A DNA stretch of 60,547 nt from an uncultured Candidatus Saccharibacteria bacterium. Lineage in GTDB: Bacteria; Patescibacteriota; Minisyncoccia; Phycocordibacterales; CAIRYW01. Made by a program: the position numbers and the translations under genes. Positions 1 through 60,547 of this stretch are shown one piece after another. The stretch is taken from assembly GCA_964487135.1 (NCBI GenBank), contig CAZAOU010000003.1, forward strand, positions 1 through 60,547. The letters run 5' to 3'. The notes beneath the pieces were generated by a model. That model had not been told where the DNA came from. It saw only the letters and a list, made by a program, of their open reading frames with translations, and made no database searches. Numbering within the stretch: the stretch's first letter is position 1; each line of letters opens with the position of its first letter.

Positions 1-801
1 CAGATATGCTTCCATCATTTTTTCTTCATTAGTATAAAATTTTATATATATTTCTTTTATGAATGGTAATCCAAGGGCGTATTGTTCAAAAGGAACTAAC
101 AGATAGTATTCTGGCAGTCCATTTTTTTGTCTTTTTACCTCTTTTATTTTATATGGACCAGAACCAATGGGTGAATAGTTAAGTTCGCTTAGAGGAAATG
201 CTTCAGAATCAACATCTTTCCAAATATGTTCCGGAAGAATCCCTAGAGTAAGATTTTCCATAAAAGGGGAGTAGGGTTTTTTGAGTATAAACTGAATAGT
301 CTTTTGATCGATGGCCGAAACAGTAATTCCTTCCCAGTTTGCCTCTTTTGGACTTTTTAGTGCCGGATCAACGGCCTTTTTTATAGTAAATTCAATATCT
401 TTTGCTAAAACCGGTGTTCCGTCATGAAAAGTTGCTTTATCTTTTATGTGTACTGTGTAAGTTAATCCATCTTCTGATATTTCATAATTTTTTGCTAGAT
501 CAGGAACGAGTGTTCCGTCAGAAGATGCTCTAAATAATCCAGAATAAACTAGTGTTGATATATCCCTACCGCTATCTGTTATTGATAATAGTGGATTTAT
601 ATATCTAGGATAACCGACAACGCCCTCAGTAAAACTACCTCCTGACGTTGGAATTTCACTTGAGATATATGAACTTAATTTAGACAGAATATAGCCAAAG
701 CTCAGAATAGCTATAAAAAGAAAACAAAAGAATATTGTTTTTTCTGTAAGGCCCAAAGACCTAAATGTATTAAGGAACTTTTTCTTAATATAGTCTTTCA
801 A
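1..801 (-). CDS. Peptide/oligopeptide ABC transporter substrate-binding protein (family 5), 3'-truncated by the window edge
   Basis: Manual translation from TTG at 801: N-terminal TM, then GGSFTEGVVGYPRYINPLL...LVYSGLLRA...ISEDGLTYT...FHDGTPV and PIGSGPYKI, typical of OppA/DppA-like proteins. Confidence 0.85.
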   Translation of the reverse strand, partial: MKDYIKKKFLNTFRSLGLTEKTIFFCFLFIAILSFGYILSKLSSYISSEIPTSGGSFTEGVVGYPRYINPLLSITDSGRDISTLVYSGLFRASSDGTLVPDLAKNYEISEDGLTYTVHIKDKATFHDGTPVLAKDIEFTIKKAVDPALKSPKEANWEGITVSAIDQKTIQFILKKPYSPFMENLTLGILPEHIWKDVDSEAFPLSELNYSPIGSGPYKIKEVKRQKNGLPEYYLLVPFEQYALGLPFIKEIYIKFYTNEEKMMEAYL

Positions 802-828
802 GATAGTAAGGTTCTAAAGGTTGAGTGG

Positions 829-1062
829 TTATCTTATAAGGAGTGCTACAAATGATGTTGCGGCAAATAGAACTGCAACAATAATAGTTATTATAAATAT
901 TACATTTTCCGCACCTCTTCTTGTGTGAAAAGAATTACTCCAGTTGTCGCTTTGTCCAAAAGCACCACCAGAACTTGCATCAGAATGTTGCATTAAAACA
1001 AGAACAATTAGAATTACTGACAATACTATCTGCGCATAAGGAAGAATGTAACTATAGTCCAT
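829..1062 (-). CDS. secG: Preprotein translocase subunit SecG
   Basis: Two TM helices with VLMQH..SSGGAFG..FHTRRGAE; ATG at 1062 preferred over the ORF-track start 1092. Confidence 0.9.
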   Translation of the reverse strand: MDYSYILPYAQIVLSVILIVLVLMQHSDASSGGAFGQSDNWSNSFHTRRGAENVIFIITIIVAVLFAATSFVALLIR

Positions 1063-1150
1063 AAATTTATCTTTTGTAGTTAACTCCCTCAATGCTGGCT
1101 AAAAATCAATTCAGCACATCTATATTTCAGGAGAAAATAATAACAGTAGT

Positions 1151-1178
1151 ATTATAGCATATCTGTAGTTCATTTCAA
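1151..1178 (-). promoter_or_regulatory. Sigma70-type promoter for secG
   Basis: TTGAAA-16nt-TATAAT with TGn extension on the minus strand, directly abutting repeat element A. Confidence 0.65.
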
Positions 1179-1291
1179 GGGGGCTTCAGAAAACAGGTTT
1201 TAAAGAATACGGATATCCGCTTGCTAGCGGATTCCTCGAGCTCGCCTCGGCCAGGCTCGCTAGTTTCTTTAAAACTTGTTTTCTTTCGCTA
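1179..1291 (-). repeat. Structured intergenic element, copy A
   Basis: TAGCGAA start, ~20-bp terminal stem, hairpins gcct-GGCCG-aggc and atccgct-AGCA-agcggat, GAAGCCCCC end. Confidence 0.8.
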
Positions 1292-1315
1292 ATATGTAAG
1301 ATATTATTTACTTTT

Positions 1316-1430
1316 TCAGCGGAGGAAATAACCTTTAAAAAGACTTCTGAGCATTGACCGAATGCGAAGGAAACAATTTTATAGCAATAAAATTGTGTGT
1401 CTTTTGAAAGGCTATTTCCGTAGCGCCCCC
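1316..1430 (+). repeat. Structured intergenic element, copy C
   Basis: CAGCGGA start, 21-bp stem ggaaataacctttaaaaagac/gtcttttgaaaggctatttcc, hairpins gcatt-GACCG-aatgc and aattttat-AGCA-ataaaatt, GTAGCGCCCCC end. Confidence 0.8.
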
Positions 1431-1458
1431 TTGAAATGGAGTTTAATCTTGATAGAAT
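1431..1458 (+). promoter_or_regulatory. Sigma70-type promoter for groESL
   Basis: TTGAAA-16nt-TAGAAT with TGn extension, directly abutting element C. Confidence 0.65.
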
Positions 1459-1506
1459 TCCAGTGCCTTTTAATAGGCACTTTAGTAGCTTAATTATTCT
1501 AGAAAT

Positions 1507-1839
1507 ATGTCTAAGTCAAAGAAAACATCAAAAAAGGCAAGTATAATTCCTTTAAGTGATAAAGTTTTAATAAAACCACTTTCATTAGAGGAAATAGAAA
1601 AAAAATCATTATCGGGAATTATTATTCCAGACACAATCTCTAAAGAAAAACCAGAACAAGGTATTGTTGTGGCTACTGGTGCTGGCAAATGGAATGAAGA
1701 TGGAGATAAAAGAATCCCTGTTTCTGTTAAGGTTGGAGATAGGGTTGTTTTTTCAAAATACGGATATGACGAAGTAAAACTCAATGACGAAGAATTTTAC
1801 CTTTTAAGCGAGTCGAGCATTCTTGCTGTCATTAAGTAA
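1507..1839 (+). CDS. groES: Co-chaperonin GroES
   Basis: IIPLSDKVLI..SGIIIPDT..KEKP..G.VVA.G.G..VKVGDRVVFSKYG. Confidence 0.97.
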   Translation: MSKSKKTSKKASIIPLSDKVLIKPLSLEEIEKKSLSGIIIPDTISKEKPEQGIVVATGAGKWNEDGDKRIPVSVKVGDRVVFSKYGYDEVKLNDEEFYLLSESSILAVIK

Positions 1840-1865
1840 TTTTTCTAGCAACTATTAAACTATAA

Positions 1866-3527
<1,662 letters not shown>

Positions 3528-3567
3528 AGAGCTTTTAGCTGATAGCTATTAGGAAAATACAAACACA

Positions 3568-3598
3568 AAAGCCGGCGAGGTTTAACCTCGCCGGCTTT
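3568..3598 (+). terminator. Hairpin terminator after groEL
   Basis: aaagccggcgagg-tttaa-cctcgccggcttt perfect stem. Confidence 0.75.
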
Positions 3599-3681
3599 GA
3601 ATTTTTGTGTTAGTTTAGGAAAGAATCGAGCCTAAAGTGGGCTTGAAAAACTACAACAGAAATCCAGCACAATAAAACAAA

Positions 3682-4377
3682 ATGAGAAAAAATCCTATCT
3701 TCGTCGCTCTCGACGTCGAGCCCTTGCGAGCTGTCGACCTTATCGATCAACTCCATGATCTGGGTGTTGGCTTCAAGGTTGGCACTGCAACGGGTATTCA
3801 ACATCAAGCGACAATCGTCAAAAACGCTAAACTTCGGGGAGCACCTGTTTTTCTCGATTGCAAGTGGGCAAATACGCCTGATGTGGTTGCAGCGGCGGTT
3901 CGTGAAGCGGTCGAAATGGGAATCGATCTCTGCAATGTGATGATTGGAGACAATGGCCCTGAATCAATCAAGTCTGCCGTCGAGGCGGCACGAGGAAGCC
4001 AGACGCAAGTCATTGGTGTGACGGTCCTCACGACGCGTGACAAACATTCACTTCAAGCCACCGGAGTTGAAGTCGATGATGTGTCGGCTCAGGTCATGCT
4101 TCTTGCCAATTTGGCCAATCGGATGGGGTTGCACGGCGTCGTTGCGAGTGCACAGGAAGTGAAAACTCTGCGTGCTCATTTGGGCCGAGGTTTTCGCCTC
4201 ACCATTCCCGGGATTACATTCGGAGGCACCACCGGCAGTGATCAGAAACGAACTGGCACACCGAGACAAGCATTGGATGATGGTGCAACCGATCTCGTGA
4301 TCGGGTCGGCTATTTACAAATCTGCTGATCCGCGTGCGACGACCGAAGCGATTATCGAGTCGCTTGAGCTCAGTTAG
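3682..4377 (+). CDS. pyrF: Orotidine-5'-phosphate decarboxylase-like protein (divergent, GC-rich)
   Basis: IFVALD, FKVG, FLDCKWANTPD, PGI..SDQKR..TP..A...GA..LVIG; several catalytic positions altered. Confidence 0.75.
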   Translation: MRKNPIFVALDVEPLRAVDLIDQLHDLGVGFKVGTATGIQHQATIVKNAKLRGAPVFLDCKWANTPDVVAAAVREAVEMGIDLCNVMIGDNGPESIKSAVEAARGSQTQVIGVTVLTTRDKHSLQATGVEVDDVSAQVMLLANLANRMGLHGVVASAQEVKTLRAHLGRGFRLTIPGITFGGTTGSDQKRTGTPRQALDDGATDLVIGSAIYKSADPRATTEAIIESLELS

Positions 4378-4531
4378 AGCGGGCACTGAATTACCGGTAA
4401 AGTTCTTACGGCGCGCGAAACTATTCGCGCAATTTTTATAATTGAATTTTAAAATATATAAGGTAGAGTTGTTTAGGTTGCCCGTTTGGGTGAGGTTGGT
4501 TTTGGTTCACATTCAAAAAAACACACCACAC

Positions 4532-5314
4532 ATGACAAAAAAAGCTAGTGCACTTCGGCCGATCAATGAGGTCTGGAGTTTCTTTGAAATCCTCAAGGCC
4601 TTAAACGGTCTTCTCATCAGACCACGCAATCCGGATGGATCATGGGATGGTCCGCTTTTCGGTTACGCGGCAACGGCTCCCGACGGCAAAAACTTCGTCG
4701 GTAACGTCTATGCCGACTGTTCCGTCATCGAAGAGTCGCTCCATGCTATGACACTTCTCGCGCGTCGATTGCTTGCTCTGCTCGGCGATCGCATCGATTC
4801 GATTGATGCTTTCTTGGGTATGCCGATGGGAGGTCTTGCTTTGGCACAGGAACTCGCACGTCTTAGCGACCGAATCTATCTCTTTCCCGAGAAGAATGTG
4901 TTGGTTGCCAAAACCCCCACTTCTCGCGAGCAGGCAGATCTCGCTTTTGGTCGCCACCGCGTCGAACCTGGCATGAACTGCGTTCTGGTTGAGGACGTGG
5001 TCAATAATGTCAGCACGACCGGACGAGCGATTACGAAAGTTCAGGAGCAAGGTGGAATAGTTCTCGCGATCGTCTGCATGCTGAATCGGTCGCTTATCGT
5101 GGAGACTTCGTATCACCATGAGCCGTCAGGGTTCAACATTCCGATTATTGCCCTTGAGCGTCGGCAGATCGAAGAGTTCCAGCAAAGCGATGCGGAAGTT
5201 GCTACGGATATCGCTGCGGGAAATCTTTTTCCGAAGCCCAAAGACAATCGAGCAGACATTCTGCGCATCATGCGCGAAGCTGGCCCTGACTCGACTTCCT
5301 GGTTTCGGCTCTAA
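4532..5314 (+). CDS. Orotate phosphoribosyltransferase-like type I PRTase (divergent, GC-rich)
   Basis: GMPMGGLALA and VLVEDVVNNVSTT (PRPP-loop-like); follows pyrF; ATG at 4532 preferred over 4442. Confidence 0.7.
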   Translation: MTKKASALRPINEVWSFFEILKALNGLLIRPRNPDGSWDGPLFGYAATAPDGKNFVGNVYADCSVIEESLHAMTLLARRLLALLGDRIDSIDAFLGMPMGGLALAQELARLSDRIYLFPEKNVLVAKTPTSREQADLAFGRHRVEPGMNCVLVEDVVNNVSTTGRAITKVQEQGGIVLAIVCMLNRSLIVETSYHHEPSGFNIPIIALERRQIEEFQQSDAEVATDIAAGNLFPKPKDNRADILRIMREAGPDSTSWFRL

Positions 5315-5436
5315 AGAGCTCTTTCGTCATCATCGCGGGCATAAAGCTCGCAATTTTTATATTCAAATCATATCCATGCTATAATTTAGGGGTCGGAATT
5401 CTCTAAAATATTAACTAAAAAATTTAAACTAATTTT

Positions 5437-5994
5437 ATGTCACCTCTAATTATTACTCTAATTGTTCTCGCCGTTCTTGTTGTCATAATTATTGGAATGT
5501 ATAACCGTTTTGTTTCTTTGGTAAATCGAACAAAAGAAGCATGGTCAGATATTGAGGTTCAACTAAAACGTCGTTACGACTTAATTCCAAATCTTGTGAA
5601 TTCTGTTAAAGGTTATGCAACTCATGAATCTGGAACTTTTGACAAAGTAACACAAGCAAGAAGCCAAGCAATGCAAGCTGGAAATCCTCACGACAAAGGC
5701 GAGGCAGAAAATATGCTTAGCGGAGCTTTGAAAAGTTTATTTGCTGTTGCAGAGGCGTATCCAGATCTAAAAGCGAATACAAACTTTCTTGAACTTCAGA
5801 GAGAGCTTTCTGATACAGAAAATAAAATTCAAGCAGCGCGAAGATTTTATAACGGCAATGTTCGCGATCTAAACATATCTGTAGAATCTTTCCCAAACAA
5901 TATCATTGCTAAATCTTTTGGTTTTTCAAAAATGGAATTGTTTGATCTACCAGACGGTTCCGATGCTCAAAACCCTGTTGAAGTTAAGTTCTAA
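5437..5994 (+). CDS. lemA: LemA family protein
   Basis: N-terminal TM, YN.FV..N..EAWSDIEVQLKRRYDLIPNLV, EAYPDLKAN..F..LQ, AARRFYN. Confidence 0.95.
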   Translation: MSPLIITLIVLAVLVVIIIGMYNRFVSLVNRTKEAWSDIEVQLKRRYDLIPNLVNSVKGYATHESGTFDKVTQARSQAMQAGNPHDKGEAENMLSGALKSLFAVAEAYPDLKANTNFLELQRELSDTENKIQAARRFYNGNVRDLNISVESFPNNIIAKSFGFSKMELFDLPDGSDAQNPVEVKF

Positions 5995-6036
5995 TTTAAA
6001 GCTCACGGCTAGAAGCTAATAGCTATCAGCTTTATT

Positions 6037-6945
6037 ATGGCAACACTTTATACACATCAATCAAGTAATATTTGGAAAACGTATCTCCTTATGTCTGTGT
6101 TTTTTGGATTTGTTGTTTTAATTGGTTGGTGGGTAAGTTATTACAACAATAATCCGTCAATATTATTTTTTGCAGTTATTTTTAGTGTTGTGATGAATAT
6201 TGGAAGTTATTGGTTTTCTGACAAAATCGCGCTTTCGGTTTCTGGTGCAAAAAAAATAGAAATGAAAGATAATCCCGAGCTTTGGAGAATCACAGAAAAT
6301 ATTGCAATTACAGCAGGTCTTCCAATGCCTTCACTTCATATAATAGAGGATTCGTCTCCAAACGCTTTTGCAACAGGTCGTGATAAAAATCATGCAGCTA
6401 TCGCTGTTACTACCGGTCTTTTAGAAAGGTTGGATCGCTCAGAGCTTGAGGGTGTTTTGGCTCACGAGTTCGCTCACATTGGCAATCGCGACATACTTCT
6501 TATGAGTGTAATTGCTGTGCTTGTTGGTTTGATTCAAATTTTGGCTGATTGGATTATCAGAATTTCTCTTCATAGCGATAACGACAACAAACATCCCGTA
6601 TTTGTTGTTTTGGGTTTTGTTCTTATGATTTTTTCTCCAATAATTGCTTTTATTATTCAGATGGCAATTTCTCGTAAGCGTGAATTTTTGGCAGACGCCA
6701 CCGGAGCTTTAATAACAAGGTATCCAGAAGGACTAGCTTCTGCTCTTGAAAAAATTTCTGATTATCACGGACCACTTCAAAAAGCTAACAAAGGAACTGC
6801 CCATCTATTTATTTCTAGTCCTTTTGGTGGAGATCAAGATGGTGATGGTATTCCAGATAAAAAACAAAAAAGAAGTTTTATCGCAAAGCTATTTTTGACA
6901 CATCCACCTGTAGAGGAGAGAATTAAGGCATTAAGAAATAATTAA
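6037..6945 (+). CDS. htpX: M48 zinc metalloprotease HtpX
   Basis: PNAFATG, ELEGVLAHEFAHI (HExxH), SRKREFLADA, THPPVEERI; adjacent to lemA. Confidence 0.93.
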   Translation: MATLYTHQSSNIWKTYLLMSVFFGFVVLIGWWVSYYNNNPSILFFAVIFSVVMNIGSYWFSDKIALSVSGAKKIEMKDNPELWRITENIAITAGLPMPSLHIIEDSSPNAFATGRDKNHAAIAVTTGLLERLDRSELEGVLAHEFAHIGNRDILLMSVIAVLVGLIQILADWIIRISLHSDNDNKHPVFVVLGFVLMIFSPIIAFIIQMAISRKREFLADATGALITRYPEGLASALEKISDYHGPLQKANKGTAHLFISSPFGGDQDGDGIPDKKQKRSFIAKLFLTHPPVEERIKALRNN

Positions 6946-6951
6946 AATATT

Positions 6952-7767
6952 ATGTTTCAAACAATTAAAAGAAGTTTTTTGGATCGTGAGTTTTATAATG
7001 AAATAAGTAATTTTTCTTACGGTCAGTCTGTAAAATTTTTTCTAAAAGTTGCGATTATTATTTCTCTTGTTCTCGGAATTATTTCTGGTATTACTGCGGG
7101 CTTTTCCTTTAAGTTTATTTCTGAGATGGCAGGTAAAAAAGTTCTTTCCTCTTTTCCTGAAGATTTGGTAATAACGATTAAAGATAAAAAGGTAAGCATG
7201 AATAAGAGTGAACCACTAGTTATACCTTTTGAAAAAGAGGTAACTATTAAAGAAGGTCTGACTTTTAAAAATATTTTAGTTGTAGATACTAATGCGCAAA
7301 ATTCAATAGATTCATACAAAAATTCTCAAGCGTTTTTTGTTGTTTCTAGTACTCATATCGCTTATACAGATGGTGATGGTCAAGTTGTTTTTACTCCTGT
7401 TTTAGCTGATATGGTTGTTAACAAATCTACAATTAATAAAATATTGTCTTATTCAAAATATATTCCATTTATATCAATGCTTTTATTTATAACCCTGTTT
7501 TTCTTTAGGGGAATATTTGCACTTTGTTCACTTATAATTGTTGCTCTAATTCTTTATTTTGTCTTCAAAGTTATTGGTTCAAAAAGAACTTATAAAGAAA
7601 GTTTCATAATTAGCTTGTATGCTTCTCTATTGCCATTCGTTGTTACTAGTTTTTTGTTTATAGTGTTTATCTCTATTCCTTCTATTTTTGGCTTCGCAAC
7701 ACTAATTATTGCTCTTTGGATGACTCGTAAAGATTCATCTACTGCGCCAGTTTCTGTTTCTGAGTAA
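6952..7767 (+). CDS. Membrane protein, DUF1189-like
   Basis: One N-terminal TM, a soluble domain and three C-terminal TMs. Confidence 0.5.
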   Translation: MFQTIKRSFLDREFYNEISNFSYGQSVKFFLKVAIIISLVLGIISGITAGFSFKFISEMAGKKVLSSFPEDLVITIKDKKVSMNKSEPLVIPFEKEVTIKEGLTFKNILVVDTNAQNSIDSYKNSQAFFVVSSTHIAYTDGDGQVVFTPVLADMVVNKSTINKILSYSKYIPFISMLLFITLFFFRGIFALCSLIIVALILYFVFKVIGSKRTYKESFIISLYASLLPFVVTSFLFIVFISIPSIFGFATLIIALWMTRKDSSTAPVSVSE

Positions 7768-7796
7768 ATAAAAATGCTCCGCTAAGTGGCGGAACT

Positions 7797-8216
7797 TTAT
7801 GAAAGGACAACGAGACAGACCTCGTAGTTGTTTTCTCCTCCAAGGAGGAGGGCTCCACGGTGATGACCTCGAACCTCACGGAACTTTCTCGGGAGGATTA
7901 AGCCTTGAAGGATTATTCCTTGAGGCGTTACCTCGAACAGGTCGGCGCTGATGCCGGGGGTTTCATCAGAAAACTCCTCGAGTCTTACGCTGCCATTCAG
8001 CCAGAGTTCGTGATGTTGCTTGCCACCAGTGAGTCGAAATGCGTGAATGACGATCCCATTTTGATGGGAAAGAATTTCGACCCTGTCTTCTCCTCTTGCT
8101 CGGTAAGGGTTGCCGATGTCGATGATGCTTCCGGGTTTGGCTTGTTTCAGAACTCCTGCGAGGTCCTGAACGTTGCAGGTGATTGGGATTGCTTGGAGTA
8201 ACGGGAGGGTATTCAT
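7797..8216 (-). CDS. Hypothetical protein (GC-rich accessory gene)
   Basis: 139-aa ORF with upstream TTGACA..TAAAAT and a downstream hairpin plus T-run. Confidence 0.55.
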   Translation of the reverse strand: MNTLPLLQAIPITCNVQDLAGVLKQAKPGSIIDIGNPYRARGEDRVEILSHQNGIVIHAFRLTGGKQHHELWLNGSVRLEEFSDETPGISADLFEVTPQGIILQGLILPRKFREVRGHHRGALLLGGENNYEVCLVVLS

Positions 8217-8298
8217 ATGTTTGTTCTGATTTTATTATCAAGACTTTCTTTGTCAATCAGTTTTCAAATTTGATTTTTTTGCTAGTATTGAGCACACT

Positions 8299-8385
8299 GG
8301 AGGCGTCGCATAGCGGTCTAGTGCGCTGCCTTGGAAAGGCAGTAAGGGAGAAATTCCTTCGCGAGTTCAAATCTCGCCGCCTCCG
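8299..8385 (+). tRNA. tRNA-Ser(GGA)
   Basis: GGAGGCG/CGCCTCC acceptor, ctgcc-ttGGAaa-ggcag anticodon arm, long variable arm, GTTCAAATC. Confidence 0.95.
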
Positions 8386-8406
8386 AAATAAATTTTAATC
8401 AAAATC

Positions 8407-8997
8407 ATGCCAAAAATAGCAATTGATGAATTAAAAAAAGACCTGGAGGTAAAGCATTCTTTTGGAGGTGAGTCTTTTTCTTTTTCTACAACATGGGGCC
8501 TTTTTAGTCCAGAAAAAATAGATGAAGGCTCAATTCTTCTTATCAACTCTTTGCTTCAAGAAAAAGCAGATTCAATACTCGACATTGGTTGTGGATGTGG
8601 GGTAATAGGAATTGTTTTGGGAAAACTATTAAAGGCAAAAGAAGTTCATCTTATCGATAAAGATTTTGTTGCGGTAGAATATTCAAAAAAGAATGCGCAT
8701 AAAAATAATTTAGAAAATGTTCAGGTATATTTAAGTAATGGTTTCAGTAATGTGCCGGAGGGAAAACAGTTTGATCTTATTGTTTCAAACTTGCCTGCAA
8801 AAGTTAGTAAAGAATTTTTCTGGATTCTCTTTGAAGAGGTGAGACAACATTTAAAGATTGGTGGAAAATTTGTTGTAGTGACAATTGCTGGTTTGGAATA
8901 CTTCACAAAAAAGAATTTTGAGAAGGTTTTTGGAAACTACAATCTTGTTTCAAGTTCAAGGTCATATTTTGTGGCGGAAGCTATAAAAACAGAGTAA
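8407..8997 (+). CDS. Class I SAM methyltransferase, RsmC/MTS family
   Basis: GLFSPEKIDEGS..L, ILDIGCGCGVIG, FDLIVSNLP. Confidence 0.85.
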   Translation: MPKIAIDELKKDLEVKHSFGGESFSFSTTWGLFSPEKIDEGSILLINSLLQEKADSILDIGCGCGVIGIVLGKLLKAKEVHLIDKDFVAVEYSKKNAHKNNLENVQVYLSNGFSNVPEGKQFDLIVSNLPAKVSKEFFWILFEEVRQHLKIGGKFVVVTIAGLEYFTKKNFEKVFGNYNLVSSSRSYFVAEAIKTE

Positions 8998-9009
8998 AAT
9001 ATCTTAACA

Positions 9010-9624
9010 ATGTCAAAAACACTTATCGTTACAGCTCACCCTAGCTCTAAGGGACTTACTCATGGAATTGCAAATTCTGTTGCTGAAGCTAGAAGAGAAA
9101 AGGGGGTAGAGGTTGAAATTTTAGATCTATACAAAACCAATTTGAGACAAGATTTTTTTGCTTTTGAGGATATACATGTAATTCCAGCCGATCCTAATCG
9201 TGATGCTTTACAAAAAAAGATTGCAGAAGCAGACGAACTAATTTTTGTTCATCCTATATGGTGGCTTTCTATGCCTGCCATAATGAAGAATTTTATTGAT
9301 AACAATATTCAAGCTAGATTTGCATATAGATACATAGAAGGTAAGAGAGTTGGACTTCTAAAAGGAAAAACTGCTAGAGTTTATGTAACTTGTGATGCGC
9401 CAAAAATGCTCTATCTATTTTTAGCCGTTCCATATTTTACCGTGTGGGTTGCTGGAATTTTGGTTTTTTGCGGCGTAAAAGTAAATTCTTTTACAGTAAT
9501 AAGAAATAGAGGTTTTAAAGACGATGCTGAGAGAGCAGTTTATCTTAGTAAATTAAAGAAAAAATCTTTCAGAAAACATCTAGTTTTGAGGATATTTAAT
9601 TTCTTAGCGGATATAATTCAATAA
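9010..9624 (+). CDS. NAD(P)H-dependent oxidoreductase, flavodoxin-fold (MdaB/KefF-like)
   Basis: AHPSS..LTH.IA, ADELIFVHPIWW..MPAIMKNFID, GLLKGK. Confidence 0.85.
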   Translation: MSKTLIVTAHPSSKGLTHGIANSVAEARREKGVEVEILDLYKTNLRQDFFAFEDIHVIPADPNRDALQKKIAEADELIFVHPIWWLSMPAIMKNFIDNNIQARFAYRYIEGKRVGLLKGKTARVYVTCDAPKMLYLFLAVPYFTVWVAGILVFCGVKVNSFTVIRNRGFKDDAERAVYLSKLKKKSFRKHLVLRIFNFLADIIQ

Positions 9625-9634
9625 ATATAATATT

Positions 9635-9955
9635 ATGACTGGAAATCCAGAAGATGAATTTTTGCAGGGCAGAACTCTTGAAAGAGAGGCAATTTATCGT
9701 TTTTGTAAAGACTTTCTTGTTTTGGAAGAAAATGGAAAGCCGTGGATAGAATGTTTTGATAATCAGACACATCATCTTTTTCTAATGTTGGGTAGAGATA
9801 TTTCTCCAAATGTTAGAGTTATTTTAGATAAAATCGTTGAAAAAATTGGAGAGGTAAAACAACATCGCGGAAAAAAAGGAGATGATGCAACTGCTTTTGA
9901 GCGTCTGGAATTAACAAATCTTGTTGTGTCCATCGCACCATATTATGAAAACTGA
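9635..9955 (+). CDS. Hypothetical protein
   Basis: 106-aa ORF in operon-like spacing; no motif recognised. Confidence 0.55.
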   Translation: MTGNPEDEFLQGRTLEREAIYRFCKDFLVLEENGKPWIECFDNQTHHLFLMLGRDISPNVRVILDKIVEKIGEVKQHRGKKGDDATAFERLELTNLVVSIAPYYEN

Positions 9956-10322
9956 CGAAGAGTTAAAAAAAGAAAACCCCGAGCTTTACAAAGTTGCTCG
10001 TGAAAAAGGTACAGAAGCACCTTTTACAAGCAAATTATTGTATACAAAAGAAAATGGAACTTTTACTTGTGCTGTCTGCGGACAAGAATTATTTAAGTCT
10101 AATGCAAAGTTTGATTCTGGAACAGGTTGGCCTTCTTTTGATCAGGCAATTGAAGGAAGTGTTAAGGAATTGGAGGATAGGTCTCATGGAATGTTAAGAA
10201 CTGAAGTTGTTTGCTCAAAATGTAATTCACATTTAGGACATGTGTTTAATGACGGTCCAACAGATACTGGTCTTAGATATTGTATGAACGGGGTTTGTTT
10301 GGATTTGGAAAAAAATAAATGA
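9945..10322 (+). CDS. msrB: Peptide-methionine (R)-S-oxide reductase MsrB
   Basis: GTEAPFT, CAVCG, KFDSGTGWPSF, RTEVVCSKC.SHLGHVFNDGP..TGLRYCMNG; ATG at 9945. Confidence 0.96.
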   Translation: MKTDEELKKENPELYKVAREKGTEAPFTSKLLYTKENGTFTCAVCGQELFKSNAKFDSGTGWPSFDQAIEGSVKELEDRSHGMLRTEVVCSKCNSHLGHVFNDGPTDTGLRYCMNGVCLDLEKNK

Positions 10323-11359
10323 AAAGAGAGGATATTAAATTTCTTGATGACACTATAGAAAATCGTGAACATACCGCTGGGGAGGTTATGGAATTTCTTG
10401 AAAGAACCGGCATCATGGAAATGTTTGCATCAACCGAAAACAAAGAGAAATTTATTGAAAATCTTACACCTGAAAAAGCAGAAGAATTTCTTGAAAGATT
10501 GAACGGCATCATCATAGGCGCTCCTATTAATCAAAGAGAAATTTACACGTATAGAAGCACTATTGGAAATAAACACGAAAAATATCCTGTGTATGTTTCT
10601 CCGGACGCTCAAACTCAAAAACAGATTATGAGAAGAATTATTATCCCTAGTCTCAAAAGAATTGCTCCTGAAAATCTTGATGCGGCGGCGGGGTTCGCAG
10701 CTGTTTCTATAAATCTTTTGCATGCTTTTCCTGATGGAAATGGAAGGTTGGCGCGATTAGTTTATCTTCTTCTTCATCCTGATGAAAAAATTACTTCAAC
10801 AGAAGAAGGTAAAAAAATTATTGAGGACTATCTGGGTCCACGCCAAGGTGTCTATAATTTTGATCCATCGCTTATTCAGGACCAAATAAATTCTATTGTT
10901 GTAACATCAATAATAGAGGGTGTATCACAAGAAAATGAAGTTGTAGAAATTGAGATTAAGGAAGACGGTGTTTTGTCAGATCAATCGGATTTTAAACAAC
11001 GAGGTGAGCTCGTGAATATATATAAAAGAGATAAAGGAGATTTTGTTTACGGAATTATAAAATTTTATCTCTCAGAAAATAAAGAGCTTACAAAAACACA
11101 AGACGGCAAGGTTTCGATCGATGTGAAGGAAGTTTTTGATAATTTGCATTCCCCGGATCAGATGAATAGACTGTATATGTGTTATCAATTAGTAAAAGCT
11201 CTTCGTTTTAAAGCTTTCGCTAAACTTTTTGAAAATCCACAACAGTTTGAAAGTCCTGTGCCTGATTTTAATCTCAAGGAATATTTTGAGGGAAAAATTA
11301 TCAATAGGGCAACAGGACATGGTCAACTTGGAGAAGATGACATGAATGTGTCGGGTTAA
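10319..11359 (+). CDS. Fic-domain protein
   Basis: HAFPDGNGRLAR matches the Fic motif HxFx(D/E)GNGRxxR. Confidence 0.85.
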   Translation: MKREDIKFLDDTIENREHTAGEVMEFLERTGIMEMFASTENKEKFIENLTPEKAEEFLERLNGIIIGAPINQREIYTYRSTIGNKHEKYPVYVSPDAQTQKQIMRRIIIPSLKRIAPENLDAAAGFAAVSINLLHAFPDGNGRLARLVYLLLHPDEKITSTEEGKKIIEDYLGPRQGVYNFDPSLIQDQINSIVVTSIIEGVSQENEVVEIEIKEDGVLSDQSDFKQRGELVNIYKRDKGDFVYGIIKFYLSENKELTKTQDGKVSIDVKEVFDNLHSPDQMNRLYMCYQLVKALRFKAFAKLFENPQQFESPVPDFNLKEYFEGKIINRATGHGQLGEDDMNVSG

Positions 11360-11378
11360 TAGCTTATAATTCTTAATA

Positions 11379-12032
11379 ATGAAAATTACTAAATTTGGTC
11401 ATTGTTGTATGTTGGTAGAAGAAAAAGGCAGTGGAGATACATTGCGAGTTTTAACTGACCCCGGAAGTTACACTGAAACTCAAAATGAGATTACAAATAT
11501 TGATGTGGTTTTGATTACTCACGAGCATGGAGATCATTTGCATATTGATTCGGTAAAAAAGATTTTAGAAAAAAATAAACCTTTAATAATTACAAATAGT
11601 TCTGTCGATGCGATTCTAAAAAAAGAGGGAATAAATGGAGCGCGAATTGTTGAAGATGGAGAAAGTTTTGAGTATAAAGGCTTACAATTTAAAGCTTTTG
11701 GAAAACTTCATGAAGTAATTCATAAAGAGTGGTCTATTGTTCAAAACACAGGGTATTCTATTGGAGAGCGATTATTTTATCCGGGAGATGCTTTTACAAA
11801 TCCTAAAATTCCGGTTGATATTCTCGCTCTTCCTGTTTCGGGGCCATGGGTAAAGATAAGTGATGCAATAGATTGTTGTATTGCAATTAATCCGAAAATT
11901 GCTTTTCCTGTTCATGATGGAGGATTAAATGAAAATGGTTTAGGATTTAATAGGAGAGTTGCTCCACAGATATTAGAAAAACACGGAATTAAATTTCAGG
12001 TGTTAGAAATTGGCAAAGAAACTGAACTATAA
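11379..12032 (+). CDS. MBL-fold metallo-hydrolase
   Basis: ITKFGHCC, LTDPG, ITHEHGDH, FYPGD, PVHD. Confidence 0.88.
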   Translation: MKITKFGHCCMLVEEKGSGDTLRVLTDPGSYTETQNEITNIDVVLITHEHGDHLHIDSVKKILEKNKPLIITNSSVDAILKKEGINGARIVEDGESFEYKGLQFKAFGKLHEVIHKEWSIVQNTGYSIGERLFYPGDAFTNPKIPVDILALPVSGPWVKISDAIDCCIAINPKIAFPVHDGGLNENGLGFNRRVAPQILEKHGIKFQVLEIGKETEL

Positions 12033-12034
12033 AA

Positions 12035-12859
12035 ATGTCAGAAACAAAAGGAAAAATTGGTGTTTTTGATTCTGGTTTTGGTGGACTTTCAATACTGAAA
12101 GACATTGTGGGTGTTTTGCCTCAGTACGATTATGTTTATCTTGGAGATACTGCCAGAACCCCATATGGATCAAGAAGTCAAGAGGTTATTTTAGAATTTA
12201 CAAAGCAAGGAGTTGATTTTTTGTTTGAGCATGGTGCTGAAATCATTATACTTGCCTGTAATACGGCTTCAAGCGAAGCTTTGCGAAAAATTCAACAAGA
12301 ATATTTACCAGAAAAATATCCTGATAAGAAAGTTTTGGGTGTAATTATTCCCACAGCAGAAGAAGCCGTATTAGAAACAAAAAATAAAAAAATCGGTATT
12401 TTGGCAACAGAGGCAACCGTCCGTTCGTGTGCGTTTGAAAGAGAAATAAAAAAAATTAACGGGCAAATTGAAGTCTTTCAAATTCCAGCTCCACTTTTAG
12501 TTCCCATAGTTGAAGCTGGAAATATTCAAACCGAGGCCACTTATCTTATTGTTAGAGATTATGTAAAAAATATTTTGGCTCACGATGTTGATACTATAAT
12601 TTTAGGATGCACACATTATGGAATTTTAGAATCTGTAATTAAAAAATACTCTGGTGAAGCAAAGATAATTTCTGAAGCACCTATAATTGCTAAAAAATTA
12701 AAAGAATACTTACTACGACATTCGGAGATTGAAGGTAAGTTGGTTAAAAATAATGTTGTGAAATTTTTTACCACAGATACAAAGGAAAAATTTGATACTC
12801 TAGGCTCAAGATTTTTTGGTAAAGATATTTTTTCTAATGTGGTAAATATAACCAGCTAG
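12035..12859 (+). CDS. murI: Glutamate racemase
   Basis: IGVFDSGFGGLSI, GDTARTPYG, LACNTAS, ILGCTHY. Confidence 0.97.
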   Translation: MSETKGKIGVFDSGFGGLSILKDIVGVLPQYDYVYLGDTARTPYGSRSQEVILEFTKQGVDFLFEHGAEIIILACNTASSEALRKIQQEYLPEKYPDKKVLGVIIPTAEEAVLETKNKKIGILATEATVRSCAFEREIKKINGQIEVFQIPAPLLVPIVEAGNIQTEATYLIVRDYVKNILAHDVDTIILGCTHYGILESVIKKYSGEAKIISEAPIIAKKLKEYLLRHSEIEGKLVKNNVVKFFTTDTKEKFDTLGSRFFGKDIFSNVVNITS

Positions 12860-12914
12860 AGCCGTTTTTTAGCGGTGTATACTATTTTAGTTTTTTGTGA
12901 TATAATATGGGGCA

Positions 12915-13287
12915 GTGCTGAGCAATCGCTATCCGCCAAGGCGGATAGAGGAAAGTCCGAACACATCCTTCTGCTTTTGCGGATTGAAAACGGTAGCGGG
13001 TAATTCCCGTCAAAAGCGAGTTATCGCTTTAGAGGTGCGAGCAGTGACGCTTTGAATTGAAAAGTTCAAAGCACCCATAATAGCGTAAGTTGTTAGGGTG
13101 AATTCTTTTGTAAGAAAGAAGTGAAACGGCTAAACCCTTACTTGTGTGCAAGGTCGTGTTCAATAATTTATCCCATGGCTAAATTATTGAGAGAACCGCT
13201 TGAGCCTAGTGGTAACATTAGGCCTAGATAAATGGTTGCTATCCGTAAATTATCTATTTTCGGATACAGAATTCGGCTTATAGGCAC
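12915..13287 (+). ncRNA. rnpB: RNase P RNA
   Basis: GAGGAAAGTCC (CR-I) near the 5' end, ACAGAATTCGGCTTAT (CR-V) near the 3' end, TGAAACGG.TAAACCC, GTGC/GCAC closing helix; ends approximate. Confidence 0.93.
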
Positions 13288-13291
13288 AAAT

Positions 13292-13319
13292 AAAAATCCC
13301 CTCGCAAGAGGGGATTTTT
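13292..13319 (+). terminator. Intrinsic terminator after rnpB
   Basis: aaaaatcccctc-gcaa-gaggggattttt. Confidence 0.85.
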
Positions 13320-13353
13320 TATTAAATGTATTTAATGTATAATTTAGTAACAA

Positions 13354-15702
13354 ATGAATTTGAAATCTATTTTTAAGGGCTACACTTTTGATAAGTATGC
13401 ATTCTATGTGGTTTGTGCAACGGTTTTTTTGGTTCCGATTATATTTGTTCCATCAGCATGGATGTCTGTAACAGCTTCTAAGTCACTTATTATTACTCTT
13501 GGTTCTGGTGTTGCATTCATATTAATTCTGATCGAAAGAATAAAAAGTAGAACAAGTATATTTAGTTTTAAATTACCTGTGTTTTTACTTACATTTCTGT
13601 TTATTTCTTACGCTCTATCATCTTTTTTTTCTATTACCCCTAAAACTTCTTTTTTTGGTACCGGATTTGATAGCGATACAGCCACTTTTATACTTTCTGT
13701 TTGTTTATTTTCATCCCTATTTTTTACATCAGTTTTAAAAAGTAAAAAAAATATTCAGACTATTTTAATCTATTTATTTTCGTCCCTGTTTTTATTGTTT
13801 TTGTATGAATTTATAAGGGTTTTTGTTCGTTTACCATTTCTATCTTTTGATTCTTTGGGTGGAATTGTGTCTATGGCCGGCAATATAAGTGAGATGGGAA
13901 TAATCGGTGCTATTTTTGCGGTAGTGTTATTTTTTGCCCTAGATGTTCTTCATTTTAATTGGTGGCAAAAAGTTCTTGTTTTCATAGTGGGGGTAGCGTC
14001 GGTATCTTTTGTGACCCTTACCAACTTGTTTTTTAATATTTTTTTATTTTCTTTTTCTATACACTGGTTAACAGCTATATTTTCTGGATTATTTGTATGG
14101 TTTTATTACAAATTTTCTTATAAAGGTGATTATTTCTTATCAAAGCCAAAAACACCTTTTTTCTCTATAGGACTAGTTTTGGTGTCAATCACTTTTGTAT
14201 TTTTTGGAAGTATGTTTTCACAACAATTATCCATGTATACAAAAGTTGTGTTTTTAGAAGTAAGACCGTCTTGGTTTGGAACAATTGCCGTTATAAATAA
14301 TAGTTTAAAAGATAATTTGGTGCTTGGTAGTGGTCCCGGTACATTTGAATTAGGGTGGAACAAACAAAAGATTAAAGAGTTTAATGAAACGCCGTTTTGG
14401 AATGCTGATTTTGGTGTTGGTGTTTCAACGATTGCCACAGCAGTTGGAAGTGTTGGTTTGTTGGGGCTGTCCGCGTGGCTAGCTATTATTACCTTGGCAA
14501 TATACTTAAGCATAAGATTAATCAGAATTGCGTTAATTGAAAATCAATCTAGAAATACTGATTCACTAATTTTATTTGTTAAAGGTGTTGTTTTGCTTTA
14601 TTCATCGGTAGTATTTTTACTTTATACACCCGGAGTCCTCTACATATTTCTTTTCTTTATCCTAATATCTTCTAGTTATCTATACAGTAGTAATCAAAAT
14701 ACTGGTGATGATGAATCCATTTCCAATTTTAAAAATATTTTTAATACTTCTGTGTGTTTGGTGCTTATTGCCTCAATATTGTTTTGGCAATTTTTTATAA
14801 TAAAAAAGGCGTCCGCATCAGTTTTCGTAGAAAAAGCTTTGAGAGCAGAAACATCGAATGAATCTATACAATATCTAAATAAAGCTCTTAGTTTGGATAA
14901 ACAATCAGAGTATTACATCATGCTTGCTCAGATTTCTTTGTTAGAGCTACAAAATATTGTTTCAAAATATGCAGATAACCCTAATATTTCTTCAGAAGAT
15001 AAAACAAAGATTACAAATATAATTACTGATATCGTTAAATCTGCGTCTTCTGCAGAAGAAATAGGTGGGGCAAATTACCGAACATTTCTGTCTGTCGGTT
15101 CAATATACGAGTCCTTGGCTTTTTATGGTTTACCAAATGTATACGATTCCGCTCTAGCAAAGTATAAAAAAGCTTCCACTTTATCAGAAACTCAGCCTTT
15201 ACCTTATTTATTATCTGCTCGAGTTGAAACATCGAGAGGGGATTATAATTCTGCAAAAAAATATATTCAAAAAGCATTAGATCTAAAACCTAATTATTCT
15301 GATGCTTTCATATTATTAAGTGATATAGCTGTAGCAGAAGGAAATCTAAAAGATGCAGAATTATATATGGAAAAAGCGCGTGATGTTTTTCCTGACTCAG
15401 CAGAAATTTATTTTGCTTTAGGAAAATTTAGATATAACGATAAAGATTATAAAAGTGCAACTAAACTTTTTAGTGAAAGTATTAAGCTCAATCCAAATTT
15501 AGTGGTTGCAAGAATGGCTCTTGCCTTATCTCTTTACTCAGCTGGTTTAAAAGATGAAGCAATAAGTGAAATGATGTCTGTCGCATCACAAAACCCATCC
15601 CAACAAGTAAATGTTTTTTTGGAGAAAATGAAAGACGGAACCTTGCTTAAAAGCGAGACTAAAATACCAGAATCTAAATCATCCGATAAGCCAAAAAAAT
15701 AG
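13354..15702 (+). CDS. Polytopic O-antigen-ligase-like membrane protein with C-terminal TPR repeats
   Basis: ~12 TM segments, GSGPGTF..W..F..G.S..T..G.LG (Wzy_C-like), TPR-type helices (KALDLKPNY, SIKLNPN). Confidence 0.7.
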   Translation: MNLKSIFKGYTFDKYAFYVVCATVFLVPIIFVPSAWMSVTASKSLIITLGSGVAFILILIERIKSRTSIFSFKLPVFLLTFLFISYALSSFFSITPKTSFFGTGFDSDTATFILSVCLFSSLFFTSVLKSKKNIQTILIYLFSSLFLLFLYEFIRVFVRLPFLSFDSLGGIVSMAGNISEMGIIGAIFAVVLFFALDVLHFNWWQKVLVFIVGVASVSFVTLTNLFFNIFLFSFSIHWLTAIFSGLFVWFYYKFSYKGDYFLSKPKTPFFSIGLVLVSITFVFFGSMFSQQLSMYTKVVFLEVRPSWFGTIAVINNSLKDNLVLGSGPGTFELGWNKQKIKEFNETPFWNADFGVGVSTIATAVGSVGLLGLSAWLAIITLAIYLSIRLIRIALIENQSRNTDSLILFVKGVVLLYSSVVFLLYTPGVLYIFLFFILISSSYLYSSNQNTGDDESISNFKNIFNTSVCLVLIASILFWQFFIIKKASASVFVEKALRAETSNESIQYLNKALSLDKQSEYYIMLAQISLLELQNIVSKYADNPNISSEDKTKITNIITDIVKSASSAEEIGGANYRTFLSVGSIYESLAFYGLPNVYDSALAKYKKASTLSETQPLPYLLSARVETSRGDYNSAKKYIQKALDLKPNYSDAFILLSDIAVAEGNLKDAELYMEKARDVFPDSAEIYFALGKFRYNDKDYKSATKLFSESIKLNPNLVVARMALALSLYSAGLKDEAISEMMSVASQNPSQQVNVFLEKMKDGTLLKSETKIPESKSSDKPKK

Positions 15703-15708
15703 GCATTT

Positions 15709-17391
15709 ATGGTAAAGCAGTTATGGAATATTATCGGTCGCGAAATCAGTGGTATACATAGTGCGGCATATCTTCTTGGTATTTTTGCTTTGCTATCACA
15801 ATTTTTAGGTCTTATAAGAGACAGAATGCTTGCTCATTATTTTGGTGCGGGGCAGGCGCTAGATATTTATTATGCAGCTTTTAGGATTCCTGATTTTATA
15901 TTTATTATGGGTGCGTCTTTGTTTTCGTTTTCGGTCTTAATCCCGTTTATAGAAGAAAAACGATCAGAGGGAAAAGAAGCTGTTAAATCTTTTATTGATG
16001 TTTGCTACACATCTTTTTTTATTTTTACCTCAGTCTTATGTTTAGGGGCATTTATATTGATGCCAGAACTTATCAAAACTTTGTTACCCGGATTTTCTGG
16101 TGAGGCTTTAGCAGAAGCTACATCACTATCAAGATTTCTTTTATTGTCACCAATATTTTTAGGTTTTTCAAATCTCATCGCTTCCATTACCCAAATGGAG
16201 AAAAGATTTTTATTGTATGCAATCACTCCGTTAATTTACAACGCGTGTACAATTTTTGGGATTTTGTTTTTAAAACCATCTCTTGGTCTTATGGGTATAG
16301 CGGGTGGTGTGGTGATAGGTGCAATTTTTCACGGACTAGTTCAAGTTCCGTTTGTAAAAAAAAGTGGTTTGCTACCAGATATAGTATTTCCATTTTCTTT
16401 TAAAGAAGTTTCAAGAGTAATAAAACATTCTTTGCCCAGAACGTTAGCTCTTTCGAGTGGTAATATTGCTCTAATTGCCTTAATTGCTTTGGCTTCCAAG
16501 ATGTCAGAAGGGTCAATTTCTGTTTTAACATTTGCAATGAACTTGCAATCAGTCCCACTTGCAATTATAGGTACCAGCTATTCTATGGCGGCTTTCCCAG
16601 TATTATCAAGTCTTTTTTCTTCAGGAAAGAACAAAGAATTTCAAAAATTAATTGCTACAACTCTGAGACATATAATTTTTTATGCCTTGCCAATAACAGC
16701 TCTGTTTATAACTCTCAGAGCTCAGGTTGTGAGAACTGTTTTAGGTTCTGGTGCATTTACGTGGAGTGATACAAGACTTACAGCCGCGTGTCTTGCAATA
16801 TTGTCTCTGTCGGTTGTTTTTCAATGCATAGCGTTACTTTTGGTCCGAGCTTATTACGCTTCTGGAAGGACAATTTTACCTTTTTATATAAGTTTAATTT
16901 CTTTGCCAATCACAATCGGTTTGCCGTATGTTTTTTATAAATTATTTATTATTTATCCAGAAATGTTGCAATTTTTGTCACGACTATTAAAGCTTGATGG
17001 GGTAAGTGGTTCAGAAATATTATCTATCCCAATTGGTTATACAATTGGAACTCTTGTTCAAGCACTAGCTTTTGTATATTTTGCTAGACAGGAATTTATA
17101 CCTATAAAAAAGGATATACTTAATACTACGTTTCAGAGTGCTATGGCATCAATTGTTGCAGGTGTTGTTTCTTATATAGGACTTAATATATTTAGTAATT
17201 TTTTCAATTTAGAAACATTGGTAGGTATATTTTTACAAGGTTTATGCGCGGGAATTTTAGGTGTTTTAGGAGCATCTATTGTTTTACTGGTCACAGGTAA
17301 TAATGAGTTAAAAGAAATTATTAAAGCTTTGAAGGTATCTATGTTCAAATCAAAACCCCTTCTTCCAGAACAGTCAGATCTTACTCCTTGA
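15709..17391 (+). CDS. murJ: Lipid II flippase MurJ (MviN)
   Basis: LSQFLGLIRDRMLAHYFGAG..LDIYYAAFRIPD, P.AIIG.S...AAFP.LS, RAYYA. Confidence 0.92.
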   Translation: MVKQLWNIIGREISGIHSAAYLLGIFALLSQFLGLIRDRMLAHYFGAGQALDIYYAAFRIPDFIFIMGASLFSFSVLIPFIEEKRSEGKEAVKSFIDVCYTSFFIFTSVLCLGAFILMPELIKTLLPGFSGEALAEATSLSRFLLLSPIFLGFSNLIASITQMEKRFLLYAITPLIYNACTIFGILFLKPSLGLMGIAGGVVIGAIFHGLVQVPFVKKSGLLPDIVFPFSFKEVSRVIKHSLPRTLALSSGNIALIALIALASKMSEGSISVLTFAMNLQSVPLAIIGTSYSMAAFPVLSSLFSSGKNKEFQKLIATTLRHIIFYALPITALFITLRAQVVRTVLGSGAFTWSDTRLTAACLAILSLSVVFQCIALLLVRAYYASGRTILPFYISLISLPITIGLPYVFYKLFIIYPEMLQFLSRLLKLDGVSGSEILSIPIGYTIGTLVQALAFVYFARQEFIPIKKDILNTTFQSAMASIVAGVVSYIGLNIFSNFFNLETLVGIFLQGLCAGILGVLGASIVLLVTGNNELKEIIKALKVSMFKSKPLLPEQSDLTP

Positions 17392-17424
17392 GTAAGGGGG
17401 GTCTTTAATGTATAGTCCTATCTC

Positions 17425-19221
17425 ATGGAAAGAAAAAATATAAGAAATTTTACTATCATAGCCCATATTGATCATGGCAAATCAACTCTGGCAGATAGAA
17501 TGCTTGAGATAACAAACACCGTTCCGTTGCGAAAGATGAAAGATCAAGTGTTGGATGATATGGAGTTGGAAAGAGAAAAGGGCATCACTATAAAAATGCG
17601 TCCCGTTAGAATGATTCATTCTTATAAAAATGAGTCTTTCCTTTTAAACTTAATTGATACTCCGGGACATATTGATTTTTCTTATGAAGTATCACGCGCT
17701 TTAAAAGCTGTTGAGGGTTCGGTTTTGCTTGTTGATGCAACTCAAGGCATACAAGCTCAAACAATTACTGTTCTCGAAATGGCGTTAAAAGCAGGTCTAG
17801 TTATTATTCCTGTGGTTACAAAAATTGATTCACCTATTGCCGATGTTCCAAAAGCAAAGCAAGAAATTTCAAAACTTTTAAATGTTTCTGCTGAGAGTGT
17901 TTTAGAAGTTTCAGGAAGAACAGGTGATGGTGTTTTAAATTTGATAAATAATATTATAGATATAATTCCGCCACCCTCAGCAACAGATAATAAAGGAGTT
18001 CAATCTTTGGTTTTTGATTTTCAATATTCTAATCATAAAGGTGTAATAGTTTTTGTTCGTATTGTAGAAGGCACTGTCAAGAAGGGTGACGAACTTATTT
18101 TTGTGGCATCCGGAGAAAAATTTCAGGCCTTAGAAGTTGGAGTTTTTGTACCAGAAGAAAAGTCTACAGATAGTCTTGTTGCCGGTCAGATTGGTTATAT
18201 TGTAACAGGTATAAAACAGCCGGGAGTAGCTTCTGTCGGTGATACAGTTACATCGTTAAAAAGACCGGAGCAGGCTTTAGAGGGGTATATGGATCCTCCG
18301 CCAGTAGTTTGGGCTTCTGTGTTTCCTCAAAATGCTGACGATTTTGAAACTTTAAAACAGGCACTTAAAAAACTTAGACTTTCAGATTCCGCCTTTTCTT
18401 TTGAGGAGGAATCATCAGGATCTTTAGGGAGAGGATTTAGGTGTGGTTTTTTAGGACTTCTTCATTTAGAGATAATAACCGAAAGATTAAAAAGAGAATT
18501 CCATTTGGAGCTTGTCATAGCAACTCCTAGCATTACATACGAAGTTTTATTCAAAAACGGGAAAAGAGAAACCATATACTCTCCATCTCTCTTTCCTGAA
18601 GATCATTTAATTCAAGAAATAAGTGAACCTTGGGTAAAGGTCACCATTATGTGTCCTGAAAAGTTTACTGGAAGTATTTACCAACTTCTTTACGATCATG
18701 AGGCAGAATTAGAAAATGCCGAGACTTTTGGTGATGGTAGAAATGCTCTCCACATAAGAATGCCACTTCGAGAATTGATGAGAAATTTTTTTGATGAATT
18801 AAAAAGTGTTTCGTCCGGTTTTGCATCTTTGTCTTATGAATTTGAGGGAATGAGGATTGCCGATGTTACAAAAATGGATATTTTAGTAGCCGATGAGATC
18901 GTGGAAGCTTTTAGTAAAGTTATTGCAAGACGAAGAATTGAAGAAGAATCTGAAAAAGCTGTAGAAAAACTTCACCATATTCTTCCAAGACAGTTGTTTG
19001 CCACAAAAATTCAGGCAAAAGTGGGTGGGCGAATCGTTTCTTCCAGATCCCTGTCAGCTCTCAGAAAAGATGTTACGGGTTATCTTTATGGTGGTGATAT
19101 AACAAGAAAAATGAAGCTTCTAGAGAAACAGAAAAAAGGAAAAAAGAAAATGAAAGCACAAGGAAAGGTAAACATTCCTCATGATGTTTTCCTAAAAATG
19201 ATGAAGCACGATAGCGAATAG
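17425..19221 (+). CDS. lepA: Elongation factor 4 (LepA)
   Basis: IRNFTIIAHIDHGKSTLADR, LNLIDTPGHIDF, GFRCGFLGLLH, KLLEKQKKGKKKMK. Confidence 0.98.
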   Translation: MERKNIRNFTIIAHIDHGKSTLADRMLEITNTVPLRKMKDQVLDDMELEREKGITIKMRPVRMIHSYKNESFLLNLIDTPGHIDFSYEVSRALKAVEGSVLLVDATQGIQAQTITVLEMALKAGLVIIPVVTKIDSPIADVPKAKQEISKLLNVSAESVLEVSGRTGDGVLNLINNIIDIIPPPSATDNKGVQSLVFDFQYSNHKGVIVFVRIVEGTVKKGDELIFVASGEKFQALEVGVFVPEEKSTDSLVAGQIGYIVTGIKQPGVASVGDTVTSLKRPEQALEGYMDPPPVVWASVFPQNADDFETLKQALKKLRLSDSAFSFEEESSGSLGRGFRCGFLGLLHLEIITERLKREFHLELVIATPSITYEVLFKNGKRETIYSPSLFPEDHLIQEISEPWVKVTIMCPEKFTGSIYQLLYDHEAELENAETFGDGRNALHIRMPLRELMRNFFDELKSVSSGFASLSYEFEGMRIADVTKMDILVADEIVEAFSKVIARRRIEEESEKAVEKLHHILPRQLFATKIQAKVGGRIVSSRSLSALRKDVTGYLYGGDITRKMKLLEKQKKGKKKMKAQGKVNIPHDVFLKMMKHDSE

Positions 19222-19395
19222 TTTTTTAGAATGATCCTATAAAGTATAGACCAACCATACTAACTATAACTAGGGCGCATATAACACCAAATACTATTTT
19301 TATTGCTTTTTGGGTTCTTTTTCCGTAAAGAAACATATAATTTAATGGTATAATGATGTTATCAGAATTGATTATATTGGCAAGTATATTGAAAG

Positions 19396-19773
19396 ATGAA
19401 ACAGTTTAGGGATAAAAAGAAAAGACGTGATATTTTGTACTCTTTTTGGAGTGTGTTTTTTTTAATATTATTGTTATTTCTTTTGCTTAAAGGTGTTGTA
19501 AATATATATATAAAGTCTCGAGAGAGTAGTTTATTAAAAAAGGAGGCAGAAATAAAATTGAGTGATCTAGAAAAAAGATATTCGGATTTAGAGTCGGATA
19601 TTGCTCATTTGTCTACCGAAGAAGGAATAGAAGAAGAGCTCCGCACTAAATTTGGTGTAGTTAAGCCGGGTGAAAAGGTAATTGTTGTCGTTAAAGATGA
19701 AGTTGTATCAACAACACCACCTAGCTTACCGGTCTATAAAAAAATAATTGATAAAATAAAAGGATTATTTTAG
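19396..19773 (+). CDS. Septum formation initiator FtsB/DivIC-like
   Basis: TM plus coiled coil, EEELRTKFGVVKPGEKVIVV. Confidence 0.75.
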   Translation: MKQFRDKKKRRDILYSFWSVFFLILLLFLLLKGVVNIYIKSRESSLLKKEAEIKLSDLEKRYSDLESDIAHLSTEEGIEEELRTKFGVVKPGEKVIVVVKDEVVSTTPPSLPVYKKIIDKIKGLF

Positions 19774-19842
19774 CAATAGTCGTTAATTAAAGTTTATTGA
19801 TATAATACTTTTGATTGTAATTATAAATATAAGATAAAAAAC

Positions 19843-20076
19843 ATGGCAAACGTAACTATATACAGCACGCCTTCATGCACATATTGCAAAATGGCCAAAG
19901 AATTTTTTACAGATAACAATGTTTCTTTTGAGGAATACAATGTTGCGTCAGATTTAGAAAAAAGAAAGGAGATGGTTGAAAAAAGCGGTCAGATGGGGGT
20001 GCCCGTAATTGATATTAAGGGTACTGTTATTGTTGGTTTTGATCAGGATAAAATCAAGTCTGCTTTAGGAATTTGA
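19843..20076 (+). CDS. Glutaredoxin-like protein (NrdH type)
   Basis: IYSTPSCTYC, SGQMGVPVIDI, VGFD. Confidence 0.92.
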   Translation: MANVTIYSTPSCTYCKMAKEFFTDNNVSFEEYNVASDLEKRKEMVEKSGQMGVPVIDIKGTVIVGFDQDKIKSALGI

Positions 20077-20080
20077 TTTA

Positions 20081-20114
20081 AAAGCCCCGTCGGCCTAGGC
20101 CGACATGGGGCTTT
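20081..20114 (+). terminator. Hairpin terminator containing a GGCCTAGGCC palindrome
   Basis: aaagcccc-gtcggcctaggccgac-at-ggggcttt. Confidence 0.7.
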
Positions 20115-20149
20115 TTATTTTGATGTCTTTTGGTATAGTTCCATCTACT

Positions 20150-20221
20150 GCCGCCGTAGTTTAATGGATAGAACGAAGGTTTCCTAAACCCTTGATCCAG
20201 GTTCGATTCCTGGCGGTGGCA
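20150..20221 (+). tRNA. tRNA-Arg(CCT)
   Basis: GCCGCCG/CGGTGGC acceptor, ttCCTaa loop, GGTTCGATTCC. Confidence 0.93.
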
Positions 20222-20228
20222 TAAAATT

Positions 20229-20630
20229 GTGGTACCATTGAATGACGTGAACAAAGCTTCAACTCCAATAAAAATTGTCTCAATTATTCTTATTCTTCCA
20301 GGATTTTTTTTGATTCCTGGTATGTTTGACACAATAAAACATGGTGAGTTACTGGATTTTTTTCGCATTGTTTCTATGGTTTTTACAAACTTTTTAATCG
20401 CTTGGGGGGTGTGGAATTTAAAAAAATGGGCTGTTCCAGTAGGTCTACTTTCACAAGTTGCTGTTCTGGCTAATTTTGCTGGTAGTTTCAATGTTCTCGC
20501 TTTAGTATCAAAACCTCTACCTCTAGTTTTTGTATATATTTTGGGAGTATCTGCAATATTGTTTGTTTTAGTTCCAATTTTGATTACAGTTAGTGTACTT
20601 ATTTGGAAACGTAAGGAATTTATATATTAA
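20229..20630 (+). CDS. Hypothetical membrane protein (4 TM)
   Basis: Hydrophobic 133-aa ORF. Confidence 0.6.
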   Translation: MVPLNDVNKASTPIKIVSIILILPGFFLIPGMFDTIKHGELLDFFRIVSMVFTNFLIAWGVWNLKKWAVPVGLLSQVAVLANFAGSFNVLALVSKPLPLVFVYILGVSAILFVLVPILITVSVLIWKRKEFIY

Positions 20631-20651
20631 TTTCTGCCGAGGGCAAAATTT

Positions 20652-21509
20652 ATGATTCAAATTACAAAACCACAAAAAGATTATGAGCTTTTAGATTCAG
20701 GTGAAGGTGAAAAACTTGAGCGTTACGGAGCTTATGTTTTGAGGCGTCCTGATCCACAGGCTCTCTGGCACAAAAAACTTTCCTTATCGGAATGGCAAAA
20801 AGCTGACGCCTCATTTGTAAGAAAAGACGGAAAGGGAAATTGGAAGGTTTCTAAAAATCTTCCCAAAGAGTGGAATATTATACTTGGCGGTGTTTCTTTT
20901 TTGATTTCACCAACATCTTTCAAACATACCGGTGTTTTTCCAGAACAGCTTTTAAACTGGGGGTGGATGGGGGAAAAGATCAAAAAAGTAGATAGACCTA
21001 TAAATGCGCTTAATTTATTTGGCTACACAGGTGGGGCAACTTTGGCAATGGCCCAAGCGGGAGCGGAAGTTGTTCATGTTGATGCTTCAAAACCTTCGAT
21101 TGGAATGGCAAAGAAAAATGCAGAAATTTCTGGGCTAAAGGATTCAAAAATTCGTTTTATTCTTGATGATGCTCATGAGTTTGTAAAGCGAGAAATTCGC
21201 AGGGGGAATAAGTACGACGCGATTGTAATGGACCCTCCATCTTTTGGTAGGGGAGCAAAAGGGGAAATTTGGAGAATCGAAGAAAACTTTTTATCTTTCT
21301 TAGCTGATGTATTTAAGTTGTTGTCTAAAAAACCTCTTTTTGTATTAATTAATGGGTATGCTGCGGGATATTCTTCTTTAGCATATAAACAAAATTTAGA
21401 CCATCTTCAAGATAAATTTGGAGGAGCTATAGAAGATGGTGAATTAGCAATAGAGAGCTCGTCCGGAACTATCTTGCCGGCGGGAATTTTTGCTCGGTGG
21501 AGTATATAA
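20652..21509 (+). CDS. SAM-dependent methyltransferase (RlmI/RlmK-related)
   Basis: YELLDSGEGEKLERYG, FKHTGVFPEQ..NW, LNLFGYTGGAT, DPPSFGRG. Confidence 0.85.
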   Translation: MIQITKPQKDYELLDSGEGEKLERYGAYVLRRPDPQALWHKKLSLSEWQKADASFVRKDGKGNWKVSKNLPKEWNIILGGVSFLISPTSFKHTGVFPEQLLNWGWMGEKIKKVDRPINALNLFGYTGGATLAMAQAGAEVVHVDASKPSIGMAKKNAEISGLKDSKIRFILDDAHEFVKREIRRGNKYDAIVMDPPSFGRGAKGEIWRIEENFLSFLADVFKLLSKKPLFVLINGYAAGYSSLAYKQNLDHLQDKFGGAIEDGELAIESSSGTILPAGIFARWSI

Positions 21510-21527
21510 ATAAAAAATCCCAGTCTT

Positions 21528-22004
21528 TCAACTGAGTATTGTGTAGAAAAGGCGACAATCTTTTGCAAAGTCGCGTTTCGCTTCAATTCCTATCACTCCA
21601 GAAGGTTGGCAGATTTTTTGCCAATTAACTGATTTTTGCCACCCCACAGCTTCATCCCAACCCCTTTTTAGTGCCTCGTGGACTATTTTTCTGCTTTTGG
21701 TGATTAGAAAAATAGTTGAGCCTTCTGAGGCAAGGGCGATTGTGGCGTCAAAAATTTTTCCAGACAGCCCTTGGTTCCGGAAGTCATTCCTAACCCACAA
21801 AGTTCCCAACTCAAACCAACTTTCATTATTGGTTGGCCACAGAGCTCCAAAGCCGATTATATTTTTTCGTCTTGTTACTATGTGACAGCGTTTCTCTCTT
21901 TTTAGTTTACGAATTGAGTCAGGGTTAACTCGTGACTTGAGGATTCTTCCTTCTTGCTTTAGGTTTAAGCAAAATTCTCGGAGACTTTTCGAAGTAACTC
22001 TCAT
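21528..22004 (-). CDS. GNAT family N-acetyltransferase
   Basis: ELGTLWVRNDFRNQGLS (acetyl-CoA motif A); ATG at 22004 preferred. Confidence 0.75.
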   Translation of the reverse strand: MRVTSKSLREFCLNLKQEGRILKSRVNPDSIRKLKREKRCHIVTRRKNIIGFGALWPTNNESWFELGTLWVRNDFRNQGLSGKIFDATIALASEGSTIFLITKSRKIVHEALKRGWDEAVGWQKSVNWQKICQPSGVIGIEAKRDFAKDCRLFYTILS

Positions 22005-22115
22005 TTCAGAGGTTATAGTATAGAATATTTTTATTTTGTAAATAAAAATATTCAAATTTGTTTAATTTAATGATCAATTGCTCAAAACCCTGATTTTTGG
22101 TATAAATAATGACGT

Positions 22116-22412
22116 ATGGATTTGGACGATGATATTAGAGATATTGTAGAGGACACCAGGAGACTCGTAAGAGAAAATAACGAGATGCTTTCCTCTATGA
22201 AAAGAAGGGCTAATTTTTCTCTGTTTGTTAAGTTTATTTACTGGATTGTTATAGTTGGCTTGGCTGTTGGAACATATGTTTATGTTCAGCCCTATGTAGA
22301 ACAACTTCTTTCTGTATATAAAAATATTCAAGAAACAAACAATAAGATTTCATCAAGTATTCCAAATCTAGACAGTGTAAAAGATTTTCTAGGAATTTCT
22401 CCTAAGAAATAA
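22116..22412 (+). CDS. Small single-TM hypothetical protein
   Basis: Coiled N-terminus (RLVRENNEML), one TM, polar tail. Confidence 0.65.
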   Translation: MDLDDDIRDIVEDTRRLVRENNEMLSSMKRRANFSLFVKFIYWIVIVGLAVGTYVYVQPYVEQLLSVYKNIQETNNKISSSIPNLDSVKDFLGISPKK

Positions 22413-22419
22413 AATATAT

Positions 22420-22495
22420 GCCGAGGTAGCTCAGTTGGTAGAGCATGTGCCTGAAGAGCATGGGGTCGGCGGTTCGAGCCCGCCCCTCGGCACCA
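22420..22495 (+). tRNA. tRNA-Phe(GAA)
   Basis: GCCGAGG/CCTCGGC acceptor, ctGAAga loop, encoded CCA. Confidence 0.96.
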
Positions 22496-22574
22496 AGTTG
22501 GAATTGGTAATGGACGGTATTGTTTTGTAAAGAAAATTTTTAATAATAATTCGAAAATATTAATTACAATATTT

Positions 22575-23213
22575 ATGAACATAAATCAAAAAGGATTTGC
22601 AAGCATTCCATTAATTGTTTTTGTTGTTTTATCTGGAGTGGCTGGGTACTTTGTTTTGGATAATAGCCGAATTAAATCAAAACCAACAACGCTTAATATT
22701 ACCAATGAACAACCAACACTTAATATATCTAATGAAGAACAAAAACCTACTGTTATTAGTGAACAACCAGTAAAGAAAGAACAATCTCCAACTAAATCGG
22801 TAAAAGATGATACTCCAATAGTCACGAATGAAACACCTGTAAATTGGCAATTTATTGATGCAAATTTATTTACACTCTCTTTGCCATCCAATTGGAAATT
22901 TAACAAACTACAAGGTACGGATTCTTATGTTGGCGAATTTGTTGGTGATGGAATAAAACTCAGTTTTGATTTCGGTTGGTATTCTAGTCGACTTGCAGAA
23001 GATGGTGATCCAAATTATGTTGTGACCTACGAGACTATTGGTGGTTACAGGGCAAAAATAGTAGAACCAAAAGTTGTGGGTAGCGGAATTACGGGTATAT
23101 ATTTTGGCGATCTTGGGAATCAAAATAGATTTAATTTGTACGGAAACGACATTTCTAGTTCTCAAAAAGAAACAGTTTTGAAAATATTTCGAACAATCAA
23201 ATTTAAAAAATAA
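22575..23213 (+). CDS. Membrane-anchored secreted protein
   Basis: QKGFASIPLI (pilin-like N-terminus) plus TM, Thr/Pro/Glu/Gln low-complexity linker, beta-rich C-domain. Confidence 0.65.
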   Translation: MNINQKGFASIPLIVFVVLSGVAGYFVLDNSRIKSKPTTLNITNEQPTLNISNEEQKPTVISEQPVKKEQSPTKSVKDDTPIVTNETPVNWQFIDANLFTLSLPSNWKFNKLQGTDSYVGEFVGDGIKLSFDFGWYSSRLAEDGDPNYVVTYETIGGYRAKIVEPKVVGSGITGIYFGDLGNQNRFNLYGNDISSSQKETVLKIFRTIKFKK

Positions 23214-23231
23214 AATCCCGCAAGGGATTTT
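23212..23231. terminator. Short hairpin terminator
   Basis: aaaatccc-gcaa-gggatttt. Confidence 0.65.
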
Positions 23232-23248
23232 CTCTTACTTAGAGTGTT

Positions 23249-23277
23249 TTGACTATTTTAATAAAATATGGTAAAAT
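23249..23277 (+). promoter_or_regulatory. Sigma70 promoter for the 23367 gene
   Basis: TTGACT-17nt-TAAAAT. Confidence 0.65.
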
Positions 23278-23366
23278 CCACGAAATTTTAAGATAGATCG
23301 TTACAAAGAGTTGGAGTAAATTGCAGATATTTTTAGAGGTTTTTCATCTCAAGATATCTGCAATTT

Positions 23367-23912
23367 ATGAAAAACAAAATCCAAAACCACACACTGGTAG
23401 ACATCATTATTATCATTGCCATCGTTCTGTTGGTGGTGTGGGCAGTGTCCCAAATCCACCATTGCAACCAGAAATTGCCAAAACAAAACGCTCAAAAGGC
23501 CGAGCTTCTTCGTCTCTGCATTAACGATGTGGAGGAGGTGTTTGTTGCCGTGGAGCAGCAAACAGGAGCAACTCGGTTTGAGATTTTTGGTGGAGACTCC
23601 GTCGCGCGGTTTCGTCGCGCGGTTTCTAACTGGGAGAAGAGCAATCGGTCTCCCAGCATCAAACATCAAGAGTTTGACAGCATCTTCTTTGCGGTAAGGC
23701 AGGAGATGCGATACGCCATGCAGGCGTTTCAAACAATCGCTGGCCGACGTGCAACTAAAGCTGAATTTCTTCTCGTCCTAAAAAAGAGGTATGAAATTAT
23801 GGAGCCTGATGGTTGGGTTGAATGGTCAACTCACAAGCACCACCTCCTAGATGCAATTCAGGCAGGGAAGAGTCTGAATTTTGCCACCAACTCGCAACAC
23901 AAGACGCTGTAG
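23367..23912 (+). CDS. Hypothetical TM-anchored protein (GC-rich accessory gene)
   Basis: N-terminal TM, 181 aa, own promoter. Confidence 0.6.
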   Translation: MKNKIQNHTLVDIIIIIAIVLLVVWAVSQIHHCNQKLPKQNAQKAELLRLCINDVEEVFVAVEQQTGATRFEIFGGDSVARFRRAVSNWEKSNRSPSIKHQEFDSIFFAVRQEMRYAMQAFQTIAGRRATKAEFLLVLKKRYEIMEPDGWVEWSTHKHHLLDAIQAGKSLNFATNSQHKTL

Positions 23913-23954
23913 GAAATCCTCCTCCAGCGCCATTTTTTTTATTTATAAATAAAA

Positions 23955-24401
23955 CTATAAAGATTTAATCTTGAGTTTTGTCTGTCTTTCTTTATCAATC
24001 TTAGGAAGTTTTATTGTAAGAAGTCCTTGATTTTCATAAGCCTCAGCTTTTTCTATATCTACCTCTTGAGGAAGAAGGATTGTTCTTGAAAAACTTCCCC
24101 AATATAATTCTTTATGAAAATAATCTCCATCGCCTACATTGTGTTCAGATTCTCTTTTTCCTTTTATTGACACCATATCGCGTGAGAGGGCTACATCGAG
24201 ATCTTCTTTTTTTACACCTGCCACTATTGTTTTTACAACAATATGATTTGGAGTTTCGTATACATCAACAGTAAGCTCACCATCTACATCATCAGAATCA
24301 TTCCAATCTTTTGCTGGAGTAAGAGATTGTTCGTTTGAATCGTCTTCATCTGGCGAAATTGCTCCAGTAAGTTTTTTAAAAAATGACCGCTTTGTACTCA
24401 T
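23955..24401 (-). CDS. Hsp20/alpha-crystallin family protein
   Basis: VDVYET..IVV...AGVKKED, IKGKR, WGSFSRTILLP.EVD, NQGLLTIKLPK. Confidence 0.93.
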   Translation of the reverse strand: MSTKRSFFKKLTGAISPDEDDSNEQSLTPAKDWNDSDDVDGELTVDVYETPNHIVVKTIVAGVKKEDLDVALSRDMVSIKGKRESEHNVGDGDYFHKELYWGSFSRTILLPQEVDIEKAEAYENQGLLTIKLPKIDKERQTKLKIKSL

Positions 24402-25090
24402 AGATGTTGAATGTGTTTAATTTTTTTAATTTTTTCCAAAATAAGTATAACGGCGATCACCCCAAGCCATACACCTGCAAATATAACCATTACACCGAAC
24501 TTGCTTGTAATTATAAGATGATTAAAGACTGCGTGCAACAAAACTCCAAGACTAAATCCTAAAATACCGTATATTATTTTAATTATTTTTTTCTCAAAAA
24601 ATGTAGATGCTAGAGCGAGACCTATAATTCCTGAAGAGAGAACATGAAGAAGTGATGCTCCAATAAATCTTAGGTTAAGTGTGGCGAAACTTTTTGCAAT
24701 ATCACCATCTGCAAAAGGTCCTAGCAAGAAGAGTGTGTTTTCTAAAGCAGCAAAACCTAAGGATGCTGTTACTAGATATATCACCGCGTCCACCGGTTCA
24801 TCCGCAAACCTTGTTTTTAGGGCTATCATATAGGCCGCAAATAATTTTAGACCTTCTTCAATAACAGACCACATTACAAATGATGGAAAGGAGAAATCTG
24901 GTAATATTTTTCCAACTATTTTTTCTAATGGAATTGCAATTAAAACCATTCCCATGCCGGCAAAAAATGTTCCGGTAATAAGACTTCGGGGTTCCATGTG
25001 TTTTTCTTCTTTTAGCCAAAATTTAAGCCAAAAAATTGCTGGAATGATACCCCCCAAAAGAGCATACGCTATAACTTCTAAGTCAATCAT
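24398..25090 (-). CDS. PrsW family intramembrane metalloprotease
   Basis: VIEEGLK, LGFAALEN, LLHVLS, LLHAVFN. Confidence 0.88.
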   Translation of the reverse strand: MIDLEVIAYALLGGIIPAIFWLKFWLKEEKHMEPRSLITGTFFAGMGMVLIAIPLEKIVGKILPDFSFPSFVMWSVIEEGLKLFAAYMIALKTRFADEPVDAVIYLVTASLGFAALENTLFLLGPFADGDIAKSFATLNLRFIGASLLHVLSSGIIGLALASTFFEKKIIKIIYGILGFSLGVLLHAVFNHLIITSKFGVMVIFAGVWLGVIAVILILEKIKKIKHIQHL

Positions 25091-25092
25091 TT

Positions 25093-27249
25093 TTAATTAG
25101 GCCACTTTTGAACCATCAAAAGAGAATCCTTATTCATATTTTGCCATATTTCTTCAGTTACGAAAGGCATAAATGGGTGGAGAAGTTTTAATATTGTTTC
25201 AAGGGTTGATAATAGAAACTGTTTTCTAGATTCTTTTTCCTCTTCGGTTCCATTTTCCAAAATTTTTTTACTTTCTTCTATAATTTTGTCTGCAAGAGTG
25301 TGCCAGATATAGTGGTATAACTTTTCCGCAACAATATGAAGTTTGTATTCTTCTAACTCTTTTGTAATTTCTTTTATAAATTCGTTATGGTCACTAAAGA
25401 GTTTTTTATCGTTATCATTAAGATTACTAATTTTTTCCTTAATTTTAATACCCTCTGTTGAACTTAAAACAAATCTAGAAATATTCCAAAGTTTATTCGC
25501 AAAATTTTTATATGCTTTTAGTTTTTCTTCAGACATTTTGCTGTCGTTTCCTGGACCTGTTCCTACAATGAGAGACATTCTTACGGCATCGGCGCCGTAT
25601 TTTGCAATCATCTCAAGCGGTTCAACATTATTTCCGAGGGATTTACTAATTTTTTGTCCTTTACTATCTCTTACAAGACCATGAAGATAAATTGTTTTAA
25701 AAGGAATTTCTCCAAGTAAATATTTACTCATCAAAATCATACGAGCAATCCAGAAAAAGATAATATCGTAGCCAGATTCTATAAGGGTGGTGGGGTGATA
25801 AGTTTTTAAATCTTCTGTCTGATCTGGCCAGCCTAGTGTAGAAAACGTCCAGAGGCCTGAAGAAAACCAAGTATCTAGAGTATCATGGTCTTGCTCAAAA
25901 CCTTCTTCTTTAGGAGCTTCTGTACCAACATAGATCTCATTGTTTTTATACCAAACAGGAATTCGATGTCCGTACCAAATTTGACGAGAAATACACCAAT
26001 CGCGCAGATTTTCTATCCAATTAAAATAAACCCTTTCAAATCTATCTGGAATAATTTTTATTCCATCTTTTCTAACAGCCTCTAACATGAGCTCTTTTAG
26101 ACTTTTATTTTCTCTTGATGGGATTTTTTTATTTACATCAATGAACCATTGGAGTTTGGGAAGGGGTTCAATTACTGCACCGGTTCTTTCTGCGGTTGAA
26201 ATATTTTGAACAACCTCTTCTTCTTTGATGAGAAGATTTTCCTTTCTAAGCCACTCCACAATTATTTCTCTTGCTTCAGATGTTTTTTTGCCTGAGAGAG
26301 TTGGCTCCTCAATAGACATCTTTGCAAACTCATTTATTACTTGAATTGTAGGTAGATTATGTCTTTTAGCAATTTCTGCATCTATCATGCTGTGGGCTGG
26401 AGTTACTCCTACGGCCCCAGTTCCATATTCTGGATCAACTGCATCATCCCCAACTATTTTTATTGAAAGGGGAACTCCAGCAAAATTTAGTTTAAATTCC
26501 TTCCCGATATATTTTTTGTATCTTTCATCGTTTGGATGAACCGCAACCGCCACATCACCTACTTTTGTTTCTGGTCTAGTGGTTGCGATAGGAATAGGGA
26601 AGTCGCTTGAATATTTGAATGTATAAATTTTACCTTTTCTTTCCTCGTATACTATTTCATCATCAGAAATCGTTGTTTGCCCTTTTGGGTCCCAGTTAAT
26701 AATTCTGTGAGCACGATAAATGAGTCCGTCATCAAACATTGTTTTAAATGCAGTGTATACAGCTCTCTCTCTTTTTTTATCTAAAGTAAATGCTTCACGA
26801 CTCCAATCGAGAGATGATCCAAGTGCTTTAAGCTGGTGAGTCATTGTTTCTTTATTATTTTGTGCAAATACTTCAACACGCTTTAGAAATTCTTCTCTTC
26901 CGAGATCTGTTTTTCTTTTACCTTCCTCTTTTTCAAGAATTTTTTCAACTTTTGATTGTGTGGCAATAGCAGCATGATCCATACCAGGAATCCATAATGT
27001 TTTATATCCTTTCATTCTGTTAAATCGAACAAGGGTGTCTTCAATTGCGAGCATAAAGGAACTTCCCATATGAAGTGTTCCTGTAACATTTGGAGGTGGT
27101 AAAACTATAGAAAATGCCGCAGCATCTTTTTCTGTAATGCCTTTTTCTACACAAACATCTGGGTTAAAAAAACCGCTCTCTTCCCAGAGCTTGTATATAC
27201 GACCCTCAGTTTCTTTTGGGTCGTAAGGTTTCAGAAATTTTTCATTCAT
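25093..27249 (-). CDS. valS: Valine--tRNA ligase (lacks the C-terminal coiled-coil domain)
   Basis: PPPNVTGTLHMG (HIGH), DWCISRQIWYGHRIP, KISKSLGN (KMSKS); ATG at 27249 preferred because 27258 overlaps the -10 box. Confidence 0.97.
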   Translation of the reverse strand: MNEKFLKPYDPKETEGRIYKLWEESGFFNPDVCVEKGITEKDAAAFSIVLPPPNVTGTLHMGSSFMLAIEDTLVRFNRMKGYKTLWIPGMDHAAIATQSKVEKILEKEEGKRKTDLGREEFLKRVEVFAQNNKETMTHQLKALGSSLDWSREAFTLDKKRERAVYTAFKTMFDDGLIYRAHRIINWDPKGQTTISDDEIVYEERKGKIYTFKYSSDFPIPIATTRPETKVGDVAVAVHPNDERYKKYIGKEFKLNFAGVPLSIKIVGDDAVDPEYGTGAVGVTPAHSMIDAEIAKRHNLPTIQVINEFAKMSIEEPTLSGKKTSEAREIIVEWLRKENLLIKEEEVVQNISTAERTGAVIEPLPKLQWFIDVNKKIPSRENKSLKELMLEAVRKDGIKIIPDRFERVYFNWIENLRDWCISRQIWYGHRIPVWYKNNEIYVGTEAPKEEGFEQDHDTLDTWFSSGLWTFSTLGWPDQTEDLKTYHPTTLIESGYDIIFFWIARMILMSKYLLGEIPFKTIYLHGLVRDSKGQKISKSLGNNVEPLEMIAKYGADAVRMSLIVGTGPGNDSKMSEEKLKAYKNFANKLWNISRFVLSSTEGIKIKEKISNLNDNDKKLFSDHNEFIKEITKELEEYKLHIVAEKLYHYIWHTLADKIIEESKKILENGTEEEKESRKQFLLSTLETILKLLHPFMPFVTEEIWQNMNKDSLLMVQKWPN

Positions 27250-27289
27250 AGAAGGCATTTTAGCAGAAATGAGCTGGTTTATAAAGGTA

Positions 27290-27435
27290 ACAACCCCTCT
27301 GGTGACCTCCAGAGGGGTTGAAAAATCTTGTCCTATTTGCGCATATCTAAGGCGCTATGTCGGTCTTTGTATTCGGGCAAGATCGCAGCATTTTAGAGGG
27401 TCAAAACCCCGCTGGGTAACGATCTAACGTTACTG
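27290..27435 (-). ncRNA. Candidate structured small RNA (unassigned)
   Basis: Minus-strand TTGCAA-17nt-TAGTAT promoter, nested helices, ends in the 27291-27320 hairpin; no family recognised. Confidence 0.35.
27291..27320. terminator. Strong hairpin between tsaD and valS
   Basis: caacccctctgg-tgacct-ccagaggggttg. Confidence 0.7.
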
Positions 27436-27474
27436 TAAGCATACTAATACGAATAGCTTTTTTTTGCAAGTGAA

Positions 27475-28608
27475 TTATAAAGACAGATTTCCCTGGGCAT
27501 TTTTTGGCGCTTTTAGTTTTTTTGATTTTATTCCCAAATATCCGGCAACAGCAATCATTAAAGCATTATCAGTTGATTGTTTCTTTTTTGGCAGAAGGAG
27601 TTTTATTTTGTGTGTCTTAGCAAGTTTTTTTATATTTTTTTGCAAAAATTTATTTGCAGAAACACCTCCGCCAACAATAAGTGTTTTTAGTTCATATTTT
27701 TCAATGGCTTTTTGGGTTTTGTATAAAAGTGTTTCTACAACCGCGTTTTCAAATTCTCTAGCAATTTTTAGTTTTATTTCTTCAGTAATTTCTCCTAAAT
27801 CTCTAATCAAATAAAGAACGGCGGTTTTTATTCCAGAAAAAGAAAAATTAAAATCAGGGCTTTTTATCATGGGGCGTGGCAATGACCAGCTACTAGCTTC
27901 TAGTTTTAAGCTCCTAGCTTTTTCTGCTAAGGCAGAAATTTGTGGTCCTCCTGGATAGGGAAGATTAAGCATTCTTGCCACTTTATCAAACGCTTCGCCT
28001 ACAGCATCATCAAGAGTTTTTCCTATAATTTGATAATTTAGAGGTTTTTTAGAATATACAAGTTCGGTGTGTCCGCCACTTACTAAAAGGGCTAGGGCAG
28101 GGTAAGAAATATATTCTTTATTAAGTAGAGGGGTAAGAAAGTGACCTTCCATATGATTTACTCCATATACTGGAATTTTCCAAAGTTCGCCAAGAGCTCT
28201 TGCAAAATTTATTCCAACCCAAAGAGTTGGCTCTAGTCCTGGGCCTTCAGTAACAACAATCGCATCAATTTTTGGTTTTGAAATATTGATTATGTGTTTT
28301 TCAAATTGTTCAAAGAGAAATGTCTCCTTCATTAATATTTTTTGAATTTTATTTTTTATTTTAGAATCAGCGTCTTTGTTTTTTGTTTTTTGATTTTTTA
28401 AAACTCTCAAAAAAAGTGGAATAAGATTTTTTTGATGCTCTCTTTTTGCCATCATAGGAAACACCCCTCCATATTGTTCATGAAGTTTTATTTGTGAATG
28501 TAAAGCTTGCGCAATAATATTAAAATTTGGTTTTAAAACTGTTCCCGATGCATCAACTAAAGCCACAGCCGTCTCATCACAACTTGTTTCAATTGCTAGT
28601 ATTTTCAT
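27475..28608 (-). CDS. tsaD: tRNA N6-adenosine threonylcarbamoyltransferase TsaD
   Basis: ILAIETSCDETAVA, GVNHMEGH, LLVSGGHT, DDAVGEAFDKVAR, STDNALMIA. Confidence 0.97.
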   Translation of the reverse strand: MKILAIETSCDETAVALVDASGTVLKPNFNIIAQALHSQIKLHEQYGGVFPMMAKREHQKNLIPLFLRVLKNQKTKNKDADSKIKNKIQKILMKETFLFEQFEKHIINISKPKIDAIVVTEGPGLEPTLWVGINFARALGELWKIPVYGVNHMEGHFLTPLLNKEYISYPALALLVSGGHTELVYSKKPLNYQIIGKTLDDAVGEAFDKVARMLNLPYPGGPQISALAEKARSLKLEASSWSLPRPMIKSPDFNFSFSGIKTAVLYLIRDLGEITEEIKLKIAREFENAVVETLLYKTQKAIEKYELKTLIVGGGVSANKFLQKNIKKLAKTHKIKLLLPKKKQSTDNALMIAVAGYLGIKSKKLKAPKNAQGNLSL

Positions 28609-28615
28609 ATATGTG

Positions 28616-28688
28616 TGGGCGGTAGAGGATTCGAACCTCTGACATCAACAACGTCAATGTTGCGCTCTACCAACTGAGCTAACCGCCC
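28616..28688 (-). tRNA. tRNA-Val(GAC)
   Basis: GGGCGGT/ACCGCCC acceptor, caaca-ttGACgt-tgttg. Confidence 0.95.
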
Positions 28689-28716
28689 TTATTTTAAGCC
28701 TACTAAGCTCAAATTT

Positions 28717-28788
28717 TGACCCCACGGAGAGTCGAACTCCGCTTAACAGATTGAAAACCTGCTGTCCTAACCGATAGACGATGGGGCC
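28717..28788 (-). tRNA. tRNA-Glu(TTC)
   Basis: GGCCCCA/TGGGGTC acceptor, ttTTCaa loop, GTTCGACT. Confidence 0.93.
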
Positions 28789-28905
28789 GTCCTAGCTGAG
28801 AAAATATAGCAATTTTTTGTAATTTTGGCAAAAAATAAATTAAAAATAACAACTATGTATATTTTATGATACAATGGAGACATAATAGATAACTAACTAA
28901 AATAT

Positions 28906-29178
28906 ATGAGATACGGAATTGGACATATGTCATATAACTACGGGATGCCTTTTGATAACGTTTTAGGCCTTCTCCCGTTGTTCTCGGTTTTATTCTTAAT
29001 AGCAATAGCTCTCAAAGCTTATTGTCTTTGGCATGCAGCAAGACGAGATGAGAAATGGTGGTTTATTGCATTAGTTTTAATAAACTCTCTAGGGCTTGTT
29101 GAACTAATTTATATCCTTTTTGTTCTCAAAAAGGTTCCATTTGCTAAAAAAGAGATTCACCACTTTCCAAAAGAATAA
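28906..29178 (+). CDS. Small membrane protein, DUF5652-like
   Basis: LKAYCLWHAARRDEKWWFIALVLINSLGLVELIY. Confidence 0.7.
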   Translation: MRYGIGHMSYNYGMPFDNVLGLLPLFSVLFLIAIALKAYCLWHAARRDEKWWFIALVLINSLGLVELIYILFVLKKVPFAKKEIHHFPKE

Positions 29179-29272
29179 AACAATTAGTATTTATATGTTG
29201 ATTAATCATACAAGATCAGTTTGGGCAAGTTTTAACTAAAGAATATTTTTCTTTAGTAGCCTTAACTTATGT

Positions 29273-29905
29273 ATGATTATGAATACCAAGATCTCTATTT
29301 GTCTTGCTGTATATATTACAGCGCTTCTAGCCTCTAATACTTTAGGAATAAAACTTCTACCATTTTTGTTTGGTGGAAGTATTTCTGTCGCCATATTCTT
29401 TTTTCCAATAGTTTTTCTTATGACTGATGTAATTTCCGAAGTTTATGGAAGAGAAACTGGCAGAATGTTTGTTAGGTGCGGTTTTTATTCAACTGCCATT
29501 TTTACTTTTTTTGTTTTTATTGCAGGAATATTACCAGCAGGACCTCGCTTTGAAATTAATAATAGCTTTAACGATGTTTTTTCTCTGTCGTCTAGATTTT
29601 TAATTGCGTCTTTTATTGCTTATGCAATAGGAGAATTTCAGGATGTTAAGCTGTTCAATTATCTCAAAATAAAATTCCATAAATTTTTCTTGTTTAGGTC
29701 TTTTCTCTCAAATTTATGGAGTCAGTTTCTTGACAGTGCTCTGTGGTTTTCTATTGCCTACGGAGGACTTATGCCTGTAAGCACAATACTGTCTATTATG
29801 ATCCCGTGGTGGCTTTATAAGGTTGGAATGGGTCTTGTGTACAGCCCACTTGCATTACTAGGAGTAAAAATTCTCAAATATGAAAGTGAAGGCAATAAAA
29901 ACTAG
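29273..29905 (+). CDS. Queuosine-precursor (VUT/YhhQ family) transporter
   Basis: LASNTLGIK, FPIVFLMTDVISEVYG, ASFIAYAIGEFQDV, RSFLSNLWSQFLDS. Confidence 0.85.
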   Translation: MIMNTKISICLAVYITALLASNTLGIKLLPFLFGGSISVAIFFFPIVFLMTDVISEVYGRETGRMFVRCGFYSTAIFTFFVFIAGILPAGPRFEINNSFNDVFSLSSRFLIASFIAYAIGEFQDVKLFNYLKIKFHKFFLFRSFLSNLWSQFLDSALWFSIAYGGLMPVSTILSIMIPWWLYKVGMGLVYSPLALLGVKILKYESEGNKN

Positions 29906-30575
29906 AGTTTTTAGGGAGCATGAAAATCTTGTTGATTTTATAAAAGAACATCTGAGGAAAATTTCTGAGAATTCAGTTTTGGTGGTTACCTCTAAAATAG
30001 TTGCCCTTTCTGAAGGACGAGTTGTAGATGTCTCTTCTCAAAAACAAAAAGAAAAAATTATTAAAAAAGAATCATCCTTTGCTATAAAAACAAAATGGGC
30101 TTGGCTTACCATAAAAGATGGTGTTGTTATGGCCTCGGCTGGAATTGATGAGTCAAATGCAAATGGCAAGTTGATTTTGTTGCCAAAGAACAGTTTCAAA
30201 TCTGCTTTTACGCTTAGAAATGAATTAAAGAAAAAATACGGATTAAAAAATTTTGGAATTCTAATTACTGATAGTAGAACTACTCCTTTACGGAAAGGTG
30301 TAACGGGGCAGGCCATAGGATACGCTGGTTTTAAAGGCCTGAAATCTTATATTGGAAAACCAGATATTTTTAAAAGAAAATTTTCTTTCTCAACAGTTAA
30401 TATTGCGGATAGTTTGGCCACATCGGCGGTGCTAGAAATGGGCGAGGGAAACGAGAAGTGTCCACTGGCAATTATTCAATCCAATAAAATTAAATTTATA
30501 GAGAGGACAAACAAAGATGAAATAAAAATATCAATAAAGGATGATATGTATAGGCCTTTGTTTAAAAGATTATAG
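29880..30575 (+). CDS. CofE-like gamma-glutamyl ligase
   Basis: VVTSKIVALSEGR, ASAGIDESN, ILITDSRTTPLRKG..G.AIG, NIADSLA..AVLEMGEGNE..P. Confidence 0.85.
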   Translation: MKVKAIKTRVFREHENLVDFIKEHLRKISENSVLVVTSKIVALSEGRVVDVSSQKQKEKIIKKESSFAIKTKWAWLTIKDGVVMASAGIDESNANGKLILLPKNSFKSAFTLRNELKKKYGLKNFGILITDSRTTPLRKGVTGQAIGYAGFKGLKSYIGKPDIFKRKFSFSTVNIADSLATSAVLEMGEGNEKCPLAIIQSNKIKFIERTNKDEIKISIKDDMYRPLFKRL

Positions 30576-30587
30576 TCACAGATGGGG

Positions 30588-31520
30588 CTATTTTGTGTGA
30601 AGATTTATATAGATGTCTTCTAATGCTTTTACAGCGTCTCCTGATGCAATGTTGTTTTGGTGGTAAAGCCCATCTGTGCAATCTCCAGCTGCCCAGATTC
30701 CAGAGGTAGAAGTTTGTTGGGTTTTAGGATCCACCACAACCTGTCCTCCCGCTGTAAGATTTATTATATTCTTTGCAAATTCTGTATTTGGTAATAATCC
30801 AATTTCTACAAATATTCCTGTAACGGGAAGTTTAACAATTTCTCCGGATGTGGTTTGATAAGAAATTCCATTAACAAATTTGTCACCAGAAACTTCTATA
30901 ATTTTTGCTTCTGTAACTGATTTTACATTTGGTTTTGCTAAAACTTTTTCAACGGTGATTGCATCAGCTCTAAATTTTTCGCTTCGATGAAGGAGTGTTA
31001 CAGATTTACAATAGGCAGATAACTGAGCCACTGTTTCAAAAGCAGCATTTCCGCCTCCAATTACCACAACATCCTGATTGTCATAAAGAGGTCCATCGCA
31101 AGTTGCGCAGTAGGTGAGACCTTTGTGTTCAAATTCTTTTGCGCCTTTTGCATCTAGTTTTCTTCGAACACTTCCTGTAGCTATTAAAATTGTTTTCGAA
31201 AGAATTTTTTTGCCATCATCTGTATGTGTTGCGAATAATTCTCCTTCTTTTGTAATATTTTCTACTTTTACTCCCGTAACAATATTTAAAAAATCGCCAG
31301 CGTATGCTTTGAGGTGATTTTCTAGTGATTTTGCAAAGTCTATTCCAGAAATAGAAGGGGTTCCAATCCAGTTTTGAATGTTTTCTGATACAGAACTTTG
31401 ACTTTCAAAAGAGTAGGTTACAAAAGCTGTTTTTATTCTTTTGCGAGCAGCATAAACACCCGCTGACACTCCAGCAGGCCCACCTCCAATTATTGTGAGT
31501 TCAAAAGGTTCTGTGTTCAA
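30588..31520 (-). CDS. trxB: Thioredoxin reductase-like FAD oxidoreductase
   Basis: IIGGGPAG, YCATCDGP, VIGGGNAA, GIWAAGDCT. Confidence 0.88.
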   Translation of the reverse strand: MNTEPFELTIIGGGPAGVSAGVYAARKRIKTAFVTYSFESQSSVSENIQNWIGTPSISGIDFAKSLENHLKAYAGDFLNIVTGVKVENITKEGELFATHTDDGKKILSKTILIATGSVRRKLDAKGAKEFEHKGLTYCATCDGPLYDNQDVVVIGGGNAAFETVAQLSAYCKSVTLLHRSEKFRADAITVEKVLAKPNVKSVTEAKIIEVSGDKFVNGISYQTTSGEIVKLPVTGIFVEIGLLPNTEFAKNIINLTAGGQVVVDPKTQQTSTSGIWAAGDCTDGLYHQNNIASGDAVKALEDIYINLHTK

Positions 31521-31521
31521 A

Positions 31522-32658
31522 TTATTTTAATTTAGATCTTCGTAGAAAAGCTGGCACTGCACCCCAGTCATCGTCATCATCAGTTTTTTTATTTTCTACA
31601 GCAGGTTCAGGGACATCTTTTTTTATTTCAGCTGATTTTTCATCTTTTCCTGGAACACTATTAAATATTTTTCCTTCAAATAAACTTTTCTTTTGTGATC
31701 CGTCAGGAAATCCTGCTGCCACAACTGTTACGCGAAGTTCTCCTTTTTTAAGTTTTTCATCATGAACTGTTCCAAAAATTATTTTTGCATTAGGATCAAC
31801 AGATTCTGTTACAACTTTTGCAGCATCCTGAATTTCAAACATTGTAAGATCATCACTTCCCGCGATAGAAAATAGGACACCTTTTGCTCCGTGGATTGAG
31901 AGGTCGATAAGAGGAGAGTTTATAGCTGCTCTTGCTGCTTCTGCCGCTCTGTTTTCTCCACTAGCAGAACCTATTCCCATAAGTGCTGATCCAGCATTTT
32001 CAAGAACAGCTCTGATGTCTGCAAAGTCAATGTTTCCAATTGCTCCGGGAGTAGTGATAAGGTCAGAAATTCCTTCAACGGCTTGTTTTAAAACCTCATC
32101 ACACATCATAAATGCGTGTTTGGCTGTTGTTTCTTTACTCACAGCAGAAAGAAGTTTATCATTTGGAATTATAATTATTGCGTCCACCGATTTTCTGAGT
32201 TCTTCAATTCCTTGATCAGCAAGACGAGTTCTTTGTTGTCCTTCAAATGAAAATGGTTTTGTAACAACTGCAATTGTAAGGACGCCCAATTCTTTTGCCG
32301 TCTTAGCAACAATAGGTGCTGCGCCTGTGCAAGTTCCTCCACCTTCTCCTCCCGCAATAAAAACCATATCCGCTCCTTTTAGAGCTTCTTGTATTTCTTC
32401 TTTAGTTTCTTCGGCTGCACGTTTGCCAACCTCAGGATTCATTCCTGCACCAAGTCCTTTGGTGAGATTTTTTCCAATATGAATTTTTCTTTTTGCTTGA
32501 GAATGATGAAGATCTTGAGCATCTGTATTTACAGCAATAAAATCAACACCACGAACTTTTGAGTTCATCATGTGATTGAGGGCATTTTTTCCAGAACCTC
32601 CAACGCCAACAACTTTTATTCGTGCAAATGTTTCTACTTCGGGCTTGATTTGTGCCAT
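31522..32658 (-). CDS. ftsZ: Cell division protein FtsZ
   Basis: IKVVGVGGSG, NTDAQ, GGEGGGTCTGAAP, DFADIRAVL, C-terminal VPAFLRR. Confidence 0.99.
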   Translation of the reverse strand: MAQIKPEVETFARIKVVGVGGSGKNALNHMMNSKVRGVDFIAVNTDAQDLHHSQAKRKIHIGKNLTKGLGAGMNPEVGKRAAEETKEEIQEALKGADMVFIAGGEGGGTCTGAAPIVAKTAKELGVLTIAVVTKPFSFEGQQRTRLADQGIEELRKSVDAIIIIPNDKLLSAVSKETTAKHAFMMCDEVLKQAVEGISDLITTPGAIGNIDFADIRAVLENAGSALMGIGSASGENRAAEAARAAINSPLIDLSIHGAKGVLFSIAGSDDLTMFEIQDAAKVVTESVDPNAKIIFGTVHDEKLKKGELRVTVVAAGFPDGSQKKSLFEGKIFNSVPGKDEKSAEIKKDVPEPAVENKKTDDDDDWGAVPAFLRRSKLK

Positions 32659-32790
32659 ATCTTTCTTTTATTTCTTCCTATAAATTATGCCTAGTATACG
32701 CCCAAGTTTTAAACAAATAAAGTCTTTACAAACCTTATTTTGAGCCGTTTACTATTATCTCTTTGTAAGCAACTTTGTGCCTATAGCACC

Positions 32791-32818
32791 ATCATATCAA
32801 GAGGGAAAATACCAGCAA
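32791..32818 (-). promoter_or_regulatory. Putative promoter facing ftsZ
   Basis: TTGCTG-16nt-TATGAT with TGn extension, abutting element B. Confidence 0.5.
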
Positions 32819-32932
32819 GGGGAGCTTCAGAAACTACTATTTTAAAAGACACGCAAATTTTTTGCTAAAAATTTGCTGCCTCCGTCGCCAGTCGCGCCTC
32901 CAGAGTTTTTCAAAACGATGGTTTCTTCGCTA
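32819..32932 (-). repeat. Structured intergenic element, copy B
   Basis: TAGCGAA start, ~21-bp imperfect stem, cgc-GACTG-gcg and gcaaattttt-AGCA-aaaaatttgc hairpins, GAAGCTCCCC end. Confidence 0.8.
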
Positions 32933-32998
32933 GAAAATAAGAATTTACATCTTATTTAAAATAGATAATTAACGTATAAATGTTTATAATTTTATTTA

Positions 32999-33406
32999 AT
33001 GAATAAATACAAGATCAATGTTATTGCCCTTATAAAGAAAGATAATGTCTTTATTTTGGGTAAAAAAAAGAAACAAGAAAACCATCCATTGAGTGGTTTG
33101 TGGCATATTCCTGGAGGCAAAGTATGTGAAGACGAAAACGAAGAAGACGCTTTAAAAAGAGAAATGAAAGAGGAGATTGGTGTTGAAATAAAAGTAGATA
33201 AATTCCTTGGTGAAAGAATAGATGAGAATAATCGACTAAAATTTAAGTGGTATCTTTGTAGTCTGCCATCAAACAATGTAACAGCTGGAGGTGATTTAAC
33301 CGAAATAAAGTATGTATCGGCAAAAAATCTAATCAAAGAATCTTCTGTTAATGAAGGACGGTATTGGCCACGGGAGGTTCATGAATATATAAGTTCTTTA
33401 CTTTAA
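32999..33406 (+). CDS. NUDIX hydrolase
   Basis: WHIPGGKVCEDENEEDALKREMKEEIG (Nudix box). Confidence 0.9.
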   Translation: MNKYKINVIALIKKDNVFILGKKKKQENHPLSGLWHIPGGKVCEDENEEDALKREMKEEIGVEIKVDKFLGERIDENNRLKFKWYLCSLPSNNVTAGGDLTEIKYVSAKNLIKESSVNEGRYWPREVHEYISSLL

Positions 33407-34593
33407 GGCAAGATTTTTTTAATGAATCCCCAAATACTTGTTTTTGCTCCTTTGAAAAATCTAAGCCCAAATAAGTTAATAGGAGAGTCTTCTTTTGAAG
33501 AGCTCATTCCAAGAATTGCTAATCCGTAAGACACAGCCCAAGTTCCGTCTTTTGGAATCATAGAGTTTTTATGTTCAAATTTTATTGCAGATTTTTTTGC
33601 TGGAAGTTTTAGTTGTTGTTTTGCCAGAGCTTCAATGTGAGGGCATAATGCTCCTCCTCCTGTGATTATTATTCCAGCAGGCAAAAGTCCGTTTCGGCCA
33701 ATTTTTTTAAGATGTGATTCAACGAGGTCAAAAATGTCTGATAATCGTGCACTTATTATTTCTTCTAATTTTTTGCGAGGATAGGGTACACTTTCGGGTT
33801 TTGCTAGTTTTATTCTTTCTGCTTCTTCTAGTGAAACTTTTAATCCCAAAGCAATGTCGTTTGTTATATCACTTGATCCAATCGGCAATACTTCAAGAGA
33901 AATAGGCACGCCATTTTCATAAGTACTAATTGATGTTGTTTCTCCCCCAATATTAAGAAGAACACATCCAGCGACTTGTTGAGATTTGTTTAATGCTCCC
34001 AAGCTTGCTGCGAAAGGTGAGGCGGTTACGTCTTCTATGTCAATTCCTGCTAAACTTGCGACCTCCAAAAAATCTTTTATATGGTGTGCGAGACAAGTTA
34101 CGAAAAGACATTTTCCTTCTATTTTTGAACCAAACATTCCCCATGGTTTTCCTAAAACCGGTTTGCCGTCTATTTTGTAAGAAAGATTAACCGCGTGGAG
34201 TATTTCTCTATTTAATGTAAAAGATTCTGGAATTTCACTTTCTATTAAATCGGTTAATTTTAAAATATCGCTTGAAGTAATTTCAATGTCTTTTTCTCCT
34301 AGATTTATTGAGCCAGAAAAAGATCCTGAAGATAATCCTATTCCTCCAACAGCAAGATATGCTTTGTTTATTTTGTAGCCAGAGCTTTTTTCAGCTTGAG
34401 CTAACGCCTCTTTTAATGCGTTAGATGCCTCTTCTACATTTGCCACATATCCATGTCTCATGCCACGGGCCTCTGCATAACCAAGACCAATAACCCGAGG
34501 TTTTATTCTCTCTTCTGGTGTTTCTGCTTCGGCAACCAGCACTTTTATAGTGTGGCTTCCTATGTCTATTCCAACCGCAATTCTTTGCGACAT
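33403..34593 (-). CDS. ftsA: Cell division protein FtsA
   Basis: VGIDIGSHTIK, GMRHGYV, VLLNIGGETT, ITNDIALGL, ITGGGA. Confidence 0.95.
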   Translation of the reverse strand: MSQRIAVGIDIGSHTIKVLVAEAETPEERIKPRVIGLGYAEARGMRHGYVANVEEASNALKEALAQAEKSSGYKINKAYLAVGGIGLSSGSFSGSINLGEKDIEITSSDILKLTDLIESEIPESFTLNREILHAVNLSYKIDGKPVLGKPWGMFGSKIEGKCLFVTCLAHHIKDFLEVASLAGIDIEDVTASPFAASLGALNKSQQVAGCVLLNIGGETTSISTYENGVPISLEVLPIGSSDITNDIALGLKVSLEEAERIKLAKPESVPYPRKKLEEIISARLSDIFDLVESHLKKIGRNGLLPAGIIITGGGALCPHIEALAKQQLKLPAKKSAIKFEHKNSMIPKDGTWAVSYGLAILGMSSSKEDSPINLFGLRFFKGAKTSIWGFIKKILP

Positions 34594-34615
34594 TTATGTA
34601 AAAAGGCGAAGAGGG

Positions 34616-35005
34616 TTATATTCCAAAAAATTTGCGAATTTTCTCTTCCTCGCTCTCCATTGTACTCCCATGCGCCATTCCTTTCAAATGAAAAAGGCCG
34701 TGGATAAATAAAAAAACAAGGTAATTTTTTGGTGATCGTTTAAATTCTTTAGCTTTTCTTATTAAAGGTTTTTCACAAAAAATTATTTCACCTGAATCTT
34801 TATCTAAAGGAAAACTTAAGATGTCTGTAGCATAATCTTTTTTACGCCATTGTTTATTTAGTATTCTGGCTTTTTTTTCTCCAACAAAAGTCACACTTAG
34901 GCAGTACTTTTTTCCTAAAACTTTGTTTTTTATACGCAAAAAAAGCTCCTCATTATATTGAGGAACTTTTTTTGTTGTTTTTGAGAATTCTAAAGATTTG
35001 AGCAT
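34616..35005 (-). CDS. ybeY: rRNA maturation RNase YbeY
   Basis: LNKQWRKKDYATDILSF, IHGLFHLKGMAH. Confidence 0.93.
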   Translation of the reverse strand: MLKSLEFSKTTKKVPQYNEELFLRIKNKVLGKKYCLSVTFVGEKKARILNKQWRKKDYATDILSFPLDKDSGEIIFCEKPLIRKAKEFKRSPKNYLVFLFIHGLFHLKGMAHGSTMESEEEKIRKFFGI

Positions 35006-35247
35006 TATCTGCGAGAAGTTTCAGGAGCTTTTCCAAGTTTTACAAGCTCCTCCATTTTCGATCTTCTTTCAAGTGAAGAAAGTGTTTTCTTTTTTGTTAC
35101 AAATTTAGATTTATTTCTATCTTTGTATCTAATGCTTCTAACACGCCTAAGAATTCCAGCTTCTTGGACTTTTTTTGTGAATTTTCTTATGAGGCTTGTA
35201 TTATGCTCGCCTCCGTTTTTTGTTACTTCAACATTTACTGTTTGCAT
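35005..35247 (-). CDS. Probable divergent 30S ribosomal protein bS21
   Basis: Basic ~80-aa protein, VEV.KN..E...LIRKFTKKVQEAGIL..VR..RY resembles the bS21 pattern; ATG at 35247 preferred over the TTG at 35256. Confidence 0.55.
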   Translation of the reverse strand: MQTVNVEVTKNGGEHNTSLIRKFTKKVQEAGILRRVRSIRYKDRNKSKFVTKKKTLSSLERRSKMEELVKLGKAPETSRR

Positions 35248-35304
35248 AGGGAGCAATTATATCACAATTAGCCATTTTTGCAATCACCCCATATCTACCT
35301 ATAT

Positions 35305-36552
35305 CTAAGGCAGTTTTTTAAGATGGGATATTAGATTGTCTAATAAGACTGTTTCTTGGGACATAGTAGACATCTTGCGCACAACCACACTTCCTTCCAT
35401 AGCTTCTCTTTGTCCCATCATAATGATGTAAGGAATACCTATTTTTTCTGCATGCGCGAGTTGTAAAGAAAGTTTATCTTTTGAAAGAGCTTGATGAACA
35501 TGAATATTGGCTTTTCTAAGATTTTCAAGTAGTGACAAGCTTTTTAATTTTGCATCAAAGCCAATTTGTATGTAATAAAACTTTATTTTTTGTTCTCGTT
35601 TTTTCTTTTCTACTTGTTTTATGAAGTGGGGATGTATAAGAAGGGCCATTCCAAATGCTGGAACATCTTTTTTACCAAGAGCTTTTTTGGCTAGAGAGTT
35701 GTATCTTTCACCAATTCCAAAAATTGTTGTCTTTCCATTTTTTTCTCCTCTAATTTCGCAAATTGTTTCGGAGCAATAACTTCGTGAACCAATAAGTGAG
35801 TGACATATTTCGTAAGGAATTCCGAGGGATTCAATATATTCAAGAACTTGTTTAAAGTGGTTTCTGCTAGATTCTGAAAGATATGTCATTGGTTTTGGTG
35901 CATTTTCTTGAACCTCTTTGCATTTCTCGTGTGAACAGTTAAAAAGAGAAGTAATATCTTTTTTTATTATATTTCGGCAATTTTTTTCTAGTTTTAGTCC
36001 TTCTTTTGATACATATGTTGTTAATTCTCTTAAGAATTTTGCATACGACTCTTTGTCGCCAATAGAATTTATGGCTATTGAAAAATTTGTATCAGGATAC
36101 CTATCTTTAAGTATTACAAAAGATGTTTCTATGGCTATTGCTTCTGAAACACTTCCACTACCGCCAATTATTTCTAGGTTAAATGTTTCTTCTTCAGCAC
36201 TTTTTTTCATGTGAGGGTTACCCGAAAGAGGTCCTTCATAAAAACCCATTATTGGAAATGGTAAATCTGCGAATTTTTTATCAGTAAAAGATCTAAGTAG
36301 TGCTAATTTTTCTTCCAAAAATCCACCAAACCTCTCACTTTTTTCAAAGAAAGGGTGGAGTGTTTTGAGATGAGATTCATTAAATTTTTTAGCCACAGAA
36401 ATGTCGGCTTTTTCTACTTCTACATGTGGGAGGGGTGAAAAAGCGTAATGAGATGCTATTTCTGTTGCTTTTATTATTTCTGGCGAGACGATTCTAACTT
36501 CTTTTTTAATATTTTTTTTATTTATCTTAGACGGTTGTTTTTTTGTTTTCAT
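35305..36552 (-). CDS. Degenerate histidyl-tRNA synthetase-like protein
   Basis: HisRS layout with GIGERYNSL and an intact anticodon-binding domain, but catalytic motifs eroded. Confidence 0.75.
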   Translation of the reverse strand: MKTKKQPSKINKKNIKKEVRIVSPEIIKATEIASHYAFSPLPHVEVEKADISVAKKFNESHLKTLHPFFEKSERFGGFLEEKLALLRSFTDKKFADLPFPIMGFYEGPLSGNPHMKKSAEEETFNLEIIGGSGSVSEAIAIETSFVILKDRYPDTNFSIAINSIGDKESYAKFLRELTTYVSKEGLKLEKNCRNIIKKDITSLFNCSHEKCKEVQENAPKPMTYLSESSRNHFKQVLEYIESLGIPYEICHSLIGSRSYCSETICEIRGEKNGKTTIFGIGERYNSLAKKALGKKDVPAFGMALLIHPHFIKQVEKKKREQKIKFYYIQIGFDAKLKSLSLLENLRKANIHVHQALSKDKLSLQLAHAEKIGIPYIIMMGQREAMEGSVVVRKMSTMSQETVLLDNLISHLKKLP

Positions 36553-36555
36553 GAA

Positions 36556-37155
36556 TTATTTGTTGAATTCTGCTTTACCCGGAAATGTTCCCGCTTCTGC
36601 TAGTGGAAACAATCTAAATACTGCTCGCCCTGTTATTTTATCTAATGATAGAGGTCCCCATATTCTTGAATCTGAACTCGCTTCTCTGTTGTCACCCATC
36701 ACAAAATATTCATCTTCACCAAGACTTACAGTGACGCGAGTATCTCTTAGAGAGTGAACATAATCTTCTTCTAACATGAATCCATCAGGATATTTTTCGT
36801 TTGTTATGAACACTTTATTTCCATTAACTGAAACAGTTTCTCCTGGGAGGCCTATAACTCTTTTTATGTAGTGTTCGTTTGGAGCTGTTGGCGGTTTAAA
36901 AACAACAACATCACCTCTTGAAGGCTTTTCAAAACGATATGAAATTTCATCTACGATAAGGTAGTCACCGTTTTGAAAAGTGGGTTGCATTGAACTTCCA
37001 ACAACTATAAAAGGTTGGGCTATGAATATTCTTATTGGAATTAGAATAAAGATGACGATAAATGCAACTTCTTTAACTTCTTTGAAAAATTCTCCCACTA
37101 AACTTTTTTTAGGTGTGGTATTTTTTTCTACTCCGAATATTGCTTCGTCTTCCAT
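36556..37155 (-). CDS. lepB: Signal peptidase I
   Basis: VVGSSMQPTF, RGDVVVF, YIKRVIGLPGE, MGDNREASSDSR; ATG at 37155 preferred. Confidence 0.96.
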   Translation of the reverse strand: MEDEAIFGVEKNTTPKKSLVGEFFKEVKEVAFIVIFILIPIRIFIAQPFIVVGSSMQPTFQNGDYLIVDEISYRFEKPSRGDVVVFKPPTAPNEHYIKRVIGLPGETVSVNGNKVFITNEKYPDGFMLEEDYVHSLRDTRVTVSLGEDEYFVMGDNREASSDSRIWGPLSLDKITGRAVFRLFPLAEAGTFPGKAEFNK

Positions 37156-37240
37156 ACGACAACATGATAATATAGTAGAGCTTCTTGACACAAGGGCATA
37201 TAGAATTTTCAATTTTAAATTAGAATTTTTTTAAAAATAA

Positions 37241-37822
37241 ATGGCAGTAATAATTGTTGGATTAGGAAATCCCGGAGAGGAATATAAATACACAAGACAC
37301 AACACAGGAATGATTGTTGTTGATGCTCTAGCAAAAGAATTTGATGCGGGAGAATTTAAGATGGATAAAATAACATCTTCAATGCGTTCTAAAACAGAAG
37401 ATTTTATTTTTCTTAAACCTCAAACTTTTATGAATAAATCTGGGGTTGCTGTTAAACCTTTAATAAAATCAGAGAAAGGCGCTGAAAAATTAATTGTAAT
37501 TCACGACGATCTAGATTTGCCTCTAGGAAGTATCAGAATTTCTTTTAATAGAGGATCTGGTGGGCACAGGGGAGTAGAATCAATTGTTCGTGCTATTAAA
37601 ACAGAAGCTTTTGTGCGCATTAGGGTTGGGGTTTCTCCTCAAACTGCTTCTGGAAAAACCAAAAAACCAAAAGGTGAAGAGAAAGTAGTGAATTTTATTT
37701 TGAAAAAGTTTAAAGATGATGAATTAAAAGAACTTAAAAAGGTTTCCAAAAAAATTGCAGAGGCAATAACTGTAATTGTTGAAGAAGGAAGACCAAAAGC
37801 AATGAGTCTCTATAATAGTTAG
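37241..37822 (+). CDS. pth: Peptidyl-tRNA hydrolase
   Basis: IVGLGNPG..Y..TRHN.G, KPQTFMNKSG, IHDDLDL, GSGGHRGVES. Confidence 0.97.
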   Translation: MAVIIVGLGNPGEEYKYTRHNTGMIVVDALAKEFDAGEFKMDKITSSMRSKTEDFIFLKPQTFMNKSGVAVKPLIKSEKGAEKLIVIHDDLDLPLGSIRISFNRGSGGHRGVESIVRAIKTEAFVRIRVGVSPQTASGKTKKPKGEEKVVNFILKKFKDDELKELKKVSKKIAEAITVIVEEGRPKAMSLYNS

Positions 37823-37830
37823 TTTTAGAT

Positions 37831-38751
37831 ATGTCAGAATCTCAAGAAAGAAAAAATCCTGCTACAGGAAGAGTGTACGATGCAAGAGCATCTCTTTCTG
37901 AGTTTGTTCAGGATTTTAATGTTCCTGTTGGAGAGATAATTGAATTTACGGGCGCAGAAACTGCGAGTGTTTATGAGCGAAACTCCAAGGTTAGAATAGA
38001 TCGTATTGTTGCGCCACTTGGTTGGGGGTATTTTTCTAAATATGTTGCAGAGGTGGAGGCGAGTGTTGCTCTTGGAAATGATGAATACAGTCCTAGACAT
38101 AATTTTGTTATTAAACAATTTAATGATGCAAAACAGCTTATTGATGGACAGCTGACTCTTGATGCAAAAAGTAAGGCAGAAGACTGCTTTAGATCTTGGC
38201 AAATGTTGCGTGAATTAGGCTTAAGAACTTGGCAAACGTTTAGAATTAACCCAGAAAGAGGAATGGCTTTAATGACGTCCGGAAATTTAGATGGAAAGTT
38301 GGCGATAATGCCTAATAATGAAAATTTTATAACCAAAATAAGAGGTGTTGAAAATTTTAAAATAAGTGAAGAAATTTTTGGTTCGCTTATTGAATCTATG
38401 ATTTCTGAAATAAAAAAAGCTAACGGTTTTGGTGTTTTTGTTAATACAGATGCTTATACTTTCATAGTTAGTGTTGATAGTGGAAATCTTAAAGATGTTG
38501 ATTTTGTGTTGGGTGATTTGGACTGGGTTTTTAGGCCAGAAGATAGGGGCGATGCGGAAAAATACAAACTAGGAATTTCTAATCTTTCTAAATTAAGAAA
38601 ATCCTTAAGAATGTTTGTATATGAATATGTTTTACCCTCAGATAGAACGACTTTTAGTAAAATTATTGATGAAAAATTTAGACCACTTCATATTCCATTT
38701 GACCCTGATGGTTTGGAAGACGAGTTAGGTGATGGGGAAGAATTATTATAA
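37831..38751 (+). CDS. Hypothetical protein, possibly kinase-like fold
   Basis: FVIKQF, LMTSG, DAYTF, DFVLGDLD loosely resemble protein-kinase-like motifs. Confidence 0.45.
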   Translation: MSESQERKNPATGRVYDARASLSEFVQDFNVPVGEIIEFTGAETASVYERNSKVRIDRIVAPLGWGYFSKYVAEVEASVALGNDEYSPRHNFVIKQFNDAKQLIDGQLTLDAKSKAEDCFRSWQMLRELGLRTWQTFRINPERGMALMTSGNLDGKLAIMPNNENFITKIRGVENFKISEEIFGSLIESMISEIKKANGFGVFVNTDAYTFIVSVDSGNLKDVDFVLGDLDWVFRPEDRGDAEKYKLGISNLSKLRKSLRMFVYEYVLPSDRTTFSKIIDEKFRPLHIPFDPDGLEDELGDGEELL

Positions 38752-38785
38752 AAACACCCGCGAGGCCTGGCCTCGCGGGTGTTTT
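38751..38785. terminator. Bidirectional hairpin terminator
   Basis: aaaacacccgcgagg-cctgg-cctcgcgggtgtttt between convergent genes. Confidence 0.8.
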
Positions 38786-38791
38786 TATGTG

Positions 38792-38901
38792 TAGCGAAGA
38801 TTATTTTTTCGAAAAAAACTTGCGGAGCGCTTGGCGCGAGCGGGAGCAGAAATTCAACAGAATTTCATGCGTTTTTTTGAGAAAAACTAATCCGGAGCGA
38901 C
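38792..38901 (+). repeat. Structured intergenic element, copy E
   Basis: TAGCGAA start, ~21-bp imperfect stem, gcgc-TTG-gcgc and gaaattc-AACA-gaatttc hairpins, CGGAGCGAC end touching the rpsA stop codon. Confidence 0.7.
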
Positions 38902-40043
38902 TACTTTTTCTCTCCCTGATAAGAAAGTGCCATTTTCTGATCTTTTGGATCAAAAAGAGTAATCTTAAATGGATATGTTTTTCCGAGTTCAAGAGTAGAT
39001 CTTAATTTTTCTTCACTTCCAAATTCTGAAACATGAACCAATCCAGCAACACCTTCCTCAATAGAAGCCAAAGCTCCGTGTCTGTTGAATTTTATAACTA
39101 CAGCTTCAACAGTTTCGTCTTTCTTGAATTTCTTTGATGCTTCAACCCAAGGGTTTTGTTTTAGTGCTTTGATAGAAAGAGAAATTTTTCCATCTTTTAT
39201 TTCAATGACTTTTGCTTTTACCTTGTCTCCAACTTTAAATAGAAGTCTTGGATCTTCAACAAGTCCCCAATCAAGTTCTGAGATGTGAACTAGTCCTTCA
39301 AGACCGTCTTCAACTTTGATAAATACTCCAAAATCTACGACACCTGTAATTTCTCCGTCCAAAACATCACCAATTGCATATTTGCTGACAACTCTTTCTC
39401 TGTCTTTTTCACCAGGATTCTTTTCTGAGAAAATAAGTTTTCCATCTTTTGGATTTGTTCCGATGATACAAACTTCAATTTTTGTTCCAACAAGCTTTTT
39501 CAATTCTTCTAGAATTCTGTCTTTGTCGCCATCCATTACTCTTGGATAGTGATCACTCTTAAGCTGTGAAGCAGGAAGAAATCCGTGAATTCCTTGCCAT
39601 GAGATAAGAAGACCTCCTTTGTTTGCCTCAATCACTGGAAGTTCAAAAACCTTCTTCTCTTTCATTGCTTTTTCAGCATCAGACCAAAGAAGAGCTTGTT
39701 TAGCTTCTTTTAGTGAAAGCTCTATATATCCTTCTGGATTTTTTAGATCAACAACTTTTGCAGCAACAGTATCTCCTGGGTTTATTTTTCTTACGATATC
39801 TCTTACCGCTAAATACTCTCTTCCAAAAATAATTCCTGTTCCATAAGGATAAAGGTCAATATAAACTGCTCCTTTATCAACAGTAATAACAGGACCTTCA
39901 ACAATATCTCCGATTGAAGGTGGATTACTAATCTGACTCATCAGACGTCCCATAGGACCGTCTTTCTTTTTTGCTTCCGCTATAGATTCTTCAGAATCTA
40001 TAGCCACAGAAGAAACTTCTGTATCATCTACTTTTTTTACCAT
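38901..40043 (-). CDS. rpsA: 30S ribosomal protein S1
   Basis: Four S1 domains: GDIVEGPV, NKGGLL..GFLPASQL, DFGVFI..GLVHISELDW, GLVHVSEF. Confidence 0.9.
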   Translation of the reverse strand: MVKKVDDTEVSSVAIDSEESIAEAKKKDGPMGRLMSQISNPPSIGDIVEGPVITVDKGAVYIDLYPYGTGIIFGREYLAVRDIVRKINPGDTVAAKVVDLKNPEGYIELSLKEAKQALLWSDAEKAMKEKKVFELPVIEANKGGLLISWQGIHGFLPASQLKSDHYPRVMDGDKDRILEELKKLVGTKIEVCIIGTNPKDGKLIFSEKNPGEKDRERVVSKYAIGDVLDGEITGVVDFGVFIKVEDGLEGLVHISELDWGLVEDPRLLFKVGDKVKAKVIEIKDGKISLSIKALKQNPWVEASKKFKKDETVEAVVIKFNRHGALASIEEGVAGLVHVSEFGSEEKLRSTLELGKTYPFKITLFDPKDQKMALSYQGEKK

Positions 40044-40233
40044 ATCTATTTAATCAAAAGAGGTGTTCGCCTGAGTATCTCGTGGCCCGTGGAGCGGGAC
40101 GCCATAACAATGGGCGAGGATAAGCCTCTTTCGTACTAATAATTAAGTACAATCTTAGTATACAAGAAATTGTGATTTTGTGAAGTGTTTATGCCCTTAA
40201 AAAACAATTATTTTGTGATAGAATATCCGAACT

Positions 40234-40839
40234 ATGATTATTACGCGTCACGGAGAATTTCAAATAAAACTTCAGGCAGGCGATACGGTTGCATCTTTTA
40301 ATCCACCTCTTAAGGATTCAAAACTGAAAGGTGCTAAATTTGGTGCTGACGTTGCTTTTGTTTCTGTTCAACATGAAGATATGAACGGCGTTGAAGAACT
40401 GGTTTTCGGGAATAGAGCACCTTTTATTGTTTCTGGGCCCGGAGAATATGAAGTAAAGGGTATTTTTGCAAAAGGTTTTTTGTCTAAAACTTCATATAAA
40501 GGAGAAGAAAAGTTCAATACTATTTATGCAATATCAATGGACGGTATGAATGTTGTTCATCTGGGGGCGTTTTCAGAAGAAAAAATTCCCGACGAAGCTC
40601 TTGAAGCCATTGATGAAGTTGATATTTTAATTATGCATTTAGATAAAGAAACATTGTCTCCAGCTAAGGCCTCAAAAATCGCAGTGTTCCTTGAACCAAA
40701 GCTTATAATTCCTCTCGGAGACGATTCGTTACAAAAACAGTTTGCAAAGGAGGTGGGTGCAAAGCCAGAAGAAATGGAAAAACTTACTCTCAAGAAAAAA
40801 GATCTCGATGGAAAGAGTAATGCAGTGGTATTTTTGTAA
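40234..40839 (+). CDS. MBL-fold (Lactamase_B_3-like) protein, metal motif degenerate
   Basis: GPGEYEVKGI, NTIY.ISMDGMNVVHLG, DILI, LEPKLIIPL. Confidence 0.7.
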   Translation: MIITRHGEFQIKLQAGDTVASFNPPLKDSKLKGAKFGADVAFVSVQHEDMNGVEELVFGNRAPFIVSGPGEYEVKGIFAKGFLSKTSYKGEEKFNTIYAISMDGMNVVHLGAFSEEKIPDEALEAIDEVDILIMHLDKETLSPAKASKIAVFLEPKLIIPLGDDSLQKQFAKEVGAKPEEMEKLTLKKKDLDGKSNAVVFL

Positions 40840-40844
40840 AGTTT

Positions 40845-41108
40845 ATGAACGAAGAAGAATTATCAGTTGATAATACGAATGATCAGAAGAAAAAAAAAGC
40901 AATTTTGATATCAGGAATAATTACAGCTGTAATATTTCTAGTTTGGATTGTGTTTTTTATAAAAGATTCAGAGAAAAAATTAAACGATACAGCTTCTTCT
41001 AGGGTTGCCATTTTCGGTCCTTTAGAAGAGAATGTGAGCAAGGCGGTTAATGATTTAAAAACGGAGATTTCAAAATTTAAATTAATATTCAATGTCGGAC
41101 AAGAATAA
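40845..41108 (+). CDS. Small single-TM hypothetical protein
   Basis: 87-aa ORF between 40234 and gyrA. Confidence 0.6.
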
Positions 41109-43557
41109 AAAAACAGAAGAAAACGGAAATGTAGAAATAAAAAATGTTGTATCTCGCAACATTGTTTCTGAAATGCGAGAAGCATATATAGATTATGCGA
41201 TGTCTGTTATCACTGACAGAGCACTTCCTGACGTGCGCGATGGTCTCAAGCCAGTTCATCGAAGAATTCTTTATACAATGTATGAGTTGGGACTTAATCC
41301 GGGAGGAAAAACAAGAAAGAGTGCAAAAATTATTGGAGATGTTACTGGTAATTACCATCCTCACGGAACCGCCGCTGCTTATGAAGCACTTGTAAAACTT
41401 GCTCAAGAATTTTCTATCAGGTATCCATTAGTGATTGGTCAGGGAAACTTCGGATCAATTGATGGTGATCCTCCTGCTGCAGACAGATACACAGAAGCTA
41501 AGATGTCTAAGGTTTCGGTTGAAATGCTTCAGGATATACAAAAGGATTCTGTTGATTGGCGTTCAAACTATGAAAACACAAGAAAAGAACCGGCAGTTTT
41601 GCCCGCAGCTGTTCCAAATTTAATTTTAAATGGAACTCTTGGTATTGCTGTTGGTATGGCAACTAATATTCCTCCTCATAATTTAGGAGAGGTTTGTTCA
41701 GCGGTTGAATATTTGGTTGATCATAAAGATGCAACTAGTGAAGATTTGCATCAGTTTATAAAAGCTCCAGATTTTCCAACAGGAGGAATGATATTTGGAA
41801 AAAAAGATTTACTCCAAGCTTATAATACCGGAAGAGGAAGTGTTGTTGTTAGAGGTGAAGCAGAAATTGTTGAAGAAAAGGCGGGAACGTCAATAGTTGT
41901 TACATCTCTTCCTTATAGAGTAAATAAAGCAGAGCTTATTGTTGCCATCGCTGATTTGGTTAGAGATAAAAAACTTGAGGGAATCAGAGACATAAGAGAC
42001 GAATCAGCAAAAGATATAAGAATTGTTATAGAACTTAAAAAAGGAGGACATCCACAAACGGTTCTGAATTATCTTTACAAGCACACTCGTCTTGAAGAGC
42101 CTTTCCATTTTAATATCGTTGCTCTAGTTGACGGAGTTCCTCAAACACTTTCGCTTAAATCTGTTTTGGAATCTTTTATTGCCCACAGAAGAGAAGTTGT
42201 AAAAAGAAGAACAGAATTTGATTTAAATAAAGCTTTAGATAGAGAGCATATTCTTTCTGGACTCAAAAAAGCCCTTGATCATATTGATGAAATAATCAAA
42301 CTTATAAAAAAATCCAAAACTGTTGAAGAGGCTCGTGAAGGTTTAATGAAGACATTCAAGTTTTCAGAGCGTCAAGCAAATGCAATTTTGGAAATGAAAT
42401 TGCAAAAACTCGCTGGTCTTGAAAGAAAAAAAATAGAAGAAGAATTAGATGCTGTTAGAGTTCTTATTAAAGATTTAAAAGATATTTTGGAAAATCCTAA
42501 AAGAATTCCCCAGATAATAAAATCCGAAATAAAAGCTGTTGGAGAGAAACATGGAGATGATAGAAGAACAAAAGTGTATGCTCACGAGGCAAAATCTTTC
42601 TCAATGGAAGATTTAGTTCCAGATGAAGAAAATGTTTTGGTATATACTGCCGGTGGATATGTAAAAAGAACTCATCCAGACGAATACAGAAAACAAAAAA
42701 GAGGAGGAGTTGGGGTTATTGACCTAGATACAAAAGAAGAGGATTTTATTACTCATCTTGTGACAACAACAACTCATAGCGACATGCTCTTCTTTACCGA
42801 TAAAGGAAAGGCATACCAAATAAAAATGTATGAGCTTCCAGAAGGTAGACGCGCAACAAAAGGAAAATCAATAATGAACTTCCTTTCACTTTCAGATGAT
42901 GAAAAAGTAACATCAATACTTCCAATGCCTAAAAATATTAAAAAAGGTAGCGGACTTTCTTTAATGCTTGTGACAAAGCAGGGAACTGGTAAAAAAGTTT
43001 CTGCTGACAGTTTTACTGATGTAAGAAGAAGTGGAATTATGGCCATAAGATTAGATTCAGGAGACGAACTCTCATCCGCTCTTCTTGTAGAAAAAGGCGA
43101 CAGCATTATGACAGTTTCTTCTGGGGGGCAGTCTATTAGATTTGCCGAAAAAGATGTTAGAGAAATGGGACGAGCAGCTGGAGGAGTTAGGGTTATGAAA
43201 CTTTCTAAAGGTGAAACAGTTGTTGGTGCAGATGTTGTTAAAAAGGATTCAAAAGATGCAAAAGTTTTTGTGGTATCTTCAAAAGGATTCGGAAAAAAGA
43301 CAGAAATTGATGAGTATAAAATTCAAGGAAGAGGTGGTTCAGGAATAAAAACAATTAAAGTTACTGACAAAACAGGTTCTCTAATATCTGCCAAAGTTGT
43401 TACCGAAGAATTTGAAGAAGCTGTTGCAATTTCTAAGAAAAGTCAGGTTATCAGATGCTCTTTAGGGGAAATTCCAAATCTAGGACGAGATACTCAGGGT
43501 GTTAGAATCATGAAATTGCGCGAAGGAGATTCTTTGGCATCAGTAATTTGTTTATAA
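41092..43557 (+). CDS. gyrA: DNA gyrase subunit A
   Basis: [41 protein letters not shown], GyrA-box QKRGGVG, beta-pinwheel repeats. Confidence 0.98.
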
Positions 43558-43646
43558 AGTGGTTAGTTGTTAGTGAATAGTGGATAGTATAATAGTAATG
43601 TTTTATTTGTTTTTTACTTAAGACTATAAACTATTCACTTTTAACT

Positions 43647-44174
43647 ATGTTTAGTAATCCTCAAAAAAATTTATTACAAACAGGTATTGCTCCCGGTGCT
43701 GTTGTTGCTGATTTTTCTGCCGGTCTCGGACACTACACTTTAGAAGTTGCTTCTCTGGTTGGAAATCATGGTGAAGTTTTTGCGATAGATATAAGAGATG
43801 ATCTGCTTAAACTTCTCGCTAAAGAAGCTAAAGAAAAAAAACTAAAAAATATCCATTTTATATCTGGAAATATAAGTAAAGTTGGAGGTTCCGGAATAAA
43901 AGATAATTCTATAGATTTGGTGATTATTGCCAATACTTTTTTTACCATCAAAAACAAAGCTCACACTACTGAGGAGATAAAAAGAGTGTTAAAAGACAAA
44001 GGCAGAATTTTGTTTATTGAATGGAGTGATTCTTTTGCAGGTATTGGGCCTCATAGAGATCATGTTTTTCCCAAACAAAAAGCTTTAGCGTTTTTTCAAA
44101 GTCACAATTTTGCTTTGGTAAGAGAAATTGAAGCGGGAGATCATCATTACGGATTTATTTTCAGAAAAAAATAA
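43647..44174 (+). CDS. Class I SAM-dependent methyltransferase
   Basis: VVADFSAGLGHY, VFAIDIR, DLVIIAN, EAGDHHYG. Confidence 0.85.
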   Translation: MFSNPQKNLLQTGIAPGAVVADFSAGLGHYTLEVASLVGNHGEVFAIDIRDDLLKLLAKEAKEKKLKNIHFISGNISKVGGSGIKDNSIDLVIIANTFFTIKNKAHTTEEIKRVLKDKGRILFIEWSDSFAGIGPHRDHVFPKQKALAFFQSHNFALVREIEAGDHHYGFIFRKK

Positions 44175-44222
44175 TTTTTATTCCTAGCTTATTTTTGTTT
44201 TGCGTTTTACAATAATATAGTC

Positions 44223-45530
44223 ATGCAAAATAATAGCACCACTATACAATATGTAATTATCGGAATTTTTATTGTGTTTGCTTTGATTGGTGTTGTTATT
44301 TTTGCTGGTTTTGCTCCTTCTGGCTCTAGTGAGGTAGGAGATGAGAGGGTGATTGTGTGGGGATTGGTTCCACAAAGTATTATTGTTCCTGTAATTGAAC
44401 AAATAAATGTTGATGCACCAAATACCATCAACATGGACTATATAGAAAAAAAAGAAGAAAACTTTGGTATTGAATTAGCTAATGCTATTGCAGAGGATGT
44501 CGGTCCTGATCTTGTAATAATTCCTCACGATATGCTAATTAGTCAGGCCAGAAAATTGATTCCCATTCCTTACTCAGTAATTCCAGAGCGGATGTTTAAA
44601 GATACTTTTGTTGAGGCAGGAGAAATATTTCAAACTGCACAAGGTTTTTGGGGTATTCCTTTTATAATTGATCCAATTGTTTTGTATTGGAACAGGGATA
44701 TGTTCTCAAATATTGGTTTGACCTCTCCTCCGAAAGAATGGAATGAATTAACGGCTCTTGTTCCAAAACTTGTTAAGATTAGCGGTAATAAGACAATAAC
44801 AAAGTCCGCTGTATCTTTTGGTGAATTTTCAAATGTTAAAAATGCAAAAGAAATTATTTCAACACTCGCTATGCAGGCCGGGTCTCCTATGGTCTCTTGG
44901 CAAAACGGAGCCATAACAAACGGCTCTCTTCAGGGTGGCAATGCTGAGTCCGGAGGGGCTTTGGAGTCTGCTTTATCTTTTTATACACAATTTTCTGATG
45001 CTTCTCGTCCAACTTACTCATGGAATAAATCTCTTCAACCTTCAGACAGCATGTTTTTAAGAAATAATTCGGCAATGTATATAGGTTTTGCTAGTGAAAT
45101 AAACACACTTCGTTCAACAAATCCAAATCTTAATTTTGATGTAGCAATGATTCCTCAAGCCTCAGGAACAGAAAGAAAAATGACCTTTGCGCGAGTGTAT
45201 GGAATATCAATTGTTGGAAGTTCCAAATTAAAATCGGCTGCTTTAAAGACAATAACAACTCTTTTGAATAAGGATGTTGTTGGGGCTTTTTCTCAAAACA
45301 CTCTTCTACCTCCTGTAAGAAGAGATTTACTCAGTGTCGCTCAAGACTCTGCTTCCAAAGAAACTTTTTATCGTTCGGCTGTAATAAGTAAGGCGTGGCT
45401 TGATCCAAATCCTTTGGTAACAAATGAAGCTTTTAAAGATATGATTGAGTCTGTAACAACTGGAAGAAGTTCTGTTGCTGAATCAACCAAAATCTTTTCA
45501 AGAAAATTATCAGATCTTTTAGGAAATTAA
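44223..45530 (+). CDS. Extracellular solute-binding protein (carbohydrate family 1-like)
   Basis: N-terminal TM, GPDLV, GIPF.IDP.VLYWNRDMF, PP.EWNEL, FD.A.IPQ. Confidence 0.85.
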   Translation: MQNNSTTIQYVIIGIFIVFALIGVVIFAGFAPSGSSEVGDERVIVWGLVPQSIIVPVIEQINVDAPNTINMDYIEKKEENFGIELANAIAEDVGPDLVIIPHDMLISQARKLIPIPYSVIPERMFKDTFVEAGEIFQTAQGFWGIPFIIDPIVLYWNRDMFSNIGLTSPPKEWNELTALVPKLVKISGNKTITKSAVSFGEFSNVKNAKEIISTLAMQAGSPMVSWQNGAITNGSLQGGNAESGGALESALSFYTQFSDASRPTYSWNKSLQPSDSMFLRNNSAMYIGFASEINTLRSTNPNLNFDVAMIPQASGTERKMTFARVYGISIVGSSKLKSAALKTITTLLNKDVVGAFSQNTLLPPVRRDLLSVAQDSASKETFYRSAVISKAWLDPNPLVTNEAFKDMIESVTTGRSSVAESTKIFSRKLSDLLGN

Positions 45531-46061
45531 ATGATACAAAAAACAAAAATATTATTTTTATTTTCCCTACTAGTTTTTTTGTGTATTCCATTTAGTGTTT
45601 TTGCTGCTAATAGTGCTATCCAAGAAGCTGAAAAATCTGGCTTTAGTATTGTTAAGCCCTGCACCAAAGGAAGTGGACAGGGAACAGATGAGAAAAAGTC
45701 TTATTCTGTACAAGGTTCAAAAGGTACGCAAACAGAAATTTCTGAGCAAAATACTTTCGTAGAGTGTGGTTACGCCGATCTAATCAATCTTATAAATAGA
45801 ATTATCGGCTTCGCCATATTTTTTGGAACTACCGCAGGAGTTATTTCAATAGCTTATGCTGGATTTTTATATGCGAGTGCTGCGGGTAACTCAGGACAAG
45901 TAGAGAAAGCTCACCATATATTTACGATGGTGGTTATAGGACTTTGTTTTATGTATGGAGGTTGGCTCATTGTTGCAACAATTATGAAAACTTTGGGTGT
46001 AACAAATGGGTTTGATTATTTAATTAATACAAAAGAAGTTCAAGAGGTTAAAGAGGGATAA
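45531..46061 (+). CDS. VirB2/TrbC-like (T4SS) pilin 1
   Basis: Signal peptide, Cys pair, two TMs around YASAAGNSGQVEKAH. Confidence 0.7.
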   Translation: MIQKTKILFLFSLLVFLCIPFSVFAANSAIQEAEKSGFSIVKPCTKGSGQGTDEKKSYSVQGSKGTQTEISEQNTFVECGYADLINLINRIIGFAIFFGTTAGVISIAYAGFLYASAAGNSGQVEKAHHIFTMVVIGLCFMYGGWLIVATIMKTLGVTNGFDYLINTKEVQEVKEG

Positions 46062-46114
46062 GGGTTGTTAATAAACAAATGGATATATTAAGAAAGCACC
46101 TATATAATAATAGT

Positions 46115-46480
46115 ATGAATCGTTTAAAACTTCATATTCAGTATTCTTTTTTTATATACATGTTCACACCCCTGCTTTCTTTTGCAGGTGATGTTGATAT
46201 AAAAGACGCTACTGGAAGAATTACTATTGATAATCCAATTGCCGCAAAAAGTCTACCCGAATTTTTTAAGGCAATGATAATGGCTTTTACCCAGTTGGGA
46301 ACCATTGTAGCTGTTTTAGCTATAATGTATGGAGGTTTTCAGTATGCAACAGCTCAAGGCAACGAAGAAAAGTTGGCTCAGGCCCAAAAAACAGTTACTT
46401 GGGCTCTTGTTGGTACAGCTTTGCTTATTGGAGCACAAGTTATTATGACTGCTGTAACAGGAACTATTAAAAAATTATAA
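46115..46480 (+). CDS. VirB2/TrbC-like pilin 2
   Basis: IDNPI, IMYGGFQYATAQGNEEKLAQAQKTVTWALVG; ATG at 46115 follows TATAAT. Confidence 0.8.
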   Translation: MNRLKLHIQYSFFIYMFTPLLSFAGDVDIKDATGRITIDNPIAAKSLPEFFKAMIMAFTQLGTIVAVLAIMYGGFQYATAQGNEEKLAQAQKTVTWALVGTALLIGAQVIMTAVTGTIKKL

Positions 46481-46481
46481 T

Positions 46482-46961
46482 ATGAAAAAAATATTTTTTG
46501 TTTTAGCTTTAGTGGCACTCACAATTCCAAACCTTTCTTTTGGAGCTGGTGCTGCTACAACTGAATCTTGGGGAAATAACAATGATTTTGTTGAGAATTA
46601 TAATCCTTATGACCAAGCTAGTGCTACAACAGGTAATACTGTCAGTAGTAGCGATTGTAAAAAACCAAAAGATATTACTACTTTATTTGAGTACGGTATT
46701 TGTGTTTTAAGTGGTGCGGTAATTCCATTTTTGTTTGGTATTGCACTTCTAATCTTTCTTATCGGGGCTCTCAATTTTGTGGGAGCAGGAGACAATGAAG
46801 AAAAAAGAGAGGGAGGTAGACATATGATGATTTTTGGAATAATTTGTTTGTTTGTGATGGTTTCTGTTTGGGGATTTGTAAAGATATTAACAACAAGTTT
46901 TGGTTTTGAATTTGAGTTACCTTCTTTACCTAAAAAAGCTACTGGAATTTATGCGAAATAG
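46482..46961 (+). CDS. VirB2/TrbC-like pilin 3
   Basis: GAGDNEEKREGGRHMMIFGII.LFVMVSVWGFV. Confidence 0.8.
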   Translation: MKKIFFVLALVALTIPNLSFGAGAATTESWGNNNDFVENYNPYDQASATTGNTVSSSDCKKPKDITTLFEYGICVLSGAVIPFLFGIALLIFLIGALNFVGAGDNEEKREGGRHMMIFGIICLFVMVSVWGFVKILTTSFGFEFELPSLPKKATGIYAK

Positions 46962-47313
46962 TTTTAAGATAATATTTTTTATTTATCTGTTGGCTCCTTT
47001 AATTTCTTTCGCTGCCCAGCCAACAACTATAAATGAGATATTTTCAGGGTTTGTGGAGGGAAACATGTCAGGACTTATTCCCGCATGTATTTTGGTAGGA
47101 CTTATAACATTTCTTGCTGGTGTAATAAATTATGTTAGAGCGGGGGATGATGAGGAATCTAGATCAAAAGGTAGGGCTGTTATGATATACGGTGTAATAA
47201 TTATGTTTGTTATGGTTTCCGCTTGGGGATTTGTGCGAATTTTATACTATTCATTTTTCTCAGAAGAAATGACTCTGCCAAATTATTTACCAAATCTACT
47301 AGAAGCAAGATGA
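46951..47313 (+). CDS. VirB2/TrbC-like pilin 4
   Basis: RAGDDEESRSKGRAVMIYGVIIMFVMVSAWGFV; ATG at 46951. Confidence 0.8.
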   Translation: MRNSFKIIFFIYLLAPLISFAAQPTTINEIFSGFVEGNMSGLIPACILVGLITFLAGVINYVRAGDDEESRSKGRAVMIYGVIIMFVMVSAWGFVRILYYSFFSEEMTLPNYLPNLLEAR

Positions 47314-47753
47314 GGAAGAAAATATTGATCCCAATATTTGCATCTCTATTTGTGTTCCCATTATTTGTTTCCGCGGCAAGTGGATTTCCAGCACCAAAAG
47401 AATTGAAAGACATTCTTTGTTATATGGTTTTTTTGGCTCTTGATTTTGTTCCTCTAATTGTTGTATTTGCACTTGGAGCAATGATTCAGGGACTTATTAA
47501 ATATGTATCACACGGAGACGACGAAGAAAAACGCTCAGAAGGAAGAATGCTTATGATTTATGGAATTGTTGGACTGTTTTTTATTGTTTCAGTTTGGGGA
47601 ATATTAAAAATATTCGCGAATAGTTATAGTATTCCGTTTGGTATACCTCAATTTAAGCAAGATAGTTCTAGCACAAAAACTTGTGGCTCAAAACCTAATT
47701 CTGGCAGTAGTCAACAAAGTGAAAATTGCGAATTAGGGGAAACCGATTGCTAA
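47310..47753 (+). CDS. VirB2/TrbC-like pilin 5
   Basis: HGDDEEKRSEGRMLMIYGIVGLFFIVSVWGIL; ATGA overlap with pilin 4. Confidence 0.8.
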   Translation: MRKKILIPIFASLFVFPLFVSAASGFPAPKELKDILCYMVFLALDFVPLIVVFALGAMIQGLIKYVSHGDDEEKRSEGRMLMIYGIVGLFFIVSVWGILKIFANSYSIPFGIPQFKQDSSSTKTCGSKPNSGSSQQSENCELGETDC

Positions 47754-47787
47754 GGTATTTTTTAAGTTATATAGGTATTTCTTTTTC

Positions 47788-47850
47788 TAGCGAAAGGAAT
47801 CAGACTTTTTCAAGAGTTTTGAATTTGTATTTATTCTTAGCAAAATAAAG
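47788..47850 (+). repeat. Decayed partial copy (D') of the structured element
   Basis: tagcgaaaggaatcagactttttcaagag resembles the start of copy D; residual AGCA hairpin; right boundary approximate. Confidence 0.6.
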
Positions 47851-47888
47851 AAGAATTTTTCCATATTTTGAATTTCATTTTCTTTTCT

Positions 47889-48000
47889 TAGCGGAAGGAA
47901 TCAGGCTTTTTCCAGACTCTTGAGTGCGACTGGCACGAAAGTGAAGAAAATTTCAGTAGAAATTTTCTGTACTGGAAAAAGCCTGATTCCTGAAGCGCCC
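47889..48000 (+). repeat. Structured intergenic element, copy D
   Basis: Perfect 20-bp stem 47896-47915/47972-47991, gtgc-GACTG-gcac and agaaaatttc-AGTA-gaaattttct hairpins, GAAGCGCCC end. Confidence 0.85.
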
Positions 48001-48083
48001 TGTGTATTACTTTTTCCCCCACTCTGTTATATAATTAACACGCGAATTTAAAGGTCATTTAGTAGTTATTATAAATTTTATTT

Positions 48084-48398
48084 ATGCAAAATTTTACAAG
48101 TTTTCAAAATGCTATTACCAGCATTTCAAATCTAATAGGACAGGTAATACCTCTTATCATTGGTATTGCTGTTCTCCTCTTTCTTATTGGTTTGCTTCGT
48201 TATGTAACAGCTGGAGCTGATGAAGAAGCAAAAGAGGCCGCTAGAGGAATGATTATATACGGTATAATCGTAATTTTCGTGATGGTTACAGTGTGGGGAT
48301 TCGTTAGAATTCTTGCTAGAACTTTCTTCCAAGATTCAAGTTATGCAACTCCTCTTAGAGGTCCTGGTGTTCCTACTCCTAATAGTCCAATTTTCTAA
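48084..48398 (+). CDS. VirB2/TrbC-like pilin 6
   Basis: TAGADEEAKEAARGMIIYGIIVIFVMVTVWGFV. Confidence 0.8.
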   Translation: MQNFTSFQNAITSISNLIGQVIPLIIGIAVLLFLIGLLRYVTAGADEEAKEAARGMIIYGIIVIFVMVTVWGFVRILARTFFQDSSYATPLRGPGVPTPNSPIF

Positions 48399-48406
48399 AG
48401 AATTAA

Positions 48407-48724
48407 ATGGATATTATTGGTGCGGCAGCCGCTAATCCGGCAACAGAGCTTATTCTAAAAATTAACGCTCTAATAGTTAATCCAATAATAATTGTTATGT
48501 TTTCTTTTGCTCTTGTCGGTTTTCTCTGGGGTGTTAGAGGATATGTCTCTCATGCCGATGACCACGAAGCAAGAGTAAAGGGGGCACAGCATATTTTGTG
48601 GGGAATTATTGGAATGATGCTTATGATAAGTGCGTTTACTCTCGTTAGAATTGTTTTGGGAACATTTGGATTAAACGATACTAAAACAACTGAGGCAGTT
48701 GATTCAATCTTAGGTTCAAAATAG
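48407..48724 (+). CDS. VirB2/TrbC-like pilin 7
   Basis: INALIVNPII..FLWG..YVSHADDHEARVKGAQHILWGIIG. Confidence 0.75.
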   Translation: MDIIGAAAANPATELILKINALIVNPIIIVMFSFALVGFLWGVRGYVSHADDHEARVKGAQHILWGIIGMMLMISAFTLVRIVLGTFGLNDTKTTEAVDSILGSK

Positions 48725-48737
48725 AAGACTCTAAACA

Positions 48738-48765
48738 ACCCTCATCCGCCTAGGCGGATGAGGGT
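48738..48765. terminator. Palindromic hairpin after the pilin array
   Basis: accctcatccgcc-ta-ggcggatgagggt. Confidence 0.65.
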
Positions 48766-48888
48766 GGTTTGCTATTTAAAATTTAAATTTCATATAAAAA
48801 GGGAAGGGGCGCGCTCGACATGTAGTCTCGCGCGCCCCAATCCAATCCACTCCACTCCACAACAAATTTTCCCAGCTACTGCGCCGGA

Positions 48889-49617
48889 TCAGGGGATTCC
48901 CTGGTCTCGGCGAAGGACGAAGAGCGAAGTGCTCTCCTCCTTCTCGTCGGGCCCATTCCAGATGTGGCCCGTTACGATAGCTTGCAAATCCGCGAACTGC
49001 GGATTTGGGTCAAATTTGAAACCGCCGGAGTGAGTTCCGTCACTCCAAGTCCCTACGGCGCTTCCTCTGGGAAGAAGGAAGAGGTGCTTTCCGCCATCGC
49101 CCGTCTGTGCCTCAAACGAAATGTCCTCAGCAGACCAACTCGCGTTGGTGAACCGGATTCCTTTGATTGAGGCGTCGCCTTTGGTGGGGCGATGAACCGT
49201 CATTGTCCATGTTCCGTGGGCGGGGTTTGTCCGCCTCTCGATGCTCTCATCGATGGCTTTTCGGCCACTGATGTGAGCGTTTTCCACGGTGCACCTCGTG
49301 ACGAGGCAGAACACCGCGATGAACCCACCTCCAAAGACAACCCACAGGATGACCTTCAACCACATCTCATTCCGCCGATGACCCTCGTGCCCATCGAGTT
49401 GATGGGGAGGGTTTCCTCCGCCGGCGCTTGCCGGTGCGGGGTGGTTGTGTTGCTGGTCACCTTGGCCAGCTCCCGTGTTCCCCCCAGCGGGCGCTGGAGG
49501 TGTTGCGGGTGTAGTTGGGGGCTGGTTGGTATTCCTCCGAGCTGGCGCAATCCACCGAAACCAGATGATTAGTCCGAGGGGGACTAATCCGAGCAAAACA
49601 ATAATTAAGGTTTCCAT
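48889..49617 (-). CDS. Hypothetical membrane protein with Pro/Gly-rich linker (GC-rich)
   Basis: TM, PPTTPATPPAPAGG linker, second TM, beta-rich C-domain. Confidence 0.65.
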   Translation of the reverse strand: METLIIVLLGLVPLGLIIWFRWIAPARRNTNQPPTTPATPPAPAGGNTGAGQGDQQHNHPAPASAGGGNPPHQLDGHEGHRRNEMWLKVILWVVFGGGFIAVFCLVTRCTVENAHISGRKAIDESIERRTNPAHGTWTMTVHRPTKGDASIKGIRFTNASWSAEDISFEAQTGDGGKHLFLLPRGSAVGTWSDGTHSGGFKFDPNPQFADLQAIVTGHIWNGPDEKEESTSLFVLRRDQGIP

Positions 49618-49629
49618 ATTTTCTTCTCC

Positions 49630-50799
49630 TTAAGGATTGTTTCTTCCACCGCTGCCTCCGGAGTTGCTCGGAGGATTCGGGTTACTCGCAGCCTTTTGGA
49701 GAAAGATGTCCGCGACACTTCCTCCGACTACTTGGGCATTTTCGAACCCTCGGACAACTTTTGCTCCGAGGATTAGATCAACTGTTGCAGTCATTGTGTC
49801 GCCGTCCATTCCTTTTAGCGCCGCCGCCCTTGTGGTAATAGCGGATGCATCTCCTTGGGCTTCCAGCTCTTTTGCCGCCTTGCTTCCTTCCGCCCTGATT
49901 TTCATGGCATCTCTGTCCCCTTCAGCCTCTGTCCTCTTTACATCAGCCGCCGCCGCCGCCGCCTTTTTTTCAGCTTCTTTTGCTTCGACTGCCGCCGCCG
50001 CCACCACAACCTTCGCTTGCTCCGCTTTGATTGAGCTCGGCAAAACCAGGTCTGCGATTCTCACTGTCTGGATGGTTAGTCCATAAGCTTCGAATTCGTC
50101 CTTGAGAGCCTTTTCCATCGCGAGGCTGATGTCCAGTAGTTTGTCCAGGATCTCGCGGACGCTCAACTTTCCGATTTCTTGACGGAACGCGGTTTGCACC
50201 GGTTCACACAGGAAAGTGACAACCTCGTCGAGGTTGTCTACGGCCTCCGACAATTTGACTGTGTCAGTGGTCTCGAAATTGACAATGATCACGGGTGTGA
50301 CTTGCATCGGCTGATCCAGGATGTGGCCAGTTGGACTTTGAGCTGCATTGACTTGCACCGATTCCACGGGGCAGAAGAGCTCGTTTTTGTTTTGAGCTTC
50401 TCCTGACGGAGAGCTTGCGAACCTCATTTGGCCTTCGCGGTCGAAGATTTCGATCCCGCAAATTCCAAACGGGGTGAATTGCAACCCAGCTCCAACAGTG
50501 TGTTTTCCTTTTTTGAAGAGGGTATGAAGCCCCTTCTCGGACTGTTTTAATGTCCGAAAGCTTGCCAACGTGTGGGCGAGCAACACAACCTGAAACACAA
50601 TGGTCACAGGTAGGAACAGTGTTCCAACTTCGATCGCCAAACACAAGGCGATCCCGATACCGCCAACCCAGTTTGTAACTTCCGGGCTAGGGTAGAGGGT
50701 GATGCCTCCGAGGACTTTAGCCCCGCAGGCAACCATGGTGAAAAACACCAGGAGCAGTAGTGTAATCGTTGCTCCAACGATTTCGATCAAGGTGATCAT
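49630..50799 (-). CDS. SPFH/band-7 domain membrane protein (GC-rich)
   Basis: N-terminal TMs, GLHTLF.K....GAGLQF, YGLTIQTVRIADLVLP, Ala-rich coiled coil with AEGD/AEGS/AQGD. Confidence 0.8.
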   Translation of the reverse strand: MITLIEIVGATITLLLLVFFTMVACGAKVLGGITLYPSPEVTNWVGGIGIALCLAIEVGTLFLPVTIVFQVVLLAHTLASFRTLKQSEKGLHTLFKKGKHTVGAGLQFTPFGICGIEIFDREGQMRFASSPSGEAQNKNELFCPVESVQVNAAQSPTGHILDQPMQVTPVIIVNFETTDTVKLSEAVDNLDEVVTFLCEPVQTAFRQEIGKLSVREILDKLLDISLAMEKALKDEFEAYGLTIQTVRIADLVLPSSIKAEQAKVVVAAAAVEAKEAEKKAAAAAADVKRTEAEGDRDAMKIRAEGSKAAKELEAQGDASAITTRAAALKGMDGDTMTATVDLILGAKVVRGFENAQVVGGSVADIFLQKAASNPNPPSNSGGSGGRNNP

Positions 50800-50919
50800 T
50801 TCTTTTTTGGTGCCTTTCTAAACACCAGTTTTTTGTTGTGGAGTGTCAACGAACTGAACTCTCGTGGGGCGTGGCCCCGCGAGCAATTCGCTGAGCAACC
50901 CCTTGAGTTGATTGTGCGT

Positions 50920-50948
50920 ATTCTATCACATTTTTGCTAAAAAGTCAA
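50920..50948 (-). promoter_or_regulatory. Sigma70 promoter for the SPFH operon
   Basis: TTGACT-17nt-TAGAAT with TG extension. Confidence 0.7.
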
Positions 50949-51099
50949 ATATATGGTGTCCAAAAAAGAGCTCAACAGAGCCATTTTTTGATATTTCATT
51001 TAGATATTAATTAAGCATGATATTTTTATAGTTTCGTGTATTTACTGAGGTTCCGCCTTAGTTGGGGATAAAAATGAGATTTTTTTAGAATTATGAAAT

Positions 51100-51137
51100 A
51101 AAGGCGGTCAATTTTATGTTCAAAATTGACCGCCTTT
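51100..51137. terminator. Hairpin downstream of tRNA-Leu(TAG)
   Basis: aaaggcggtcaatttt-atgttc-aaaattgaccgccttt. Confidence 0.7.
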
Positions 51138-51200
51138 AAAATATTTTTGTGAATACAAAAATAAAAAATAATCCTTATTTTCTAAGGATTATTTTTGCTG

Positions 51201-51283
51201 TGGGCAAGGGGGGACTCGAACCCCCATGGATTGCTCCACTGGTTCCTAAGACCAGCGCGTCTAGCCAATTTCGCCACTCGCCC
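51201..51283 (-). tRNA. tRNA-Leu(TAG)
   Basis: GGGCGAG/CTTGCCC acceptor, ctggt-ctTAGga-accag, variable arm. Confidence 0.94.
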
Positions 51284-51353
51284 GATTGAGACATCATAAA
51301 TCATTATGGTTTTTTTTCCAACACCTTTTTGTAAAAAGTTAAAATCTAACTGT

Positions 51354-51825
51354 ATGAAATATCCCACTATCGTTTCCGTCGTCGTGTTCTTTTTTACTAC
51401 TTTGTTTGCAAAGGGAGAGGAGTTGTTGCCTCAAGCAGTTTTTTTCTTCTACAGCGCAAGGGTCAGAACTTTTGCTTCAGGGCAATACCTTTACTGCAAA
51501 GTTTAAGGTTCGCGTTTCTGTTCCTCCCGGAAGAATTATCAGATTGCCAAAGCACGGCGCCTTTGTTGTTGGACTCTTCAACAACGAAGGAAAGCTGATT
51601 GAAGAAAAAATAGCAATAATTTCTTCAACAACTGCGATGGCTTCCGGATCCTATCTGAAATTTGAAAAGGGGAGGATGGTTACAATAAACACCTTCTTTA
51701 AGGTTGGTGAAGCTCTGAAGGGAGAGTTTGATGCTCGGATTACAAAAATCTTTTGGCATGAAAACTCTTTCGTAAGAATTTACGAGCCCACTCCCCCAAT
51801 CAAGACAAACAAAGTTTCAAAGTAG
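51354..51825 (+). pseudogene. Secreted hypothetical protein split by a frameshift at a T7 tract
   Basis: Signal peptide MKYPTIVSVVVFFFTTLFA in one frame; body continues in the +1 frame after T7 at 51439-51445. Confidence 0.55.
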
Positions 51826-51991
51826 AATCCTTGCTGAGGTAGAACCCTCAGTATTTTTTTGCAAATGTTTGTTTTTTTGATATATTCTCTCTGTAGTGAA
51901 GAGGAATGAATGATGTTTGATAATGTGTTTTTGTTAAAAAATATATTTTATTATTCACTAGCCACTCGTCACTAATCACTTTCCAATTTTT

Positions 51992-52064
51992 CCACCCATA
52001 GCTCAGCTGGTAGAGCAGATCCCTCTTAAGGATAAGGTCGTAGGTTCGATCCCTACTGGGTGGA
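51992..52064 (+). tRNA. tRNA-Lys(CTT)
   Basis: CCACCCA/TGGGTGG acceptor, ctCTTaa loop, gtagg-TTCGATC-cctac. Confidence 0.92.
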
Positions 52065-52229
52065 TATGTTATGCATTGTGTAAGCGTATTGTGTAAGCGA
52101 TAGCTTACACGTAGGGATCGAACAGCGGAGTATATTTTTTCCAGCAGGAAAAAATACGAGCTGGTGCCCAATCCGAGCTTTGCGACGGCAAAGCGAGAGA
52201 TGAGGGAGATCCCTACTGGGTGGATATGT
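52048..52229 (+). mobile_element. Small structured insert flanked by a 22-bp duplication of the tRNA-Lys 3' end
   Basis: gatccctactgggtggatatgt at 52048-52069 and 52208-52229; internal AGCA and GACG hairpins and an inverted copy of the T-arm. Confidence 0.6.
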
Positions 52230-52329
52230 ATTGTATAAGCTATAAAAATCTCCGCTAGGCCTGGCCCCGCGGAAGCCAAAAATAACTAACTACTCGTCAC
52301 TTTCTTTTGCAAAATGTTATAATCTCGCA

Positions 52330-53325
52330 ATGATTTCAGTTAGAGAGATAACACAAAAAGAAGAGTGGGAAGCTTTTTCTAATAAGTATGGTTTTCCTTT
52401 TACTCAGTCTTTTGAATACGGTAAATGGCAAGAAATATCAGGTAGAGATGTTTACAGGTTTGTTGTAGAGGGTGATGGTATTCCAGCACTTTTTTGTCAG
52501 ACTATAAAATATTCTTTGCCGTTTGGATTACATTATTGGTATGTTCCGTATGGCCCCATTGTTTTAGATAATAAAAAAGAGATATTTGATGAATTTATAA
52601 ATTATATTTCTCATAATAAATTATTTTCTGGCAGTTTATTTTTTAGAGTTGATTCTCAATTGTTCAATAAAAAATCTGGTTTTGTATTGTCGTCTTTTGA
52701 CACATCTTTTACTCAACCAAAAAATGAGTGGTGTCTTGATATCAGTAAATTCTCAGAGGAAATTCTTGGAGCAATGCACGAAAAACATAGATATAGTATT
52801 CGTTTAGCTGAAAAAAAAGGTGTTAAAGTTTCTTTAATTACCGAAAAATTTTCAGATTATTTAGAAAATTTTCTTTCTTTAATGAAGGAAACCGCTTCTC
52901 GTAATAGTTTTTCTTTACACTATCAATCGTATTACAAAAATATTTTTGCACGTTTGGATGAAAATAAAAGTCGTAGTTTTTTAGCTGTTGCATCACACGA
53001 AATGGATATTTTAGCTATACATCTTATTATTGTTGAAGGAGATACAGCCCATTATATTTTTGGTGCTTCATCGGATAATAAAAAAAACTTATGCGCGCCA
53101 CACAAAACACACTTTGAATCAATTTTATTTGCCAAAAATCTAGGTGTAAAAATATATAATTTTGGGGGTATTTCCGATGATAAATCTTCGTGGCAGGGCA
53201 TAACCAGCTTTAAGAAAAGATTTGGTGGTTATGAGGTAATTCATGATAAATCATACGATATGCCAATAAAGCCATTTTTTTATAAAATATATAAACTATA
53301 TAAATTGATAAGAAAATTTGTATGA
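52330..53325 (+). CDS. FemAB/FemX family peptidoglycan bridge aminoacyltransferase
   Basis: FTQSFEYGKWQ, YVPYGP, KHRYSIRLAEKKGV, YIFGAS, YNFGGI, ITSFKKRFGG. Confidence 0.9.
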   Translation: MISVREITQKEEWEAFSNKYGFPFTQSFEYGKWQEISGRDVYRFVVEGDGIPALFCQTIKYSLPFGLHYWYVPYGPIVLDNKKEIFDEFINYISHNKLFSGSLFFRVDSQLFNKKSGFVLSSFDTSFTQPKNEWCLDISKFSEEILGAMHEKHRYSIRLAEKKGVKVSLITEKFSDYLENFLSLMKETASRNSFSLHYQSYYKNIFARLDENKSRSFLAVASHEMDILAIHLIIVEGDTAHYIFGASSDNKKNLCAPHKTHFESILFAKNLGVKIYNFGGISDDKSSWQGITSFKKRFGGYEVIHDKSYDMPIKPFFYKIYKLYKLIRKFV

Positions 53326-54626
53326 AAAATATAATTAAAAAAATAATTCCCAAAGTTTTTTTTAATTTTTATTATTTCTTCTTGGCAGAACTAGGTGCTT
53401 TTATTTATGGATATCCATCAAAAAAAATTATTGTAATTGGTATTACTGGCACCAAAGGAAAAACCTCAACCTCAAATTTTCTGTGGAGTGCTCTTAATTC
53501 TGCTCAAATAAAAACCGGTATTATTTCAACTGCAAACATAAGAATCGGAAATAAAGAAAAAATTAATGATTTTCATATGACAATGCCGGGGCGTTTTGTT
53601 ATACAAAAATATTTAAGAGAGATTGTAAAAGAGGGGTGTGAAGTGGCTATTGTGGAGGTTACTTCGCAAGGAATTTTGCAGTATAGACACAAAGGAATAG
53701 ATTTTGATGTAGCGATATTTACTAATCTTACTCCAGAGCACATAGACGCACATGGTTCTTTTGAAAATTATAAAAAAACAAAAGGAAAATTTTTTGAATG
53801 TCTTTCAAAATCTAAACATAAAAAATTTAGAGGGAAGGCTTTTCCAAAAATTATTGTGACAAATGCCGATAGTTCTGAAGAAGAATATTTTAAAAAATTT
53901 AATGCCGATCAAAAATATTCTTTTGGAATAAAAAACAATGCTTCGTATAAAGCAAATGATGTTAAAACTGAAAATGGAGTAGTTTCATTTGATGTTGATT
54001 CAAAAATATATGAGCTTTCTTTGCCCGGAGTTTTTAATATTTATAATGCTCTTCCGGCTGTATCTTTAGCAAAATCTTTTGGTATTTCTTATGAAGATGT
54101 TTTTTGTGGACTAAAAAAAATAAGTAATATTCCGGGGAGGATGGAGGAAATTAATGCTGGACAAAATTTTAAAGTTTTTGTTGACTATGCTCACGAAAAA
54201 GCCAGTATGACAGCTTGTGTTGAAACAGCGCGTTCTCTTGCACTAAATAATAAAATTATTATTTTGCTTGGAGCCGAGGGAGGTGGAAGAGACAAAGGTA
54301 AAAGAAGTGCTATGGGTGAAGTTGTTGGAAAATATGCTGATCATGTTGTTGTTTCAAATGTCGATCCGTATGACGATGATCCTATGCCTATTGCTGAGGA
54401 TATTGCAGTAGTTGCCGAAAAACACGGCAAAAAAAGAAATGAAAATCTTTTTGTAATTTTGGATAGACGCCAGGGTATTAATAAGGCCCTTTCTTTGGCC
54501 AACGAGGGTGATGTAGTGATGATTACCGGAAAAGGGGCTGAGCAGTCTATGATTATTGGAAATCAAACTATTGACTGGGATGATAGAAAAGTTGTTAGAG
54601 AAGAATTGTTAAAAATAAATGGATAA
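53322..54626 (+). CDS. murE: UDP-N-acetylmuramyl-tripeptide synthetase MurE
   Basis: GITGTKGKTST, EVTSQG, FTNLTPEHIDAH, PGRMEE, VDYAH, GAEGGGRD, DRRQGI, GKGAE. Confidence 0.9.
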   Translation: MKNIIKKIIPKVFFNFYYFFLAELGAFIYGYPSKKIIVIGITGTKGKTSTSNFLWSALNSAQIKTGIISTANIRIGNKEKINDFHMTMPGRFVIQKYLREIVKEGCEVAIVEVTSQGILQYRHKGIDFDVAIFTNLTPEHIDAHGSFENYKKTKGKFFECLSKSKHKKFRGKAFPKIIVTNADSSEEEYFKKFNADQKYSFGIKNNASYKANDVKTENGVVSFDVDSKIYELSLPGVFNIYNALPAVSLAKSFGISYEDVFCGLKKISNIPGRMEEINAGQNFKVFVDYAHEKASMTACVETARSLALNNKIIILLGAEGGGRDKGKRSAMGEVVGKYADHVVVSNVDPYDDDPMPIAEDIAVVAEKHGKKRNENLFVILDRRQGINKALSLANEGDVVMITGKGAEQSMIIGNQTIDWDDRKVVREELLKING

Positions 54627-56493
54627 GAGTAAATCATCACTTATAATTATTTGTTTATTTTTTTTGGGAATATTTTTTTTAATTATAGGAGTGGGTTCTG
54701 TTTTTAATATTGGTTATGTTTCTAATATTTTAGAAACCAAAGAAACTGAAAAGGTTTTTAATCCCGATCGGTATGGTTGGAAGGAAGTTGTCTCTACAAA
54801 TAAATGGAGTAAGAGAGATTCGCATACGGAGTATCAATTTGGAGGAAAGTTGTTTATTTTGGGTGGTTTAAATGGTGAACCGGGAATTGTTGCTCATCAC
54901 ACTGTTGTATACGAAAATGTGCCACATTACAACGATATATGGGTTAGTGATGATGGGGCTTCGTGGACTATGGCTTTAGAACATGCAAAATTTCCTCCAG
55001 TAAGATCAGCGTCTGTTGTTGAATACGGTGGAGCTCTTTATATGTATGGAGGATGGAGTCCAGAAATTGGATACACACTTGGTATTTGGAAATCATTGGA
55101 TGGAATAAATTGGGAACAAATTTTAAAAAAACCAGATTATGATGAAAGAGAAGGTCAGATTGTAAGAGTCTTTAAAGGTAAAATTTATTTGATAGGCGGA
55201 GTAAATTATGGGCTCAAAAAAACTTTTAATGATGTTTGGGAATCAAGTGACGGAATTAATTTTAAAAAAATTACAGACGCTCCTTGGGCTTCAAGATGGG
55301 ATCATGATGTGGCGGAATTGAATGGGGAACTTTATTTAGCTTCTGGCATGAGTTCTGCAACGGTTGGATATCACGATCTCTGGAAATCTTCTGACGGAAT
55401 AAATTGGATTGAGGTTTCATCTTCTACTCCATGGGGATTAAAACAGGGGCACGGTCTCGTAAATTATAAAGGCTATTTATGGTTTGTGGGTGGACTTAAC
55501 ACTTCAAATGATGAAGGAAGAAGTGATACTTGGTATTCAAAAGATGGGACAAATTGGAACAAACTCCCATTTGACGGGGAGTGGACTGGTAGGGAAGATA
55601 TGTCGGTTTATATTTTTAAGGACAAAATTTATATAAATGGTGGGATGGGGGCAGATTGGAGGTGGCAAGATGACGCTTGGGTTTTAGATGAAATATCTTG
55701 TGGAGATGGTCTTCAAGAAAAAATAAGGTCTATTGATAAAAATTATATTTCAAGTGATGAGTGGGCTTTATATTGTTTAGACAAAACGGGAGAACCTTTT
55801 TATATGGCTGGGACAAATGTGGCACATACTCCACATGCCATTGCTAGTGTCACAAAATTGATGACAGCATTGATTGCTTCCGAAAAAATAAAAGATGAAG
55901 ATGTTATTGAGGTCAAAAAAGAAACTATAGGGGTAGGAAGTCTAAATAGGTATAAAGTAGGAGAGAGATTTTATTTTTATCAAGCGTTAAGCTCTCTTTT
56001 GCTGGAGTCTGACAATGATATTGCTAGGAGTATTTCTTATTTTGTTGGAGATAATTATTTTTTGGAATTGATGAATAATAAAGCGAGGGAAATTGGGATG
56101 AAGGATACTACTTTTAAAAATTCTTCCGGTTTAGATTTGTCTGTTCAAATTCAAAGCAATACATCTAGTCCTTATGATTTAGCTAAATTGGTTACTTACA
56201 TACTTAAAAATAAATCTCTGATATTTGATATAGGAAAAAAGAATTTTATGGAAGTAAAAGATATATCTGGTAAAACCCATCATATTGCAAACTCAACCAA
56301 TGAATTACTTAAAGATTTAGAAGTTAAAGATTTTATTGTTGGAGCTAAAACTGGTGAAACCCCACTCGCAAAGAAAAATTTAGTGACTGTTTTTAAGGAT
56401 ATAGGTGGAAACAAGTTTATTTCTATTGTGTTAGGGTCAGCTGATCATTTCTCTGACACTAAAAAAATTATGGGATTGGTGTTACAGAAATAA
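54619..56493 (+). CDS. Kelch/Asp-box beta-propeller fused to a D-Ala-D-Ala carboxypeptidase (S11)
   Basis: Six Kelch-like repeats, then ASVTKLMTA (SxxK), ESDN (SxN), AKTG. Confidence 0.88.
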   Translation: MDKSKSSLIIICLFFLGIFFLIIGVGSVFNIGYVSNILETKETEKVFNPDRYGWKEVVSTNKWSKRDSHTEYQFGGKLFILGGLNGEPGIVAHHTVVYENVPHYNDIWVSDDGASWTMALEHAKFPPVRSASVVEYGGALYMYGGWSPEIGYTLGIWKSLDGINWEQILKKPDYDEREGQIVRVFKGKIYLIGGVNYGLKKTFNDVWESSDGINFKKITDAPWASRWDHDVAELNGELYLASGMSSATVGYHDLWKSSDGINWIEVSSSTPWGLKQGHGLVNYKGYLWFVGGLNTSNDEGRSDTWYSKDGTNWNKLPFDGEWTGREDMSVYIFKDKIYINGGMGADWRWQDDAWVLDEISCGDGLQEKIRSIDKNYISSDEWALYCLDKTGEPFYMAGTNVAHTPHAIASVTKLMTALIASEKIKDEDVIEVKKETIGVGSLNRYKVGERFYFYQALSSLLLESDNDIARSISYFVGDNYFLELMNNKAREIGMKDTTFKNSSGLDLSVQIQSNTSSPYDLAKLVTYILKNKSLIFDIGKKNFMEVKDISGKTHHIANSTNELLKDLEVKDFIVGAKTGETPLAKKNLVTVFKDIGGNKFISIVLGSADHFSDTKKIMGLVLQK

Positions 56494-56552
56494 AGGAAAA
56501 CTACTAAGTACTATTAGTTTTTACCTCTACCTTATATGTTATAATATTAAGT

Positions 56553-57074
56553 GTGAGAAAAAGAGGTTGGACAATAAAAGAATTGAATATTGCTGTAGGA
56601 AAATCTAAAAGCATAAGACAAGTAATATCAAAGTTGGGACTTGTTGAAGCGGGAGGAAACTATGAACAAATAAAAAGAGAAATCAAATCTAATAATATTT
56701 CTACTAAGCATTTTACGGGTAAGGGTTGGCGAAAAGGTTTAACAATTCCCACAGTGCCAGTAATAAGTTTAAAAAAAATTTTGGTTAAAAACAGTTCTTT
56801 TCAAAGTCACAAGTTAAAGAAAAGATTGTTTTTAGAAAAAATAAAAAAACAAAAATGTGAAATTTGTGGATGGAACAAACAAAGTATTGATGGTAGGATT
56901 CCAGTCGAGCTGGACCATATCAACGGTAACAGGTATGATAATCGTCTAGAGAATTTAAGGATTTTGTGTCCAAACTGTCATAGTTTACAGCCAACACACA
57001 GAGGATTAAATAAGAGAAAATGCCCGAGTGGCGTAATTGGTAGCCGCAGGAGACTTAAAATTTCCCGACCGTAA
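56553..57074 (+). CDS. HNH endonuclease
   Basis: CEICG, ELDHINGNRYDNRLENLRILCPNCH; 3' end overlaps tRNA-Leu(TAA). Confidence 0.9.
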   Translation: MRKRGWTIKELNIAVGKSKSIRQVISKLGLVEAGGNYEQIKREIKSNNISTKHFTGKGWRKGLTIPTVPVISLKKILVKNSSFQSHKLKKRLFLEKIKKQKCEICGWNKQSIDGRIPVELDHINGNRYDNRLENLRILCPNCHSLQPTHRGLNKRKCPSGVIGSRRRLKISRP

Positions 57075-57105
57075 GGTCATGTGGGTTCGACTCCCACCTC
57101 GGGCA
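57022..57105 (+). tRNA. tRNA-Leu(TAA)
   Basis: GCCCGAG/CTCGGGC acceptor, ggaga-ctTAAaa-tttcc, variable arm. Confidence 0.93.
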
Positions 57106-57148
57106 TAATTAAAAAAATATAAAAAACATGCTACACTAGGCCGAAAAA

Positions 57149-57212
57149 TGGCGTGGTGGCGAAGTGCATAAAAAGATAGACTAGAGCTGAAGTCTGTACA
57201 AACAATTCCATA
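57149..57212 (+). pseudogene. Degenerate partial copy of tRNA-Cys
   Basis: aaatggcgtggtggcgaagtg identical to 57240-57260; gctgaagtctg..ttccat also shared; no T-arm. Confidence 0.65.
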
Positions 57213-57243
57213 AGGATTGAGGTCATTTATAATATGGAGAAAT

Positions 57244-57315
57244 GGCGTGGTGGCGAAGTGGTAACGCTGAAGTCTGCAAAACTTCCATGCGCGGGTTCGA
57301 TTCCCGCCCACGCCT
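57244..57315 (+). tRNA. tRNA-Cys(GCA)
   Basis: GGCGTGG/CCACGCC acceptor, U73, gaagt-ctGCAaa-acttc. Confidence 0.95.
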
Positions 57316-57322
57316 TAAGTCA

Positions 57323-57649
57323 TTATCCCAAAGACAAACCGTCAATTTTTATACGGTTTTTTTCTCCTAGATCTATTTCAAAATCTACATAGGGAATTCG
57401 TGCCAGCGAAGATTCTTTTTTTATAAACTCCCTAAAATCACTTCGTTTTCTTTTACAAAAATTTAGGGCATTTTCTTCTGCGCTGTCTGGAAAAGTGGTG
57501 AAATAAATAATCGCACGACCGCCTTTATCAATAAGTTTTGCACGAGTAACTGTTATAAGACTTTCTCTTCCGGCTTCTTCTGCAATAAATTTTGAAGCCA
57601 GTTCAACTAAAAGACTTTCTTCTCTTTTTTCGTGAAAAGGACTTAACAT
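57323..57649 (-). CDS. rbfA: Ribosome-binding factor A
   Basis: LITVTRAKL..A.IYF, RIPYVDFEID; directly downstream of infB. Confidence 0.8.
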   Translation of the reverse strand: MLSPFHEKREESLLVELASKFIAEEAGRESLITVTRAKLIDKGGRAIIYFTTFPDSAEENALNFCKRKRSDFREFIKKESSLARIPYVDFEIDLGEKNRIKIDGLSLG

Positions 57650-57650
57650 A

Positions 57651-59168
57651 TTATTTTTCTACAATCTTATATGCTTCTATTTTGTCTCCTGGAGCCAATT
57701 CAATCTTTGATTCAATTGTTGCTCCAAACTCCCCATCTTTTATTTCTTTGGTTTCAACTCGTGATTGTTGTAAAATTTTAATCTTTCCTTTTCCAATTTC
57801 TGTATCTCTTCTTAATATTTTTACTTCACTATCAACAGAGATGGATCCATCTTCCACTCTAGCACCTACGACTTGCTTGTCTTTTGTTTTGCTAAAATAC
57901 TTTAATATTTTGGCTCTACCTGTCATTTCTTCCACTTTCATTTTTGGAGTTTTATTTTTAACAAATTCATCCATCCATTCAGTAAGTTTATATATAATGT
58001 TAAAAGATTCTATGGGCACAATAAGTCTCTCTGCTAATGTTTTTGCCGCAGTATCAATTTTTGTTTCAAAACCAACAATAACACTGCCCGGAGTTGAGCC
58101 AGCAGTTTTTACATCATTCTCTGATATAAATCCAACGCCCGTATAAAGAATTTTTAATGCCACTCTTTCGCTTTTTATTTTTTTTAGTTCATGGATTATT
58201 GCTTCTATTACATCGGTTGTAGATGCCTTAATTATCATAGGAATTGTGATTGCGTTTTCAGTTTCGCCACCTATTACTATTGTTGTTGGAATCTTTGGCC
58301 CACTTAATTTAAATTGTTCTGTTTTTTCTTCCGCCTCTTTTTTTGAATTTACAACTTCAAAGATACTTCCAACTGGAGGTAATGTAGAAAAGCCCACTAT
58401 TTTTACTGGATCGCTTGGATGTGAACTCTCAATTTTTTTTCCTTGAAAATCTTCCATAATTCTTGTTGGAGCAAAAGAACTTTCACACACAACAAATTGG
58501 CCTGTTTTTATGGATCCATCCTTTATAATCAAAGTAGCGCTGATTCCTTTATTTTTGTCATTAAATGCTTCAATAACTACACCTTCTGCATTTTTTGAGT
58601 CATCTGCTTTTAGATCAAGAATATCAGAAAGTAGGATTATCATCTGTAGTAATTCTTCTACACCTTCTCCGGTAATGGCCGAAACGGGAACAGCTGGAAC
58701 TTCTCCTCCGTATCCCTCTACATAAACTTCAGCTTCTGCAAGTTGTTGTTTTACTTTATCAATATTTGCGTTAGGGCGATCTATTTTGTTCATCGCGATA
58801 ATTAAAGGAAGATTTGCCTTCTTTATACAATCAAGAGCCTCAACTGTTTGAGGTTTTATTCCTTCATCTGCTGCAACAACCAAGATTGCTATATCTGCAA
58901 CACTTGCTCCTCTGCTTCGTAGCTCACAGAAAGCTTCGTGTCCTGGCGTATCTAAAAAGGTTATAGATCGGATTTTTTTGTCTTCGTCGGCTTTCTGGAC
59001 TTTGTAAGCACTCATTTTTTGAGTAATACCTCCAGCTTCTTTCTCGGTAATATTTGTTTTTCTAATGTAATCCAAAAGAGAAGATTTGCCATGGTCAATA
59101 TGACCCATCACCGCAACAACAGGTGGGCGCGACAAATTTGTATTGGTTTTTGGGGGAGTTGAGGACAT
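57651..59168 (-). CDS. infB: Translation initiation factor IF-2 (short form)
   Basis: RPPVVAVMGHIDHGKSSLLD, FLDTPGHEAF, VVAADEG, NKID. Confidence 0.97.
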   Translation of the reverse strand: MSSTPPKTNTNLSRPPVVAVMGHIDHGKSSLLDYIRKTNITEKEAGGITQKMSAYKVQKADEDKKIRSITFLDTPGHEAFCELRSRGASVADIAILVVAADEGIKPQTVEALDCIKKANLPLIIAMNKIDRPNANIDKVKQQLAEAEVYVEGYGGEVPAVPVSAITGEGVEELLQMIILLSDILDLKADDSKNAEGVVIEAFNDKNKGISATLIIKDGSIKTGQFVVCESSFAPTRIMEDFQGKKIESSHPSDPVKIVGFSTLPPVGSIFEVVNSKKEAEEKTEQFKLSGPKIPTTIVIGGETENAITIPMIIKASTTDVIEAIIHELKKIKSERVALKILYTGVGFISENDVKTAGSTPGSVIVGFETKIDTAAKTLAERLIVPIESFNIIYKLTEWMDEFVKNKTPKMKVEEMTGRAKILKYFSKTKDKQVVGARVEDGSISVDSEVKILRRDTEIGKGKIKILQQSRVETKEIKDGEFGATIESKIELAPGDKIEAYKIVEK

Positions 59169-59238
59169 GGGCAGGATTATACACTAATTTTGTAAAAAAT
59201 CATTGATTTTTAGTTTTTATCGTCTAGTATGAGGCATT

Positions 59239-60423
59239 ATGAATCTTAAGAATAAAAGAATATATTTAGACTACGCTAGTGCAACTCCAATAGGTAAAAA
59301 AGCAGCGAAAGCTTTGACTTCAAGTGGGGGTGATTTTTTTAATCCTTCGTCTTTGTATAAAGAGGGGGTTGATACAAAGAAAAAATTAGAAGAGGCGCGC
59401 AAAAGCGTGGCCACGCTTTTGCGCGCCCGCCCAGAAAGTATCTTTTTTACTTCATCCGGCACAGAATCAAATAATATTGCAATTCAAGGTGTTGTTAAAT
59501 CTGTTTCTGCCACTATCAAAAATCCTCATATTATAATTTCTGCGATTGAGCATTCCTCAATAAAAGAATTAATTCCTTATTTAAAAAGTTTGGGTGCGGT
59601 TGTCGATGAAATATTTCCTGATGAAAATGGAATTATTGATCCAAAAAAAATTTCAGAAAAAATCCGCAAAGAAACAATTTTGGTATCAGTGATGCATGTC
59701 AATAATGAAACCGGTGTAATACAGCCAATAAAAGAAATTTCTAGAGTCATAAAAAAATCTCGTCAAAATTTTGAACATAATTTTCCCATTTTTCACTGTG
59801 ATATGTGTCAGTCAATAAATACTTTGCCAATAGATTTAATTTCTATGGGGGTTGATATGGCAACTCTCGATAGTCTTAAATTTTATGGTCCAAAAGTTGG
59901 TATTTTATATAAAAAGATTGATTTAAAAATTAATCCTTTAGTCTATGGTGGAGGGCAAGAGAAGGGTTTGAGAAGTGGTACTGAAAATGTGTCAAATATA
60001 TTTGCTTGTGCTGAGGCACTATCTGAGACCATTTCTTTTCAAAAGAAAGAAGCTAAAAGATTGAGTGTTATTCAGAACTATTTTGAGAAAAAAATAAAAA
60101 AAATTTCAGAAGATTTTATTATAAATTGTTCAAATTCTCCCAGAGTTCCAAATATATCTAGTATTTCAATAAAAGGACTGGATGCAGAGTTTGCAGTTTT
60201 GCAAATGGATGCTATGGGTTTTGCAATAAGTTCAGGAAGTGCCTGCTTATCTTCTAAAGAAGATTCTTATTCTTATGTTATAAAGGCTCTCGGAAGAGAT
60301 GATGGAAGTGAAAAATCAACATTAAGATTTTCTTTTGGAAGAGGAACTACAAAAAAACACATAGATGATTGTATAGAATCTTTAAAAAAGGTATTATTAA
60401 TTCAAGGAATAAGAAGTGTATAG
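59239..60423 (+). CDS. iscS: Cysteine desulfurase (IscS/NifS type)
   Basis: IYLDYASATP, NPSS, GTESNN, HVNNETG, SLKFYGPK, RSGTEN, SSGSAC. Confidence 0.92.
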   Translation: MNLKNKRIYLDYASATPIGKKAAKALTSSGGDFFNPSSLYKEGVDTKKKLEEARKSVATLLRARPESIFFTSSGTESNNIAIQGVVKSVSATIKNPHIIISAIEHSSIKELIPYLKSLGAVVDEIFPDENGIIDPKKISEKIRKETILVSVMHVNNETGVIQPIKEISRVIKKSRQNFEHNFPIFHCDMCQSINTLPIDLISMGVDMATLDSLKFYGPKVGILYKKIDLKINPLVYGGGQEKGLRSGTENVSNIFACAEALSETISFQKKEAKRLSVIQNYFEKKIKKISEDFIINCSNSPRVPNISSISIKGLDAEFAVLQMDAMGFAISSGSACLSSKEDSYSYVIKALGRDDGSEKSTLRFSFGRGTTKKHIDDCIESLKKVLLIQGIRSV

Positions 60424-60478
60424 TGTATGGTGAATAGTTGTTGGAGAGATAAACATAAAATTATTGATTCTAATTTTT

Positions 60479-60547
60479 TTCACTATAAACTATTCACTAT
60501 AAACTATTCACTATAAACTATTCACTATAAACTATTCACTATAAACT
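60479..60547 (+). repeat. Tandem 14-bp repeat (TTCACTATAAACTA), about 5 copies, runs off the window
   Basis: Four perfect units plus 13/14 of a fifth; each unit is two ACT-heptamers. Confidence 0.95.

Follow-up and report, generated by a model that had tools for sequence, protein, structure and literature searches.

A putative small non-autonomous tRNA-tail cassette behind tRNA-Lys in a Patescibacterial genome, with both arms apparently copied from the neighbouring tRNA

Through analysis of the 3' flank of a tRNA-Lys gene in the window (the whole 60,547-nt stretch of DNA under study, derived from an uncultured Candidatus Saccharibacteria bacterium), an insert of 138 bp and the second of two tRNA-derived repeats have been identified which, by comparison with related loci, together represent one copy of a widespread Patescibacterial “tRNA-tail” family, named T2, with an element of about 110 bases. 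The best explanation, to which a probability of roughly 0.55 is assigned, is that T2 is a small non-autonomous tRNA-tail cassette whose core is always enclosed by a stem that derives from the adjacent tRNA. Two results stand at its centre: (i) comparison of the copies shows a conserved structured core of about 100 nt, the unit shared between them, which moves among tRNA 3' flanks; (ii) judged by the same comparison, both arms surrounding the core are shown to be templated on the local tRNA 3' strand by an event at the DNA level. The proposal of the earlier note on this DNA, a minimal tRNA-targeting element, is supported in part: the insert is small, complete in itself and of insertion type, it is bound to the 3' end of the tRNA, and its repeat is a duplication of that end at the DNA level.

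The tRNA-Lys(CUU) gene (51992..52064, forward strand) is complete, with an Rfam score of 65.7 bits and an ARAGORN call of 51991-52065. Its T-arm reads GTAGG-TTCGATC-CCTAC, and its acceptor 3' strand is TGGGTGG followed by the discriminator A. The 22-nt sequence GATCCCTACTGGGTGGATATGT has two exact occurrences in the window, at 52048-52069 and 52208-52229, and 0 matches were expected from 100 shuffles, even when two mismatches were allowed. The first copy of this direct repeat (52048..52069, forward strand) is located within and just 3' of the tRNA-Lys gene and extends from G57 of the T-loop to the discriminator and five trailer bases. The anti-T-arm GTAGGGATCGAAC (13 nt, 52111-52123) reproduces 52044-52056 exactly in reverse complement, with 0.02 matches expected, and three perfect hairpins are present: 52091-52110 with a GATA loop, 52133-52156 with 10 bp and an AGCA loop, and 52177-52194 with 7 bp and a GACG loop. 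The duplicated tRNA 3' end, the exact anti-T-arm and the three hairpins had all been claimed in the earlier note, and each of them was recovered at its place. The predicted fold of 52066-52232 reaches -67.1 kcal/mol (z = -7.4 versus shuffles), and in it a 9-bp stem, 52111-19/52208-16, closes over the hairpins 52133-56 and 52177-94.

Reading in the direction of the tRNA, the repeat is followed by a spacer (52070..52110, forward strand) in which the trailer motif ATTGTGTAAGCG occurs two times, together with the hairpin GTGTAAGC-GATA-GCTTACAC (52091-52110). A weaker trailer repeat extends the 22-mer, with ATTGTGTAAGCG at 52075-86 and 52088-99 and ATTGTATAAGCT at 52230-41, and can be written as the loose motif ATTGTRTAAGC, present near tRNA-Lys in three copies. 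The spacer carries neither the anti-acceptor segment nor the family-type 5' hairpin, both of which are found in long-form T2 members. The left arm X', GTAGGGATCGAA (52111..52122, forward strand), corresponds to tRNA positions 54-65 in reverse complement, and a part of it forms the 5' strand of the closing stem P1 (52111-52119, forward strand). The T2 core (52120..52207, forward strand) is a three-way junction recognised by a match to the family covariance model R2, by family covariation and by the single-sequence fold. In this core J is GAA; P2 is composed of 52123-26/52160-63 with a GGAG...CGA internal loop and carries hp1 at 52133-56 (loop AGCA); P3 is composed of 52167-69/52204-06 with an extension at 52171-74/52197-201 and carries hp2 at 52177-94 (loop GACG). 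The right arm X (52208..52229, forward strand) is the second copy of the direct repeat, an exact copy of tRNA G57..A73 followed by TATGT, and it contributes the 3' strand of P1 (52208-16, forward strand). Neither blastn-short of the insert against the window nor an R2 search of the 60-kb window revealed a second T2 copy beside the tRNA-Lys insert. The window copy has the short form, like L023, L051 and L118, and no anti-acceptor segment; with its perfect 22-nt and 13-nt repeats the element looks young.

A GTDB scan with the 3' end of the window's tRNA-Lys resulted in 16 Patescibacterial loci, and in several of them a tRNA is followed successively by its own 3' end in reverse complement, a structured core and a direct copy of the 3' end. 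The core type of the window, named T2, is shared by L008 and L015; others possess an unrelated core with a GUAA hairpin (T1), and L013 has a T1 element 3' of tRNA-Leu whose arms match tRNA-Leu. A metagenome scan by the T2 core pattern then gave at least 120 matches, with about 110 true elements among the matches listed; the pattern fixed TCGAAC, CGGAG, CGAG and TGCCCA, so these columns are invariant by construction and the sample is biased to one subtype. Among the matches listed, 73 of the approximately 110 true elements follow a tRNA on the same strand at a distance of 22-120 nt, and these tRNAs represent 26 anticodons. Similar inserts at other tRNAs, on the existence of which the earlier note had staked its idea beforehand, are therefore abundant. 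In the window copy the core motif TCGAAC starts 52 nt after the tRNA-Lys call and the 3' arm matches at 15/15 positions.

Within some tRNA clusters, three of the four tRNAs have an element behind them. In the biased sample of loci an anti-arm accompanies 87 of 219 tRNAs, and the core always comes next, be it T2a, T2b, T1 or a rarer kind; no bare X'X palindrome without a core was seen among these 87 anti-arms. Tandem whole units with a period of 177 occur in L116 and L118. At L070 a methyltransferase-like ORF (by motif) lies upstream of the element, and there is no tRNA in view. The presence of elements varies among relatives (L008 versus L012), and at the syntenic locus L001/L002 the tail/anti-tail layout behind tRNA-Lys is found in one strain and missing in the other. 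The related genomes L008 and L012 also share apparently orthologous elements at tRNA-Cys and tRNA-Leu, which indicates that many of the copies are passed on stably and could serve the host. A GTDB scan for synteny with the FemAB protein encoded next to the window element found nothing; the nearest FemAB homologues elsewhere are only 44% identical, the genome having no close relative, and for that reason an empty-site comparison is not available for it.

The alignment of the core, comprising 82 sequences, has a consensus of five helices, which is 91.7% paired versus 67% in shuffles and contains 580 doubly changed cells versus 184. The covariation score of the core is 0.617 versus 0.178 (0/500 shuffles; slid controls <=0.14). 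In the well-aligned helices G.U pairs number 22 versus 9 A.C pairs, which favours the tRNA-sense strand. The covariance model R2 matches the window at 52109-52218 over its full length with 105.9 bits and an E-value of 6e-27, the window copy being itself in the seed; the same score is obtained for L008, which comes from an independent source, though it is also a seed member. Among the matches listed, the nearest core relative is located at a different tRNA in 49/53 cases, and the cores therefore do not track tRNA identity. Close cores at different tRNAs include pairs at tRNA-Asn and tRNA-Glu (92% identity) and at tRNA-Met and tRNA-Ser (88%).

The 3' arm equals the local tRNA tail at 15/15 positions in 31 cases, with a mean of 12.1/15 among the matches listed. 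The exact repeat, again among the matches listed, starts at C56/G57 of the T-loop and usually ends at the discriminator+1; it often reaches 1-6 nt into the non-functional trailer, and about 26 nt once, in L115. This extension into non-functional sequence indicates that the 3' arm is a DNA-level copy. The 5' arm follows the reverse complement of the tRNA 3' strand, and not the 5' strand, at 12/14 informative G.U positions. The 2 nt preceding it are the reverse complement of positions 73-74 in 21/35 elements and match the 5' leader in 1/35. A tRNA-like pseudogene origin of the left arm, from a decayed 5' half of the tRNA, is ruled out by the G.U-informative positions and by the bases that pair with positions 73 and 74. 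In pairwise alignments of the cores, homology starts at TCGAA and stops at GGGMGA, and everything outside is locus-specific; since the homology stops exactly at the arms, these are re-templated at each locus.

In the proposed mechanism, the cassette would spread from the 3' flank of one tRNA gene to that of another by copying or recombination at the DNA level. The anchor for the copying may be the T-loop sequence TTCGA, which is universal and partly palindromic; its reverse complement, TCGAA, forms the left boundary of the core, and CGA forms the right one. During the copying step the arms would be rewritten from the target tRNA, and the step itself could depend on a trans-acting enzyme or on strand switching during replication or repair.

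The long-form members possess a second conserved module, a 5' hairpin, placed between the anti-acceptor and anti-T segments. Identical 5' hairpins are flanked by segments matching different tRNAs (Gly in L026 and Lys in L095; Glu in L066 and Lys in L071). Because these identical hairpins lie between segments that match their own tRNA, the architecture is a scaffold with three target-matched slots. A conserved hairpin between two target-matched segments is hard to make by any simple insertion or template switch. A more specific proposal, held tentatively and at somewhat less than even odds, is that of a self-retargeting tRNA-tail element, in which a conserved RNA or DNA scaffold (5' hairpin and three-way junction) carries three slots rewritten in sense and antisense from the 3' end of the tRNA gene behind which the element has landed. 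Such rewriting would be the work of an enzyme supplied in trans or of templated strand switching at the T-loop palindrome, and the product would be a structured RNA with a tRNA tail at its end.

The three slots match both strands of one 20-bp target, and the size of the element is like that of known guide scaffolds; both features could be expected of an RNA-guided mobile element, the scaffold of which directs a recombinase in trans through programmable segments, as in IS110 bridge RNAs. We consider this very improbable: no DEDD, IS110-type or other transposase is linked to the element in the loci examined, including the adjacent DEDD recombinase gene by which an IS110-type bridge RNA would be known, the slots pair with each other and would thereby be occluded, and the supposed guide is the flank itself, which could equally be a product of insertion.

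The cassette reading has to be weighed chiefly against an origin by integration. Elements that integrate into tRNA genes are classically recognised by a repeat that begins in the T-loop, and the window insert indeed has the flanking direct repeat of the tRNA 3' end that marks an integrase att scar. It could accordingly be imagined as the scar or miniature derivative of a serine or tyrosine integrase island inserted in the T-loop or 3' end of tRNA-Lys, with the first repeat as the element-supplied tail (attL), the second as the displaced original (attR) and the core as leftover DNA by attP. Large serine recombinase genes overlapping tRNA genes by their 3' ends are common in these lineages (in L001/L143 and L108, as fragments also in L067 and L022, with over 850 homologues) and count in favour of such an origin, as do the T2 elements located 1.4-6 kb from the matching tRNA with cargo in between (L029, L067, L115 and L139), the cargo consisting of a MazF-like toxin, a helicase and unknown ORFs. 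The locus L143 speaks the other way. There, the recombinase island next to tRNA-Leu closes with a degenerate copy of the tail that belongs to the island itself, followed by a terminator, and only beyond these lies a resident T2b element with Leu arms. The separate junction of this island indicates that islands insert between the tRNA and a pre-existing element.

Other marks of an att scar are absent from T2. The element has no adjacent integrase, and its lineages are not tied to one tRNA target: the same core type is present at 26 anticodons with the closest relatives at different tRNAs (49/53), so that no attP lineage per tRNA is formed. The inverted arm is needless for such recombinases, yet it is always re-matched. 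Solo copies occur without an integrase inside or near them, and viral contigs gave chance matches only. Around the window element, five ORFs were tested between 49.6 and 56.5 kb (Band_7, an unknown 139-aa protein, a FemAB-family transferase, a Mur ligase and a PBP) and none contains a recombinase domain, nor is there any integrase or recombinase gene within 52070-52207, in line with the earlier observation that no integrase is nearby. An island origin of the window insert is thus regarded as unlikely, and the classical attL/attR integrase scar suggested in the earlier note is not supported, given that the cores ignore tRNA identity, both arms are recopied locally and the L143 junction is separate. 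A serine-recombinase att site as the general explanation, suggested by L139, L067, L022 and L143, was likewise dropped on account of the separate L143 junction and of most islands having no recombinase.

A promoter-like site, TTGCAA-16-TATATT (51858..51886, forward strand), was located upstream of tRNA-Lys by a consensus scan; by the same scan it is the sole one 5' of the element, and the next, at 52294-52323, serves the femAB-like gene. No terminator was found 5' of the femAB promoter. With a promoter-like site upstream and no terminator before that of femAB, the window unit is probably co-transcribed with tRNA-Lys from the predicted site at 51858-86. Between tRNA and element many relatives have a hairpin resembling a terminator, with a T-run, and co-transcription of the two is therefore not assured. 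The transcript of the window unit is predicted to fold on itself via P1, the decoy copy sequestering the anti-T-arm while the tRNA stays intact, and the predicted outcome is a structured RNA ending in a tRNA tail. Alternatively, the anti-arm, being complementary to the T-arm of tRNA-Lys, could invade it, as the predicted ensemble allows and as in the T-arm-refolding trailer that the earlier note had offered; a regulatory role is for this reason possible.

The strongest form of this idea is a host cis-acting trailer RNA switch controlling the maturation of tRNA-Lys, with the core as a sensor or protein-binding platform. An anti-arm placed on the T-arm/acceptor 3' strand of the tRNA would block or mark the precursor, and one placed on the decoy would free the tRNA, possibly with relevance to the adjoining aminoacyl-tRNA-using FemAB-family gene. 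The layout of tail, anti-tail and tail follows attenuator-type logic, and in the predicted ensemble the anti-arm pairs with the second repeat copy in the MFE structure and with the tRNA T-arm in the centroid. An RNA fold under selection is also suggested by the covariation of the core and by the GNRA-type loops of the sister type T1, and elements are kept as orthologues between related genomes; the 87 of 219 tRNAs with an anti-arm and the core always next (in the biased loci) point the same way. A switch of this kind is nevertheless quite unlikely. It would leave aside the repeats that reach into non-functional trailer bases, the tandem arrays and the cores that hop between tRNA types; terminators often intervene between tRNA and element, a decoy identical to the local tRNA is not needed for the function, and the link to femAB is limited to two loci with opposite tRNA orientation.

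The MFE structure of 51992-52240 pairs the 5' acceptor strand of the tRNA with the distal tail copy, which gives a tRNA with a “giant T-loop” and recalls the non-canonical T-loop intron that the earlier note had offered among its alternatives. This reading, and with it an alternative 3' end of tRNA-Lys, is rejected, its likelihood being negligible: the upstream tRNA is complete and of normal score, spacers and terminators intervene between tRNA and element in relatives, several of which have a terminator-like hairpin and its T-run there, and neither an intron family nor a ribozyme is matched at E<=10. An assembly artefact or chance repeat is discarded in the same way, the architecture being common to more than 100 independent contigs and the repeats lying far beyond chance.

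The window also contains a dispersed element, R1, with five copies identified by a covariance model: 1168-1298(-), 1309-1440(+), 32809-32940(-), 38784-38913(+) and 47882-48011(+). The model was built from four dispersed copies. The R1 copies are three-way junctions with many compensatory changes, in which the GAC(U)G-loop hairpin comes first and the AGCA-loop hairpin second. In the tRNA-Lys insert the R1 model finds the AGCA hairpin only, with 10.6 bits and an E-value of about 0.9, and the insert is not a member of R1. The T2b subtype has a hairpin order swapped relative to T2a and a core type that is that of the window's R1 elements; R1 and the tRNA-framed T2b elements have this core type in common, and the stem of R1 is non-tRNA. 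Cross-matches occur in both directions. The R1 model recognises T2b elements with tRNA-Trp arms (L104, 32 bits) and with tRNA-Leu(taa) arms (L143/L001, 29 bits; L015, 24 bits), and the R2 model recognises the T2b element of L143/L001 (30 bits) and, weakly, the GGAG-hairpin-CG module of R1 copy B. By these matches, the tRNA-Lys insert is related to R1 at the superfamily level via T2b intermediates, and the difference between the two is a module swap between subtypes rather than a demonstrated circular permutation. Of the earlier description of the insert as a permuted relative of the dispersed element, the swapped hairpin order and a kinship at the superfamily level have thus been retained.

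Searches for known families gave negative results. Rfam 15 at E<=10 on the insert region returned the tRNA and an antisense-tRNA artefact only, with no intron or ribozyme family. At gathering thresholds, Rfam detected tRNAs and meaningless hairpin matches only in the window and eight relatives, and the same was obtained at E<=10 or E<=1 for the region, dispersed copy C and a type-1 locus. In IMG/VR the patterns for T2a, T1 and T2b produced nothing but chance matches within coding DNA, and a scan of INPHARED gave no match. When the ORFs lying within 7 kb on the upstream and 5 kb on the downstream side were clustered across the family in search of a conserved neighbour protein, only housekeeping families emerged, and no linked recombinase was seen on either side across the family. 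A full-text literature search found no description of such elements. Hammerhead, twister, tmRNA, SRP, 5S and Y-RNA were compared by eye and dropped, being without their core motifs in the insert and without Rfam support. The characteristic features of a MITE are likewise missing, as the arms vary between copies and equal the local tRNA, and the repeat is asymmetric with one copy inside the tRNA. The insert fits no known family tested, and its behaviour is nearest to that of tRNA-targeting insertion elements and structured intergenic repeats.

Integrative elements that target tRNA genes reportedly duplicate the tRNA 3' end as attL/attR, and a class with its crossover in the T-loop is said to have been described by Williams in 2002. 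Like these elements, T2 has a repeat running from the T-loop to or past the tRNA end, an intact upstream tRNA and a variable presence, and in these bacteria the same tRNAs also serve as sites for true serine-recombinase islands. In contrast to them, T2 has no integrase, is about 140 bp in size and carries an obligatory inverted copy of the tail; its core is found at 26 anticodons with the arms rewritten each time, and the junctions of the islands are separate (L143). With MITE/REP-type repeats (Correia, RUP, REPIN) T2 shares a small size and a non-coding, non-autonomous, hairpin-forming, multi-copy and intergenic nature, and the five R1 copies of the window also behave like such structured intergenic repeats. 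However, the terminal inverted repeats of T2 copy the target, no short symmetric target-site duplication was seen, the fold is kept by compensatory change, and the position is strictly 3' of a same-strand tRNA.

Bridge (seek) RNAs of IS110/IS1111 resemble T2 in having a conserved scaffold interleaved with short variable target-matching segments. The differences relate to the recombinase gene, which T2 does not have, to the variable segments, which in T2 are mutually complementary and identical to the flank, and to a donor-binding counterpart, none having been identified in T2. A ~20-nt inverted repeat, a structured spacer and one preferred strand are also features of the integron attC and the CTX-phage attP, and T2 arrays stand behind a fixed genomic site as integron cassettes do; the resemblance to attC extends to TCGAAC/GTTCGA, noted by likeness alone. 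Unlike in attC and the CTX attP, the loop of T2 is a highly conserved three-way junction and its stem is the neighbouring tRNA instead of a conserved core site, and no link to IntI or Xer was found.

Functional RNAs are cut from the spacers and trailers of tRNA operons, as in the case of E. coli 3'ETS-leuZ, and tRNA-like minihelix ends are present in mascRNA and viral TLS. In common with them, T2 is located in a tRNA transcription unit; its closing helix repeats the 3' strand of acceptor and T-arm, and enzymes acting on tRNA ends could thereby act on T2. In contrast to these RNAs, the helix of T2 is perfectly Watson-Crick, including the discriminator and the +1 base, and a 100-nt domain replaces the T-loop.

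In Rfam and the full-text literature searched, no mobile element or RNA family is described with two features of T2: the 3' strand of the adjacent tRNA is the template of the two arms, one in each orientation, and conserved scaffold modules are interleaved with target-matched segments. In annotation, T2 loci look like fragments of tRNAs, att sites or miRNA-like hairpins, and genomic-island callers that rely on tRNA-tail repeats will be misled by them. If the family is as it appears, Patescibacteria carry a very abundant, uncatalogued structured element, with more than 100 loci among the matches listed. Its mode of copying can be tested, including a possible new recombination or template-switch mechanism at T-loops, as can the reprogrammability of the arms and a role of trailer RNAs in controlling or protecting tRNA maturation in bacteria with reduced genomes. 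If the self-retargeting reading were true, T2 would stand for a previously undescribed class, either of small mobile elements or of guide-like RNAs, in Patescibacteria.

The tRNA-tail frame of the T2 elements, in which the core is clamped by arms copied from the adjacent tRNA 3' end, also houses a second, unrelated core type, designated T1. It has been identified at five loci from other genomes or metagenomes: L005, L006 (e.g. 375-540, minus strand), L010, L001 and L013. The core reads ...TCGAAAACCTTTTGAG...ATCCAAAAGGTGTAC, is completed by a GUAA-loop hairpin, and is near-identical in sequence between distant genomes; no T1 family is present in Rfam. The arms of the L013 copy match tRNA-Leu, not tRNA-Lys.

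The locus L139 carries a 6.1-kb cargo island encoding a MazF-like toxin, a DinG/XPD-like helicase and unknown ORFs. The island is bounded by 55-nt inverted repeats (1711-1765 and 7755-7809), themselves tRNA-tail-like (GTTCG...GCCTAC), and is flanked by a 178-nt direct repeat (1493-1670 and 7815-7992) composed of a spacer, T2 and a tRNA-Glu tail. Large serine recombinases, members of a large Patescibacterial family whose homologues number over 850 at E<=1e-30, are encoded by genes terminating within opposite-strand tRNA genes (L001/L143, L108, L067, L022); the tRNA sequence therefore encodes the recombinase C-terminus.

The tRNA located at L001:5698-5771, L002:430-503 and L015:7596-7668 was labelled "tRNA-Stop(tta)" by ARAGORN. 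Since the anticodon loop, read by eye, is CTTTTAA (Lys, UUU), this label looks like a register artefact. One femAB-family gene, together with genes for a Mur ligase and a PBP (S11), directly adjoins tRNA-Lys both in the window (52330-56493) and in L001 (6001-9591), where the tRNA has the opposite orientation relative to them. Since a FemAB enzyme takes aminoacyl-tRNA as its substrate, this arrangement could be significant or could be coincidental. The motif ACTAnCnACTCGTCACT is common to the upstream regions of tRNA-Lys (51957-51973) and of the femAB-like gene (52285-52301).

Elsewhere in the window, the 5' half of tRNA-Cys recurs as a partial copy with an interruption (GGCGTGGTGGCGAAGTG ... 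GCTGAAGTCTG, 57150-57243), placed between tRNA-Leu(UAA) and tRNA-Cys (57244-57315), immediately upstream of the latter; in other genomes this spacer is occupied by an element of T2b, the T2 subtype with swapped hairpin order. A 14-nt tandem repeat, ACTATAAACTATTC, is present in five copies at 60479-60547, reaching the window end, with a single further copy at 43620-43647.

The dispersed element R1 is a three-way-junction repeat of about 115 nt, with compensatory changes among its five window copies: 1168-1298 and 32809-32940 (minus strand), 1309-1440, 38784-38913 and 47882-48011 (plus strand). Partial 5' arms are located at 47782-47819 and 47832-47869. Four of the five copies are adjoined by a co-oriented -35/-10-like promoter, in the contexts of groES-groEL, a minus-strand gene, the ftsZ region and T4SS-pilin genes. 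The remaining copy is situated between convergent genes, after a terminator. The R1 core type is that of tRNA-framed T2b elements in other genomes. At locus L053 (1-95, minus strand), a T2 element appears to have an R1-type element, scoring 54 bits, inserted in its second hairpin, which suggests that R1-type units insert independently.
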